Part shown: piece by piece, positions 1 through 64,000 of the stretch | Position numbering within the stretch: the stretch's first letter is position 1 | Layout: every line of letters starts with the position of its first letter | Source of the DNA: Escherichia coli | Lineage (GTDB): Bacteria > Pseudomonadota > Gammaproteobacteria > Enterobacterales > Enterobacteriaceae | Direction: 5' to 3' (one strand) | Length of the DNA: 64,000 nt | Assembly: GCF_030013205.1 (NCBI RefSeq) | Contig: NZ_CP122648.1 | The notes under the pieces: model-generated | Seen by the model: the letters and a program-made list of their open reading frames with translations, nothing else | Databases searched by the model: none | What the model was told of the DNA's origin: nothing | Translations under genes and position numbers: made by a program

Positions 1-8788: not shown

Positions 8789-10051
8789 CTATTTTAATGG
8801 ATTGTTAATCTTTGCATATTCAAACGGGCTGATACATTGTTCTCTGTTCGCATCCAGAAAATCTGCCCACCACTGTAGCATCAGTCGACGTTCTTCCAGA
8901 TGTTCTGCTTTATGGATATACGCAGCACGTACACCATTACGCTCCTGATGGCTCATCTGACGTTCCACAGCATCGCGGGACCACAAACCTGATTCAATCA
9001 ATGCACTGCACGCCATCGCCCGGAATCCATGGCCACAGACTTCCCGGGTTGTGTCATACCCCATCACCCTCAGGGCTTTATTTACAGTATTTTCACTGAT
9101 TGGTTTACGCGGGTCATGTGCACCCGTAAATATCAGACCATTTTCACCTGCCCATGTCTGAAGTTCCGTCAGTATGGCTACAGCCTGTTTGCTGAGTGGC
9201 ACAAGATGTGGTGTTCGCATCTTGGAGCCCCGGTGTGAGAATTTTACGCCTGGCAGAGGTTCGCGTTCGGCTGGAATAGTCCACATGGCATTGTCAATAT
9301 CAATTTCAGACCAGCGGGCGTATCTGAGTTCACTGGAACGAATAAAAACCAGTAAATTCAGCATAACGGCAAGCTGGGTGACAGGTTGCCCCTTGTAACT
9401 GCCAATACGCGACAAAAGTTCAGGCAGGCGAGAAAGATCAAGAGCGGGGCGATGCTGGCGTTTTACCGTGGTCAATGCACCAGCCATATCCAGAGCCGGG
9501 TTATATCTGATGATGCCAGACTGTACGGCATAACGCATTACAGCAGATATTCTTTGCTGCAGACGACTGGCGATTTCATAAATTTGTTTAGCTTCTGCAG
9601 CACGAACAGGGATAAGCAGGTCCGGGGTACTGAGTGTTGTGATATCCCGGTTGCCGATAAAGGGGAAAACGTGTGTCTCGAGACTTTTGAGTACTTTATC
9701 GCTGTGTGATTGTGCCCATTGTTTATTACTGGCATGCCAGCGTCGTGCAATATGTTCAAAAGAGAGTTGTAAATCAGGGACTACTTTTTTAGCTCTTTTC
9801 TGTTCGCAAGGGTCAACCCCCTCCGAAATCAGTTTTCGGGCCTCATCCCGTTTTGTACGAGCTTCGGAGAGAGAAACTTCCGGATACACACCAAGTGCCA
9901 GGGTTTTCTCCTTACCCAGAATACGATAACGGAGACGCCAGTAACGGGAACCATTAGGATGAACCAGCAGGAACATGCCGGCCCCGTCAGTGAGTTTATA
10001 AGCCTTGTCAGTGGGCTTTGCAGCCCGGATTTTTGCGTCAGTCAGTGCCAT
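8789..10051 (-). CDS. P4-type tyrosine integrase
   Basis: 420-aa ORF beginning MALTDAKIRAAKPTDKAYKL, transcribed away from the adjacent tRNA-Phe 3' end. Confidence 0.9.
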   Translation of the reverse strand: MALTDAKIRAAKPTDKAYKLTDGAGMFLLVHPNGSRYWRLRYRILGKEKTLALGVYPEVSLSEARTKRDEARKLISEGVDPCEQKRAKKVVPDLQLSFEHIARRWHASNKQWAQSHSDKVLKSLETHVFPFIGNRDITTLSTPDLLIPVRAAEAKQIYEIASRLQQRISAVMRYAVQSGIIRYNPALDMAGALTTVKRQHRPALDLSRLPELLSRIGSYKGQPVTQLAVMLNLLVFIRSSELRYARWSEIDIDNAMWTIPAEREPLPGVKFSHRGSKMRTPHLVPLSKQAVAILTELQTWAGENGLIFTGAHDPRKPISENTVNKALRVMGYDTTREVCGHGFRAMACSALIESGLWSRDAVERQMSHQERNGVRAAYIHKAEHLEERRLMLQWWADFLDANREQCISPFEYAKINNPLK

Positions 10052-10204
10052 AGTTCAGCCTTCTGAATGCGTTAAAGAGGGTATAAATTCTGTCGAACTG
10101 GGGTATACCCGCAATTATACCCACACAATGGGGTTGATGTGGGGGGAATCTGGTTGAGTTCGGTAGAATTGATTTGGAGGCAGAACGCTTAAATTGTGGC
10201 GTTC

Positions 10205-10237
10205 TGAAACGAAAAACGGACCTCCGTGGAGGTCCGT
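10205..10237 (-). terminator. intrinsic terminator downstream of tRNA-Phe
   Basis: 9-bp stem ACGGACCTC/GAGGTCCGT with 4-nt loop, followed on the minus strand by a T-run. Confidence 0.6.
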
Positions 10238-10248
10238 TGATATGAATT

Positions 10249-10324
10249 TGGTGCCCGGACTCGGAATCGAACCAAGGACACGGGGATTTTCAATCCCCTG
10301 CTCTACCGACTGAGCTATCCGGGC
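10249..10324 (-). tRNA. pheV: tRNA-Phe (GAA)
   Basis: Exact 76-nt reverse complement of the remembered E. coli tRNA-Phe with anticodon GAA and CCA end; pheV rather than pheU by synteny with yqgA-speC. Confidence 0.95.
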
Positions 10325-10429
10325 AACGGGGCGCATTAAACCTGATTCGCCTCGTCTCGTCAATCAAATTTCTTCAATTTACTGCAGACTGCACAATCTA
10401 TCATCACTTTGCCGCTATTGCACGCATTG

Positions 10430-11158
10430 TCAGGCAAACCAGGCGGTCCAGGCGGCGGAAAGCGGCATTGCCAGAAGGAGTGCTGGAAGCATGTTGACCA
10501 CCGGGAACATTTTAATGCCACAGATGCGTAATCCGGTTGCCAGCAGCAATAAACCGCCTACGGCGCTGAAGTCTGCCATCATCGACGGTGTGGTCAGCGG
10601 TAATATCAGCGCGGCAGCCCACGCCAGCGTTAGCTGGATGATCAGTAATGGGATACTAATTACCGACACCGCAATACCCAGCGAGCAGGCGAAGATCATC
10701 GCCGTAAAGAAATCAAGAAATGACTTGGCGATTAAAATACTCGGATCGCCGGTCATCCCTTCGTTCATCGCCCCGAAGATCCCGGTGCCGCTGGCGCAAA
10801 ACAGGACAATAATCGCGACATAATTCTGAATAAAAGATTCATGCGCTGGCTTCTTACGTGAGTGGCGAAACAGATTTTGTGCTTTGGTGACCGCGGTATT
10901 GACGCCTTTTTCCAGCAGACAAATTTCGCCGATTAATGCACCGAGTAAGGTTGCTAAAACCATCGCCGGAAGGTTGGCGCATTTCACCACCAGTAAAATA
11001 CCAATCCCCAGCGATGCCAGACCAAAAATTGATGTCATGGAGACGCGGATACGTTCCGGTAAGCGTTGGCTAAGGAGTGCACCGAGAACGCCACCCAGTA
11101 ATACTGCACTTGCGTTGATAAAAGGACCGATGACCACAAGAGTTCCTGTTAGCTGCAT
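10430..11158 (-). CDS. yqgA: DUF554-family inner-membrane protein YqgA
   Basis: 242-aa polytopic membrane ORF immediately upstream of pheV, as in K-12. Confidence 0.75.
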   Translation of the reverse strand: MQLTGTLVVIGPFINASAVLLGGVLGALLSQRLPERIRVSMTSIFGLASLGIGILLVVKCANLPAMVLATLLGALIGEICLLEKGVNTAVTKAQNLFRHSRKKPAHESFIQNYVAIIVLFCASGTGIFGAMNEGMTGDPSILIAKSFLDFFTAMIFACSLGIAVSVISIPLLIIQLTLAWAAALILPLTTPSMMADFSAVGGLLLLATGLRICGIKMFPVVNMLPALLLAMPLSAAWTAWFA

Positions 11159-11529
11159 TGTCTGATTTTCTTATTATGACCGTTTGGCACCTTCGATGGC
11201 TTGTTTGTTCGCAAAGTCCTGGCTTGCACGCTCTGGTGAAAGGTGCCATGATTGCGCGAATTTTCTCCTCTCTGTACGGAGTTTGCCCGATGCACGCCAC
11301 CTCCTTACATTCTCTCGCTTATCGCCGTTTCGCGCGAAACTCCTCCCCTTTTCTGCTCATGCGGTGAAGTTAACGCACGCTCACTGCAGGACAACAGTAA
11401 AATCAGAGCGTTTCTGCTTTTACTGATGTCTGGCGGTCGGAGCTGGTGACCAGTTTGACCCATATCTCGTGGGGCAGGGTTTTTCACCTTGTCCGGTATT
11501 CTTACTTCCCCGAAACGGGTTTTGCGCTT

Positions 11530-13665
11530 ATGAAATCAATGAATATTGCCGCCAGTAGTGAACTGGTATCCCGACTTTCTACTCATCGCCGCGTGGTGGC
11601 GTTGGGAGATACTGATTTTACGGACGTCGCGGCAGTCGTCATTACCGCTGCGGATAGCCGCAGTGGCATTCTTGCGTTGCTTAAGCGCACCGGTTTTCAT
11701 CTACCGGTGTTTTTGTATTCCGAACATGTTGTTGAATTACCTGCGGGCGTTACGGCGGTAATCAACGGCAACGAGCAGCAGTGGCTGGAGCTGGAATCCG
11801 CAGCCTGTCAGTATGAAGAGAATTTGCTGCCACCGTTTTATGACACGCTGACGCAGTACGTTGAGATGGGCAACAGCACCTTTGCTTGCCCTGGACATCA
11901 ACATGGTGCGTTCTTTAAAAAGCATCCTGCCGGACGCCATTTTTACGATTTCTTTGGTGAGAACATCTTTCGCGCCGATATGTGTAACGCTGACGTAAAA
12001 TTGGGCGATCTGCTTATTCATGAAGGATCGGCGAAAGATGCGCAGAAATTCGCAGCCAAAGTCTTTCATGCCGATAAAACCTATTTTGTCCTGAACGGCA
12101 CATCGGCAGCGAATAAAGTGGTGACGAATGCGCTGTTAACGCGTGGCGATCTGGTGCTCTTCGACCGTAACAACCATAAGTCGAATCATCACGGCGCGCT
12201 GATTCAGGCGGGGGCGACGCCGGTCTATCTGGAAGCTTCACGTAACCCGTTTGGTTTCATTGGCGGTATTGATGCGCACTGTTTTAATGAAGAGTATCTG
12301 CGCCAGCAAATTCGCGACGTTGCGCCAGAAAAAGCTGAGTTGCCGCGCCCGTTTCGCCTGGCGATTATTCAGCTGGGAACCTATGACGGCACTGTCTATA
12401 ACGCCCGCCAGGTGATCGATACCGTTGGGCATCTGTGTGATTACATTCTGTTTGATTCCGCGTGGGTCGGTTACGAACAATTTATACCGATGATGGCGGA
12501 TAGCTCGCCGCTGCTGTTAGAACTTAACGAAAACGATCCGGGGATTTTTGTGACCCAGTCGGTGCACAAACAGCAGGCGGGATTCTCACAGACGTCGCAG
12601 ATCCATAAAAAAGATAACCATATCCGCGGACAGGCGCGTTTTTGCCCGCATAAGCGGTTGAATAATGCCTTTATGCTCCATGCTTCTACCAGCCCGTTCT
12701 ATCCGCTGTTTGCTGCACTGGACGTTAACGCCAAAATTCATGAAGGGGAGAGTGGGCGTCGGCTGTGGGCGGAGTGTGTTGAGATAGGGATTGAAGCGCG
12801 CAAGGCTATTCTTGCGCACTGTAAGCTGTTCCGCCCGTTTATCCCGCCCGTTGTTGATGGCAAATTGTGGCAGGATTATCCGACATCAGTGTTAGCCAGT
12901 GACCGTCGTTTTTTCAGTTTTGAGCCGGGGGCGAAGTGGCACGGCTTTGAAGGATATGCCGCGGATCAGTATTTTGTTGATCCGTGCAAGCTGTTACTCA
13001 CTACACCAGGTATTAATGCCGAAACTGGCGAATATAGCGACTTTGGCGTTCCGGCGACGATTCTGGCGCACTATCTGCGTGAGAACGGCATTGTGCCGGA
13101 GAAGTGCGATCTCAACTCCATTCTGTTCTTATTAACTCCGGCGGAAAGCCACGAGAAGCTGGCGCAACTGGTGGCGATGCTGGCGCAGTTTGAACAGCAT
13201 ATTGAGGATGACTCGCCGCTGGCTGAGGTGTTGCCGAGCGTTTATAACAAATATCCGGTGCGCTATCGCGACTACACCCTGCGCCAGTTGTGTCAGGAGA
13301 TGCACGATCTGTATGTCAGTTTCGACGTCAAAGACCTACAAAAAGCGATGTTCCGCCAGCAGAGTTTCCCGTCAGTGGTGATGAACCCCCAGGATGCGCA
13401 TAGCGCTTATATTCGCGGTGAAGTGGAGTTGGTGCGGATTCGTGATGCCGAAGGGCGAATTGCGGCAGAAGGGGCGTTGCCTTATCCACCAGGCGTGCTT
13501 TGCGTGGTACCCGGAGAAGTCTGGGGTGGGGCGGTTCAACGTTATTTCCTTGCGCTGGAAGAAGGGGTGAATTTGTTGCCGGGATTTTCGCCGGAGCTGC
13601 AAGGTGTCTATAGCGAAACCGATGCAGATGGCATGAAACGATTGTACGGTTATGTGTTGAAGTAA
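11530..13665 (+). CDS. speC: ornithine decarboxylase, constitutive
   Basis: 711 aa from MKSMNIAASSELVSRL; matches remembered SpeC; six-frame ORF trimmed by 28 aa. Confidence 0.95.
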   Translation: MKSMNIAASSELVSRLSTHRRVVALGDTDFTDVAAVVITAADSRSGILALLKRTGFHLPVFLYSEHVVELPAGVTAVINGNEQQWLELESAACQYEENLLPPFYDTLTQYVEMGNSTFACPGHQHGAFFKKHPAGRHFYDFFGENIFRADMCNADVKLGDLLIHEGSAKDAQKFAAKVFHADKTYFVLNGTSAANKVVTNALLTRGDLVLFDRNNHKSNHHGALIQAGATPVYLEASRNPFGFIGGIDAHCFNEEYLRQQIRDVAPEKAELPRPFRLAIIQLGTYDGTVYNARQVIDTVGHLCDYILFDSAWVGYEQFIPMMADSSPLLLELNENDPGIFVTQSVHKQQAGFSQTSQIHKKDNHIRGQARFCPHKRLNNAFMLHASTSPFYPLFAALDVNAKIHEGESGRRLWAECVEIGIEARKAILAHCKLFRPFIPPVVDGKLWQDYPTSVLASDRRFFSFEPGAKWHGFEGYAADQYFVDPCKLLLTTPGINAETGEYSDFGVPATILAHYLRENGIVPEKCDLNSILFLLTPAESHEKLAQLVAMLAQFEQHIEDDSPLAEVLPSVYNKYPVRYRDYTLRQLCQEMHDLYVSFDVKDLQKAMFRQQSFPSVVMNPQDAHSAYIRGEVELVRIRDAEGRIAAEGALPYPPGVLCVVPGEVWGGAVQRYFLALEEGVNLLPGFSPELQGVYSETDADGMKRLYGYVLK

Positions 13666-13668
13666 GAA

Positions 13669-13703
13669 AAAAACGGGTCACCTTCTGGCGACCCGTTTTT
13701 CTT
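13669..13703. terminator. bidirectional terminator between convergent speC and nupG
   Basis: Hairpin AACGGGTC...GACCCGTT flanked by A-run and T-run. Confidence 0.65.
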
Positions 13704-13710
13704 TGCGTAA

Positions 13711-14967
13711 TTAGTGGCTCACCGTCTGTGTGCCTGTCGGGACACGAACGTGTTTATATTTGAACATCGCCATGAACGCGAAGGCCAGAACCACGGAGTA
13801 ACCAGCGAAAATCAACCATACGGTCTGCCAGTCGGTAATGCCGTTTTGGGTGTACATCTCAACAACTTTACCGCTCACGATGCCGCCAAGGATACAGCCG
13901 AAGCCGTTAGTCATCATCAGGAACATCCCCTGCGCACTGGCGCGAATTGCCGGGCTAACTTCTTTTTCGACAAACACCGAACCAGAGATGTTGAAGAAGT
14001 CGAATGCGCAACCGTAAACGATCATCGACAGTACCAGCAGTACAGTACCGAGCGGAGTCGGGTCGCCGTAAGCAAACAGCGCAAAACGCAGGATCCACGC
14101 CACAATACTGATCATCATTACGTTCTTAATACCGTAGCGGCTTAAGAAGAACGGGATAGTCAGAATGAACAGGGTTTCAGAGATCTGCGAAATCGACATG
14201 ATGATTGACGCATGCTGCACAATAAAGCTGCTGGCAAACATCGGATCTTTGTCGAAGCTGTGCAGGAAGGTGTTACCGAACATGTTGGTAATCTGCAGTT
14301 CCGCGCCCAGCAGCATTGAGAAGATGAAGAAGATTGCCATACGCTTGTTTTTAAACAGCGCGAATGCATCGAGGCCCAGCAGGGTTGTCCAGCTTTGATT
14401 CGCTTGCTGTTTAGCAACCGGAATGTGCGGCAGAGTCAGGGTAAACAGAACCAGAATGGCGGAAAGTGCTGCGCCAATATACAGCTGCATGTGGCTTAAT
14501 TCGAAGCCAGACAGGCTCACCACCCACATTGCCATGATAAAGCCGATGGTGCCCCAGATACGGATTGGCGGGAAGTCAGTAACGATATCCATCCCGGCAT
14601 TTTGCAGGCGATAGTAAGAGATGGTGTTGATTAACCCAAGCGTTGGCATATAAGCAAACGAGTTAATCAATATCACAAGGAACATCGCTTCCGGCGTCGT
14701 GACCTGTGCCGCCATGAACAGCGTGATAGCGCCAATGGTGTGGCAAATGGCATATACCCATTTCGCACTTAACCATTTGTCGGCCACAATCCCCAGCAGC
14801 GCAGGCATAAAGACCGCGGCGATACCCAGTGAACTATAAACTGCGCCAATAGAAGCACCGTCAAACTTCAGGGTAACAAACATATAGGAGCCGAGGGTCG
14901 TCAGCCAACTTCCCCACAGACAGAACTGCAGAAAAGAGAGGATTTTCAGCTGCAGCTTAAGATTCAT
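13711..14967 (-). CDS. nupG: nucleoside:H+ symporter NupG
   Basis: 418 aa from MNLKLQLKILSFLQF; six-frame ORF trimmed by 16 aa. Confidence 0.9.
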   Translation of the reverse strand: MNLKLQLKILSFLQFCLWGSWLTTLGSYMFVTLKFDGASIGAVYSSLGIAAVFMPALLGIVADKWLSAKWVYAICHTIGAITLFMAAQVTTPEAMFLVILINSFAYMPTLGLINTISYYRLQNAGMDIVTDFPPIRIWGTIGFIMAMWVVSLSGFELSHMQLYIGAALSAILVLFTLTLPHIPVAKQQANQSWTTLLGLDAFALFKNKRMAIFFIFSMLLGAELQITNMFGNTFLHSFDKDPMFASSFIVQHASIIMSISQISETLFILTIPFFLSRYGIKNVMMISIVAWILRFALFAYGDPTPLGTVLLVLSMIVYGCAFDFFNISGSVFVEKEVSPAIRASAQGMFLMMTNGFGCILGGIVSGKVVEMYTQNGITDWQTVWLIFAGYSVVLAFAFMAMFKYKHVRVPTGTQTVSH

Positions 14968-15168
14968 GTTAATTTCCTCACATCGTGATGCGGATGAGTG
15001 TTTGAAAAAGCACATTTGACCGTGCGAGATGATGGGATTCTATCAACTTCCCGGACTGGTTTTTTGTTACCTGTGGCAAATAATTGCAAACATTCCCAAT
15101 TTGCAAAACGAAATTGTGATGTGGATAACATTTTTGCCCCTGAGCATCGTCAGGGGCGGTTAGTGGAA

Positions 15169-16275
<1,107 letters not shown>

Positions 16276-16312
16276 TTATGCAAGTTGCCGGAGGCGACCT
16301 CCGGCACTGTTT

Positions 16313-16591
<279 letters not shown>

Positions 16592-16615
16592 TCATCCTCT
16601 TTATCGACTCACGCG

Positions 16616-17668
16616 CTAAACCGGCGCGCCAGTGCGTAACTGCTGTAACAAACGCTCCACGGGAGCCGCCAGGCCAACTGACGGCGGTTGCGCTAAGTTA
16701 TACCAGAGCGCATTGCCTTCATCCATGCAGCCGGTGAATGACGACACGGGAAGCCACATAGGCACAATATCTAAGTGGAAATGGCTGAAGGTATGCCGAA
16801 ACGCGGTCAGTTGCGTCAGGTTATCGGCAGCAATCTGCCGTTGCGTCAACCATAGTCGCAAACTTTCTTCATCGGCAAACTGCGGGAAACAGTATAAACT
16901 GCCCCACAATCCGCTCGGCGGACGCTGCGCCAGCAATACTTCATCTTCGTGCTGTAACAGTAAAAAGTAACCCGTGCGCTCCGGTAGCGTCTGCTTTGGT
17001 TTTTTGCCCGGATAAAGCGACCAGCTATTGTTGGCGGCGGCAATACACCCGTTTTGTAGCGGACAGAGCGAACATTTCGGCTTAGAGCGCGTACAAATCA
17101 TCGCGCCCAAATCCATCATCGCCTGATTAAACCGTTCCACGCCAACCGCGGGCGTCACCTGCTCGCTCAAACTCCACAGTTTATTCTCGACTTCTTTTTT
17201 CCCAGGCCAGCCGCTTACAGCATAGCAGCGCGCCAGCACGCGTTTGACGTTACCGTCGAGAATCGGAAAGTGCTTACCCAGAGAAAGCGAGAGAATCGCG
17301 CCTGCGGTGGAACGCCCGACGCCCGGCAGTGCTGCAACTTCCTCAAAGGTTTCCGGGAATTTACCGCCGTGTAAGGTCGCCACTTGCTGTGCCGCTTTAT
17401 GCAGATTGCGCGCGCGGGCGTAATAGCCAAGCCCGGTCCACAAGTGGAGAACTTCGTCGAGCGGCGCATTGGCGAGATCGGTCACCGTTGGGAAGCGCGC
17501 CATAAAGCGTTCAAAATAGGGGATAACGGTCGCAACCTGAGTTTGTTGCAACATCACTTCTGAGAGCCATACTTTGTAGGGCGTCTTGTCAATTTGCCAG
17601 GGCAGCGTTTTCCGCCCGTATTTATCGTACCAGTCCAGAACCTGGGCTGAAAATTGCGACGCTTGCAT
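16616..17668 (-). CDS. mutY: adenine DNA glycosylase MutY
   Basis: 350 aa from [20 protein letters not shown]; helix-hairpin-helix and Cys cluster; six-frame ORF trimmed by 10 aa. Confidence 0.9.
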
Positions 17669-17828
17669 GGTCACCGAATTCACTGTTGTTGGGGGCAAGA
17701 TTGCAGCACAGCGACGGCAGGGTGTAAACCGGAACTTTCCGCAGCCACGGCCTTATCATGCTTGCATCCGGCAACTAACTTTGGATAATGCCCGTTTTCA
17801 GAACACTTTCACAAGCGACTAAATCTTT

Positions 17829-18548
17829 ATGAAAAACGACGTCATCTCACCGGAATTTGATGAAAACGGCCGCCCACTGCGCCGTATCCGTAGTTTTGTG
17901 CGCCGCCAGGGGCGACTGACCAAAGGCCAGGAACATGCGCTGGAAAACTACTGGCCGGTGATGGGCGTTGAGTTCAGCGAAGATATGCTGGATTTCCCTG
18001 CGCTTTTTGGCCGTGAAGCGCCGGTGACGCTTGAGATTGGTTTCGGCATGGGGGCGTCGCTGGTGGCAATGGCTAAAGATCGCCCCGAGCAGGACTTCCT
18101 CGGCATTGAAGTGCATTCACCGGGCGTTGGTGCGTGCCTGGCTTCTGCGCATGAAGAGGGCTTAAGCAACCTGCGCGTGATGTGTCACGATGCGGTTGAA
18201 GTGCTGCATAAAATGATTCCTGACAATTCATTGCGCATGGTGCAGCTCTTTTTCCCTGACCCGTGGCACAAAGCGCGCCATAATAAACGCCGTATCGTTC
18301 AGGTGCCGTTTGCCGAACTGGTAAAAAGCAAACTGCAACTGGGGGGCGTATTCCATATGGCGACCGACTGGGAACCTTATGCGGAACATATGCTTGAAGT
18401 GATGTCTTCTATTGACGGTTATAAAAACCTGTCAGAGAGCAATGATTACGTACCGCGTCCGGCATCACGTCCGGTGACGAAATTTGAACAACGTGGTCAT
18501 CGTCTTGGTCACGGAGTATGGGACTTAATGTTCGAGAGGGTGAAATAA
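17829..18548 (+). CDS. trmB: tRNA (guanine46-N7)-methyltransferase
   Basis: 239-aa [22 protein letters not shown]; stop overlaps the yggL start (TAATG). Confidence 0.9.
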
Positions 18549-18874
18549 TGGCAAAGAACCGTAGCCGTCGTCTGCGTAAAAAAATGCACATCGACGAATT
18601 CCAGGAATTAGGATTTTCGGTGGCATGGCGATTCCCGGAAGGTACATCGGAAGAACAGATTGATAAAACCGTTGATGACTTTATTAACGAGGTTATCGAA
18701 CCGAACAAACTGGCCTTTGACGGCAGCGGTTATCTGGCCTGGGAAGGTCTGATCTGCATGCAGGAAATCGGCAAATGCACCGAAGAACATCAGGCGATTG
18801 TGCGTAAGTGGCTGGAAGAGCGCAAACTGGGCGAGGTACGCACCAGCGAACTTTTCGACGTTTGGTGGGACTAA
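18548..18874 (+). CDS. yggL: DUF469 protein YggL
   Basis: 108 aa from [18 protein letters not shown]; six-frame ORF trimmed by 10 aa. Confidence 0.85.
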   Translation: MAKNRSRRLRKKMHIDEFQELGFSVAWRFPEGTSEEQIDKTVDDFINEVIEPNKLAFDGSGYLAWEGLICMQEIGKCTEEHQAIVRKWLEERKLGEVRTSELFDVWWD

Positions 18875-18914
18875 GAAAACATACGGGCGATGACAAAGTT
18901 AAAAAAAGCGCTCG

Positions 18915-19030
18915 GATAGTCCCCTCGCCCCTCCGGGGAGAGGGTTAGGGGGAGGGGAACAGACCAGCACTGGCGCGATTATTTACCCTCACCCCGACCC
19001 TCTCCCTAAAAGGGCGAGGGGGAAAACCGT
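18915..19030. repeat. GC-rich imperfect inverted repeat, probably a known enterobacterial intergenic repeat
   Basis: TCCCCTCGCCCCTCCGGGGAGAGGGTTAGGGGGAGGGG mirrored by CCCTCACCCCGACCCTCTCCCTAAAAGGGCGAGGGGGA in the yggL-yggN intergenic region. Confidence 0.4.
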
Positions 19031-19110
19031 GCCCCTTTTGACTTTTAAGCCAGTTTGTTATCAATCTGGGGTCAGCAAATGCTGGCCTGATTTGTTCTTG
19101 AGGGAAGACT

Positions 19111-19830
19111 ATGATGCGCAAAATGCTGCTGGCGGCAGCACTTTCAGTGACGGCGATGACCGCTCACGCCGACTACCAGTGCAGCGTCACGCCGCGTGAC
19201 GATGTGATTGTCAGCCCGCAAACCGTGCAGGTGAAGGGCGAAAACGGCAATCTGGTGATCACGCCAGACGGCAACGTGATGTATAACGGTAAGCAATATT
19301 CCCTGAATGCCGCCCAGCGCGAGCAGGCGAAGGATTATCAGGCTGAACTGCGTAGCACCCTGCCGTGGATTGATGAAGGCGCGAAAAGCCGCGTCGAAAA
19401 AGCCCGTATTGCGCTGGATAAAATTATCGTTCAGGAGATGGGCGAAAGCAGCAAAATGCGCAGCCGTCTGACCAAACTTGATGCGCAGCTGAAAGAGCAG
19501 ATGAACCGCATTATCGAAACGCGCAGCGATGGCCTGACGTTCCACTATAAAGCCATTGATCAGGTTCGCGCCGAAGGCCAGCAATTAGTGAATCAGGCAA
19601 TGGGCGGAATTTTACAGGACAGCATTAATGAAATGGGCGCGAAAGCGGTGCTGAAAAGCGGCGGTAACCCATTACAGAATGTGCTGGGAAGCCTGGGCGG
19701 TCTGCAATCCTCAATCCAAACCGAATGGAAAAAGCAGGAAAAAGATTTCCAGCAGTTTGGCAAAGATGTTTGTAGCCGCGTTGTGACTCTGGAAGATAGT
19801 CGCAAAGCCCTGGTCGGGAATTTAAAATAA
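19111..19830 (+). CDS. yggN: DUF2884 periplasmic protein YggN
   Basis: 239-aa ORF with signal peptide (MMRKMLLAAALSVTAMTAHA). Confidence 0.85.
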   Translation: MMRKMLLAAALSVTAMTAHADYQCSVTPRDDVIVSPQTVQVKGENGNLVITPDGNVMYNGKQYSLNAAQREQAKDYQAELRSTLPWIDEGAKSRVEKARIALDKIIVQEMGESSKMRSRLTKLDAQLKEQMNRIIETRSDGLTFHYKAIDQVRAEGQQLVNQAMGGILQDSINEMGAKAVLKSGGNPLQNVLGSLGGLQSSIQTEWKKQEKDFQQFGKDVCSRVVTLEDSRKALVGNLK

Positions 19831-20005
19831 TCCTCTATTTTAAGACGGCATAATACTTTTTTATGCCGTTTAATTCTTCGTTTTGTTACCTGCCTCTAAC
19901 TTTGTAGATCTCCAAAATATATTCACGGTGTAAATTGTTTAACGTCAAATTTCCCATACAAAGCTAAGGGATAATGCGTAGCGTTCACGTAACTGGAGGA
20001 ATGAA

Positions 20006-21052
20006 ATGGAGTTTTTCAAAAAGACGGCACTTGCCGCACTGGTTATGGGTTTTAGTGGTGCAGCATTGGCATTACCCAATATCACCATTTTAGCAACCGG
20101 CGGGACCATTGCCGGTGGTGGTGACTCCGCAACCAAATCTAACTACACAGCGGGTAAAGTTGGCGTAGAAAATCTGGTTAATGCGGTCCCGCAACTGAAG
20201 GACATTGCGAACGTTAAAGGCGAGCAGGTAGTGAATATCGGCTCCCAGGACATGAACGATAATGTCTGGCTGACACTGGCGAAAAAAATTAACACCGACT
20301 GCGATAAAACCGACGGCTTCGTCATTACTCACGGTACCGACACGATGGAAGAAACTGCTTACTTCCTCGACCTGACGGTGAAATGCGACAAACCGGTGGT
20401 GATGGTCGGCGCAATGCGCCCGTCCACGTCCATGAGCGCAGACGGTCCATTCAACCTGTATAACGCGGTAGTGACCGCAGCTGATAAAGCCTCTGCTAAT
20501 CGTGGCGTGCTGGTAGTGATGAACGACACCGTACTGGACGGTCGCGATGTCACCAAAACCAATACCACCGACGTAGCGACCTTCAAGTCTGTTAACTACG
20601 GTCCTCTGGGTTACATTCACAACGGTAAGATTGACTACCAACGTACCCCGGCACGTAAGCACACCAGCGACACGCCGTTCGATGTCTCTAAGCTGAATGA
20701 ACTGCCGAAAGTCGGCATTGTTTATAACTACGCTAACGCATCCGATCTTCCGGCTAAAGCACTGGTAGATGCGGGCTATGATGGCATCGTTAGCGCTGGT
20801 GTGGGTAACGGCAACCTGTATAAAACCGTGTTCGACACCCTGGCAACCGCCGCGAAAAACGGCACTGCAGTCGTGCGTTCTTCCCGCGTACCGACGGGCG
20901 CTACCACTCAGGATGCTGAAGTGGATGATGCGAAATACGGCTTTGTGGCCTCCGGTACACTGAACCCGCAAAAAGCGCGCGTCCTACTGCAGCTGGCTCT
21001 GACACAAACCAAAGATCCGCAGCAGATCCAGCAGATCTTCAATCAGTACTAA
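20006..21052 (+). CDS. ansB: L-asparaginase II (periplasmic)
   Basis: 348-aa ORF with signal peptide and TGGTIAG threonine active-site motif; matches AnsB. Confidence 0.95.
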   Translation: MEFFKKTALAALVMGFSGAALALPNITILATGGTIAGGGDSATKSNYTAGKVGVENLVNAVPQLKDIANVKGEQVVNIGSQDMNDNVWLTLAKKINTDCDKTDGFVITHGTDTMEETAYFLDLTVKCDKPVVMVGAMRPSTSMSADGPFNLYNAVVTAADKASANRGVLVVMNDTVLDGRDVTKTNTTDVATFKSVNYGPLGYIHNGKIDYQRTPARKHTSDTPFDVSKLNELPKVGIVYNYANASDLPAKALVDAGYDGIVSAGVGNGNLYKTVFDTLATAAKNGTAVVRSSRVPTGATTQDAEVDDAKYGFVASGTLNPQKARVLLQLALTQTKDPQQIQQIFNQY

Positions 21053-21059
21053 TCACCTC

Positions 21060-21086
21060 GCCCCGGTATCGTGCCGGGGCTTTTTC
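21060..21086 (+). terminator. intrinsic terminator after ansB
   Basis: GCCCCGG-loop-CCGGGGC followed by TTTTT. Confidence 0.75.
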
Positions 21087-21168
21087 ACTTCAGACTTACG
21101 TCCATTGCCAATTTTCATTACCCTAATGATAATCACCGGAATAAATTATTCCGCGTGAGGGTTTTCGG

Positions 21169-22176
21169 GTGAAAAAGCAATGGATTGTTGGCACGGCGCT
21201 GCTTATGTTGATGACTGGTAATGTCTGGGCAGATGGCGAACCGCCAACTGAAAATATCTTAAAAGATCAATTCAAAAAGCAGTATCACGGCATTCTCAAG
21301 CTTGATGCTATCAGCTTAAAAAATCTTGATGCTAAGGGTAATCAGGCCACCTGGTCAGCGGAAGGCGATGTCTCTTCCAGTGACGATCTCTATACCTGGG
21401 TCGGTCAGTTGGCAGATTACGAACTGCTCGAACAGACCTGGACGAAAGATAAACCGGTAAAATTTTCGGCGATGTTAACCAGTAAAGGAACGCCCGCGTC
21501 TGGCTGGTCGGTGAACTTTTACTCTTTTCAGGCGGCAGCCAGCGATCGTGGGCGGGTGGTCGACGATATCAAAACGAATAATAAATATCTGATCGTGAAT
21601 AGCGAAGATTTCAATTATCGCTTTAGTCAGCTTGAATCAGCGTTGAATACCCAGAAGAACTCGATTCCTGCGCTGGAAAAGGAAGTGAAAGCGCTTGATA
21701 AGCAAATGGTGGCGGCGCAGAAAGCAGCGGATGCATATTGGGGAAAAGATGCAAACGGTAAGCAAATGACCCGCGAAGACGCCTTTAAAAAAATTCACCA
21801 ACAGCGTGATGAGTTTAATAAACAGAACGATAGCGAGGCTTTCGCGGTTAAATATGACAAAGAGGTTTATCAACCGGCGATTGCGGCATGTCATAAACAG
21901 AGTGAAGAGTGTTATGAAGTGCCGATTCAGCAGAAGCGAGATTTCGATATCAACGAACAACGGCGACAGACTTTTCTGCAATCACAAAAACTTAGCCGTA
22001 AATTGCAGGATGACTGGATAACGCTCGAAAAAGGGCAATATCCGTTAACGATGAAAGTTTCAGAAATAAACAGTAAAAAAGTCGCTATTTTGATGAAAAT
22101 TGATGATATCAACCAGGCTAATGAACGCTGGAAAAAAGATACCGAACAATTGCGGCGCAATGGAGTGATTAAGTAA
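21169..22176 (+). CDS. yggM: DUF1202 protein YggM
   Basis: 335-aa ORF with signal peptide; apparent GTG start. Confidence 0.85.
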   Translation: MKKQWIVGTALLMLMTGNVWADGEPPTENILKDQFKKQYHGILKLDAISLKNLDAKGNQATWSAEGDVSSSDDLYTWVGQLADYELLEQTWTKDKPVKFSAMLTSKGTPASGWSVNFYSFQAAASDRGRVVDDIKTNNKYLIVNSEDFNYRFSQLESALNTQKNSIPALEKEVKALDKQMVAAQKAADAYWGKDANGKQMTREDAFKKIHQQRDEFNKQNDSEAFAVKYDKEVYQPAIAACHKQSEECYEVPIQQKRDFDINEQRRQTFLQSQKLSRKLQDDWITLEKGQYPLTMKVSEINSKKVAILMKIDDINQANERWKKDTEQLRRNGVIK

Positions 22177-22191
22177 CTCATGTTAAGTACC

Positions 22192-22234
22192 TTTGCCGGA
22201 TAATATAAAAAGTTATCCGGCAAATTATTTTTTA
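22192..22234. terminator. terminator after yggM, overlapping the stop of the convergent TRAP permease gene
   Basis: TTTGCCGGATAA...TTATCCGGCAAA stem followed by TTATTTTTT. Confidence 0.7.
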
Positions 22235-23533
22235 CATTAGCCCTAGTAGCTGTGGAATGAACAAGGATATTTGCGGGATGTAAGTGATCATCATCAACGC
22301 GATTAACAATGCGGCATAAAATGGCAGCAATGGTTTGATCAAATGTTGAATCTTCACACCTGAAATAGAACAACCAACAAATAGCGCACTACCCACCGGC
22401 GGTGTTAACAGCCCAATACAAAGGTTAGCCACCATCATAATACCGAAATGTACCGGATCCATTCCCAGCTCTTGTGCAATCGGCAAGAAGATTGGTGTGA
22501 AGATTAGTACAGCCGGTGTCATGTCCATAAAGATGCCGACAATTAATAAGACGATATTAATCAGCAGCAATATGATCAGTGGGTTATCAGAAATCCCCAT
22601 CAATGCGTCGCTGATCATATAAGGAATATCAGCATTGGTCATTGCCCAGGACATGCCCACGGAAAAACCGATCAACAGTAATACAATCGAAGTGGTAACA
22701 ACCGATTCCAGAATCAGTTTGGGTAAATCGCGCCATTTTACTTCCCGGTAAATCAGCACCGAGAGAATAAATGTGTAGACAACGGCAATTGCTGACGCTT
22801 CAGTTGCGGTAAAAATGCCGCCCAGAATGCCGCCCATTACAATGAACACCAGAAGCAAACTTGGTAAGGCATCCAGAAAAGCTTTACATGCCTGAGCAAA
22901 GGTTGCTCTTTCTGAAAGTGGGTAGCCACGGCGTTTAGCAATAATGCCGCAGACTATCATTACCGCGAGACCCATTAAGATCCCTGGCAAATATCCCGCC
23001 ATAAATAACGATGCTACAGAAACGCCGCCAGCTGTCAGGGAAAACACAATTAACACGTTTGAGGGCGGTATCAGTAATCCAGTAATACAAGATGAGACGT
23101 TTACAGCGGTAGAAAATGCCGGATCATAACCTTCTTTGGTCTGAATGGGATTCAGTGTGCCACCAACGGCAGCAGCTGCCGCAACGGCTGAACCAGAAAT
23201 GGAACCAAACATCATATTCGCCAGGACGTTCACATGACCAAGCGAACCAGGAACGCGGCCAACCATTACCTGGGCGAGGTTAATCAAACGTATCGCAATA
23301 CCGCCGCTGTTCATCAGCGTTCCGGCAAAGATGAAAAAGGGGATTGCCAATAGGGCAAAGTTATCCAGTCCATTAGCCAGTCGCTGCGAAACAGTGATTG
23401 CCGCGATATCCCAGGGAAACATCAACAGCATTGAAGCTACAGTGGCAATACCGATTGAGAACGAAATGGGCACACCAATAAAGACCAGCACAAAAAAACA
23501 GCCAAACAGTGTAAGCGCGATATAACTATCCAT
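22232..23533 (-). CDS. TRAP transporter large permease (DctM family)
   Basis: 433-aa polytopic ORF; start overlaps the DctQ-like stop. Confidence 0.85.
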   Translation of the reverse strand: MDSYIALTLFGCFFVLVFIGVPISFSIGIATVASMLLMFPWDIAAITVSQRLANGLDNFALLAIPFFIFAGTLMNSGGIAIRLINLAQVMVGRVPGSLGHVNVLANMMFGSISGSAVAAAAAVGGTLNPIQTKEGYDPAFSTAVNVSSCITGLLIPPSNVLIVFSLTAGGVSVASLFMAGYLPGILMGLAVMIVCGIIAKRRGYPLSERATFAQACKAFLDALPSLLLVFIVMGGILGGIFTATEASAIAVVYTFILSVLIYREVKWRDLPKLILESVVTTSIVLLLIGFSVGMSWAMTNADIPYMISDALMGISDNPLIILLLINIVLLIVGIFMDMTPAVLIFTPIFLPIAQELGMDPVHFGIMMVANLCIGLLTPPVGSALFVGCSISGVKIQHLIKPLLPFYAALLIALMMITYIPQISLFIPQLLGLM

Positions 23534-24045
23534 TAACTGGCCTCCTGCGCAGGTTGTTTCAGTTGTTGAATGCTTTGATTAATAAAACACAAGGCATAAA
23601 ACATCATCACCAATCCACTTAATGGCAGAATGATATATACGTATCCCATCGGTATTTGCATCGCGGCAGATACCTGTGATGTTGCCAGTGTTTTATCAAT
23701 TAATTTCAGGCCACCAGTCACAATGACCGAACCGGCAAAACCTAAAATAAGAACGTTAATGACTATACTAAGAAGTAATTGCTTGCGCTTATTCAGGGCG
23801 AGAGCAAATAAATCGATAGAGAGATGTCTCTGCGCGCCGACGGTATATGCAGCACCTAATAATCCTACCCAGATCATCAAAAAGCGTGCCAGTTCATCGG
23901 TTAATGTACTTGGCTGGTTAAGTACGTAGCGGCTAAATACTTGCCAGACTACGCATACAACCAGAGCAAGCATTACGGCGACAGAAAACGCGGCAATGAC
24001 GCGGTCTACCGCAAGTTTCAGGCGGTTAAATATCATTGTAAGCAT
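23533..24045 (-). CDS. TRAP transporter small permease (DctQ family)
   Basis: 170-aa four-helix membrane ORF between the binding-protein and DctM genes. Confidence 0.8.
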   Translation of the reverse strand: MLTMIFNRLKLAVDRVIAAFSVAVMLALVVCVVWQVFSRYVLNQPSTLTDELARFLMIWVGLLGAAYTVGAQRHLSIDLFALALNKRKQLLLSIVINVLILGFAGSVIVTGGLKLIDKTLATSQVSAAMQIPMGYVYIILPLSGLVMMFYALCFINQSIQQLKQPAQEAS

Positions 24046-24080
24046 CCTGGAAAATCAGGGCCAGAGACTGGCCCGAAATA

Positions 24081-25067
24081 TTATTGAGCAGCGTTGTCGA
24101 ATTTCTCTAACAAAGCAGCTTGTTTTGGATCTTTTTTGAAGTCGTCAAACAGAGGTTGAACTGCGGCACGGAATGGGGCTTTATCAACCTTAACGATTTC
24201 ACCACCCATAGCTTTCGCCTGAGCACGTGTGTCAGCGTCAATTTTTTCCCACAATTTTTGTTGATAAGCTTCGGATTTCTTCGCCGCTGTTTCGAGGATT
24301 TGTTGCTGTTCTGGGGTTAATTTATTCCATGTTTTAGTGGAGATAACCAAAAAGTCAGGAATTGAGGCATGTTCATCTTCAGAAAAGACTTTGGCAATTT
24401 CGATATGTCGAGTCTGCACCCAGGAAGGCACGTTATTTTCTGCGCCATCTACTACACCTTGTTGCATCGCAGTATAAACTTCGCCAAATGAAATTGGAGT
24501 GGGTGAGCCACCCATCAGTTCAATCATTTTGATGGTGGTCGGGCTTGGCTGAACACGAATTTTCAGCCCTTTAAGATCTTCTGGCTTAGTAATCGGTTTT
24601 TTCGCATAGAAACTGCGAGTACCCGCTACATAAGCTGATAAAGCAAAAAAGCCTTTATCTTTTGTTGAATCCATAATTTCTTTACCAACTTCACCAAAAA
24701 CCACTTTGTTGAAGTGCGCCTGATCTTTAAATAAGAACGGCAAATTATAGATAGCATAAATATTATCAAAAGACTCCAGATCACTGGCGGAACCTTTGGT
24801 CATATCCAGTGCACCATTTTGCAACAACTCCATAGTTTCTCGCGCATTACCCATCTGGCTGCTGGGGTAAATACGGATCACCATATTACCTTTTGACAGC
24901 TGTTTTACTTCTTTCGCCAGCTCTTCAAAACTCTGATGTACAACATGACTTCTTTCCAGGTTGTGTGCTAACTTTAACGTCACTTTTTCTGCGGCGTTTA
25001 CGCCAGTGCTAACCAGAGCCAGCAAGGATGCGCAGACTAATGAGCGGGTAAATGACCTCATTTTCAT
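24081..25067 (-). CDS. TRAP transporter substrate-binding protein (DctP family)
   Basis: 328-aa ORF with signal peptide (MKMRSFTRSLVCASLLALVSTGVNA), first gene of a P-Q-M operon. Confidence 0.85.
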   Translation of the reverse strand: MKMRSFTRSLVCASLLALVSTGVNAAEKVTLKLAHNLERSHVVHQSFEELAKEVKQLSKGNMVIRIYPSSQMGNARETMELLQNGALDMTKGSASDLESFDNIYAIYNLPFLFKDQAHFNKVVFGEVGKEIMDSTKDKGFFALSAYVAGTRSFYAKKPITKPEDLKGLKIRVQPSPTTIKMIELMGGSPTPISFGEVYTAMQQGVVDGAENNVPSWVQTRHIEIAKVFSEDEHASIPDFLVISTKTWNKLTPEQQQILETAAKKSEAYQQKLWEKIDADTRAQAKAMGGEIVKVDKAPFRAAVQPLFDDFKKDPKQAALLEKFDNAAQ

Positions 25068-25352
25068 AAAAAAACTCCCTGTTGAAGAATGGAAATTGGT
25101 TGATATCTAATTGTGCTTATCAGTGCTTTGTGCGACAAATTGGTTAACCTGTCTGACAACTTGTCTATGTTTATCACAACTTGAAATAAAGTCAGAAATT
25201 AAATATTAATTTTGTGCGCCAGGTTGTACATGTTTATAATCAATAAATGATGAGTAAATATTCACTAAATATATATAATAAATATCGTCGATATTTATTC
25301 AGTAAGAAATATATTTTTGCCGAAGTTAATTAACGGGGGGGTAAAAGAAGTG

Positions 25353-25378
25353 ATTAATGCGCCCGCAGGCGCATTAAT
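25353..25378 (-). terminator. perfect hairpin immediately downstream of the hemW stop
   Basis: ATTAATGCGCC-cgca-GGCGCATTAAT, 11-bp perfect stem; only a weak U-tract follows. Confidence 0.45.
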
Positions 25379-25380
25379 GA

Positions 25381-26517
25381 TTACTCAGCGAGGAATAATT
25401 CAAGAAGTGAGTTTAAGAATAATTTACCATGCTCGGTTATCTGCCAGTAATCCGCACATTTTGTGAGATAACCCTGAGCGATAGCCTCGTCTAACTGTGG
25501 GCGAATAACTTCTTCAGAAAGGCCAGTATACTGGCTAAACTCTACGCGCGGCGCGGCTTCCAGCAGACGGAAGCGATTCATAAAGAACTCAAACGGTTTA
25601 TCTGCAGCTTCGACATCACGCTGGCTTTCCAGATACCTTCCTTGCATAAAACCACGCGGATGACGCGTTTTGGTGGTACGCAGAATGCGACCATCCGGGA
25701 AGGTGACTTTGCCGTGCGCGCCGCAGCCAATACCGATGTAGTCGCCAAATCGCCAGTAGTTGAGATTGTGCTGGCACTGATAACCGGGTTTGGCGTAAGC
25801 GGATGTTTCATACTGCTGATAGCCCGCTGCGGTTAATAACTGATGCCCCTGTTCGAATATATCCCACAACGCATCGTCGTCCGGCAGCACCGGCGGGCGA
25901 GAGCCAAACAGCGTATTAGGTTCGATGGTCAGTTGATACCAGGAAAGATGCGGCGGATTCAGTTCAATAGCCTGGCGCAGATCGCCTAGCGCCTCTTCCA
26001 GTGATTGATCCGGCAGCCCATGCATCAAATCAAGGTTAAAGCTACGTAACCCTAAACCGCTCGCCAGCTTCGCAGCTCGTTTCGCTTCTTGCGGGCCATG
26101 AATGCGCCCAAGTCGTTTCAGCTTTTCTTCACTAAAACTCTGCACACCAATAGAGATGCGGTTCACACCAGCACGCTGATAATCGACAAAGCGATCGGCT
26201 TCAACCGTACCAGGGTTCGCTTCCATAGTAATTTCTGCATCCGCTGCCAGCGGCAAACGCGCACGCACGCCGTCCAGCAGCGTTTGCATCGCCGGGCCGG
26301 AAAGCAGGCTCGGCGTACCACCGCCAATAAAGATTGTCTGCACTTCACGGCCCTGAGCGTAAGCCACATCGTTGTCCAGATCGTTAAGCAGATGCTGAAC
26401 ATAATCGTCGTGCGGCACTTCTCCTTTCAACGCGTGAGAGTTGAAATCGCAGTACGGGCATTTCTGCACGCACCACGGGATGTGAATGTAGAGACTCAGC
26501 GGCGGTAATTTAACCAT
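25381..26517 (-). CDS. hemW: radical-SAM heme chaperone HemW (YggW)
   Basis: 378-aa ORF with CxxxCxYC radical-SAM motif ([14 protein letters not shown]). Confidence 0.9.
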
Positions 26518-27103
26518 TACGTAAAGCGTCCAGCAGCAGTTTCAATGCCTGACCACGGTGGGAAATGGCGCTCTTTTCTTCGCGGGTCAGTTCGGCAGCG
26601 GTTTTCCCTTCGGAAGGTACGAAGAAGATTGGATCATAACCAAAGCCGCCAGTGCCCGCTGGTTCACGAGTAATCACACCCGGCCAGCTGCCGTGGCACA
26701 CCAGCGGAGTGGGATCTTCCGCGTGACGCAGATATACCAGCACGCAGTGGAAACGTGCCTGACGTTGGTCGTCCGGTACGTCTTTCAGTGTTTCCAGCAA
26801 TTTTTGCAGGTTCTTTTGATCGGTCGCGTCTTCACCGGAATAACGCGCGGAGTAAATGCCCGGCGCACCACCCAGCACATCTACCGCCAGACCGGAGTCG
26901 TCGGCAATTGCCGGTAAACCGGTCACTTTTGCCGCATGGCGCGCTTTCAGAATCGCGTTTTCGATAAAGGTCAGGCCGGTTTCTTCAGCGGAATCTACGC
27001 CGAGGTCTGTTTGGGCCACGATATCAAGACCGAAGTCGCTAAGCAGCGACGCCAGCTCACGCACTTTACCGGCATTGCCGGTTGCGAGGACAACTTTTTG
27101 CAT
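26510..27103 (-). CDS. rdgB: dITP/XTP pyrophosphatase RdgB
   Basis: 197 aa from [21 protein letters not shown]; six-frame ORF trimmed by 32 aa. Confidence 0.9.
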
Positions 27104-27110
27104 AGGATAC

Positions 27111-27413
27111 CTAATTAAGTAACGCCGCGATTTCTGGCGGGATTTGTTGCGGATTAATGATTTTAATTTGTTTGTGGCGGCCAAGTTCGCCTTTTTCAAT
27201 CACCACCTGGCTTTTGGCAACCCGGAATTGCTTACCGAGAAACTTCACCAGATGACTGTTGGCCTGGCCGTCAACCGGCGGCGCGGTAATGGCGACTTTA
27301 ACTTCGTCGCCATGTAAACCAACAATAGAATCACGACTGGCTTTCGGCTGAATATAGAGCCGTAAAACCAGACCGTCATCATTAACTGTTACGGCACTCA
27401 TAACGCCATCCAC
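27111..27413 (-). CDS. yggU: DUF167 protein YggU
   Basis: 100-aa ORF in the yggS-yggT-yggU-rdgB-hemW operon. Confidence 0.8.
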
Positions 27414-27964
27414 AGCCCCGGCAGCAGCATGTTTCCGGTTGCCTGTAATACTTCTGCGACACCCATATTGATGACATACAGCAGCAGAACGAGGATCATC
27501 GGCGAGAAATCAATCCCACCCATTGCCGGTAGCAGGCGGCGAATCGGGCGCAGCAGTGGATCGGCCAGCTGAATCAGCACGTATTCAATCGGGCTACGAC
27601 CCTGGCTTACCCAGCTCATAATCGCCATCACCAGCAGGACCCAGAAAATCAGCAGGCCGATGGTTTTCAGCAGAATCAATAAACCGGCAATCCAGATGAT
27701 TGGCAGGAAGGTCACCACTTTAAACAGCACGATGGCTTTAATGAAACTGAGAATGTACGCAACCAGCAGCGAGGCGCTGTCAATTGGCCCCATTGCCGGA
27801 ATAACGCGGCGCAGTGGCCCGATAATTGGCTGCGTTACCTTCACTACAAACTGTGAGAAGGGGTTGTAAAAATCACAATGAGCCCACTGCATCCAGATGC
27901 GTAATAACAGCACCATGGTATACAGCTCAATGACCGTTGAAAGCAGGAAAGTCAACGTATTCAT
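27398..27964 (-). CDS. yggT: YggT-family membrane protein
   Basis: 188-aa membrane ORF. Confidence 0.85.
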
Positions 27965-27981
27965 GGCGTTCCTTTAATTCC

Positions 27982-28686
27982 TTATTTTTTAGAGTAATCA
28001 CGCGCACCAAAAATTGCAGTGCCGATACGAACCATCGTGCTACCTGCCGCAATGGCGGCTTCCATATCGTCCGACATTCCCAGAGAGAGCGTGTCGATAT
28101 GCGGGTAGCGCGTTTTCAGTCCGGCAAATGCTACAGCCATTTGGCGTGCAACTTCAAACTGCCTTACATATTCTGACTCAGGCGCAGGGATTGCCATCAG
28201 CCCGCGCAGACGTAAACGCGGTAGTTCAGCGACCGCAGCTGCCAGCTCGTCCAGTTCAGCCAGTTGAATCCCGGACTTACTGTTTTCATCACTAATGTTA
28301 ATTTGAATCAGTACGTTAAGAGGGGGAAGTTCTGCCGGGCGCTGGTCGTTCAGGCGGGTAGCGATGCGCAAACGGTCGATGGTATGACACCAGTCGAAAT
28401 GCTCTGCCACCAGGCGGCTTTTATTAGACTGCAACGGGCCAATAAAATGCCATTCTAATCCTGTTACGCCCAGTTCCTGAAAGTGGCGAATTTTATCTAC
28501 CCCTTCCTGAACGTAGTTTTCACCAAATTGACGCTGCCCGGCATCAATGGCTTCTGCGATGGCGCTCGCAGGTTTTGTTTTACTGACTGCAAGCAGCGTA
28601 ATTTCTTCTGGAGAACGGCCGCAACGCGTTGCAGCCGCTGAGATTTTGTCCCGGACCTGTGCCAGGTTATGCGCAATATCGTTCAT
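27982..28686 (-). CDS. yggS: PLP-homeostasis protein YggS
   Basis: 234-aa ORF MNDIAHNLAQVRDKISAAA; alanine-racemase-fold family. Confidence 0.9.
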   Translation of the reverse strand: MNDIAHNLAQVRDKISAAATRCGRSPEEITLLAVSKTKPASAIAEAIDAGQRQFGENYVQEGVDKIRHFQELGVTGLEWHFIGPLQSNKSRLVAEHFDWCHTIDRLRIATRLNDQRPAELPPLNVLIQINISDENSKSGIQLAELDELAAAVAELPRLRLRGLMAIPAPESEYVRQFEVARQMAVAFAGLKTRYPHIDTLSLGMSDDMEAAIAAGSTMVRIGTAIFGARDYSKK

Positions 28687-28703
28687 TTTCCGAGGATCTT
28701 AGT

Positions 28704-29684
28704 ATGAATATGGAAGAAATTGTGGCCCTTAGTGTAAAGCATAACGTCTCGGATCTACACCTGTGCAGCGCCTGGCCCGCACGATGGCGTATTCGCGGGC
28801 GAATGGAAGCTGCGCCGTTTGATGCGCCGGACGTCGAAGAGCTACTGCGGGAGTGGCTGGATGACGATCAGCGGACAATATTGCTGGAGAATGGTCAGTT
28901 GGATTTTGCTGTGTCGCTGGCGGAAAACCAGCGGTTGCGTGGCAGTGCGTTCGCGCAACGGCAAGGTATTTCTCTGGCATTACGGTTGTTACCTTCGCAC
29001 TGTCCACAGCTCGAACAGCTTGGTGCGCCACCGGTATTGCCGGAATTACTCAAGAGCGAGAATGGCCTGATTCTGGTGACGGGGGCGACGGGGAGCGGCA
29101 AATCTACCACGCTGGCGGCGATGGTTGGCTATCTCAATCAACATGCCGATGCGCATATTCTGACGCTGGAAGATCCTGTTGAATATCTCTATGCCAGCCA
29201 GCGATGTTTGATCCAGCAGCGGGAAATTGGTTTGCACTGTATGACGTTCGCATCGGGATTGCGGGCCGCATTGCGGGAAGATCCCGATGTGATTTTGCTG
29301 GGAGAGCTGCGTGACAGCGAAACGATACGTCTGGCGCTGACGGCGGCAGAAACCGGACACCTGGTGCTGGCAACTTTACATACGCGTGGTGCGGCGCAGG
29401 CAGTTGAGCGACTGGTGGATTCATTTCCTGCGCAGGAAAAAGATCCCGTGCGTAATCAACTGGCAGGTAGTTTACGGGCGGTGTTGTCACAAAAGCTGGA
29501 AGTGGATAAACAGGAAGGACGCGTGGCGCTGTTTGAATTGCTGGTTAACACTCCCGCGGTGGGGAATTTGATTCGCGAAGGGAAAACCCACCAGTTACCG
29601 CATGTTATTCAAACCGGGCAGCAGGTGGGGATGTTAACGTTTCAGCAGAGTTATCAGCAGCGGGTGGGGGAAGGACGTTTGTGA
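28704..29684 (+). CDS. yggR: PilT-like type IV pilus retraction ATPase
   Basis: 326 aa from MNMEEIVALSVKH with Walker A GATGSGKST; six-frame ORF trimmed by 25 aa; divergent from yggS. Confidence 0.85.
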   Translation: MNMEEIVALSVKHNVSDLHLCSAWPARWRIRGRMEAAPFDAPDVEELLREWLDDDQRTILLENGQLDFAVSLAENQRLRGSAFAQRQGISLALRLLPSHCPQLEQLGAPPVLPELLKSENGLILVTGATGSGKSTTLAAMVGYLNQHADAHILTLEDPVEYLYASQRCLIQQREIGLHCMTFASGLRAALREDPDVILLGELRDSETIRLALTAAETGHLVLATLHTRGAAQAVERLVDSFPAQEKDPVRNQLAGSLRAVLSQKLEVDKQEGRVALFELLVNTPAVGNLIREGKTHQLPHVIQTGQQVGMLTFQQSYQQRVGEGRL

Positions 29685-29714
29685 GGCTAAAGTGATTGAT
29701 TAGCTTCGTAAATA

Positions 29715-29780
29715 TGCCTGATGCGCTACGCTTATCAGGCTTACAAATGTAGTCATTCACGCCGCATCCGGCAATAAGGA
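29715..29780. repeat. REP (repetitive extragenic palindrome) cluster
   Basis: TGCCTGATGCGCTACGCTTATCAGGC and CGCCGCATCCGGCAATAAGG match the E. coli REP consensus. Confidence 0.55.
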
Positions 29781-29798
29781 GCGATGACGTAAATCGCC

Positions 29799-30215
29799 TT
29801 AATATCCCTGCTCGAAATAACTTTCGAGAATGATAACCGCAGAGGCAGAGTCAACTTTGCCTTTGTTGAGCGCCCGATAGCCGCCCTGTTCAAACAGACC
29901 GGAACGGGCTTCCACAGTGCTAAGACGCTCGTCATGGAGCTTTACTTCAACACCGAAACGACCATGAATACGGTTGGCAAATTTACGCGCTCTGGCGGTT
30001 AACGGCTGTTCGGTGCCGTCCATATTCAGCGGCAAACCGACGATGATTTCGTCCGGCTGCCACTCTTTCAGTAAACGCTCGATAATGTTCCAGTCCGGCG
30101 TACCGTCCTGCGCTTTAATTGCAGGCAAAGGACGAGCGGTGCCGGTAATGCGTTGGCCGACCGCTACGCCAATGCTTTTGGTGCCGAAGTCGAAGGCGAG
30201 TAAGGTTCCACTCAT
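29799..30215 (-). CDS. ruvX: Holliday-junction-resolvase-like nuclease RuvX (YqgF)
   Basis: 138 aa from [21 protein letters not shown]; six-frame ORF trimmed by 42 aa. Confidence 0.85.
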
Positions 30216-30778
30216 CAGGCGTGTCCTGCCACACCAGGCATGGTGAGAATATCCACACCAATCAGTTTTGCCGCCTCGCGCCAGCGGTCGGCAATCGGCG
30301 TTTTGAACAGAATATTCAGATCCGCCGGGGCCGTTAGCCACGCGTTATCGAGAATTTCTTGTTCCAGTTGACCTTTCTCCCAGGAGGCATAGCCCAGAGC
30401 CACCAATACGTCAGACGGTTGTTTATCGGTGCCGAGCGTTTCCAGCACATCGCGGGAAGTGGTCATCACCGTGTTGTCTGAAATGCGAATGCTGGAAGCA
30501 AAATTAGAGGGCGGAGTATGCAAAATAAACCCGCGATCTTCAGCCAGCGGACCACCGAGCATAACCGGTTTATCCAGACGGATTGATTCATCACGCGGCT
30601 CCGGCGTGATCTTCAGCTTTTCCAGAATCCCTTCAATTTTGAGATTTTCCAGCGGCTTGTTGACGATGATCCCCATTGCACCATTGGTATTATGTTCGCA
30701 AATGTAGACCACGGAACGACGGAAAATCGGATCCTGGAGAGCAGGCATGGCAATAAGAAAGTGATGCTGTAAATTCAT
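30215..30778 (-). CDS. yqgE: YqgE/AlgH-family protein
   Basis: 187 aa from [17 protein letters not shown]; six-frame ORF trimmed by 24 aa. Confidence 0.85.
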
Positions 30779-30886
30779 TGTCAGAGGTTCTGTTTCCTGG
30801 TTCAAAAAAGCAACAGCGCCCAGTATGCGTGGAAAGAAGGGCGCTGTCACTCAGAGTCTCAACGAGATCCTTCTCGCTAAGGTGGG

Positions 30887-42808: not shown

Positions 42809-44800
42809 ATGTCCTCACGTAAAGAGCTTGCCAATGCTATTCGTGCGCTGAGCATGGACGCAGTACAGAAAGCCAAATCCGGTCACCCGGGTGCCCCTAT
42901 GGGTATGGCTGACATTGCCGAAGTCCTGTGGCGTGATTTCCTGAAACACAACCCGCAGAATCCGTCCTGGGCTGACCGTGACCGCTTCGTGCTGTCCAAC
43001 GGCCACGGCTCCATGCTGATCTACAGCCTGCTGCACCTCACCGGTTACGATCTGCCGATGGAAGAACTGAAAAACTTCCGTCAGCTGCACTCTAAAACTC
43101 CGGGCCACCCGGAAGTGGGTTACACCGCTGGTGTGGAAACCACTACAGGTCCGCTGGGTCAGGGTATTGCCAACGCAGTCGGTATGGCGATTGCAGAAAA
43201 AACGCTGGCGGCGCAGTTTAACCGTCCGGGCCACGACATCGTCGACCACTACACCTACGCCTTCATGGGCGACGGCTGCATGATGGAAGGCATCTCCCAC
43301 GAAGTTTGCTCTCTGGCGGGTACGCTGAAGCTGGGTAAACTGATTGCGTTCTACGATGACAACGGTATCTCTATCGATGGTCACGTTGAAGGCTGGTTCA
43401 CCGACGACACCGCAATGCGTTTCGAAGCTTACGGCTGGCACGTTATTCGCGACATCGACGGTCATGACGCAGCATCCATCAAACGCGCAGTAGAAGAAGC
43501 GCGCGCAGTGACCGACAAACCGTCCCTGCTGATGTGCAAAACCATCATCGGTTTCGGTTCCCCGAACAAAGCCGGTACGCACGACTCCCACGGTGCGCCG
43601 CTGGGCGACGCTGAAATCGCCCTGACCCGCGAACAGCTGGGCTGGAAATATGCACCGTTCGAAATCCCGTCTGAAATCTATGCTCAGTGGGATGCGAAAG
43701 AAGCAGGCCAGGCGAAAGAATCCGCATGGAACGAGAAATTCGCGGCTTACGCCAAAGCTTATCCGCAGGAAGCCGCTGAATTTACCCGCCGTATGAAAGG
43801 CGAAATGCCGTCTGACTTCGACGCCAAAGCGAAAGAATTCATCGCGAAACTGCAGGCTAACCCGGCGAAAATCGCCAGCCGTAAAGCGTCTCAGAATGCT
43901 ATCGAAGCTTTCGGTCCGCTGTTGCCGGAATTCCTCGGCGGCTCCGCTGACCTGGCACCGTCTAACCTGACCCTGTGGTCTGGTTCTAAAGCAATCAACG
44001 AAGATGCTGCGGGTAACTACATCCACTACGGTGTTCGCGAGTTCGGTATGACCGCGATTGCTAACGGTATCTCCTTGCACGGTGGTTTCCTGCCGTACAC
44101 CTCCACCTTCCTGATGTTCGTGGAATACGCACGTAACGCCGTACGTATGGCTGCGCTGATGAAACAGCGTCAGGTTATGGTTTACACCCATGACTCCATC
44201 GGTCTGGGCGAAGATGGCCCGACTCACCAGCCGGTAGAGCAGGTTGCTTCTCTGCGCGTGACCCCGAACATGTCTACATGGCGTCCATGTGACCAGGTTG
44301 AATCTGCAGTGGCATGGAAATACGGTGTTGAGCGTCAGGACGGCCCGACTGCGCTTATCCTCTCCCGTCAGAACCTGGCGCAGCAGGAGCGTACTGAAGA
44401 GCAGCTGGCAAACATCGCGCGCGGTGGTTATGTGCTGAAAGACTGTGCCGGTCAGCCGGAACTGATCTTCATCGCGACCGGTTCGGAAGTTGAACTGGCT
44501 GTTGCTGCCTACGAAAAACTGACTGCCGAAGGCGTGAAAGCGCGCGTGGTTTCCATGCCGTCTACCGACGCATTCGACAAGCAGGATGCGGCTTACCGTG
44601 AATCCGTCCTGCCGAAAGCGGTTACCGCTCGTGTTGCGGTGGAAGCTGGCATTGCTGACTACTGGTACAAGTATGTTGGCCTGAACGGTGCTATCGTCGG
44701 CATGACCACCTTCGGTGAATCTGCTCCGGCAGAGCAACTGTTTGAAGAGTTCGGTTTCACCGTTGACAACGTTGTTGCGAAAGCAAAAGAACTGCTGTAA
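42809..44800 (+). CDS. tktA: transketolase 1
   Basis: 663 aa from [34 protein letters not shown]; six-frame ORF trimmed by 10 aa. Confidence 0.95.
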
Positions 44801-44810
44801 TCGGTAAGAT

Positions 44811-44838
44811 GCAGGGCCGCGAAAGCGGCCCTTTTTTT
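44811..44838. terminator. bidirectional terminator shared by tktA and the convergent SPFH gene
   Basis: GGGCCGC-gaaa-GCGGCCC followed by TTTTTTT; the T-run overlaps the SPFH stop codon. Confidence 0.8.
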
Positions 44839-45745
44839 ACTTAGTAGAGATAAACGGAACTGTACTGCCGGGGATCATGGTATCGGGTAGCTTACCGTCC
44901 CACCGCTCTGCAGTGGTAAGGGCTACAAGTCCGGGATTATCCCGCAGAGCTTCACCGCGCAGGCGGATTGCTTCTGCTTCAGCCGCACTTTTTAAACGAA
45001 TAGTTTCAGCCTCTGCCGCGCCTCTTACGCGAATGGTTTCTGCTTCTGCTTTGGCCGCTGCAAGTTTACTGTCTGCTTCTGCCTGGGCCTGAGTTACCGC
45101 TATTTGCGCCTGGATTTTCTCTGTTTCCAGATTTTGCTTACGCGTGGCAATTGCAACTTCCGCTTTCATTCGGTCTTCAATCGATTTTTCATAAGCATCT
45201 GAAAAATCGATATTCTCGATCTGAACTCCGTCTATCACTACCGGGCCAACAATCGCTTTGCGCATCGCGTTTTGCAGATCCTGCACCAGTTTCGTACGAT
45301 CTTGTACCGCGCTAATGGCGGTATATTGCCCGAAAACGTTCTCCAGTTGGGTTGGCAGCTGGCGGACGATCAGACGCTCTTTTAAAGATTCAATGGTGTT
45401 GTAGGTTGTATAAACTGCGCCAGCTTCTGAAGGTTTAATGTGGAAGCTGACTGATACTGTCATTTGTGCCGGTTGCTGGTCGCGGCTGTAGGCCTGTAAT
45501 CCCTGATAAACCACAGCCTGATTACGCGTGGAAATTTTCTCCACGCTTTCCATAAAAGGGATCTTAAAACCCAGACCCGGCTCGGCAACTTTTACGATTT
45601 TTCCGTAGCGCAGCAAAATGCCGCGTTCACCTTCATTAACGGTGTAATACGAGAGAAATGGCAGCACAACCACGGCAAGCACGCCAATGACGATAGCAAT
45701 AGATTTTTGTGGGCGAAATGAGGTTATTGAAACAGGTGCTTTCAT
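44837..45745 (-). CDS. SPFH/band-7 (prohibitin/HflC-like) membrane protein
   Basis: 302-aa ORF with N-terminal membrane anchor, SPFH core and Ala/Glu-rich repeated C-terminal segment (AAAKAEAETIRVRGAAEAETIRLKSAAEAEAIRLRG). Confidence 0.8.
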   Translation of the reverse strand: MKAPVSITSFRPQKSIAIVIGVLAVVVLPFLSYYTVNEGERGILLRYGKIVKVAEPGLGFKIPFMESVEKISTRNQAVVYQGLQAYSRDQQPAQMTVSVSFHIKPSEAGAVYTTYNTIESLKERLIVRQLPTQLENVFGQYTAISAVQDRTKLVQDLQNAMRKAIVGPVVIDGVQIENIDFSDAYEKSIEDRMKAEVAIATRKQNLETEKIQAQIAVTQAQAEADSKLAAAKAEAETIRVRGAAEAETIRLKSAAEAEAIRLRGEALRDNPGLVALTTAERWDGKLPDTMIPGSTVPFISTK

Positions 45746-46122
45746 GACAATCTTCCTTGAGTAAAGTGTGGGAATATGTCACATGAGGTGAGGAGAAAAC
45801 AGCCGACAGGTGAGAATTCAGAATCTATAAAGGGGTATAGCGAAAAAACATTGCATTAGAAAAGTATGCTTTCGGACATTCAATAAATAAATAGAGACAT
45901 GCATCACAAATACAATAACAAACAAAATGTTGATTTTGTGATAAACATAACAAATACAAAGTTGACTTTGTAAGTATTTATTTCATGTTGTTGTTATTTA
46001 AAGTTTTATTATTTTTGTTCATGGGGTTTTTCTTCTCGCGTACCCAATTGCTTTCATTAAACCGCACGAGTATTTTATTTTTACCGCCGGACGGTACCAT
46101 AAAAATAAAATAAGGATAATTT

Positions 46123-46566
46123 ATGCGGCTTAGTGATTATTTTCCAGAATCATCAATCTCAGTTATACATTCAGCAAAAGATTGGCAGGAAGCTATCGAT
46201 TTCTCGATGGCATCATTGCTGGATAAAAACTATATCAGCGAGAATTACATTCAGGCAATTAAAGATTCCACCATTAACAATGGCCCTTATTATATTCTCG
46301 CGCCAGGTGTGGCAATGCCTCATGCGCGACCGGAATGTGGGGCGCTTAAAACCGGGATGTCTTTGACGTTACTTAAACAAGGCGTTTATTTTCCGGGGAA
46401 TGACGAACCGATTAAATTACTCATCGGGCTTTCTGCTGCCGATGCCGATTCGCACATTGGCGCTATTCAGGCGTTAAGTGAATTACTGTGCGAAGAAGAA
46501 ATACTCGAACAACTCTTAACAGCATCATCAGAAAAACAATTAGCGGACATTATCAGCTGCGGATAA
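46123..46566 (+). CDS. cmtB: mannitol-type PTS enzyme IIA (cryptic)
   Basis: 147-aa ORF; PTS EIIA (mannitol/fructose type) fold; precedes cmtA. Confidence 0.85.
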   Translation: MRLSDYFPESSISVIHSAKDWQEAIDFSMASLLDKNYISENYIQAIKDSTINNGPYYILAPGVAMPHARPECGALKTGMSLTLLKQGVYFPGNDEPIKLLIGLSAADADSHIGAIQALSELLCEEEILEQLLTASSEKQLADIISCG

Positions 46567-46593
46567 TGACTCTCTCCTCTACAGGATAATATT

Positions 46594-47982
46594 ATGGAAA
46601 ACAAGTCTGCTCGTGCAAAGGTCCAGGCTTTTGGGGGCTTTTTGACGGCAATGGTCATCCCCAATATCGGTGCTTTTATTGCCTGGGGTTTTATTACTGC
46701 ATTATTTATTCCTACTGGTTGGCTGCCGAATGAACATTTCGCCAAAATTGTCGGCCCGATGATTACCTATTTATTGCCCGTGATGATTGGTTCTACCGGT
46801 GGTCATCTGGTCGGCGGTAAACGCGGCGCGGTCATGGGCGGAATTGGTACGATTGGTGTGATCGTCGGCGCTGAAATCCCGATGTTCCTTGGCTCGATGA
46901 TTATGGGGCCGCTCGGTGGTCTGGTGATTAAATATATCGACAAGTCGCTGGAAAAACGCATACCTGCTGGTTTTGAGATGGTTATCAATAACTTCTCATT
47001 AGGTATCGCGGGGATGCTCCTTTGTCTGCTGGGTTTTGAAGTGATCGGCCCGGCGGTGTTAATTGCCAATACTTTCGTCAAAGAGTGTATCGAGGCGCTG
47101 GTACATGCGGGTTATCTGCCTCTGCTGTCAGTCATCAATGAACCGGCGAAAGTGCTTTTCCTTAATAATGCGATCGATCAGGGCGTCTATTATCCGCTGG
47201 GAATGCAACAGGCTTCGGTTAACGGTAAATCCATCTTCTTTATGGTGGCCTCTAACCCAGGTCCGGGCCTGGGGCTGCTGCTGGCGTTTACCTTGTTTGG
47301 TAAAGGGATGAGTAAACGTTCTGCGCCCGGGGCGATGATTATTCACTTCCTCGGTGGGATCCACGAACTGTATTTCCCATATGTGCTGATGAAGCCGCTG
47401 ACTATTATTGCCATGATTGCGGGCGGTATGTCTGGCACCTGGATGTTTAACTTACTGGACGGTGGTCTGGTGGCTGGCCCAAGTCCGGGGTCTATCTTTG
47501 CTTACCTGGCGCTGACGCCGAAAGGTTCGTTCCTGGCGACAATTGCCGGTGTTACGGTAGGTACCCTGGTGTCCTTTGCTATCACTTCGCTGATACTGAA
47601 GATGGAAAAAACGGTGGAAACGGAGAGCGAAGATGAGTTTGCTCAGTCAGCCAATGCGGTTAAGGCGATGAAACAAGAGGGTGCATTCTCGTTAAGCCGG
47701 GTTAAGCGTATCGCCTTTGTTTGCGATGCGGGGATGGGCTCCAGCGCGATGGGCGCAACCACCTTCCGTAAACGTCTGGAAAAAGCGGGGCTGGCAATTG
47801 AAGTAAAACATTACGCGATAGAAAACGTGCCTGCGGATGCCGATATCGTCGTCACTCACGCAAGTCTTGAAGGTCGTGTAAAACGCGTAACCGATAAACC
47901 GCTGATATTGATTAATAACTATATTGGCGATCCGAAACTCGACACTTTATTTAATCAATTAACCGCCGAACATAAAAACTGA
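46594..47982 (+). CDS. cmtA: mannitol-type PTS enzyme IICB (cryptic)
   Basis: 462-aa ORF, membrane IIC domain plus C-terminal IIB. Confidence 0.85.
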   Translation: MENKSARAKVQAFGGFLTAMVIPNIGAFIAWGFITALFIPTGWLPNEHFAKIVGPMITYLLPVMIGSTGGHLVGGKRGAVMGGIGTIGVIVGAEIPMFLGSMIMGPLGGLVIKYIDKSLEKRIPAGFEMVINNFSLGIAGMLLCLLGFEVIGPAVLIANTFVKECIEALVHAGYLPLLSVINEPAKVLFLNNAIDQGVYYPLGMQQASVNGKSIFFMVASNPGPGLGLLLAFTLFGKGMSKRSAPGAMIIHFLGGIHELYFPYVLMKPLTIIAMIAGGMSGTWMFNLLDGGLVAGPSPGSIFAYLALTPKGSFLATIAGVTVGTLVSFAITSLILKMEKTVETESEDEFAQSANAVKAMKQEGAFSLSRVKRIAFVCDAGMGSSAMGATTFRKRLEKAGLAIEVKHYAIENVPADADIVVTHASLEGRVKRVTDKPLILINNYIGDPKLDTLFNQLTAEHKN

Positions 47983-47996
47983 TTGCAGAGGTAAAA

Positions 47997-49274
47997 ATGA
48001 AAACTAAAGTTGCTGCTATTTATGGCAAGCGGGATGTCCGTCTGCGCGAATTTGAATTGCCCGAAATTACCGATAATGAACTGTTAGTGAGTGTAATTTC
48101 TGACAGCGTCTGTTTATCGACCTGGAAAGCGGCGTTACTCGGTAGTGAACATAAACGCGTACCCGACGATTTAGAAAATCATCCGGTCATTACCGGGCAT
48201 GAATGTGCCGGGGTTATTGTTGAAGTGGGTAAAAATCTCACCGACAAATATAAAAAAGGCCAGCGTTTTGTATTGCAACCGGCGATGGGGTTACCAAGCG
48301 GATATTCAGCGGGCTACAGCTACGAATATTTTGGCGGTAACGCCACCTATATGATTATTCCTGAAATAGCCATTAACCTGGGCTGCGTATTACCGTATCA
48401 CGGCTCTTATTTTGCTGCGGCGTCGCTGGCAGAGCCTATGTGCTGCATTATTGGCGCTTATCATGCCAATTATCACACCACGCAATATGTTTATGAGCAT
48501 CGCATGGGCGTTAAACCTGGCGGCAATATTGCGCTGCTGGCATGTGCTGGCCCGATGGGCATTGGCGCTATCGATTATGCCATTAACGGCGGCATACAAC
48601 CGTCGCGGGTGGTGGTGGTCGATATCGACGACAAACGCCTGGCCCAGGTACAGAAGCTGCTGCCGGTGGAGCTGGCGGCCAGTAAAGGCATTGAACTGGT
48701 GTATGTGAATACCAAAGGGATGAGCGATCCAGTCCAGATGCTGCGGGCGCTTACAGGAGATGCCGGGTTCGATGACATTTTTGTTTATGCGGCGGTGCCT
48801 GCTGTCGTTGAGATGGCTGACGAATTACTGGCGGAAGATGGCTGCCTGAACTTCTTTGCCGGGCCGACGGATAAAAACTTCAAAGTGCCGTTTAATTTCT
48901 ACAACGTCCATTACAACAGCACGCATGTCGTCGGTACGTCCGGCGGTTCAACGGACGACATGAAAGAGGCGATTGCGCTTAGCGCCACAGGGCAGTTGCA
49001 GCCGTCGTTTATGGTGACCCATATCGGTGGGCTGGATGCGGTGCCTGATACCGTGCTCAATCTGCCGGATATCCCCGGCGGTAAAAAACTCATTTATAAC
49101 GGCGTGACCATGCCGCTGACTGCCATTGCCGATTTTGCCGAAAAAGGCAAAACCGATCCGCTGTTTAAAGAACTGGCGCGGCTGGTTGAGGAAACGCATG
49201 GCATCTGGAATGAGCAGGCCGAGAAATATCTGCTGGCGCAATTTGGCGTTGATATTGGGGAGGCCGCGCAATGA
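47997..49274 (+). CDS. yggP: zinc-dependent alcohol-dehydrogenase-like protein YggP
   Basis: 425-aa ORF MKTKVAAIYGKRDVRLREFELPEI; medium-chain dehydrogenase family. Confidence 0.85.
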   Translation: MKTKVAAIYGKRDVRLREFELPEITDNELLVSVISDSVCLSTWKAALLGSEHKRVPDDLENHPVITGHECAGVIVEVGKNLTDKYKKGQRFVLQPAMGLPSGYSAGYSYEYFGGNATYMIIPEIAINLGCVLPYHGSYFAAASLAEPMCCIIGAYHANYHTTQYVYEHRMGVKPGGNIALLACAGPMGIGAIDYAINGGIQPSRVVVVDIDDKRLAQVQKLLPVELAASKGIELVYVNTKGMSDPVQMLRALTGDAGFDDIFVYAAVPAVVEMADELLAEDGCLNFFAGPTDKNFKVPFNFYNVHYNSTHVVGTSGGSTDDMKEAIALSATGQLQPSFMVTHIGGLDAVPDTVLNLPDIPGGKKLIYNGVTMPLTAIADFAEKGKTDPLFKELARLVEETHGIWNEQAEKYLLAQFGVDIGEAAQ

Positions 49275-50236
49275 TGTCCCTGGCGTGGCCATTATTTCGC
49301 GTTACGGAACAGGCAGCGTTGGCTGCCTGGCCGCAAACCGGATGTGGCGACAAAAATAAAATTGATGGCCTGGCGGTCACCGCGATGCGCCAGGCATTAA
49401 ACGACGTCGCTTTTCGTGGGCGAGTGGTTATCGGCGAGGGAGAGATTGACCATGCGCCGATGCTGTGGATTGGCGAAGAGGTGGGCAAAGGCGATGGGCC
49501 AGAAGTCGATATCGCGGTTGATCCCATTGAAGGTACGCGGATGGTGGCGATGGGGCAGAGCAATGCGCTGGCGGTCATGGCTTTCGCCCCTCGAGATAGC
49601 CTGTTACACGCGCCCGATATGTATATGAAAAAACTGGTTGTTAATCGGCTGGCGGCGGGCGCGATTGATCTGTCCATGCCTCTGGCGGACAACTTGCGCA
49701 ACGTGGCGAAAGCGTTAGGCAAACCGCTGGACAAGCTGCGTATGGTTACGCTGGATAAACCGCGCCTGAGTGCCGCAATTGAGGAAGCAACACAGCTGGG
49801 TGTGAAGGTTTTTGCCCTGCCGGATGGCGATGTCGCCGCCAGCGTGCTGACTTGCTGGCAGGATAATCCTTACGATGTGATGTACACCATCGGCGGTGCG
49901 CCAGAAGGCGTGATTTCTGCCTGTGCCGTTAAAGCATTAGGCGGGGATATGCAGGCCGAGCTGATTGACTTTTGTCAGGCTAAAGGGGATTACACGGAAA
50001 ATCGGCAGATTGCAGAGCAGGAGCGCAAGCGTTGCAAGGAAATGGGCGTTGACGTTAACCGTGTGTACTCGCTCGATGAACTGGTGAGGGGGAACGATAT
50101 CCTCTTTAGCGCTACGGGCGTGACGGGCGGCGAGCTAGTGAACGGTATCCAACAGACGGCGAATGGGGTGCGGACGCAGACATTACTGATCGGCGGCGCG
50201 GACCAAACGTGTAATATAATAGACTCCCTGCATTGA
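49271..50236 (+). CDS. yggF: class II (GlpX-like) fructose-1,6-bisphosphatase YggF
   Basis: 321-aa ORF; start overlaps the yggP stop. Confidence 0.85.
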   Translation: MMSLAWPLFRVTEQAALAAWPQTGCGDKNKIDGLAVTAMRQALNDVAFRGRVVIGEGEIDHAPMLWIGEEVGKGDGPEVDIAVDPIEGTRMVAMGQSNALAVMAFAPRDSLLHAPDMYMKKLVVNRLAAGAIDLSMPLADNLRNVAKALGKPLDKLRMVTLDKPRLSAAIEEATQLGVKVFALPDGDVAASVLTCWQDNPYDVMYTIGGAPEGVISACAVKALGGDMQAELIDFCQAKGDYTENRQIAEQERKRCKEMGVDVNRVYSLDELVRGNDILFSATGVTGGELVNGIQQTANGVRTQTLLIGGADQTCNIIDSLH

Positions 50237-50257
50237 TGGTGATCTATCGGAAGACCA

Positions 50258-50767
50258 ATGGCGACGCTGACAGAAGATGATGTGCTTGAGCAACTGGATG
50301 CACAGGACAATTTATTTTCATTTATGAAAACTGCGCATTCTATTTTGCTCCAGGGGATACGCCAGTTTCTGCCGTCGCTGTTTGTCGATAATGATGAAGA
50401 GATCGTCGAATATGCAGTGAAGCCGTTACTCGCCCAAAGCGGCCCGCTTGACGATATTGATGTTGCACTGCGTTTGATTTACGCGCTGGGGAAAATGGAT
50501 AAATGGTTGTACGCCGATATCACGCATTTTTCCCAGTTTTGGCATTACCTGAACGAACAGGATGAAACGCCCGGATTTGCCGATGATATAACCTGGGATT
50601 TTATCAGCAACGTCAATAGCATAATCCGCAATGCGAGTCTCTATGACGCGTTGAAAGCGATGAAATTCGCCGATTTCGCCGTCTGGTCAGAGGCGCGTTT
50701 TAGCGGGATGGTCAAAACGGCGCTGACGCTGGCAGTAACGACCACCTTAAAGGAATTAACGCCGTGA
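50258..50767 (+). CDS. yggD: YggD (MtlR-like repressor family; also called FumE)
   Basis: 169-aa ORF MATLTEDDVLEQLDAQDNLFSF. Confidence 0.8.
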   Translation: MATLTEDDVLEQLDAQDNLFSFMKTAHSILLQGIRQFLPSLFVDNDEEIVEYAVKPLLAQSGPLDDIDVALRLIYALGKMDKWLYADITHFSQFWHYLNEQDETPGFADDITWDFISNVNSIIRNASLYDALKAMKFADFAVWSEARFSGMVKTALTLAVTTTLKELTP

Positions 50768-51477
50768 AAATCGAACTGACGGTGAATGGACTAAAGGTAC
50801 AGGCGCAGTACTCTGATGATGAAATTGAAAATGTACATAAACCGCTACTGCGTATGCTGGCGGCCTTACAGACGGTAAATCCGCAGCGGCGTACGGTGGT
50901 TTTTCTTTGCGCTCCGCCGGGGACGGGTAAATCTACCCTAACCACCTTCTGGGAATATCTCGTGCAACAAGACCCGGAACTACCCGCTATTCAGACACTC
51001 CCGATGGATGGTTTTCACCATTACAATAGCTGGCTGGATGCGCATCAATTGCGCCCCTTCAAAGGCGCACCAGAGACATTTGACGTTGCGAAACTGGCGG
51101 AAAATCTGCGCCAGGTAATGGAAGGGGATTGTACGTGGCCGCAGTACGATCGACAAAAGCATGATCCTGTTGAAGATGCGCTGCACGTTACCGCACCCCT
51201 CGTCATCGTCGAAGGAAACTGGCTATTACTGGATGATGAAAAGTGGCAGGAGTTGGCATCTTTCTGCGATTTTTCTATTTTTATTCATGCACCTGCTCAA
51301 ATTCTGCGGGAACGCTTGATTAGTCGTAAAATTGCGGGAGGGTTATCGCGGCAAGAAGCCGAAGCTTTTTATGCCCGAACCGATGGTCCCAATGTCGAGC
51401 GTGTGCTGGTGAATAGTCGTCAGGCCAATCTGATAGTAGAGATGACCGAAGAAGGCAGATATCACTTCAAAAGCTGA
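50764..51477 (+). CDS. yggC: P-loop kinase YggC
   Basis: 237-aa ORF with Walker A (CAPPGTGKST); start overlaps the yggD stop. Confidence 0.8.
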   Translation: MKIELTVNGLKVQAQYSDDEIENVHKPLLRMLAALQTVNPQRRTVVFLCAPPGTGKSTLTTFWEYLVQQDPELPAIQTLPMDGFHHYNSWLDAHQLRPFKGAPETFDVAKLAENLRQVMEGDCTWPQYDRQKHDPVEDALHVTAPLVIVEGNWLLLDDEKWQELASFCDFSIFIHAPAQILRERLISRKIAGGLSRQEAEAFYARTDGPNVERVLVNSRQANLIVEMTEEGRYHFKS

Positions 51478-51761
51478 CAATTTATTCCAGTTATTGCAGG
51501 GGTATTATTACGCCAGCCTGGAATAAAGCTCCCTACAAAAGGGGATAAAAGTGTGATGTAAGTCAGATAAATGTCTTCTTCGGCTGGACAATCATTCCTT
51601 TTATTCCACGTTTCGCTTATCCTAGCTGAAGCGTTTCAGTCGATTAAATGTTCGACAATTAACCAATCAGTCGCAGTTTGCGACAGGTAAGGTTTCCCCG
51701 GACGATTTGCTGGATTACTCTGTCTGGCAAATTTGCTCAGGGAAAACCTTGCAGGAGATCT

Positions 51762-52781
51762 ATGACCGTACGCGTAGCGATAAATGGCTTCGGTCGCATC
51801 GGGCGTAATGTGGTTCGTGCTTTGTATGAATCCGGACGTCGGGCGGAAATTACCGTGGTGGCAATCAACGAACTGGCGGATGCTGCGGGCATGGCGCATT
51901 TGTTGAAATATGACACCAGCCATGGCCGTTTTGCATGGGAAGTACGACAGGAACGCGATCAACTTTTTGTTGGTGATGACGCCATCCGCGTATTGCATGA
52001 ACGTTCACTGCAATCGCTCCCCTGGCGTGAACTTGGCGTTGATGTAGTCCTCGACTGCACCGGCGTATATGGCTCCCGCGAACATGGCGAAGCGCATATT
52101 GCCGCCGGGGCTAAAAAAGTGCTCTTTTCACATCCTGGCAGTAACGATCTCGATGCGACCGTTGTTTACGGCGTCAATCAGGATCAACTTCGTGCGGAAC
52201 ACCGCATCGTTTCTAACGCTTCCTGTACCACGAATTGCATAATTCCCGTCATCAAATTGTTAGATGATGCGTACGGTATTGAGTCCGGCACTGTGACCAC
52301 AATTCACTCCGCCATGCACGATCAACAGGTTATTGATGCATACCATCCTGACCTGCGTCGCACCCGGGCAGCCAGCCAGTCGATCATTCCGGTCGATACT
52401 AAACTGGCCGCCGGTATCACACGATTTTTTCCGCAATTTAACGATCGCTTTGAAGCGATTGCGGTACGTGTGCCAACCATAAATGTGACGGCAATCGATT
52501 TAAGCGTGACGGTGAAGAAACCTGTAAAAGCCAATGAAGTCAACCTGTTGCTGCAAAAAGCAGCACAAGGTGCATTTCATGGTATAGTTGACTATACGGA
52601 ATTGCCGTTGGTCTCTGTAGATTTTAACCACGATCCGCATAGTGCCATTGTCGATGGTACTCAAACCCGGGTCAGTGGCGCACACCTGATCAAAACGTTG
52701 GTCTGGTGCGATAACGAATGGGGCTTTGCTAACCGAATGCTCGACACGACGTTAGCTATGGCTACTGTTGCTTTCAGGTAA
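51762..52781 (+). CDS. epd: erythrose-4-phosphate dehydrogenase
   Basis: 339 aa from [16 protein letters not shown]; six-frame ORF trimmed by 28 aa. Confidence 0.9.
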
Positions 52782-52830
52782 GACGCAAGCAGCGTCTGCA
52801 AAACTTTTAGAATCAACGAGAGGATTCACC

Positions 52831-53994
52831 ATGTCTGTAATTAAGATGACCGATCTGGATCTTGCTGGGAAACGTGTATTTATCCGTGCGGATCTGAACG
52901 TACCAGTAAAAGACGGGAAAGTAACCAGCGATGCGCGTATCCGTGCTTCTCTGCCGACCATCGAACTGGCCCTGAAACAAGGCGCAAAAGTGATGGTAAC
53001 TTCCCACCTGGGTCGTCCTACCGAAGGCGAGTACAACGAAGAATTCTCTCTGCTGCCGGTTGTTAACTACCTGAAAGACAAACTGTCTAACCCGGTTCGT
53101 CTGGTTAAAGATTACCTCGACGGCGTTGACGTTGCTGAAGGTGAACTGGTTGTTCTGGAAAACGTTCGCTTCAACAAAGGCGAGAAGAAAGACGACGAAA
53201 CCCTGTCCAAAAAATACGCTGCACTGTGTGACGTGTTCGTAATGGACGCATTCGGTACTGCTCACCGCGCGCAGGCTTCTACTCACGGTATCGGTAAATT
53301 CGCTGACGTTGCGTGCGCAGGCCCGCTGCTGGCAGCTGAACTGGACGCGCTGGGTAAAGCACTGAAAGAACCTGCTCGCCCGATGGTGGCTATCGTTGGT
53401 GGTTCTAAAGTATCTACCAAACTGACCGTTCTGGATTCCCTGTCTAAAATCGCTGACCAGCTGATTGTTGGCGGTGGTATCGCTAACACCTTTATCGCGG
53501 CACAAGGCCACGATGTGGGTAAATCCCTGTACGAAGCTGATCTGGTTGACGAAGCAAAACGTCTGCTGACCACCTGCAACATCCCGGTTCCGTCTGATGT
53601 TCGTGTAGCAACTGAGTTCTCTGAAACTGCACCGGCTACCCTGAAATCTGTTAACGATGTGAAAGCTGACGAGCAGATCCTGGATATCGGTGATGCTTCC
53701 GCTCAGGAACTGGCTGAAATCCTGAAGAATGCGAAAACCATTCTGTGGAACGGTCCGGTTGGCGTGTTCGAATTCCCGAACTTCCGCAAAGGTACTGAAA
53801 TCGTGGCTAACGCTATCGCAGACAGCGAAGCGTTCTCCATCGCTGGCGGCGGCGACACTCTGGCAGCAATCGACCTGTTCGGCATTGCTGACAAAATCTC
53901 CTACATCTCCACTGGCGGCGGCGCATTCCTCGAATTCGTGGAAGGTAAAGTACTGCCTGCAGTAGCGATGCTCGAAGAGCGCGCTAAGAAGTAA
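52831..53994 (+). CDS. pgk: phosphoglycerate kinase
   Basis: 387 aa from [25 protein letters not shown]; six-frame ORF trimmed by 21 aa. Confidence 0.95.
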
Positions 53995-54002
53995 AAAATC
54001 AC

Positions 54003-54028
54003 AGGGCAGGGAAACCTGCCCTTGTTTC
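54003..54028 (+). terminator. hairpin after pgk (partial terminator or processing site)
   Basis: AGGGCAGG-gaaa-CCTGCCCT followed by a short T-rich tract. Confidence 0.55.
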
Positions 54029-54097
54029 AGCGCGCTTTTAAAGCACGCACTTTTTCATACTCTAAATAATTCGAGTTGCAGGAAGGCGACAAGAGAG

Positions 54098-54185
54098 TGA
54101 ATCCCCAGGAGCTTACATAAGTAAGTGACTGGGGTGAGCGAACGCAGACGCAGCACATGCAACTTGAAGTATGACGAGTATAAGG
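54098..54185. repeat. ERIC/IRU-like intergenic repeat (short form)
   Basis: TGAATCCCCAGGAGCTTACATAAGTAAGTGACTGGGGTGAGCGAACGCAG... matches the remembered ERIC core; pgk-fbaA intergenic. Confidence 0.55.

Positions 54186-64000: not shown

What the first reader, a model, noticed from the sequence alone, without database searches (positions are those of the whole stretch)
18915..19030. GC-rich inverted-repeat element between yggL and yggN
Two ~40-bp GC-rich units (CCCCTCGCCCCTCCGGGGAGAGGG... and its imperfect inverse) stand out in an otherwise AT-rich intergenic region. This resembles the dispersed enterobacterial intergenic repeats (boxC-like), but I cannot assign the family with confidence.
Basis: seen in the sequence. 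Interest (0 to 1): 0.25.

Follow-up and report, generated by a model that had tools for sequence, protein, structure and literature searches.

The report
BoxC repeat pair replacing REP elements
This is an inverted pair of BoxC repeats, a long-known family of GC-rich E. coli intergenic repeats, sitting just after yggL in about 1% of strains where nearly all others carry REP repeats. The element is ordinary, but the locus shows one repeat family swapped for another.

Summary

- **Identity:** both units (18921-18957 on +, 18986-19022 on -) match the published BoxC/PIT/TMECO consensus exactly; no shuffle of the window does. A single unit occurs at a median of 18 places per E. coli genome. The pair has the family's usual layout: type A plus type B, with a 27-28-nt spacer.
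- **Repeat unit:** it is longer than reported, about 179 bp (18889-19067), and aligns end to end with the K-12 gcvP-ygfF composite at 86-87% identity.
- **Alleles at this site:** other genera have an empty site, with the stop codon followed directly by a conserved terminator hairpin. Escherichia species carry a REP pair. Only 54 of 5426 E. coli genomes carry the full BoxC pair, and 10 carry a 76-bp slippage-deletion derivative.
- **The swap:** it is confined to 18898-19053. Both alleles keep the same end motifs, GATGACAAA and TTTGTTATCAATCT.
- **Shared motif:** the left motif also flanks an independent REP pair and other BoxC copies.
- **Not found:** no donor copy, no covariation, no Rfam match, and no promoter or terminator signal in the element.

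Most likely it is a structured, non-coding, selfish or neutral repeat in the yggL 3'UTR, acquired by recombination within shared end motifs. It is a known family, and interest is low to moderate.

The parts
18889..19067 (.). Whole composite repeat: end motifs, inner flanks, two BoxC units and the spacer.
   Evidence: It aligns end to end (179 nt) with the K-12 gcvP-ygfF composite, at 86-87% identity by BLAST. It is absent from the empty site in other genera.
18889..18897 (+). Left external motif GATGACAAA, the left half of a terminal inverted repeat with 19054-19062.
   Evidence: It is present in both the BoxC and the REP alleles. It is found at the left edge of several other BoxC type-A copies and at an independent REP pair downstream of fdnI.
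18898..18920 (+). Type-A inner left flank (GTTAAAAAAAGCGCTCGGATAGT).
   Evidence: It is conserved among type-A copies, with the pattern ..AAAAA.GCGCTCGGACAGTC.
18921..18957 (+). BoxC/TMECO unit A, type A with the G/A mismatch ('A mm'). Blocks are 18921-18931 (C-rich), 18935-18944 and 18948-18957 (G-rich); loops are TCC and TTA.
   Evidence: It matches the consensus exactly and is nearly identical to K-12 Table 1 no. 23. The window lineage has a private T>G change at 18951 in block 3.
18958..18985 (.). Conserved inter-unit spacer (AACAGACCAGCACTGGCGCGATTATTTA).
   Evidence: It aligns with the spacers of the K-12 pairs at gcvP-ygfF, alx-sstT and fepB-entC. The gap is 27-28 nt, as in the K-12 pairs.
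18986..19022 (-). BoxC/TMECO unit B, a type-B variant with second loop TCG. On the + strand its blocks are 18986-18995, 18998-19006 and 19012-19022.
   Evidence: It matches the consensus exactly on the - strand. The TCG loop also occurs in K-12 copies nos. 12 and 20.
19023..19053 (.). Type-B inner flank (GAAAACCGTGCCCCTTTTGACTTTTAAGCCAG).
   Evidence: The GAAAAC.GTGC part is shared by type-B copies. The rest is specific to this locus: only the 64 carrier genomes match at 95% or better, and the next best is 81% at gcvP-ygfF.
19054..19067 (+). Right external motif TTTGTTATCAATCT. TTTGTTATC is the inverted partner of GATGACAAA.
   Evidence: It is identical in the BoxC and REP alleles and matches 13 of 14 positions in the gcvP-ygfF composite. 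It is absent from the empty site.
18903..19039 (.). Long imperfect palindrome that folds as one hairpin on either strand.
   Evidence: Arms are 57 nt and 74% complementary. The RNA fold is -90.7 kcal/mol with z = -5.7, and the ssDNA fold is -44.6 kcal/mol with z = -5.1.
18922..18997 (.). The 76-bp segment lost in the collapsed allele, bounded by the direct repeats GTC|CCCTC and GAC|CCCTC.
   Evidence: Ten genomes carry a 475-bp locus. The two I read show this exact deletion, which leaves the hairpin CCCTCTCCC-TAAAA-GGGCGAGGG.
19069..19099 (+). Context, not part of the repeat: the conserved terminator-like hairpin plus T-rich tract of yggL. All insertions sit immediately 5' of it.
   Evidence: The scan calls the stem at 19069-19088 with the tail GATTTGTTCT. 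It is conserved in 50 distinct enterobacterial sequences, and 2 of its 8 pairs show compensatory changes. The window lineage has a private C>T change at 19072 in the stem.

Best explanation
The feature is a composite BoxC element, also published as a PIT or TMECO inverted pair.

**Shown**
- It consists of two roughly 36-nt G/C-rich units in inverted orientation. Each unit has one homopyrimidine block and two homopurine blocks.
- The units sit in a repeated scaffold of about 179 bp whose ends, GATGACAAA and TTTGTTATC, are inverted repeats of each other.
- It encodes nothing.
- It lies in the 3' untranslated region of yggL, between the stop codon and a conserved terminator hairpin.
- That site is empty in other genera. 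It holds a REP pair in all five Escherichia species representatives sampled and in about 99% of E. coli genomes.
- The element is unstable. A 76-bp deletion between its internal CCCTC direct repeats is present in 10 genomes.

**Inferred**
- The allele arose when the resident REP pair was replaced by recombination or templated repair, with a BoxC composite from elsewhere as donor. The crossovers fell in the short end motifs that the two element types share.
- The element has no dedicated host function and behaves as a selfish or neutral structured repeat.
- At the DNA level it makes an extrusion-prone palindrome and a slippage site. According to the literature, single-stranded copies of such units can fold into an intrastrand triplex in vitro.
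- At the RNA level it adds a very stable hairpin to the trmB-yggL transcript ahead of the terminator, much as the REP pair does in other strains.
For: **Identity**
- The consensus matches exactly twice, against 0 in shuffles.
- Copies are dispersed at a median of 18 places per genome.
- The type A plus type B pairing, the spacer and the flanks are shared with K-12 pairs.

**Site history**
- Non-Escherichia genera have a spacer of roughly 50 bp: stop codon, hairpin, ribosome-binding site. Four Escherichia representatives have the 182-183-bp REP allele and a fifth has a variant REP-type allele.
- In E. coli, 54 genomes have the full pair, 10 have the collapsed form, and the rest have the REP allele.

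**Tight swap**
- Differences from K-12 are confined to 18898-19053, while the flanks show ordinary 1-2% divergence.

**Shared ends**
- GATGACAAA and TTTGTTATCAATCT are present in both alleles and in the gcvP-ygfF composite.
- The non-REP flanks of the REP allele resemble BoxC flanks from other loci: p = 0.0008 and 0.0002 against gcvP-ygfF, while the spacers are unrelated at p = 0.4-0.8.
- An independent REP pair at fdnI shares ACTGATGACAAA with the BoxC copies at gntP-fimH and alx-sstT (p <= 0.0002).

**Instability**
- The deletion allele has its breakpoints in direct repeats. This matches the 'palindrome effect' described in PMC4666352.

**Structure**
- RNA folds at -90.7 kcal/mol with z = -5.7, and ssDNA folds with z = -5.1.

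**No dedicated function**
- About 99% of E. coli lack the element and other genera have nothing at the site.
- No promoter-like or terminator-like site is called inside the element.
- PMC4666352 reports that PIT elements had no promoter or terminator activity in an earlier study, and that no triplex was detected in dsDNA or in vivo.
Against: - No donor copy was found. The nearest relative of the element-specific right flank outside the carriers is 81% identical. The carrier strain lacks the gcvP-side composite altogether. Phage, plasmid and metagenome searches gave no alternative genomic context.
- The shared end motifs are only 9 and 14 nt long, which is short for RecA-dependent recombination.
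- The right-end motif did not generalise to the independent REP pair (p = 0.12-0.8).
- Nothing here measures expression, so an RNA-level role cannot be excluded. The same site has attracted hairpin-forming repeats in several lineages, which fits either a permissive site or a selected one.
- The stems are nearly invariant, so covariation says nothing either way.
Confidence: 0.7

Rival explanations
1. It is a functional 3'UTR RNA element. When transcribed with trmB-yggL, the composite forms a long hairpin that does the same job as a REP pair: it blocks 3'-to-5' exonucleases, is cut by RNase III, or attenuates read-through into yggN. That role would explain why a strongly structured repeat is kept at this position.
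For: - The RNA fold is very stable and non-random (-90.7 kcal/mol, z = -5.7).
- The element lies between the stop codon and a conserved terminator, so it is probably transcribed.
- Both E. coli alleles place a palindromic pair at the same spot.
- ERIC-type hairpin repeats occupy the same site in Kluyvera and Pluralibacter.
- REP/BIME elements are reported to act as mRNA stabilisers and attenuators (references cited in PMC2267715).
Against: - Most genera have no element there at all.
- The collapsed allele, which has lost most of the hairpin, persists in isolates from different hosts.
- None of the 33 predicted pairs shows a compensatory change.
- PIT elements showed no terminator or promoter activity and no effect on RNA polymerase in the earlier study summarised in PMC4666352.
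Confidence: 0.2
2. It is a DNA triplex (H-DNA-like) element whose role is to create local genome instability. During replication or transcription each unit folds into an intrastrand purine-motif triplex that stalls forks and provokes rearrangement. This is the adaptive 'variation generator' speculated on by Holder et al.
For: - Near-identical oligonucleotides form stable intrastrand triplexes in vitro, and TMECO loci are more variable than control loci (PMC4666352).
- This locus has three alleles in E. coli.
- GC skew is positive across the window. By the usual rule, the + strand is then the lagging-strand template, and it carries unit A in the Py-Pu-Pu orientation. This step is inference.
Against: - The same paper found no triplex signal in duplex DNA and no protection in in vivo DMS footprinting.
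- The observed deletion is explained by direct repeats plus a palindrome, without invoking a triplex.
- Variability at repeat-bearing sites is also expected for any mobile or recombining repeat.
- The REP-bearing allele is just as much a replacement.
Confidence: 0.1
3. It is a miniature inverted-repeat transposable element. The 179-bp composite, with its GATRACAAA terminal inverted repeats, is moved in trans by a transposase and inserted here directly.
For: - The ends look like terminal inverted repeats.
- Composites with the same scaffold occur at gcvP-ygfF, at yijF-gldA and at this locus.
- The end motifs are absent from the empty site, so they arrived with an inserted element.
Against: - No target-site duplication is evident when the filled and empty sites are compared.
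- The copies are 13% or more diverged and none is near-identical, so there is no sign of recent transposition.
- The end motifs were already present in the older REP allele, so the event here was a replacement, not an insertion.
- Hits on phages are essentially absent, and plasmid hits are mostly chromosome-sized records or megaplasmids.
- No partner transposase is known. That last point rests on my own knowledge.
Confidence: 0.08
4. The polarity is reversed. A BoxC composite was the original Escherichia insert at this site, the REP pair replaced its core early, and the 1% allele is a surviving or re-imported ancestral form.
For: - The REP allele keeps flank motifs typical of BoxC composites.
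- The window composite is 13-14% diverged from its closest paralogue, which suggests age.
- Carriers differ from one another by up to 6 SNPs in 241 nt.
Against: - E. albertii, E. whittamii and two unnamed Escherichia species all carry REP-type alleles. The BoxC form would therefore have had to persist as a polymorphism across species splits.
- The GATGACAAA motif also flanks an independent REP pair, so it need not be a BoxC relic.
- The left flank of the REP allele is closer to the gcvP-ygfF copy than to the BoxC allele at its own locus.
Confidence: 0.1

Closest known systems
BoxC repeats of E. coli, also published as PIT (potential intrastrand triplex) elements and TMECO motifs (Holder et al. 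2015, PMC4666352; listed as BoxC in PMC2267715)
   Same: - Both units match the consensus exactly.
- The location is intergenic and the family has about 20 dispersed copies per genome.
- It is an inverted pair made of a type-A (TTA loop) and a type-B unit, with the conserved 27-28-nt spacer.
- Its deletion derivative is of the 'palindrome effect' type.
   Different: - This copy sits at a locus that has no BoxC in K-12 and is present in only about 1% of E. coli genomes.
- Unit B has a TCG loop rather than the CCG that defines type B. Two K-12 copies share this variant.
- Unit A in the window lineage has G instead of T at the variable position of block 3.
- I find the repeated unit to be about 179 bp with shared end motifs, which is longer than the 34-37-nt motif or the 50-56-bp BoxC described.
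REP / PU elements and their mosaics (BIMEs)
   Same: - Both are short palindromic intergenic repeats in inverted pairs and occupy the same site in the other allele.
- The left external motif (ACT)GATGACAAA is shared, and at this locus the right motif TTTGTTATCAATCT as well.
- Two solitary K-12 BoxC copies directly abut REPs.
   Different: - The window element contains no REP unit.
- The units are three-block homopurine/homopyrimidine motifs, not the REP palindrome.
- There are about 20 copies per genome, against several hundred REPs (PMC2267715).
- No RAYT-type transposase link is known for BoxC. This rests on my own knowledge.
ERIC / IRU elements
   Same: Both are structured intergenic repeats of about 127 bp that fold as one long hairpin. 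ERIC-type copies occupy this very site, 5' of the yggL terminator, in Kluyvera sichuanensis and in a Pluralibacter MAG.
   Different: There is no sequence similarity: 12-13 of 22 matches to the ERIC primer cores, against 19-20 of 22 for true copies.

Membership tests
BoxC / PIT / TMECO | Matches the consensus 5'-CCCTCNCCC-N3-6-GGGNGAGGG-N3-GGGNGAGGG-3' | tested here: met
   Two exact matches, at 18922-18956 (+) and 18986-19020 (-), against 0 in 100 shuffles. The consensus is taken from PMC4666352.
BoxC / PIT / TMECO | Dispersed in many copies per E. coli genome and always intergenic | tested here: met
   The 48-nt unit is found in 5425 of 5426 genomes at a median of 18 places each. This copy lies between yggL and yggN.
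BoxC / PIT / TMECO | Inverted pairs combine a type-A unit (second loop TTA) with a type-B unit (second loop CCG or a variant) | tested here: met
   Unit A has TTA. Unit B has TCG, the variant also seen in K-12 nos. 12 and 20. The spacer is homologous to the spacers of K-12 pairs.
BoxC / PIT / TMECO | Sequence homology to established copies, including fabI(envM)-ycjD (from memory, the founding locus) | tested here: met
   Unit A differs at 2 of 35 positions from the fabI-ycjD copy, and its flanks are shared with several K-12 copies. There is also an 81-nt alignment to the gntP-fimH copy, 91.4% identical by BLAST.
BoxC / PIT / TMECO | The single strand folds into an intrastrand purine-motif triplex in vitro | not testable with these tools
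   ViennaRNA models only Watson-Crick and wobble pairs, and single units give z of about -1.4. Triplex formation was shown by CD and NMR for near-identical type 'A mm' oligonucleotides in PMC4666352.
REP / BIME | Contains at least one REP (PU) palindromic unit | tested here: not met
   The window element has no REP-like unit, although my pattern was strict. Its core does not align with the REP allele. The K-12 allele at the same site does contain two REPs.
REP / BIME | Conserved non-REP external motifs flank the units (mosaic organisation) | tested here: inconclusive
   The left motif (ACT)GATGACAAA is shared with REP pairs at yggL-yggN and at fdnI. The right motif is shared only at this locus, with p = 0.12-0.8 against fdnI. 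Genome-wide junction searches were swamped by REP-only hits.
ERIC / IRU | Contains the conserved ERIC core. I tested this with the ERIC1R and ERIC2 primer sequences, recalled from memory. | tested here: not met
   Best matches are 12 of 22 and 13 of 22 in the element. The repeats at the same site in L069 and L052 score 19-20 of 22.
MITE (miniature inverted-repeat transposable element) | Terminal inverted repeats plus a target-site duplication, with near-identical recently moved copies | tested here: not met
   TIR-like ends are present. No target-site duplication is evident against the empty site, and no copy above 90% identity exists outside this locus.
Intrinsic terminator | A G+C-rich hairpin immediately followed by a U tract | tested here: not met
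   The scan calls no terminator inside the element. It calls only the conserved hairpin downstream at 19069-19088.
Any curated RNA family (Rfam 15) | Reaches the family's gathering score | tested here: not met
   The best hits are generic miRNA-hairpin models at 28 bits or less, against gathering scores of 58-150.
RSA repeat of E. coli | Homology to the roughly 152-bp RSA consensus | not tested
   No RSA consensus or coordinates were available to me. The exact BoxC match makes this assignment unnecessary.

The most novel reading that the evidence does not exclude
BoxC pairs are not a separate family from BIMEs. In this reading they are alternative 'cargo' in the same mosaic scaffold.

- The external motifs, (ACT)GATGACAAA on one side and TTTGTTAKCAATCT on the other, can enclose either a REP pair or a BoxC pair.
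- The two cargoes are exchanged by recombination within those motifs.
- The yggL-yggN locus would capture such an exchange as a live polymorphism: REP in about 99% of genomes, BoxC in 1%, and a collapsed form in 0.2%.

If true, BoxC spread would be tied to the machinery and dynamics of REP/BIME elements.
Probability: 0.3. Interest if true: 0.45.

Novelty: new member of a known kind. Interest (0 to 1): 0.25.

Why it matters
The family has been known since the 1990s, so the element itself is not news. The locus is useful for three reasons.

- **A natural allelic series.** The same position holds an empty site, a REP pair, a BoxC pair or a collapsed BoxC hairpin, always 5' of a conserved terminator. 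That makes a clean system for asking what, if anything, these repeats do to mRNA ends and stability, and how fast palindromic BoxC pairs decay.
- **A sequence link between families.** The end motifs shared by the REP and BoxC alleles, and by an independent REP pair, suggest that BoxC and BIME elements are related. That would give a handle on how BoxC copies spread, which is unexplained.
- **An insertion hotspot.** REP, BoxC and ERIC-type repeats have all landed at this one site in different lineages.

Tried and rejected
- **Rfam.** A permissive search of the region and a gathering-threshold search of related loci found nothing real.
- **Promoter and terminator scan.** Nothing was called inside the element.
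- **Import from a divergent lineage.** SNP density against K-12 is ordinary right up to the element, so there is no sign of a large imported block. The high counts beyond about 22 kb in that profile arise mostly because the K-12 sequence I fetched ends there.
- **Donor search.**
  - No E. coli genome outside the carriers has the element-specific right flank above 81% identity.
  - The carrier strain lacks ygfF and the gcvP-side composite.
  - The phage collection gave three irrelevant partial hits.
  - Plasmid hits are mainly chromosome-sized records or megaplasmids.
  - The metagenome scan returned five contigs, all at the same locus.
- **Covariation across nine composites.** None of the 33 pairs shows a compensatory change, so this is uninformative.
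- **Single-unit folding.** The z-score is only about -1.4. The Watson-Crick energy of one unit is not what makes it non-random.
- **My REP regular expression.** It was too strict, finding only two REPs in 126 kb, so it cannot be used as a census.
- **Supplement of PMC4666352.** It has no mention of yggL or yggN, but the held files are truncated and the gene table covers only MG1655.
- **Literature search.** A search for BoxC together with BIME and ERIC found nothing further in the held library.

Full report
**What is there**

The window is E. coli, with mutY, trmB, yggL (stop codon 18872-18874), yggN (start 19111) and ansB.
- The two GC-rich units are inverted copies of one another. The repeat finder reports 57-nt arms, 74% complementary and 23 nt apart.
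- GC reaches 0.60-0.73 in the element, against 0.40-0.45 in the neighbouring non-coding sequence.

**Family assignment**

A literature search led to Holder et al. 2015 (PMC4666352). That paper treats BoxC, the 'PIT elements' of Maher's group and its own 'TMECO' motif as one and the same repeat. It gives the consensus CCCTCNCCC-N3-6-GGGNGAGGG-N3-GGGNGAGGG and lists the 23 copies in K-12.
- The consensus matches exactly twice in the window, at 18922-18956 (+) and 18986-19020 (-), and in none of 100 shuffles.
- A 48-nt unit is found in 5425 of 5426 complete E. coli genomes, at a median of 18 places per genome.
- Unit A is type 'A mm' (second loop TTA, with a G/A mismatch in the hairpin). It differs by one base from K-12 copy no. 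23.
- Unit B has second loop TCG, as in K-12 copies nos. 12 and 20.
- The paper notes that all five K-12 inverted pairs combine a type A with a type B unit. This pair does the same, and its gap equals that of the gcvP-ygfF and alx-sstT pairs.
- An independent survey also lists BoxC as a known E. coli family: 56 bp and 32 copies in the older literature, and a 50-nt model with 22 copies in that study (PMC2267715).
- The element is not ERIC and contains no REP unit.
- It reaches no Rfam gathering score.

**The repeat unit is larger than reported**

Alignment with the K-12 pairs shows homology through the spacer and into both flanks.
- The window element aligns over 179 nt (18889-19067) with the gcvP-ygfF composite, at 86-87% identity by BLAST.
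- A further relative lies between yijF and gldA in another strain.
- Across all 23 K-12 units plus the two here, type-A units share a left flank of about 32 nt that often begins GATGACAAA. Type-B units share gcaccgTTTTCy.
- The extreme ends, GATGACAAA and TTTGTTATC, are inverted repeats of each other.

**History of the site**

I fetched yggL loci from 80 species.
- Outside Escherichia the yggL-yggN spacer is typically about 50 bp: the stop codon, a hairpin with a T-rich tract, and the yggN ribosome-binding site.
- That hairpin is conserved in 50 distinct sequences, and 2 of its 8 pairs show compensatory changes. The scan also calls it terminator-like in the window, at 19069-19088.
- The E. coli representative, E. 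albertii, E. whittamii and Escherichia sp. E1V33 carry an insert of about 134 bp with two REP units immediately 5' of the hairpin. K-12 has the same allele. A fifth Escherichia species, MOD1-EC7003, has a variant REP-type allele.
- Among 5426 complete E. coli genomes, 54 carry the full BoxC pair at 97.5-100% identity. Seventeen of these are identical swine ETEC or O139:H1 strains, and the rest are assorted human, dog and environmental isolates.
- Ten genomes carry a shorter derivative.
- Essentially all other genomes carry the REP allele, with a 498-bp locus against 551 bp here.
- The REP allele is therefore the older state in the genus, and the BoxC allele is rare and probably derived.

**The swap is tight and uses shared ends**

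- Against K-12, differences are confined to 18898-19053, and the flanking genes show ordinary 1-2% divergence.
- Both alleles keep GATGACAAA on the left and TTTGTTATCAATCT on the right.
- Neither motif exists in the empty site, so both motifs belong to the inserted elements rather than to the target.
- In shuffle tests, the non-REP flanks of the REP allele resemble BoxC-composite flanks from other loci. Against gcvP-ygfF, p = 0.0008 (left) and 0.0002 (right). Against alx-sstT, p = 0.004 and 0.017. The inter-unit spacers are unrelated, with p = 0.4-0.8.
- An independent REP pair downstream of fdnI has the same build. Its left motif ACTGATGACAAA matches the BoxC copies at gntP-fimH (12 of 12) and alx-sstT (11 of 11), with p <= 0.0002.
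- The right flank of the fdnI pair does not match BoxC flanks significantly.
- Two solitary K-12 BoxC copies sit directly next to REPs.
- My inference is that BoxC composites and at least one BIME subtype share external motifs, and that the allele here arose by recombination or templated repair within them.

**No donor was found**

- No E. coli genome outside the carriers has the element-specific right flank above 81% identity.
- The carrier strain K_EC180, which is identical to the window where I compared the two, lacks ygfF and the gcvP-side composite.
- Phage, plasmid and metagenome searches gave no other genomic context.
- One metagenome contig (L109) joins a gcvP-type left half to the yggL-yggN right half. 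It starts inside the repeat, so it may be an assembly chimera.

**Instability**

The short allele is a clean 76-bp deletion (18922-18997) between the direct repeats GTC|CCCTC and GAC|CCCTC. It leaves the simple hairpin CCCTCTCCC-TAAAA-GGGCGAGGG. This is the 'palindrome effect' that Holder et al. describe for inverted pairs and attribute to replication slippage. Carriers also differ from one another by up to 6 SNPs in 241 nt. The window lineage has two private changes: T>G at 18951 in block 3 of unit A, and C>T at 19072 in the terminator stem.

**How it probably works**

*Shown*
- The composite folds on either strand into one long hairpin: RNA -90.7 kcal/mol with z = -5.7, and ssDNA -44.6 kcal/mol with z = -5.1.
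- It lies upstream of the conserved terminator. By inference it is transcribed as part of the yggL 3'UTR.

*From the literature*
- Near-identical single strands form intrastrand purine-motif triplexes in vitro.
- Duplex DNA shows no triplex, and in vivo DMS footprinting gave no support for one.
- An earlier study found no promoter or terminator activity (PMC4666352).

*Inferred*
- The element is a selfish or neutral structured repeat with no dedicated host function.
- Its practical effects are a slippage-prone palindrome in the DNA and a REP-like hairpin in the mRNA.
- GC skew is positive across the window. By the usual rule, the + strand is the lagging-strand template, and it carries unit A in the Py-Pu-Pu orientation.
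- The nine composites show no covariation, with 0 of 33 pairs compensatory. Conservation therefore cannot separate an RNA-level constraint from a DNA-level one.

**Verdict**

The family is well known, so interest is low to moderate. The points worth keeping are:
- the rare REP-to-BoxC cassette swap at identical boundaries;
- the end motif shared between the two repeat families;
- the slippage derivative;
- the repeated colonisation of this one site by REP, BoxC and ERIC-type repeats in different lineages.

Noticed in passing
window 19069-19099: A conserved terminator-like hairpin and T-rich tract lie between the repeat and the yggN ribosome-binding site, with compensatory base changes across genera. 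The window lineage weakens it in two ways: C>T at 19072 makes a G-U pair, and the T run is interrupted (GATTTGTTCTT against GATTTTTTCTT in K-12).
   Followed up: partly
L069 about 1827-2000 (Kluyvera sichuanensis); L052 about 1827-2125 (Pluralibacter MAG): The same site, between the yggL stop codon and the terminator hairpin, holds one ERIC-type element in Kluyvera and two tandem ERIC-type elements in Pluralibacter (19-20 of 22 matches to the ERIC primer cores). Three repeat families have therefore colonised this one site in different lineages.
   Followed up: partly
L106 25756-25918 (K_EC180, gcvP-bglA spacer): The carrier strain lacks ygfF and the BoxC composite that follows gcvP in K-12. 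The spacer instead holds a degenerate REP-like sequence (AAAGTGCGCTTTGTGTGTCGGATGAAGCG). About 3200 of 5426 genomes have the gcvP-ygfF composite, so that locus is also polymorphic.
   Followed up: partly
L109 1-230 (metagenome contig OHMF01004212.1): This is a hybrid composite upstream of yggN. The left half is of gcvP-ygfF type (TGCTCAGACAGTC..TTT..GGCCGGCACTGGCGCGAATAT) and the right half of yggL-yggN type. The contig begins inside the repeat, so the hybrid is either an assembly chimera or a real ectopic conversion.
   Followed up: no
L087 288-415 (K-12 fimH-gntP); L098 291-322 (K-12 frlR-yhfS): Two solitary K-12 BoxC units are followed within about 25-40 nt by a REP element, so BoxC-REP mosaics exist in K-12.
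   Followed up: partly
L112 45-215 (plasmid pECTOK-001_1, downstream of fdnI): A REP pair with the same external motifs as the yggL-yggN REP allele (ACTGATGACAAAcGCAAcAtT ... TGaAcAAaGCcTACgTTGTcTAcAATaTG) lies on a 219-kb plasmid that carries chromosomal-type genes (fdnI, higA).
   Followed up: partly
L009 about 1827-1960 (Escherichia sp. MOD1-EC7003): This species has a variant REP-type allele. The left end and first REP are the same, but the spacer, the second REP and the right side differ. I did not read far enough to see its right end.
   Followed up: no
hits H39-H41 and H317 (REP-allele strains, e.g. ST131): Some RefSeq annotations place a 'hypothetical protein' inside the REP-bearing yggL-yggN spacer. 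It is probably a spurious ORF call over the repeats.
   Followed up: no
(plasmid and phage collections): - Two Campylobacter phage records and a 2.5-kb 'Escherichia phage' record contain a 58-nt BoxC-like match at 89.7% identity, possibly contaminating E. coli DNA.
- The plasmid collection includes chromosome-sized E. coli records.
- Weak hits at about 70-77% identity occur in Sinorhizobium, Rhizobium and Azospirillum replicons and may be analogous GC-rich three-block motifs.
   Followed up: no

What the first reader, a model, noticed from the sequence alone, without database searches (positions are those of the whole stretch)
22232..25380. Orphan TRAP transporter operon inserted between yggM and hemW
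A complete DctP-DctQ-DctM operon (substrate-binding protein with signal peptide, small and large permeases) sits between yggM and hemW, where K-12 has, as far as I recall, no transporter. It has its own 313-bp AT-rich upstream region and shares the yggM terminator. There is no adjacent regulator or catabolic gene, so the substrate is unknown. K-12 carries only one TRAP system (yiaMNO), elsewhere.
Basis: partly seen in the sequence, partly recalled or inferred. Interest (0 to 1): 0.55.

Follow-up and report, generated by a model that had tools for sequence, protein, structure and literature searches.

The report
Ancestral hexuronate-type TRAP transporter, variably lost
This is a genuine three-gene TRAP uptake system that 27% of E. 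coli carry between hemW and yggM; it is an old enterobacterial gene cluster lost by K-12 rather than an insertion, and it most likely scavenges the sugar acids glucuronate and galacturonate under the hexuronate repressors ExuR/UxuR.

Summary
An intact dctP-dctQ-dctM operon lies on the minus strand at 22232-25067. It has a 313-bp AT-rich leader and sits between yggM and hemW. It is not a yiaMNO copy. K-12, B strains, O157:H7 and O145 have only 64-242 bp of REP elements at this site.

"Inserted" is not supported. dctP occurs in 1476 of 5426 complete E. coli genomes, always at this site. The same rdgB-hemW-dctPQM-yggN order holds in Citrobacter, Klebsiella, Kluyvera, Phytobacter and some Salmonella. 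The operon's divergence matches that of hemW, dN/dS is about 0.02-0.06, and there are no mobile-element hallmarks. It is ancestral and has been lost from most E. coli.

"Substrate unknown" can be narrowed. Three independent lines point to D-glucuronate/D-galacturonate:
- The 14 closest solved binding proteins by sequence, and the 16 closest chains by fold (rmsd 1.2-1.5 Å), all belong to one group, for which every ligand I could check is a hexuronate.
- Homologues 55-60% identical sit inside uxaCBA/uxuAB clusters, three of the four next to exuR.
- The promoter holds the best matches in the 64-kb window to ExuR- and UxuR-type operators, at a position conserved across genera.

This is a new, uncharacterised member of a known kind. 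Interest is moderate to low.

The parts
24081..25067 (-). dctP: periplasmic substrate-binding protein (328 aa; probable signal peptide residues 1-25, VNA/AE)
   Evidence: ORF. TIGR00787 scores 285.7 bits against a cut-off of 175. The best PDB sequence hits are the hexuronate-binding SBP group, E 4e-68 to 1e-50. The AF2 model has pLDDT 94.9 and superposes on that group at rmsd 1.2-1.5 Å. R151 and R171 are invariant in 118 diverse homologues.
23533..24036 (-). dctQ: small membrane subunit (167 aa). The ORF listing gives an upstream ATG at 24045, but 24036 is the better start.
   Evidence: RefSeq and all orthologues use the 167-aa form. AGGA lies 8 nt upstream of the ATG at 24036. The protein is homologous to the Q part of the SiaQM structures 7qha, 8y4w and 7qe5. 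Orthologues carry Pfam PF04290.
22232..23533 (-). dctM: large membrane subunit (433 aa). Its ATG overlaps the dctQ stop (TAATG), which suggests translational coupling.
   Evidence: TIGR00786 scores 472.9 bits against a cut-off of 268. PDB hits are 7qha_B at E 1.6e-92 and SiaT (7qe5, 8thi) at E about 1e-82. The overlap and the AGGAGG upstream are read.
25068..25380 (-). 313-bp AT-rich leader and regulatory region of the operon
   Evidence: The proximal ~130 bp is conserved across genera and among E. coli alleles, while the distal part is not. No consensus sigma-70 promoter was found on this strand, so the transcription start is unknown.
25145..25162 (-). Box A, ExuR-type operator candidate AAGTTGTCAGACAGGTTA (core TGT-N3-ACA), centred about 87 nt upstream of the ATG (the 17-mer starts at -95)
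   Evidence: It differs at 3 of 18 positions from the exuT-proximal box AAGTTGTATGACAAGTTA and is the only such match in 64 kb (0.04 expected). It ranks 1 of 63,984 positions with a PWM trained on the exuT, exuR, uxaB and uxaC boxes. The same box starts at -84 to -98 in 20 of the 23 orthologous loci scanned, and it is the top PWM hit of the ~15-kb locus in 13 of those 20.
25137..25154 (-). Box B, UxuR-type operator candidate AGACAGGTTAACCAATTT. It overlaps box A and is specific to Escherichia.
   Evidence: It contains GGTTAACCAATTT, identical to the core of the uxuA-proximal box. This is the only match in the window (0.04 expected for up to 1 mismatch). It ranks 1 of 63,983 with the uxuA/uxuR-trained PWM. 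It is absent from the other genera.
25125..25141 (-). Box C, second TGT-N3-ACA box AATTTGTCGCACAAAGC (the palindrome TTTGT-CGC-ACAAA), 21 bp downstream of box A
   Evidence: It ranks 8th in the window with the ExuR-type PWM. The equivalent box (for example AATATGTCATACAGAAA) is at the same 21-bp offset in Klebsiella, Kluyvera, Citrobacter, Pluralibacter, Buttiauxella and Hafnia.
25093..25110 (-). Conserved block TTAGATATCAACCAATTT, 28-45 nt upstream of the ATG. Its role is unknown; it could be a promoter element or a further half-site.
   Evidence: AGATAT..ACCA is invariant across E. coli, Salmonella, Klebsiella and Kluyvera. It resembles the uxaC-proximal ATCACACCAATTTCC. It is only a weak PWM hit.
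24058..24074 (-). GC-rich hairpin between dctP and dctQ (GGGCCAG-TCT-CTGGCCC). It may attenuate transcription or stabilise the mRNA so that the binding protein is made in excess.
   Evidence: -13.5 kcal/mol, but z only -1.8, so weak evidence. The functional reading is an inference from the usual excess of SBP over membrane subunits noted in PMC7660916.
22192..22224 (.). Hairpin shared by the convergent yggM and dctM genes; a bidirectional terminator candidate
   Evidence: The fold is -18.4 kcal/mol (z -4.8) on the + strand with a U-run, and -16 kcal/mol (z -4.2) on the - strand without a good U-run.
25353..25378 (-). hemW terminator hairpin, which separates hemW transcription from the TRAP leader
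   Evidence: -17.2 kcal/mol, z -5.6. The same hairpin sequence is present in the Salmonella locus.
21169..22176 (+). yggM (DUF1202), the left flank. It is 99% identical to K-12 up to its last 123 bp, which were not binned separately.
25381..26517 (-). hemW, the right flank. Its last 200 nt (25381-25580) is a mosaic hypervariable segment in E. coli.
   Evidence: TIGR00539 scores 473.5 bits. Divergence profile.

Best explanation
[quoted passage not shown] DctP is exported to the periplasm, where it captures an organic acid through its carboxylate-clamping arginines (R171, with R151 and N211). It then delivers the ligand to the DctQ-DctM membrane unit, an elevator-type, ion-gradient-driven secondary carrier of the SiaQM kind.

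The most likely substrates are the hexuronates D-glucuronate and/or D-galacturonate. They would then enter the core UxaC/UxaB/UxaA and UxuB/UxuA pathway. This would give carriers a high-affinity scavenging route alongside the MFS carrier ExuT.

The operon has no linked regulator. It is probably repressed in trans by ExuR, and in Escherichia also by UxuR, through two or three operators whose 17-18-nt boxes start 74-95 nt upstream of dctP. Hexuronates would induce it.

The cluster is ancestral at the hemW locus of Enterobacteriaceae. In about 73% of E. coli genomes, including K-12, B, O157:H7 and O145, it has been replaced by REP elements. It is kept under purifying selection in the rest, for example in ST131.

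Shown by the evidence: gene content, family membership, fold, synteny, prevalence, selection and the sequence matches to operators. Inferred: the substrate, the regulator, the coupling ion and the fitness role.
For: TRAP identity:
- NCBIfam scores are above the cut-offs.
- DctM and DctQ are homologous to solved SiaQM structures.
- The high-confidence SBP model has pLDDT 94.9.

Substrate, line 1 (closest solved relatives):
- The top 14 PDB sequences by phmmer and by family profile, and the top 16 chains by fold search, are one coherent group: 4OVR, 4N15/4N17/4LN5, 4MHF/4MIJ, 4X8R, 4N91, 4N8Y, 4XFE, 4PF8, 4P1L/4P3L, 4OVQ and 4NG7/4X04.
- There is a clear gap before SiaP and the other SBPs.
- Papers read here confirm ligands for four of them: galacturonate for 4N8Y and glucuronate for 4X8R (PMC11668362), and glucuronate for 4N91 and 4MHF, whose protein Bpro_3107 also binds galacturonate (PMC7660916). 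4N15 appears there only as the modelling template for STM3169.
- The R150/R170/N210 triad of the glucuronate binder STM3169 corresponds to R151/R171/N211 here.

Substrate, line 2 (gene neighbourhood of homologues):
- In Aeromonas rivuli, A. molluscorum and Pantoea sp. IMH, homologues 60% identical lie between uxaC-uxaB-uxaA and exuR.
- An Oceanospirillales homologue lies among uxaA, uxaC, uxuB and uxuA.

Substrate and regulation, line 3 (operators):
- The exact 13-mer of the uxuA operator core and a 3-mismatch copy of the exuT box are each unique in the 64-kb window, and both fall in this 313-bp leader.
- PWMs trained only on K-12 hexuronate promoters rank these sites first in the window.
- The ExuR-type box starts at -84 to -98 in 20 of the 23 orthologous loci scanned and is the top hit of the ~15-kb locus in 13 of those 20; a second box lies 21 bp downstream in 13 of the 23.
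- The operator block is conserved even in an E. coli promoter allele that is only 88.5% identical overall.

Ancestry:
- Synteny holds across genera.
- Nucleotide identity to Salmonella, Citrobacter and Klebsiella is 79/81/76% for dctP and 79/81/78% for hemW, and dN/dS is 0.02-0.06.
- dctP is present in 1476 of 5426 E. coli genomes, single-copy and chromosomal apart from one plasmid match, with alleles down to 94% identity.
- No tRNA, Rfam element or border repeats of note are present.
Against: - Identity to the solved hexuronate binders is only 30-40%. At that level specificity can shift among sugar acids.
- The glucuronate-specific residues reported for STM3169 and Apre_1383 (N35-Q36, E74, D237) are only partly matched here (H35-N36-L37; E77; D238). 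I could not obtain STM3169 itself for a proper alignment.
- Ligands of 4OVR, 4N15, 4PF8, 4P1L, 4OVQ and 4XFE rest on my memory, because the PDB titles returned were truncated.
- I picked the operator training boxes by eye from known ExuR/UxuR-regulated promoters, not from footprints.
- No sigma-70 promoter could be placed.
- The E. coli locus has no linked catabolic gene. In Edwardsiella, Buttiauxella, Mangrovibacter and Hafnia the neighbours are uninformative.
- Some lineages carry IS-disrupted copies, so the system is dispensable.
Confidence: 0.62

Rival explanations
1. It is a working TRAP transporter, ancestral as described, but its substrate is a different carboxylate, and the conserved TGT-N3-ACA boxes are read by a FadR-subfamily regulator other than ExuR/UxuR. 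Candidate substrates include an aldonic or keto-deoxy sugar acid such as KDG, gulonate or galactonate, or an unsaturated uronate or glucuronide-derived acid.
For: Identity to the hexuronate-binding structures is only 30-40%. Residues around position 35-37 differ from the glucuronate-specific set in PMC7660916. The operator core is generic to the family. Enterobacterial loci have no linked catabolic genes. STM3169 gave a thermal-shift signal with galactonate, which shows how close these specificities lie.
Against: Every one of the closest solved relatives belongs to the hexuronate group; none is an aldonate, KDG or sialate binder. The 60%-identical homologues are embedded in uxa clusters with exuR. 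The matches are to the specific flanks of the exuT and uxuA boxes (15 of 18 positions, and 13 of 13), not merely to the generic core.
Confidence: 0.25
2. This is the first reader's reading: the operon is a horizontally acquired accessory island that was inserted between yggM and hemW in a subset of E. coli.
For: It is present in only 27% of E. coli genomes. Operon GC is 44% against 50.5% for the window. Empty sites contain no TRAP remnants. The adjacent hemW 3' end is unusually divergent.
Against: The position is the same in Citrobacter, Klebsiella, Kluyvera, Pseudocitrobacter, Phytobacter, an Escherichia sp. and some Salmonella. Divergence from those genera equals that of hemW. E. coli alleles span 94-100% identity. 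There are no mobility genes, tRNA or border repeats. yggM next door has the same low GC. The hemW 3' hypervariability does not sort by TRAP status.
Confidence: 0.05
3. The operon is a decaying relic that no longer contributes to fitness in E. coli and is on its way to being lost.
For: Most E. coli have lost it. IS3 sits in dctM in O111:H8. IS1 insertions and a truncated dctP occur in other strains.
Against: The ORFs are intact in all but a few of the sampled carriers. dN/dS is 0.02-0.06 between genera and 0-0.13 within E. coli. The promoter's operator block is conserved while its distal part drifts. Translational coupling and ribosome-binding sites are intact.
Confidence: 0.05
4. It is a C4-dicarboxylate DctPQM system, as the generic annotation of its relatives suggests, or a second 2,3-diketo-L-gulonate (YiaMNO-type) system.
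For: PDB relatives are named 'TRAP dicarboxylate transporter, DctP subunit'. YiaN and YiaM appear among the weaker NCBIfam hits.
Against: Those names are generic depositor labels. Genuine C4-dicarboxylate DctP proteins (9dsy, 9dtl, 9ht3) score E about 1e-31 to 1e-33, against 1e-68 for the hexuronate group. YiaM and YiaN score far below their equivalog cut-offs, and YiaO is not hit at all. There is no dctBD two-component system nearby.
Confidence: 0.02

Closest known systems
STM3169-STM3171 of Salmonella Typhimurium (D-glucuronate TRAP transporter; PMC7660916)
   Same: Both are enterobacterial three-gene TRAP operons with no linked catabolic or regulatory genes. The binding protein belongs to the hexuronate group and shares the conserved Arg/Arg/Asn triad (R150/R170/N210 versus R151/R171/N211 here). 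The proposed role is the same: a high-affinity partner to ExuT that feeds the Uxu/Uxa pathway.
   Different: The chromosomal locus and the lineage differ. This protein has H35-N36-L37 where STM3169 has N35-Q36. The Salmonella protein that is 90% identical to ours sits at hemW-yggM, and the paper's inventory of LT2 TRAP systems lists none there. Binding, affinity and a virulence phenotype are shown for STM3169; nothing is shown for this system.
Structural-genomics hexuronate-binding TRAP SBPs: Bamb_6123 (4LN5/4N15/4N17), Xaut (4OVR), Bpro_3107 (4MHF/4MIJ), Rsph17029_2138 (4X8R), Apre_1383 (4N91), BBta_0128 (4N8Y)
   Same: These are the best sequence and structure matches: E down to 4e-68, rmsd 1.2-1.3 Å and target-normalised TM 0.95-0.97. 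The carboxylate-binding residues are conserved.
   Different: Identity is only 34-40%. Two of the listed positions carry conservative substitutions relative to 4OVR (E77/D, D238/E). The hosts are alpha- and beta-proteobacteria or Firmicutes.
uxaCBA-dctPQM-exuR clusters of Aeromonas rivuli, A. molluscorum and Pantoea sp. IMH (L057-L059)
   Same: DctP is 60% identical and DctM 75% identical, with the same gene order. A related operator-like box, AGATGTTnTACCAATT, lies upstream of dctP.
   Different: There the transporter is physically linked to the galacturonate-branch enzymes and to exuR. In E. coli and its relatives it is unlinked.
YiaMNO of E. coli K-12 (2,3-diketo-L-gulonate TRAP)
   Same: It has the same transporter architecture. 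It is the only TRAP system of K-12 according to my own knowledge. PMC7660916 cites YiaO as characterised.
   Different: It is a distant paralogue: YiaN scores 297 bits against a cut-off of 800, YiaM 38 against 260, and YiaO is not hit. The locus, substrate and regulation all differ.
ExuT (MFS hexuronate:H+ symporter of E. coli)
   Same: The predicted substrates and regulator are the same. The TRAP box A matches the exuT-proximal box at 15 of 18 positions.
   Different: It is an unrelated protein family with no binding protein. It is a core gene in E. coli, whereas the TRAP system is variable. Lower affinity is expected (an argument made in PMC7660916).
SiaPQM (sialic acid TRAP; structures 7qha, 7qe5, 8thi) and GaaPQM of Agrobacterium (galacturonate TRAP, cited in PMC5812351)
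   Same: These are the mechanistic paradigms: the SBP docks on an elevator-type QM unit. DctM matches 7qha_B at E 1.6e-92.
   Different: The SiaP substrate differs, and its fold superposes worse (rmsd 2.2-4 Å). Whether the coupling ion here is Na+ or H+ is unknown. GaaPQM was not compared directly.

Membership tests
TRAP transporter, DctP-type (TC 2.A.56) | Three components (binding protein P, small membrane subunit Q, large membrane subunit M) encoded together | tested here: met
   The ORFs are contiguous and co-oriented, and the Q stop overlaps the M start.
TRAP transporter, DctP-type (TC 2.A.56) | P and M subunits reach the curated family thresholds, and Q is recognisable | tested here: met
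   TIGR00787 285.7 against 175, and TIGR00786 472.9 against 268. Q is homologous to SiaQ chains in the PDB, and orthologues carry PF04290.
TRAP transporter, DctP-type (TC 2.A.56) | Conserved arginine in the SBP that clamps the substrate carboxylate (SiaP R147 equivalent) | tested here: met
   R171 (and R151) are invariant in 118 homologues of 30-90% identity and align with the arginines of 4OVR and 4N15. The correspondence to STM3169 R170 is by numbering offset.
TRAP transporter, DctP-type (TC 2.A.56) | SBP-dependent, ion-gradient-driven uptake | not testable with these tools
   This needs transport assays.
Hexuronate-binding TRAP SBP group (Vetting et al. 2015 cluster; STM3169) | Closest characterised relatives bind D-glucuronate or D-galacturonate | tested here: met
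   The top 14 sequences by sequence and profile, and the top 16 chains by fold, belong to this group. Ligands are confirmed in papers for 4N8Y, 4X8R, 4N91 and 4MHF. The others rest on memory.
Hexuronate-binding TRAP SBP group (Vetting et al. 2015 cluster; STM3169) | Binding-site residues: the Arg/Arg/Asn triad plus the Asn-Gln, Glu and Asp of the glucuronate-specific members | tested here: inconclusive
   The triad is present (R151, R171, N211). N36, E77 and D238 are present, but Q36 is replaced (L37), and the positions are mapped by offset only. The paper notes that Bpro_3107 uses alternative residues.
Hexuronate-binding TRAP SBP group (Vetting et al. 2015 cluster; STM3169) | Genomic association with uxa/uxu catabolic genes | tested here: inconclusive
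   This is not met at the E. coli locus or in other Enterobacteriaceae. It is met for the 55-60%-identical homologues in Aeromonas, Pantoea and Oceanospirillales.
Hexuronate-binding TRAP SBP group (Vetting et al. 2015 cluster; STM3169) | Measured high-affinity binding of a hexuronate | not testable with these tools
   This needs purified protein.
ExuR/UxuR (hexuronate) regulon of E. coli | Operator matching those of known regulon members, located in the promoter region | tested here: met
   The matches are unique in 64 kb and rank first with PWMs. Position and sequence are conserved across genera and across E. coli alleles. Caveat: I selected the training boxes from known regulon promoters, not from footprints.
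ExuR/UxuR (hexuronate) regulon of E. coli | Repressor binding, and derepression by hexuronates or in exuR/uxuR mutants | not testable with these tools
   This needs EMSA, reporter or RNA-seq data from a carrier strain.
YiaMNO (2,3-diketo-L-gulonate TRAP) | Scores at or above the NCBIfam equivalog cut-offs for YiaM, YiaN and YiaO | tested here: not met
   YiaM 38.1 against 260, YiaN 296.6 against 800, and no YiaO hit.
Horizontally acquired genomic island | Mobility genes, tRNA or att-type repeats at the borders, and a phylogeny or position discordant with the flanks | tested here: not met
   There is no tRNA, and only chance-level short repeats. No integrase or IS is present in this window's locus. 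The locus is syntenic in other genera and diverged as much as hemW.

The most novel reading that the evidence does not exclude
The operon is a hidden, unlinked member of the ExuR/UxuR regulon that provides high-affinity hexuronate scavenging. Its presence or absence is a long-standing polymorphism in E. coli maintained by niche-dependent selection rather than neutral decay: it is retained in lineages such as ST131 and lost or IS-inactivated in others. It would then contribute measurably to colonisation of gut, urinary or inflamed niches where glucuronate and galacturonate are scarce, in parallel with the virulence role reported for the Salmonella paralogue STM3169.
Probability: 0.2. Interest if true: 0.55.

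Novelty: new member of a known kind. Interest (0 to 1): 0.33.

Why it matters
Hexuronates are gut carbon sources for E. coli. One preprint read here reports parallel exuT mutations during adaptation to the inflamed mouse gut. A related Salmonella TRAP binding protein for glucuronate is linked to survival in macrophages (PMC7660916).

If about a quarter of E. coli, including the pandemic ST131 lineage, carry an extra high-affinity hexuronate uptake route that K-12 lacks, then K-12-based models of hexuronate use and of the ExuR/UxuR regulon are incomplete for those strains. The locus also gives a simple, testable case of a regulon member that is unlinked from both its regulator and its pathway.

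The practical gain is modest. It amounts to a specific substrate and regulator prediction for genes that RefSeq currently labels only as 'TRAP transporter' subunits.

Tried and rejected
- **First AF2 run.** With an 18-sequence, 84-90%-identical MSA the model had pLDDT 44 and was discarded. A 118-sequence MSA fixed this.
- **Papers not held.** I tried to read Vetting et al. 2015, Suvorova et al. 2011 and Bates Utz et al. 2004 for ligands and the published ExuR/UxuR motifs, but none is held. I took operator boxes directly from K-12 promoters instead.
- **A wrong recollection.** I recalled 'uehABC' as a hexuronate TRAP name. The literature search showed it is an ectoine system, so I dropped it.
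- **STM3169 sequence.** I tried to reach it through a 52-55%-identical Atlantibacter paralogue. That protein has the same AHNL motif as ours, so it is not STM3169, and I stopped there.
- **Introgression hypothesis.** I suspected two deep TRAP+/TRAP- haplotypes because the hemW 3' end is only 83% identical to K-12. With more strains the segment proved mosaic and did not sort by TRAP status. It is kept only as a side observation.
- **Independent deletions.** I considered this because the empty-site spacers measure 64, 68, 154 and 242 bp. They share the same REP-bearing ends and differ by REP/BIME copy number, so a single origin of the empty allele is more likely.
- **Microhomology.** A 9-nt repeat (AGTGATTAA) lies near both borders (D6). 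It does not explain the empty sites, which carry REP sequence rather than the predicted junction.
- **Promoter scan.** The sigma-70 consensus scan found no promoter on the operon strand in the leader. A conserved TGTGA about 120 nt upstream might be a CRP half-site, but I did not pursue it.
- **Neighbours elsewhere.** The operon's neighbours in Edwardsiella, Buttiauxella, Mangrovibacter and Hafnia are unrelated housekeeping genes, apart from a weak polysaccharide-lyase-like hit in Mangrovibacter.
- **Other negatives.** There are no Rfam elements or riboswitches. Searches for 'yggM' and for TRAP plus hexuronate plus E. coli found no paper describing this operon.

Full report
**1. The observation.** The window carries three co-oriented minus-strand ORFs between yggM (21169-22176, +) and hemW (25381-26517, -):
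- a 328-aa DctP-type binding protein (24081-25067);
- a small membrane subunit (23533-24036);
- a 433-aa large membrane subunit (22232-23533).

NCBIfam places the first and third well above the curated TRAP thresholds. The YiaM and YiaN equivalog models score far below theirs, so the operon is not a copy of yiaMNO. The leader (25068-25380) is 313 bp with GC of about 0.35.

The 55-bp spacer to yggM contains one hairpin (22192-22224) that is stable on both strands. hemW has its own strong terminator hairpin at 25353-25378. The better dctQ start is 24036, with AGGA 8 nt upstream and a 167-aa product as in all orthologues. The dctQ stop overlaps the dctM start (TAATG).

**2. Presence and absence in E. 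coli.**
- The whole locus is found in 1460 of 5426 complete genomes, always at this site.
- dctP alone is found in 1476 genomes (27.2%). It is single-copy, and all but one of its 1479 matches are chromosomal. Alleles fall at ≥99% (705 genomes), 95-99% (737) and 90-95% (34) identity.
- Carriers include ETEC4067 (100% identical), O25b:H4-ST131 (intact), NCTC86 and ECC-1470.
- O111:H8 carries it with IS3 in dctM. A few strains have IS1 insertions or truncations.
- K-12/DH1, BLR(DE3), O157:H7 and O145 lack it.
- Empty sites hold only REP/BIME sequence of 64, 68, 154 or 242 bp. They share the same ends and contain no TRAP remnants.

**3. Inserted or ancestral?** A Salmonella enterica protein 90% identical to DctP is encoded at the same hemW-yggM position. 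The same is true of the Klebsiella variicola and Kluyvera georgiana orthologues.

A scan of species-representative genomes found orthologues (81-100% aa identity) in three groups:
- an Escherichia sp., plus Citrobacter, Klebsiella, Kluyvera, Pseudocitrobacter, Pluralibacter and Phytobacter;
- Buttiauxella, Mangrovibacter and Enterobacillus;
- Hafnia and Edwardsiella.

A tblastn map shows rdgB-hemW-dctPQM-(yggM/ansB)-yggN in every member of the first group.

Nucleotide identity of dctP to Salmonella, Citrobacter and Klebsiella (79, 81, 76%) equals that of the adjacent hemW (79, 81, 78%). dN/dS is 0.02-0.06. There is no tRNA, no mobility gene and no border repeat beyond chance. The operon is therefore ancestral at this locus and was lost from most E. 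coli. 'Inserted' is the wrong polarity.

**4. What it transports.** Three independent lines point to hexuronates.

(a) *Solved relatives.* The closest PDB sequences, both for the single protein and for a 118-member family profile, form one block: 4OVR, 4N15/4N17/4LN5, 4MHF/4MIJ, 4X8R, 4N91, 4N8Y, 4XFE, 4PF8, 4NG7/4X04, 4OVQ and 4P1L. A clear gap separates them from all other TRAP binding proteins. A high-confidence model (pLDDT 94.9) superposes on the same block at rmsd 1.2-1.5 Å, whereas SiaP superposes at 2.2-4 Å.

Papers read here state that 4N8Y holds galacturonate and 4X8R glucuronate. They also state that Apre_1383 (4N91) binds glucuronate and that Bpro_3107 (4MHF) binds both glucuronate and galacturonate; Bamb_6123 (4N15) appears only as the modelling template for STM3169. 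Ligands for the remaining entries are from my memory.

The Arg/Arg/Asn triad of the glucuronate binder STM3169 is present as R151/R171/N211. R151 and R171 are invariant across 118 homologues. Identity to these structures is only 30-40%, so specificity is inferred, not shown.

(b) *Gene neighbourhood.* Homologues 60% identical in Aeromonas rivuli, A. molluscorum and Pantoea sp. IMH lie between uxaC-uxaB-uxaA and exuR. An Oceanospirillales homologue lies among uxaA, uxaC, uxuB and uxuA.

(c) *Regulatory signals.* See section 5.

**5. How it is probably regulated.** I took the promoter regions of known hexuronate-regulon genes from a K-12-type genome: uxaC/exuT, exuR, uxaB, gntP/uxuA and uxuR. 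I then extracted their shared boxes. They fall into two types:
- an ExuR-promoter type, for example exuT AAGTTGTATGACAAGTTA;
- a uxu-promoter type, for example uxuA GTGGTTAACCAATTTC.

The TRAP leader contains three boxes:
- AAGTTGTCAGACAGGTTA (25145-25162), which is 3 mismatches from the exuT box;
- overlapping it, GGTTAACCAATTT (25137-25149), identical to the uxuA box core;
- the palindrome TTTGT-CGC-ACAAA, 21 bp further downstream.

Each of the first two is the only such match in 64 kb, with 0.04 expected. PWMs trained only on the K-12 boxes rank these sites first of about 64,000 positions.

The ExuR-type box starts at -84 to -98 from the dctP ATG in 20 of the 23 orthologous loci scanned. 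It is the top PWM hit of the ~15-kb locus in 13 of those 20. A second box lies 21 bp downstream in 13 of the 23. The exuR-linked clusters of Aeromonas and Pantoea carry a related box.

Within E. coli the operator block is conserved even in a promoter allele that is only 88.5% identical overall. The uxuA-type box is specific to Escherichia.

This fits trans-repression by ExuR, plus UxuR in E. coli, and explains the absence of a linked regulator. Two caveats apply. I chose the boxes from known promoters rather than from footprints, and the TGT-N3-ACA core is common to FadR-subfamily regulators. No sigma-70 promoter could be assigned.

**6. Mechanism.** By homology, DctQ and DctM correspond to the SiaQM membrane unit whose structures are solved (7qha, 7qe5, 8thi). 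From established knowledge of TRAP systems, the ligand-closed binding protein docks on this unit. An elevator movement of the M transport domain then carries the substrate inward, driven by an ion gradient. The ion used here is unknown.

The dctP-dctQ hairpin (24058-24074) may favour excess binding protein, but its stability is not exceptional (z -1.8).

**7. Comparison and novelty.** The system is a member of the DctP-type TRAP family; all testable defining features are met. It falls within the hexuronate-binding group by similarity. It is not YiaMNO, not a C4-dicarboxylate DctPQM, and not the orthologue of Salmonella STM3169-71, which has a different locus and a different N-terminal binding motif. 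No paper in the searchable library describes it, and RefSeq labels it generically.

I rate it a new member of a known kind. It is useful as a specific substrate and regulator prediction and as a well-documented presence/absence polymorphism, but it would not surprise a specialist.

**8. Confidence.**

| Claim | Confidence |
|---|---|
| TRAP identity | about 0.99 |
| Ancestral position with loss in K-12 | about 0.9 |
| Hexuronate substrate | about 0.7 |
| ExuR/UxuR control | about 0.6 |
| Joint statement | about 0.6 |

Noticed in passing
window 25381-25580 (last 200 nt of hemW), compared with L001, L012-L015, L018, L066-L068: The 3' end of hemW is hypervariable within E. coli. Pairwise identity is 80-96%, against about 70-72% between E. 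coli and Salmonella at the same sites. Across 5,425 genomes the last 260 nt falls into identity bands of ≥99% (18 genomes), 95-99% (917), 90-95% (1423) and 80-90% (3067) relative to this window. Protein changes are few. The alleles are mosaic and do not sort by TRAP presence; for example, the TRAP+ O111:H8 allele is closer to K-12's than to this window's. On the yggM side, identity stays at 99% up to the last 123 bp of the gene, which were not binned separately.
   Followed up: partly
Empty sites: L001 3278-3431, L012 478-545, L014 478-719, L015 5278-5341, L069 1259-1500: Genomes without the operon have REP/BIME elements in its place, with copy-number variation (64, 68, 154 and 242 bp) but shared end sequences. 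This suggests one origin of the empty allele followed by REP expansion.
   Followed up: partly
L067 40-2654 (O111:H8), H2 and H123 (IS1), H130 (truncated dctP): Several carrier lineages have inactivated copies: IS3 inside dctM in O111:H8, an IS1 within the locus in strain E03, IS1 inside dctP in 2014C-3011, and a dctP match covering only 60% of the gene in a dog isolate.
   Followed up: partly
window 25137-25149, compared with other genera: Only Escherichia has the uxuA-type core GGTTAACCAATTT between the two conserved TGT-N3-ACA boxes. Klebsiella and Kluyvera have GGATAATATG there, which looks like a -10 element. The promoter architecture may therefore have been rewired in Escherichia.
   Followed up: partly
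L059 (Pantoea sp. IMH) 2096-14800: In this Pantoea the uxaA-uxaB-uxaC / dctPQM / exuR cluster lies only about 3 kb from rdgB-hemW. This hints that a fuller hexuronate cluster may once have sat next to hemW and been reduced to the transporter alone in Enterobacteriaceae.
   Followed up: no
window 21169-22176 (yggM), and L022, L026, L027, L033, L035, L056, L019-L021: yggM is itself low in GC (44%) and poorly conserved. It is only 33-38% identical in Klebsiella, Kluyvera and Phytobacter, and absent in Citrobacter, where ansB follows dctM directly. In a Pluralibacter MAG, ansB lies between hemW and dctP.
   Followed up: no
L016, L017, L065: Contigs labelled as Collinsella sp. and Bacillota MAGs carry this locus at 99-100% identity to E. 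coli. An Oceanobacillus assembly has a 332-bp fragment matching at 87%. These are almost certainly contaminating enterobacterial contigs in those bins.
   Followed up: no
window about 25178-25190 (minus strand, about 120 nt upstream of dctP): A TGTGA motif (AAGTTGTGATAAACATAGACA) is conserved in E. coli, Klebsiella and Kluyvera upstream of the operator boxes. It could be a CRP half-site, as expected for a catabolite-controlled sugar-acid system, but the second half is poor.
   Followed up: no
window 24036-24045: The mechanical ORF list starts dctQ at the ATG at 24045 (170 aa). The ribosome-binding site, RefSeq and all orthologues support the ATG at 24036 (167 aa).
   Followed up: yes

What the first reader, a model, noticed from the sequence alone, without database searches (positions are those of the whole stretch)
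45905..45980. Direct repeats in the divergent SPFH-cmtB promoter region
CAAATACAA...TTGATTTTGT (45906..45939) and CAAATACAAAGTTGACTTTGT (45950..45970) form an imperfect direct repeat in a 377-bp AT-rich intergenic region. These are plausible operator sites, and the cmt operon is considered cryptic in K-12.
Basis: seen in the sequence. Interest (0 to 1): 0.3.

Follow-up and report, generated by a model that had tools for sequence, protein, structure and literature searches.

The report
Paired CRP sites before cmtB
The repeat in front of the E. coli "cryptic mannitol" operon marks two docking sites for the global sugar regulator CRP, set exactly 44 bases apart; a 2026 study reported this spacing as unique to the main mannitol operon, where it recruits a repressor that cannot bind DNA itself.

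Summary
The repeat is real. The 14-mers CATCACAAATACAA and CATAACAAATACAA lie 44 bp apart, and two 25-mers lie 32 bp apart (21/25 matches, reached by 0 of 1000 shuffles).

The extended repeat and its two palindromes occur only in this allele lineage. What is conserved is a pair of CRP-like sites: A at 45893-45908 and B at 45937-45952, with centres 44 bp apart.

In 35 orthologous cmtB promoters from about ten genera, 44 bp is the best spacing in 30. The 28-bp spacer varies freely. Providencia and Buttiauxella also show 44 bp, Serratia 45, and Yersinia 44 plus 45.

K-12 has the same pair in a very different allele. CRP binding and CRP-dependent activation of the K-12-type cmtB promoter are published.

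A spacing of 43-46 bp is what recruits MtlR, which has no DNA-binding domain, onto CRP at the mtl operator. That study called the mtl operator unique in E. coli.

The cmt operon encodes YggD, an MtlR paralogue annotated "fumarase E". YggD keeps both experimentally critical CRP-contact residues. CmtA keeps the IIB loop that MtlR docks on.

Best reading: a second mtl-type, CRP-anchored anti-activation operator. The CRP pair is well supported. Recruitment of YggD or MtlR is inferred and untested.

The parts
45893..45908 (.). CRP-like site A (AGAGAcatgcaTCACA), centre 45900.5.
   Evidence: It scores 10.9 bits with a matrix built from 102 ChIP-seq CRP sites, the 26th percentile of those sites. It is one of only 7 sites at or above 10.9 bits in the 64-kb window. 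The half-site columns are conserved in 35 orthologues; G53, T61, C64 and A65 are invariant. The K-12-type equivalent, CGTGTTGTAGATCACA, is the motif under the ETEC CRP ChIP-seq peak at cmtB.
45909..45936 (.). 28-bp spacer between the two CRP cores. Its length is fixed but its sequence is free.
   Evidence: There are 32 distinct spacer sequences among 35 orthologues. Mean pairwise identity is 0.49, against 0.77 for the half-sites. Mean information is 0.75 bits, against 1.4-1.5 bits for the half-sites.
45937..45952 (.). CRP-like site B (TGTGAtaaacaTAACA), centre 45944.5, 44 bp from site A. Copy 2 of the repeat starts in its right half-site.
   Evidence: It scores 13.0 bits, the 53rd percentile of ChIP-seq sites. 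T94, G95 and C108 are invariant in 35 orthologues. A and B form the only pair of sites at or above 8 bits at any spacing from 20 to 120 bp in the whole window.
45902..45939 (+). It contains the palindrome ACAAAATGTTGATTTTGT (45922-39).
   Evidence: The palindrome is perfect only in the window and one close allele.
45946..45971 (+). The palindrome TACAAAGTTGACTTTGTA (45955-72) overlaps it and runs one base past its end.
   Evidence: The palindrome is perfect (8/8 arm pairs) only in the window allele and 6/8 in alleles about 95% identical.
45962..45967 (+). TTGACT box. The TTG is invariant and starts 17.5 bp after the centre of site B. It may be a -35 element of a distal cmtB promoter.
   Evidence: TTG is present in 35/35 orthologues at the same distance from site B. 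Providencia and Buttiauxella have TTGACA at the same offset. An A 23 nt after the first T of the box (window 45985) is present in 33/35. No TSS data were available, so the function is inferred.
45881..45883 (.). Invariant CAA, the mirror image of the TTG box, 17.5-19.5 bp outside the centre of site A.
   Evidence: It is present in 35/35 orthologues, with or without the SPFH gene, and also in Serratia and Buttiauxella. Its function is unexplained.
46048..46076 (+). Conserved sigma-70-like core promoter candidate: TTGCTT, 17 bp, TATTTT.
   Evidence: The block TTG(A/C)TTTC...GTATTTT(A/G)TTTTT is conserved across genera. At 7 of 12 consensus matches it falls below the scan tool's threshold. The TSS has not been determined.
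46123..46566 (+). cmtB (PTS EIIA, mannitol family), the first gene of the operon.
46594..47982 (+). cmtA (PTS EIICB). The IIB active-site loop around Cys377 is identical to the MtlA Cys384 loop that MtlR docks on.
   Evidence: CmtA is 52% identical to MtlA, and the CDAGMGSSAMGA loop is identical. The docking site is described in PMC13421365.
50258..50767 (+). yggD, annotated fumE. It is an MtlR-family protein without a DNA-binding domain and the candidate anti-activator.
   Evidence: It matches Pfam PF05068 (MtlR) over its full length, E = 4.6e-52. R147 and L158 align with MtlR R167 and L178 and are invariant in 16 orthologues plus MtlR. A solved structure exists as 3C8G.
44837..45745 (-). Divergent SPFH/prohibitin-family gene. 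It is present in about a third of E. coli genomes and only in Escherichia lineages.

Best explanation
The repeat sits on the upstream control element of the cmtB-cmtA-yggP-yggF-yggD-yggC operon. That element is two binding sites for cAMP-CRP, A at 45893-45908 and B at 45937-45952, with centres exactly 44 bp apart.

The GTTGAC half of copy 2 is a separate conserved TTG box, possibly a -35 element. The rest of the similarity, including the palindromes, is specific to this allele lineage and probably has no function of its own.

Shown or published: CRP binds this promoter in the K-12-type allele and activates it.

Inferred: two CRP dimers 44 bp apart present the geometry that, at the mtl operator, recruits a dimer of MtlR. 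MtlR has no DNA-binding domain and blocks CRP-dependent activation. Here the recruited protein would be the operon's own MtlR paralogue YggD, MtlR itself, or both.

Also inferred: repression would be lifted when the dephosphorylated IIB domain of CmtA (for YggD) or of MtlA (for MtlR) sequesters the repressor at the membrane during substrate transport.
For: Method control:
- A CRP matrix built from 102 ChIP-seq sites, with the cmtB and mtl sites left out, recovers exactly the five published mtl sites at spacings of 43, 44, 73 and 44 bp.

The pair in E. coli:
- The matrix gives 10.9 and 13.0 bits for sites A and B in the window.
- This is the only pair at or above 8 bits at any spacing from 20 to 120 bp in 64 kb.
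- K-12 MG1655, whose allele is only about 55% identical here, also has exactly two sites at or above 8 bits, 44 bp apart.

Conservation:
- Across 35 orthologous promoters, 44 bp is the best spacing in 30. The mean best pair score at 44 bp is 8.85 bits, against -4.8 +/- 1.6 bits over all spacings.
- The spacer sequence is unconstrained.
- The distance from the sites to the ATG varies, but the A-B distance does not.
- In other families the same six-gene operon sits in other genomic contexts. It still carries pairs at 44 bp (Providencia, Buttiauxella), 45 bp (Serratia), or 44 plus 45 bp (Yersinia).

Published experiments on the K-12-type allele:
- Genomic SELEX found CRP binding at cmtB, and a cmtB-lacZ fusion loses activity in a crp mutant (PMC3105977).
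- A CRP ChIP-seq peak at cmtB in ETEC has a motif that is the reverse complement of K-12-type site A (PMC4287617).

The link to MtlR:
- MtlR binds only when two CRP sites are 43-46 bp apart, best at 44-45 bp, whatever the spacer sequence (PMC13421365).
- YggD is a full-length MtlR-family protein.
- The two residues whose mutation abolishes the MtlR-CRP complex, R167 and L178, are among only 24 invariant columns in an alignment of MtlR with 16 YggD orthologues.
- The CmtA IIB active-site loop is identical to the one MtlR docks on.
Against: - No experiment shows YggD or MtlR on the cmt promoter.
- The 2026 paper states that the 43-46 bp spacing is unique to the mtl operator in E. coli. That statement was based on curated CRP sites.
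- YggD is only 32% identical to MtlR in the pairwise alignment (24-32% across YggD orthologues). The dimer C-terminal helix angle, which that paper shows can abolish complex formation even when residues and spacing are conserved, could not be assessed here.
- YggD is annotated as fumarase E.
- CRP binding is shown experimentally only for the K-12-type allele, and only one motif (site A) was reported under the ChIP peak.
- Site B is weak in some lineages: 2.0 bits in E. coli AHB29, and TGCAA instead of TGTGA in many Citrobacter.
- The transcription start is unknown. If the TTG box is the -35 element, site B lies near -52, which from my own recollection of the CRP literature is not a classical activating position. 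If the conserved proximal promoter is used, the sites lie near -138 and -182.
Confidence: 0.6

Rival explanations
1. The two CRP sites act only as a tandem activator module, a class III CRP-dependent promoter. The fixed 44-bp spacing serves CRP-CRP-RNA polymerase geometry or DNA bending. No MtlR-family protein is recruited, and YggD does something else, for example acts as an enzyme.
For: CRP activation of cmtB is the only regulation actually demonstrated. YggD is annotated fumarase E in RefSeq. The far-upstream mtl CRP sites are themselves needed for activation.
Against: This reading does not explain why the spacing is the same 44-45 bp that recruits MtlR. It does not explain why an MtlR paralogue is always part of the operon across four families. 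It does not explain why exactly the two CRP-contact residues are invariant in that paralogue.
Confidence: 0.27
2. The direct repeats or palindromes are classical operator sites for a sequence-specific DNA-binding repressor.
For: Two perfect palindromes lie about 33-34 bp apart (ACAAAATGTTGATTTTGT and TACAAAGTTGACTTTGTA). The repeat scores better than shuffled sequence.
Against: The palindromes are perfect only in this allele lineage and degrade in alleles about 95% identical. They are absent in K-12 and in other genera. No protein with a DNA-binding domain is encoded in the operon. The conserved columns are the CRP half-sites and the TTG and CAA triplets, not the palindrome arms.
Confidence: 0.05
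3. A CytR-type repression complex, in which a DNA-binding anti-activator sits between tandem CRP sites as at deoP2.
For: There are tandem CRP sites, and many species have TTGCAA-like sequence at the inner edge of site B (TTTGCAAT). CytR is cited as the precedent for CRP-bound repressors.
Against: From my own knowledge, CytR promoters have CRP sites about 52-53 bp apart, not 44. The TTGCAA-like sequence is absent in the Escherichia alleles, which have TGTGA or TGTAA instead. The spacer is not conserved.
Confidence: 0.04
4. The repeat is a remnant of a local duplication or slippage in AT-rich DNA and has no regulatory meaning at all.
For: The sequence is low in complexity and rich in ACAA and TTGT. 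The extended repeat is restricted to one lineage.
Against: This may hold for the extra similarity. It cannot hold for the CRP cores, their spacing or the TTG box, which are conserved over at least four families of Enterobacterales and are bound by CRP in vivo.
Confidence: 0.04

Closest known systems
The E. coli mtlADR operator: five CRP sites, with pairs 43-44 bp apart that recruit MtlR (Lee et al., NAR 2026, PMC13421365)
   Same: Both have adjacent CRP sites with a 44-bp centre-to-centre distance and a spacer of unconstrained sequence. Both belong to an operon for a mannitol-family PTS transporter. Both operons include an MtlR-family protein without a DNA-binding domain that retains the R167 and L178 equivalents. 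The IIB phospho-cysteine loop is identical. CRP activates both promoters.
   Different: The cmt promoter usually has only one pair, not five sites; some genera have a third site at 42, 44 or 45 bp. The distance from the proximal site to the -35-like box is 17.5 bp, against 23.5 bp at mtl as I measured it. The regulator is a 169-aa paralogue about 32% identical to MtlR and annotated as an enzyme. No binding or induction data exist. The paper does not mention cmt or yggD and calls the mtl spacing unique.
CytR-CRP nucleoprotein repression complexes (deoP2, cdd, nupG)
   Same: An anti-activator uses two DNA-bound CRP dimers as its platform and masks their activating surfaces.
   Different: CytR is a LacI-family DNA binder with its own boxes, and its CRP sites are about 52-53 bp apart (my own knowledge). 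Here the spacing is 44 bp, no conserved inter-site box exists, and the candidate protein has no DNA-binding domain.
Class III (tandem-site) CRP-dependent promoters such as malK or acs
   Same: Several CRP sites lie upstream of one promoter, and activation depends on CRP.
   Different: Spacings differ; malK has 34 bp. No spacing-specific co-repressor is known for those promoters.

Membership tests
cAMP-CRP binding site | Match to the TGTGA-N6-TCACA matrix within the range of sites bound in vivo | tested here: met
   Site A scores 10.9 bits and site B 13.0 bits, the 26th and 53rd percentiles of 102 ChIP-seq sites. Sites at or above 10.9 bits occur about once per 9-10 kb in the window.
cAMP-CRP binding site | Experimental CRP occupancy and CRP-dependent promoter activity | not testable with these tools
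   This is published for the K-12-type allele only: SELEX and a lacZ fusion (PMC3105977), and a ChIP-seq peak whose motif is K-12-type site A (PMC4287617). The window's SPFH-type allele has not been assayed.
cAMP-CRP binding site | Half-sites conserved in orthologous promoters while neighbouring sequence drifts | tested here: met
   Half-site columns carry 1.39 and 1.48 bits, against 0.75 bits for the spacer. The key G, C and T positions are invariant in 35 orthologues.
mtl-type CRP-anchored MtlR operator | Two adjacent CRP sites 43-46 bp apart centre to centre (optimum 44-45 bp) | tested here: met
   The spacing is 44 bp in the window and in K-12. It is the best spacing in 30 of 35 orthologues, and 44 or 45 bp in four more distant genera.
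mtl-type CRP-anchored MtlR operator | Spacer length matters but spacer sequence does not | tested here: met
   The spacer is 28 bp in every orthologue. There are 32 distinct sequences among 35, with mean identity 0.49.
mtl-type CRP-anchored MtlR operator | A cognate MtlR-family protein without a DNA-binding domain, encoded with the operon | tested here: met
   YggD matches PF05068 over its full length. It lies in the same six-gene operon in Escherichia, Yersinia, Providencia, Serratia and Buttiauxella.
mtl-type CRP-anchored MtlR operator | CRP-contact residues R167 and L178 of MtlR retained | tested here: met
   YggD R147 and L158 align with them. Both columns are invariant across MtlR and 16 YggD orthologues.
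mtl-type CRP-anchored MtlR operator | Dimer C-terminal helix angle near 138 degrees, compatible with two CRP dimers 44 bp apart | not testable with these tools
   This needs a dimer model or measurement on the 3C8G crystal dimer. Only monomer prediction is available here. The paper shows this feature can break complex formation on its own.
mtl-type CRP-anchored MtlR operator | A ternary repressor-CRP-DNA complex forms, and the repressor mutant is derepressed | not testable with these tools
   This requires gel shifts and qRT-PCR. No such data were found in the paper library.
mtl-type CRP-anchored MtlR operator | Release by the dephosphorylated IIB domain of the cognate PTS transporter | tested here: inconclusive
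   The CmtA IIB loop around Cys377 (CDAGMGSSAMGA) is identical to the MtlA Cys384 loop that MtlR docks on. The YggD side of the interface was not examined, and no binding data exist.
Classical palindromic or direct-repeat operator of a DNA-binding repressor | The dyad or repeat is conserved in orthologous promoters | tested here: not met
   Palindrome 2 is perfect only in the window allele. Palindrome 1 is perfect only in the window and one close allele. Elsewhere most arm-pair scores are 0-5 of 7 or 8.
Classical palindromic or direct-repeat operator of a DNA-binding repressor | A cognate DNA-binding regulator is encoded nearby | tested here: not met
   The operon genes are EIIA, EIICB, a Zn-dehydrogenase, a GlpX-type phosphatase, an MtlR-family protein and a kinase-like protein. 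None has a DNA-binding domain.
CytR-CRP tandem promoter | CRP sites about 52-53 bp apart with CytR boxes between them | tested here: not met
   The spacing is 44 bp and the spacer has no conserved motif. The 52-53 bp criterion is from my own knowledge.
Known RNA family (Rfam) | Match to a covariance model in the intergenic region | tested here: not met
   No match with E <= 1 in 45600-46300 on either strand.

The most novel reading that the evidence does not exclude
YggD, now annotated "fumarase E", is a second CRP-anchored anti-activator. It docks on the 44-bp CRP pair of its own operon and is released by dephosphorylated CmtA. This would give Enterobacterales two parallel MtlR-type circuits.

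MtlR recognises only the CRP-CRP geometry, so it should also bind the cmt operator. That would explain why cmt looks cryptic. In mtlA mutants, unsequestered MtlR would lock cmt off, so cmt could never substitute for mtl.
Probability: 0.4. Interest if true: 0.72.

Novelty: new member of a known kind. Interest (0 to 1): 0.6.

Why it matters
The mechanism by which MtlR represses without touching DNA was described only in 2026, with a single known target and an explicit claim that the operator geometry is unique in E. coli. A second, deeply conserved operator of the same geometry would matter in four ways.

- It would show the mechanism is a small family rather than a one-off.
- It would give a concrete, testable function to YggD, whose "fumarase E" annotation would then be misleading.
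- It offers a testable explanation for the roughly 30-year-old label "cryptic" on the cmt operon.
- It predicts cross-talk between the mtl and cmt systems through a shared CRP geometry.

It also illustrates that a regulatory architecture (spacing) can be conserved while the sequence diverges to about 50% identity, even between alleles within one species.

Tried and rejected
- **Sigma-70 and terminator scans of 45600-46250.** Nothing reached the tool's threshold. Promoter assignments therefore rest on conservation only and stay tentative.
- **Rfam search of the intergenic region.** No hit.
- **The 42-nt hairpin before the cmtB ribosome-binding site (46071-46112).** RNAalifold on 18 orthologues gave no consensus pairs. 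I dropped it as a conserved RNA structure; the flanks are conserved as sequence.
- **Palindromic-operator reading.** Rejected because the palindromes are not conserved.
- **CytR-type complex.** Rejected on spacing and the lack of a conserved inter-site motif.
- **Placing the CRP sites relative to a transcription start.** Two candidate promoters were found. One is the TTGACT box with a weak -10. The other is the conserved proximal TTGCTT-17-TATTTT. I could not decide between them, and no TSS data turned up in the papers searched.
- **Small ORF at 45985-46113 (42 aa).** Its ATG is not conserved in a close allele, so I treated it as spurious.
- **Literature searches linking cmt or yggD to MtlR-CRP.** Nothing found.
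- **Modelling a YggD-CRP complex.** Not attempted, because only single-chain prediction is available.

Full report
**Locus.** The window is E. coli and is 100% identical to strain K_EC180 across the 471-bp query (window 45700-46170). The gene order is:
- tkt (+, 42779-44800)
- an SPFH/prohibitin-family gene (-, 44837-45745)
- a 377-bp intergenic region of 32% GC
- cmtB, cmtA, yggP, yggF (glpX-like), yggD (annotated fumE) and yggC

Only 1755 of 5426 complete E. coli genomes carry the SPFH gene with this intergenic region. K-12-type genomes match only from window position 46045 onward and have tkt directly upstream of cmtB.

**Observation.** CATCACAAATACAA (45902-15) and CATAACAAATACAA (45946-59) match at 13 of 14 positions with a 44-bp period. 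Two 25-mers (45915-39 and 45947-71) match at 21 of 25 positions with a 32-bp period. Copy 1 therefore carries a 12-nt insertion.

The 25-mer score was reached in 0 of 1000 dinucleotide shuffles, and the 14-mer score in 24 of 1000. Each copy also holds a perfect palindrome: ACAAAATGTTGATTTTGT and TACAAAGTTGACTTTGTA.

**What the repeat covers.** The 44-bp-period part begins in TCACA and TAACA, and TGTGA lies just upstream of the second copy. Read as CRP sites, these give:
- Site A: AGAGAcatgcaTCACA, 45893-45908
- Site B: TGTGAtaaacaTAACA, 45937-45952
- Centres 44 bp apart

I built a CRP weight matrix from 102 ChIP-seq-derived 16-mers in Table 1 of Haycocks et al. 2015 (PMC4287617), leaving out the cmtB and mtl entries.

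As a positive control, the matrix at 8 bits or more finds exactly the five published CRP sites of the K-12 mtl control region. Their spacings come out as 43, 44, 73 and 44 bp, as reported in PMC13421365.

Sites A and B score 10.9 and 13.0 bits, the 26th and 53rd percentiles of the ChIP-seq sites. Only seven sites in the 64-kb window reach 10.9 bits. A and B form the only pair at or above 8 bits at any spacing from 20 to 120 bp.

**Conservation.** The K-12-type allele is only about 55% identical across this stretch. It still has exactly two sites at or above 8 bits: CGTGTTGTAGATCACA and TGTAATATGCATCACG. They are 44 bp apart and lie at the same distance from the ATG.

I collected 35 orthologous cmtB upstream regions. 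They come from Escherichia species, Citrobacter, Salmonella arizonae and diarizonae, Raoultella, Lelliottia, Superficieibacter, Silvania, Phytobacter, Huaxiibacter and an Enterobacter MAG. An unbiased spacing scan over 17-120 bp gave these results:
- 44 bp is the best spacing in 30 of 35 regions.
- The mean best pair score at 44 bp is 8.85 bits, against -4.8 +/- 1.6 bits over all spacings.
- In four of the five exceptions the best pair joins site A to a third site 42 bp upstream. The fifth (Superficieibacter 1612) pairs site A with a site 89 bp upstream, and its site B is weak.

The half-site columns carry 1.4-1.5 bits and the 28-bp spacer 0.75 bits. There are 32 distinct spacers among the 35 regions, with mean identity 0.49. 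The distance from site B to the ATG varies from 164.5 to 193.5 bp, while the A-B distance never changes.

Outside Enterobacteriaceae, the same six-gene operon occurs in other genomic contexts and still carries CRP pairs:

| Genus | Spacing |
|---|---|
| Providencia | 44 bp |
| Buttiauxella | 44 bp |
| Serratia | 45 bp |
| Yersinia intermedia | 44 bp and 45 bp (three sites) |

**Published experiments.** CRP binds the K-12 cmtB promoter in genomic SELEX, and a cmtB-lacZ fusion loses activity in a crp mutant (PMC3105977). CRP ChIP-seq in ETEC H10407 gives a peak at cmtB with the motif TGTGATCTACAACACG. That motif is the reverse complement of K-12-type site A. CRP control of cmtB is therefore known. 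The two-site, 44-bp architecture has not been pointed out in any paper I could find.

**Why 44 bp matters.** Lee et al. (NAR 2026, PMC13421365) showed the following:
- Docking requires CRP sites 43-46 bp apart, best at 44-45 bp, whatever the spacer sequence.
- Inserting sequence to widen a 34-bp malK pair to 44 bp is enough to create binding.
- R167E or L178A in MtlR abolishes the complex.
- Dephosphorylated IIB of MtlA (the Cys384 loop) sequesters MtlR at the membrane.

The paper does not mention cmt or yggD.

**Match to the cmt operon.** The operon encodes YggD, which matches Pfam MtlR over its full length and has a solved structure, 3C8G. In an alignment of MtlR with 16 YggD orthologues reaching Yersinia and Providencia, only 24 columns are invariant. 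R167 and L178 are among them, corresponding to YggD R147 and L158. The CmtA IIB loop around Cys377 (CDAGMGSSAMGA) is identical to the MtlA loop.

**Interpretation.**
- Shown here or in the literature: the repeat overlies a conserved pair of CRP sites with a fixed 44-bp spacing, and CRP binds and activates the K-12-type promoter.
- Inferred: this geometry recruits an MtlR-family dimer (YggD, MtlR or both) that blocks CRP-dependent activation.
- Inferred: release occurs through the dephosphorylated IIB domain of the cognate transporter.

This would make cmt a second member of the mtl-type, CRP-anchored operator class. The main rival is that the pair only activates. I give the anti-activation model about 0.6 and the activation-only model about 0.27.

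**Open points.**
- The transcription start is unknown.
- An invariant TTG (45962-64; TTGACT here, TTGACA in Providencia and Buttiauxella) starts 17.5 bp after the centre of site B. An A 23 nt after the first T of that box (window 45985) is present in 33 of 35 regions. This looks like a -35 and -10 pair, but it would put site B near -52.
- A second, well-conserved sigma-70-like element lies closer to the gene: TTGCTT, 17 bp, TATTTT (46048-76).
- An invariant CAA (45881-83) mirrors the TTG box on the far side of site A, even in genomes with no divergent gene. I cannot explain it.
- Site B is degenerate in a few lineages, for example E. coli AHB29 at 2.0 bits.
- The YggD dimer geometry, which the 2026 paper shows to be decisive, could not be tested.

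Noticed in passing
window 45881-45883 and 45962-45964: CAA and TTG are invariant in 35/35 orthologues. They are mirror-symmetric about the midpoint of the CRP pair, each 17.5-19.5 bp outside a CRP centre. CAA is conserved even where no divergent gene exists. TTG may be a -35 element; CAA is unexplained.
   Followed up: partly
window 44801-46044 versus L002 3766-4000 and L040 (K-12): E. coli carries two very different alleles here. About a third of genomes (1755 of 5426) have an SPFH/prohibitin gene between tkt and cmtB. The homologous part of the promoter region is only about 55% identical between the alleles, although the flanking sequence (the last ~80 bp upstream of cmtB and the start of the gene) is 98-99% identical. 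The SPFH gene is seen only in Escherichia lineages (E. albertii, E. whittamii, some E. coli). Other genera have tkt directly upstream, so the SPFH gene looks like an insertion.
   Followed up: partly
window 46071-46112: A 42-nt inverted repeat (TATTTTATTTTTACCG CCGGA CGGTACCATAAAAATAAAATA) ends at the cmtB Shine-Dalgarno sequence. Its AT-rich arms are conserved across genera and its centre varies. RNAalifold found no consensus structure. The left arm overlaps a conserved -10-like TATTTT.
   Followed up: partly
window 46048-46076: A conserved sigma-70-like promoter candidate (TTGCTT, 17 bp, TATTTT) lies about 50 bp upstream of the cmtB ATG. It is conserved from Escherichia to Lelliottia. If it is used, the CRP pair lies about 138 and 182 bp upstream of the start.
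   Followed up: partly
window 50258-50767 (yggD/fumE): RefSeq names this MtlR-family protein "fumarase E". Other sources call its orthologues "MltR family transcriptional regulator". Its operon context and the conserved CRP-contact residues suggest the enzyme name may be misleading.
   Followed up: partly
L024, L028, L031, L027, L026, L023 (Lelliottia, Huaxiibacter, Phytobacter, Raoultella BIGb, Enterobacter MAG) and L041 (Yersinia): These genera have a third CRP-like site upstream of site A. It lies 42 bp upstream in the Lelliottia group. In Yersinia intermedia three sites are spaced 44 and 45 bp apart, which resembles the multi-site mtl operator.
   Followed up: partly
window 15115-15130 and 35495-35510: These are the two strongest CRP-matrix hits in the window, TGTGATGTGGATAACA and TGTGAAGCAAATCACA. 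They are identical to the ETEC ChIP-seq motifs listed for nupG and, as reverse complement, for galP. Both were in the training set, and I did not check their gene context in the window.
   Followed up: no
L002 7227-8126 (E. coli D4): The glpX-like yggF gene of the cmt operon is annotated as a pseudogene with an internal stop in strain D4. Several truncated or fused YggD proteins appear among E. coli database entries. This hints at decay of the operon in some strains.
   Followed up: no

What the first reader, a model, noticed from the sequence alone, without database searches (positions are those of the whole stretch)
54098..54185. ERIC/IRU-like repeat in the pgk-fbaA intergenic region
The sequence matches the core of the enterobacterial repetitive intergenic consensus as I remember it, in its short form. 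It is a known repeat class, noted for completeness.
Basis: partly seen in the sequence, partly recalled or inferred. Interest (0 to 1): 0.2.

Follow-up and report, generated by a model that had tools for sequence, protein, structure and literature searches.

The report
Full-length ERIC repeat between pgk and fbaA
This is an ordinary, already known kind of small mobile repeat (an ERIC element): a complete 127-base copy between two E. coli glycolysis genes that is copied into their shared messenger RNA, folds into a long hairpin, and marks a published RNA 3' end.

Summary
The finding is real and its family assignment is right. Its extent and the label "short form" are wrong.

- **Identity.** Window 54056-54182 (+) is a complete 127-nt ERIC/IRU element. 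It aligns without gaps, end to end, with the published E. coli consensus (112/127) and with a Salmonella copy (117/127). The 44-nt core, which holds both ERIC-PCR primer sites, matches exactly at 54097-54140.
- **Insertion site.** Relatives with an empty site (Salmonella, Klebsiella, Citrobacter, Enterobacter, Phytobacter and others; spacers of 83-109 nt) show insertion at a TA, 26 nt upstream of the fbaA start codon.
- **Distribution.** The copy is present in 5417 of 5426 complete E. coli genomes. E. albertii carries the true short form, with a 72-nt internal deletion.
- **Same site elsewhere.** Sequence-distinct ERICs occupy the same TA, in the same orientation, in Lelliottia/Citrobacter sp. 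FP75 and in an unnamed soil/plant-associated clade.
- **Structure.** The RNA hairpin (-48.9 kcal/mol, z = -6.8) is supported by compensatory changes.
- **Expression.** Published Term-seq data place an RNA 3' end at ERIC position 84 (window 54139), at the foot of the core hairpin, in three growth conditions.

Known family, low interest.

The parts
54056..54182 (+). Complete 127-nt ERIC (IRU / RU-1) element. The + strand is the orientation of the Hulton / Wilson & Sharp consensus, and it is also the transcribed strand of the operon.
   Evidence: Gapless end-to-end alignment to the published consensus: 112/127 to E. coli, 117/127 to SeRU-1.
54097..54140 (+). ERIC core carrying the ERIC1R (reverse complement) and ERIC2 primer sites.
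   Evidence: Exact 44-mer match, 0 of 100 shuffles. Primer sequences confirmed in 246 papers.
54103..54134 (+). Apical inverted repeat, the stem-loop of the core (arms 54103-54116 and 54121-54134).
   Evidence: Inverted repeat I4. Helix 5 of the minimum-free-energy fold. 96% of cells paired across 11 copies.
54057..54080 (+). Left terminal inverted repeat (basal stem, 5' strand).
   Evidence: Inverted repeat I1, 24 nt, 79% complementary to 54158-54181. Helices 1-2 are 96-99% paired, with 7 compensatory pairs.
54158..54181 (+). Right terminal inverted repeat (basal stem, 3' strand).
54056..54057 (.). Left copy of the duplicated TA target. It now reads CA here and in E. albertii.
   Evidence: Comparison with empty sites, for example Phytobacter ...CCCTTTTT-TA-AGGCCCGACGATACAG.
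54181..54182 (.). Right copy of the duplicated TA target.
54139..54139 (+). Published RNA 3' end inside ERIC (element position 84), at the last paired base at the foot of the core hairpin.
   Evidence: Term-seq on MG1655, coordinate 3071314 (-), found in LB OD 0.4, LB OD 2.0 and M63 (PMC7815308 Supplementary file 1). Mapped to the window.
54003..54027 (+). Context: hairpin H1 plus a U-rich tail just after the pgk stop codon. This is the 'primary' pgk 3' end (window 54026).
   Evidence: searches (the simple consensus scan scored this stem as terminator-like only on the - strand; -17.1 kcal/mol), and Term-seq 3071427 (-). The hairpin is conserved across Enterobacteriaceae.
54030..54055 (+). Context: hairpin H2 (54030-54048) plus a U-run (54051-54055) that abuts the ERIC left end.
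   Evidence: -8.2 kcal/mol. Conserved in relatives with an empty site.
54183..54208 (+). Context: conserved 26-nt fbaA leader (AGGCCCGACGATACAGGAC...) containing an AGGA that I read as the likely ribosome-binding site.
   Evidence: Conserved in filled and empty loci alike.
52831..53994 (+). Context: pgk.
54209..55288 (+). Context: fbaA.

Best explanation
Shown:
- Window 54056-54182 is a full-length ERIC, a non-autonomous miniature inverted-repeat element.
[quoted passage not shown] - The copy is essentially fixed in E. coli and is shared, in internally deleted form, with E. albertii.
- It lies on the transcribed strand in the consensus orientation. As RNA it folds into a long imperfect hairpin.
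- In vivo, an RNA 3' end accumulates at element position 84, the 3' foot of the core stem-loop.

Inferred:
- Transcripts that read through the pgk hairpin H1 are cut in the single-stranded 3' internal loop of ERIC (positions 85-102), or are trimmed back to the core hairpin.
- That would leave a pgk mRNA capped by a protective 3' stem-loop, and a separate fbaA segment.
- The element would then act as an intercistronic processing and stabilising structure, much as REP hairpins and the Yersinia ERICs are reported to.
- Most relatives work without it, so the fitness effect may be small.

My estimates: about 0.97 that this is a full-length ERIC insertion, about 0.45 that the processing/stabiliser reading is right, and about 0.25 that the effect is adaptive.
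For: - **Identity.** Exact core. Gapless 127-nt alignment to the consensus printed in PMC2759123 Table 1a.
- **Hairpin.** -48.9 kcal/mol, z = -6.8, 0 of 200 shuffles as stable. Across 11 ERIC copies, 93.7% of cells pair and 12 pairs show compensatory changes, against 32-38% pairing when the partners are slid. The fold also holds across the same-site copies.
- **Insertion at TA.** The spacer is empty, 83-109 nt, in Citrobacter werkmanii, Kluyvera, Enterobacter cloacae, Phytobacter, Pluralibacter, Salmonella and Klebsiella.
- **Fixed in E. coli.** 5417 of 5426 complete genomes hold at least 80% of the spacer. The ERIC is identical to the K-12 copy.
- **Multi-copy.** Median 6 megablast places per genome. 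11 places in one 4.9-Mb E. coli chromosome, and 341 plasmid-collection records. A copy identical at 124-125 of 127 positions lies next to another gene.
- **Co-transcription.** No start site was found in the spacer by 5'RACE (PMC2759082). No promoter-like site was found.
- **RNA 3' end at 54139.** Three conditions, 24,000-49,000 average reads, comparable with the pgk primary 3' end. No U-tract follows the position. No Rho-termination region is listed near it.
- **A second case.** The ERIC in the aceF-lpd spacer also carries a 3' end just after its core hairpin.
- **Precedent.** Reviews report that Yersinia ERICs modulate the stability of flanking mRNA in an orientation-dependent way through RNase E.
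Against: - Most Enterobacteriaceae, Salmonella and Klebsiella included, have an empty site and an 83-109-nt spacer. The element is therefore dispensable for operon function.
- E. albertii has lost the whole core, including position 84, which argues against strong selection on it.
- The Term-seq 3' end could be an incidental decay intermediate. Because ERIC is repeated, some reads could in principle be mis-assigned from a near-identical copy.
- No nuclease dependence, half-life or protein-ratio data for this copy were available to me. The key operon paper (Bardey et al. 2005) and the ERIC papers (Hulton 1991; Wilson & Sharp 2006; De Gregorio 2005) are not in the held library.
Confidence: 0.85

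Rival explanations
1. Neutral relic. The element is a full-length ERIC but has no role at this locus, and the RNA 3' end is only a by-product of a stable hairpin sitting in a highly expressed mRNA.
For: Empty sites in most genera. Loss of 72 nt, including the core, in E. albertii. pgk and fbaA RNA and protein levels change together.
Against: - Near-fixation in E. coli.
- The same TA is occupied in the same orientation in at least three lineages.
- In the unnamed soil/plant-associated clade the element has persisted across species that differ at 13-28% of fbaA third codon positions, and the basal stem stays almost invariant.
- The 3' end is reproducible in three conditions.
Confidence: 0.4
2. 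Evolutionary rival. A single ancient insertion in an ancestor of the Enterobacteriaceae, followed by many precise excisions, rather than repeated insertion at a preferred TA.
For: Same site and same orientation in every filled lineage. Divergence between the same-site copies (24-37%) is no larger than expected for old non-coding DNA.
Against: - The E. coli copy is 97.6% identical to an ERIC at another locus and 92% identical to a Salmonella copy elsewhere, but only 63-76% identical to the same-site copies of other genera.
- Filled lineages are separated by many lineages with clean empty sites.
- Citrobacter sp. FP75 is filled, while C. werkmanii is empty even though its first 480 nt of fbaA are 96% identical.
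- Homogenisation of ERIC copies within a genome could mimic this pattern.
Confidence: 0.3
3. The element is the transcription terminator or attenuator of pgk.
For: It is a strong hairpin downstream of pgk, and an RNA 3' end lies inside it.
Against: No U-tract follows either the core stem or the basal stem. The pgk 'primary' 3' end maps to hairpin H1 at 54026, upstream of ERIC. Relatives with an empty site keep H1 and H2.
Confidence: 0.05
4. It carries an internal promoter for fbaA, or is an independent small-RNA gene.
For: A sub-threshold Rfam match to the Vibrio antisense RNA family V_AS5 (38.9 bits, E = 2.5e-6).
Against: No promoter-like site in 53800-54400. 5'RACE found no start site in the spacer. 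The Rfam score is far below the gathering score of 96 and reflects shared ERIC-type sequence.
Confidence: 0.03
5. A short-form, partial ERIC.
For: None at this locus in E. coli.
Against: All 127 positions align without gaps. The short form exists only in E. albertii.
Confidence: 0.01

Closest known systems
ERIC / IRU / RU-1 (Sharples & Lloyd 1990; Hulton et al. 1991; Wilson & Sharp 2006)
   Same: Length of 127 nt. 88% identity to the E. coli consensus with an exact core. Terminal inverted repeats, long hairpin, TA at the insertion site, intergenic and co-transcribed position, multiple copies. It is a member of this family.
   Different: Nothing of substance. The left TA copy now reads CA. The right half (positions 93-107) follows the Salmonella SeRU-1 variant rather than the E. 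coli consensus.
Yersinia ERICs as mRNA-stability elements (De Gregorio et al. 2005, as summarised in PMC2229807 and PMC3184786)
   Same: Co-transcribed between two genes. The RNA hairpin is associated with processing, and an RNA 3' end lies in the 3' half of the element.
   Different: RNase E dependence and an orientation effect were not tested for this copy. I could not check which of their 'A' and 'B' orientations this one is. My inference is 'A', from two indirect lines. The copy that abuts a stop codon is in the opposite orientation, and my own reading of the sequence finds a GAAUU motif, of the kind RNase E prefers, only in the reverse strand. This is unverified.
REP / BIME hairpins as 3' stabilisers of upstream mRNA
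   Same: An intercistronic repeat hairpin with an RNA 3' end at its foot. The proposed action is as a barrier to 3'-to-5' exonucleases.
   Different: An unrelated sequence family. No REP consensus occurs in this spacer; REP-type matches lie elsewhere in the window.
Rfam RF02818 V_AS5 (Vibrio RNA AS5)
   Same: Full-length alignment to model positions 1-129. It shares the GAGUGAAU..CC and GUGACUGGGGUG.GCGAACGC blocks.
   Different: 38.9 bits against a gathering score of 96, so it is not a member. No model in Rfam release 15 reached its gathering score on this element.
Correia / NEMIS elements of Neisseria
   Same: A miniature inverted-repeat element with TA duplication, co-transcribed and folding as a hairpin (table in PMC2229807).
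   Different: A different sequence family and host. RNase III processing of Correia transcripts is from my own memory and was not checked or tested here.

Membership tests
ERIC / IRU / RU-1 | About 127 bp, with end-to-end similarity to the family consensus | tested here: met
   Gapless 127-nt alignment: 112/127 to the E. coli consensus, 117/127 to SeRU-1.
ERIC / IRU / RU-1 | Conserved central inverted repeat (the ERIC1R / ERIC2 primer sites) | tested here: met
   Exact 44-mer at 54097-54140, 0 of 100 shuffles. Primers confirmed.
ERIC / IRU / RU-1 | Terminal inverted repeats and a long imperfect hairpin, kept by compensatory changes among copies | tested here: met
   Inverted repeats I1 and I4. 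-48.9 kcal/mol, z = -6.8. 93.7% of cells paired and 12 compensatory pairs, against 32-38% in slid controls.
ERIC / IRU / RU-1 | TA at both ends, with TA target-site duplication | tested here: met
   Empty sites read ...TTTTT-TA-AGGCCCG... (Phytobacter) and ...TTTTC-TA-ACGGCCG... (Enterobacter). The filled site reads CA-[TAC...GTA]-TA, so the left copy carries one substitution. Lelliottia, at the same site, has a TA on each side (TTCAT-TA-CAC...TGTG-TA-TA-ACGG; its left end is 1 nt shorter than the consensus).
ERIC / IRU / RU-1 | Extragenic but inside a transcription unit | tested here: met
   Between the pgk stop codon and the fbaA start codon. No start site in the spacer. RNA 3' ends on the operon strand lie inside it.
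ERIC / IRU / RU-1 | Several dispersed copies per genome, and presence across Enterobacteriaceae | tested here: met
   Median 6 places per E. coli genome. 11 places in one chromosome and 341 records from Salmonella, Escherichia, Klebsiella, Citrobacter, Rahnella and others. Copies in Yersinia, Hafnia and Lelliottia.
ERIC short form (internally deleted ERIC) | An internal deletion that leaves only the ends | tested here: not met
   No gap in the E. coli copy. The feature is met only by the E. albertii copy, with 55 nt left.
REP / BIME | A GC-rich palindrome of about 35 nt with the GCC(G/T)GATGCG motif | tested here: not met
   No match in the spacer. Matches lie at 29760, 35777 and 39300 only.
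Intrinsic terminator | A GC-rich stem directly followed by a U-tract | tested here: not met
   The scan found no such site within ERIC. The basal stem is followed by AAGGCCCG and the core stem by GAGCGAAC.
Rfam RF02818 V_AS5 | A score at or above the curated gathering threshold (96 bits) | tested here: not met
   38.9 bits. The gathering-threshold scan of the whole window returned only a tRNA.
Yersinia-type regulatory ERIC (De Gregorio model) | Orientation-dependent, RNase E-mediated change in the stability of the upstream mRNA | not testable with these tools
   Only a Term-seq 3' end is available. No nuclease-mutant or half-life data exist for this copy.

The most novel reading that the evidence does not exclude
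The TA 26 nt upstream of fbaA, just past the hairpins that follow pgk, is a recurrent ERIC landing site. ERICs were acquired there independently at least three times in Enterobacteriaceae: in Escherichia, in Lelliottia/Citrobacter sp. FP75, and in an unnamed soil/plant-associated clade. The orientation is always the same. The element is retained because its hairpin provides an intercistronic processing and 3'-end-protecting module that uncouples the fates of pgk and fbaA mRNA, and the ERIC in aceF-lpd plays a parallel role.
Probability: 0.25. Interest if true: 0.45.

Novelty: already known. Interest (0 to 1): 0.17.

Why it matters
The practical consequences are modest.

- **Annotation.** This is a textbook ERIC copy in a well-studied operon, yet the RefSeq K-12 record shows no repeat feature there, and no Rfam release 15 model reaches its gathering score on it. 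Automated pipelines will therefore keep flagging it as unexplained.
- **Gene expression.** The Term-seq 3' end at the foot of the core hairpin, with the parallel case in aceF-lpd, gives a concrete and testable handle on a question that is still poorly answered for E. coli: whether ERICs shape the relative expression of genes within central-metabolism operons.
- **Mobility.** Repeated occupancy of one TA in several genera bears on how these elements, whose transposase is unknown, choose their targets.

Tried and rejected
- **Primary ERIC papers.** Wilson & Sharp 2006, Sharples & Lloyd 1990 and De Gregorio 2005 are not held. I took the consensus from Delihas 2007 Table 1a instead. I could not confirm that this copy is listed in their tables.
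- **Literature linking ERIC with pgk/fbaA.** Nothing relevant turned up.
- **Nuclease papers.** The RNase E/III tiling-array paper does not mention pgk, fbaA or ERIC. The RNase III cleavage paper has no held supplements and does not mention them.
- **Rfam.** Only sub-threshold matches were found, to V_AS5 and to a Brucella small RNA that I take to be a chance match (E = 0.3, 19.9 bits against 114).
- **Promoter scan.** Nothing in the spacer.
- **Viral-contig scan.** A scan with a 14-mer from the core returned mostly chance hits. Only 7 of 120 loci held real ERICs.
- **Covariation within the soil/plant-associated clade alone.** Too few sequences: 2 compensatory pairs and a positive covariation term. 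I do not claim selection from it.
- **Other ERICs in the window.** None.
- **REP motif in the spacer.** None.
- **The De Gregorio 'A' and 'B' orientations.** I could not verify which is which and give only an inference.

Full report
**Context.** The window around the finding is the E. coli epd-pgk-fbaA-mscS-argO region, with all genes on the + strand: epd 51762-52781, pgk 52831-53994, fbaA 54209-55288. It corresponds to MG1655 3,068,000-3,075,000 on the opposite strand. The pgk-fbaA spacer is 53995-54208, 214 nt. This matches the 214 nt reported by Olvera et al. 2009 (PMC2759082). Across the spacer the window differs from K-12 at two bases, 54041 and 54050, and both lie outside the repeat.

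**Checking the observation.** The 44-nt ERIC core is the reverse complement of primer ERIC1R followed by primer ERIC2. It occurs once, exactly, at 54097-54140 on the + strand, and none of 100 dinucleotide-preserving shuffles gave a match. Both primer sequences appear in 246 held papers. The primary ERIC papers are not in the library. Delihas 2007 (PMC2759123, Table 1a) prints the 127-nt E. coli consensus of Wilson & Sharp 2006 as its reverse complement, together with a Salmonella copy called SeRU-1. Both align with window 54056-54182 end to end and without a gap: 112/127 and 117/127 identical, with blastn E = 1e-47 for SeRU-1 against the 64-kb window. The element is therefore a full-length ERIC. 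No other ERIC is present in the window.

**Anatomy.**
- Terminal inverted repeats lie at 54057-54080 and 54158-54181. A central inverted repeat lies at 54103-54116 and 54121-54134.
- As RNA, the + strand, which is the operon's sense strand, folds into one long imperfect hairpin of -48.9 kcal/mol. The z-score is -6.8 and none of 200 shuffles folded as well.
- The complementary strand folds less well, at -38.6 kcal/mol. This fits the several G-U pairs in the sense orientation.
- I aligned 11 ERIC copies: this one, the two published sequences, same-site copies from two other lineages, copies from Yersinia and Hafnia, and four from viral contigs. In this set 93.7% of cells form standard pairs and 12 pairs show changes on both sides. 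When the 3' partners are slid by 1-3 columns, only 32-38% of cells pair and 0-3 pairs show such changes.
- Two smaller hairpins lie upstream of ERIC in the spacer. H1 is at 54003-54022 (-17.1 kcal/mol) with a U-rich tail. H2 is at 54030-48 (-8.2 kcal/mol) with a U-run at 54051-55 that abuts the ERIC left end.
- Downstream, a conserved 26-nt leader with an AGGA, which I read as the likely ribosome-binding site, runs to the fbaA ATG.

**Insertion site and history.** One scan of species-representative genomes with FbaA returned 80 loci.
- **Empty sites.** In most Enterobacteriaceae the spacer is 83-109 nt: Citrobacter werkmanii 88, Kluyvera 87, Enterobacter cloacae 92, Phytobacter 83, Pluralibacter 109. 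H1, H2 and the leader are kept and no ERIC is present. Salmonella Senftenberg (101 nt) and Klebsiella pneumoniae (97 nt) are also empty.
- **Target.** Phytobacter reads ...CCCTTTTT-TA-AGGCCCGACGATACAG... and the window reads ...CACTTTTT-CA-[TACTC...GAGTA]-TA-AGGCCCGACGATACAG.... This is insertion at a TA with TA duplication, and the left copy now carries a T-to-C change.
- **Escherichia.** E. albertii has the same junctions, including the CA, but a 72-nt internal deletion leaves 55 nt. The remnant still folds through the terminal repeats, at -13.2 kcal/mol. The insertion therefore predates the split between E. coli and E. albertii. The spacer with ERIC is present at 80% coverage or more in 5417 of 5426 complete E. 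coli genomes.

**The same site is occupied in other lineages.**
- Lelliottia amnigena and 'Citrobacter sp. FP75' carry a full ERIC at the same TA in the same orientation. The two copies are 90.6% identical to each other.
- MAG CTSoil_132 and six metagenome contigs carry a more diverged ERIC at the same place and in the same orientation. I call this group the unnamed soil/plant-associated clade, judging from the MAG's name and the metagenome accession series; the sample types were not looked up.
- One further contig (L270) has a degenerate remnant ending ...ACGGGTATA at the junction.
- The window's copy is 97.6% identical to an ERIC at a different locus, directly after a 477-aa transporter gene. 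It is 92% identical to SeRU-1. It is only 74-76% and 63-68% identical to the same-site copies of the other two groups.
- Filled lineages are separated by lineages with clean empty sites. FP75 is filled, while C. werkmanii is empty even though its first 480 nt of fbaA are 96% identical.
- I read this as repeated insertion at a preferred TA, with a probability of about 0.6. One old insertion followed by many precise losses, or homogenisation of ERIC copies within genomes, remains possible.
- Same orientation in all groups is suggestive, but with three or four events it is not significant.

**Expression and mechanism.**
- No promoter-like site lies in 53800-54400, and 5'RACE found no start site in the spacer. 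fbaA is therefore read from upstream promoters through ERIC. pgk and fbaA RNA and protein levels move together.
- Term-seq on MG1655 (Adams et al. 2021, PMC7815308, Supplementary file 1) lists a 'primary' pgk 3' end at 3071427 (-). That is window 54026, in the U-rich tail of H1.
- The same table lists an 'orphan' 3' end at 3071314 (-) in all three conditions: 24,316 average reads in LB OD 0.4, 48,771 in LB OD 2.0 and 35,983 in M63.
- I mapped the printed 61-mer to the window and to the K-12 locus. The 3' end is window 54139, ERIC position 84, the last paired base of the inner helix (42-43 with 83-84) at the foot of the core stem-loop.
- No U-tract follows this position, and no Rho-termination region is listed at 30710xx-30714xx. 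Processing is therefore more likely than termination.
- A 3'-to-5' exonuclease arriving from downstream should stall first at the 14-bp basal helix. A 3' end at position 84 thus suggests an endonucleolytic cut in the single-stranded 3' internal loop (positions 85-102), with or without trimming. That step is an inference.
- The only other ERIC-core sequence in that table is in the aceF-lpd spacer (127845 +, 67 nt before lpd, scored as not Rho-dependent). It also carries a 3' end a few nucleotides after its core hairpin. No 3' end is listed on the reverse-complement strand of any ERIC core.
- Reviews summarise De Gregorio et al. 2005 as showing that Yersinia ERICs, co-transcribed with flanking genes, alter the stability of upstream mRNA in an orientation-dependent way through an RNase E site.
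- The best-supported working model is an intercistronic hairpin that yields a pgk mRNA ending in a protective stem-loop and a separate fbaA segment.
- Against any strong role: most genera lack the element, and E. albertii has deleted its core.

**Comparison with known families.** Every defining ERIC feature I could test is met, so this is a member of the family and not a variant. It is not a REP/BIME element, not an intrinsic terminator, and not a member of any Rfam family. The only notable match, to the Vibrio family V_AS5, scores 38.9 bits against a gathering score of 96 and reflects shared ERIC-type sequence. The RefSeq MG1655 record lists no repeat feature in this spacer.

**Verdict.** The corrections are the extent (54056-54182) and the form (full length). 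The additions are the TA insertion site shown by empty-site comparison, the true short form in E. albertii, occupancy of the same site in other genera, and a published RNA 3' end at the foot of the core hairpin. What rests on my memory rather than on a tool result is marked as such: the content of Hulton 1991, Wilson & Sharp 2006, De Gregorio 2005 and Bardey 2005 beyond what quote.

Noticed in passing
L073:2359-2500 (E. albertii pgk-fbaA spacer): The same ERIC insertion, with the same CA/TA junctions, but with a 72-nt internal deletion that leaves a 55-nt short form. The remnant still folds through the terminal repeats (-13.2 kcal/mol).
   Followed up: yes
L308:1153-1280 (Lelliottia amnigena); L003:2348-2474 (Citrobacter sp. 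FP75); L013, L204, L268, L215, L257, L238, L231 (unnamed soil/plant-associated clade); L270: Sequence-distinct ERICs, and one degenerate remnant, occupy the same TA upstream of fbaA in the same orientation. The non-Escherichia filled alleles also share a TTCAATT motif just upstream of the element, which empty sites lack. I have no explanation for that motif.
   Followed up: partly
MG1655 127845 (+), aceF-lpd spacer (outside the window; from PMC7815308 Supplementary file 1): A second E. coli ERIC, in another central-metabolism operon, also carries a Term-seq RNA 3' end just after its core hairpin. The end was found in three conditions and is scored as not Rho-dependent.
   Followed up: partly
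L196:2438-2564, L146:380-506, L197:130-256: An ERIC identical to the window copy at 124-125 of 127 positions lies about one nucleotide after the stop codon of a 477-aa transporter gene (YbhI-like, from memory), in the opposite orientation relative to that gene. This implies recent copying or homogenisation among E. coli ERICs.
   Followed up: partly
L137:6457-6729: An ERIC on a viral contig is interrupted at two internal points by extra sequence of about 67 and 85 nt, which looks like a 'long form'.
   Followed up: no
window 54027-54203 (-): A 58-aa open reading frame on the opposite strand contains the 42-aa frame that Delihas 2007 noted in the reverse complement of ERIC (YTRHTSSC...NYLEY). 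It is most likely a by-product of the repeat and not a gene.
   Followed up: no
window 54055-54174 (+): A sub-threshold but full-length match to Rfam RF02818 V_AS5 (Vibrio RNA AS5; 38.9 bits, E = 2.5e-6). This suggests that the Rfam family was built on Vibrio ERIC-type repeats.
   Followed up: no
window 54003-54055 and the orthologous spacers in L002-L016 and L202-L305: Two hairpins after pgk (H1, GGGCAGG/CCTGCCC or GGCGGGG/CCCGCC; H2, GCGCGC/GCGCGC) are conserved across Enterobacteriaceae, with paired changes between the two H1 variants. H1 carries the published pgk 3' end. H2 is missing in the soil/plant-associated clade that carries the diverged ERIC.
   Followed up: partly
L281 (77-nt spacer): In this metagenome contig the position of H1 is taken by TACCCTAAATAATT, which resembles an ERIC left end. 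It may be a remnant of a separate insertion, or chance.
   Followed up: no
window 29760-29772 (-), 35777-35789 (+), 39300-39312 (+): Matches to the REP-type motif GCCGGATGCGGCG. The count is not above chance (3 found, 1.0 expected; 9 of 100 shuffles gave at least 3).
   Followed up: no
window 10252-10324 (-): A tRNA gene (Rfam RF00005, 68.3 bits), the only match in the window that reaches a gathering threshold.
   Followed up: no
plasmid collection records NZ_CP141089.1, NZ_LN868944.1, CP125156.1, NZ_CP077332.1: Several records filed as plasmids in PLSDB carry chromosomal pgk and fbaA genes, and some are chromosome-sized (4.9-5.4 Mb). They were useful here as named sources, but they look misclassified.
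   Followed up: no
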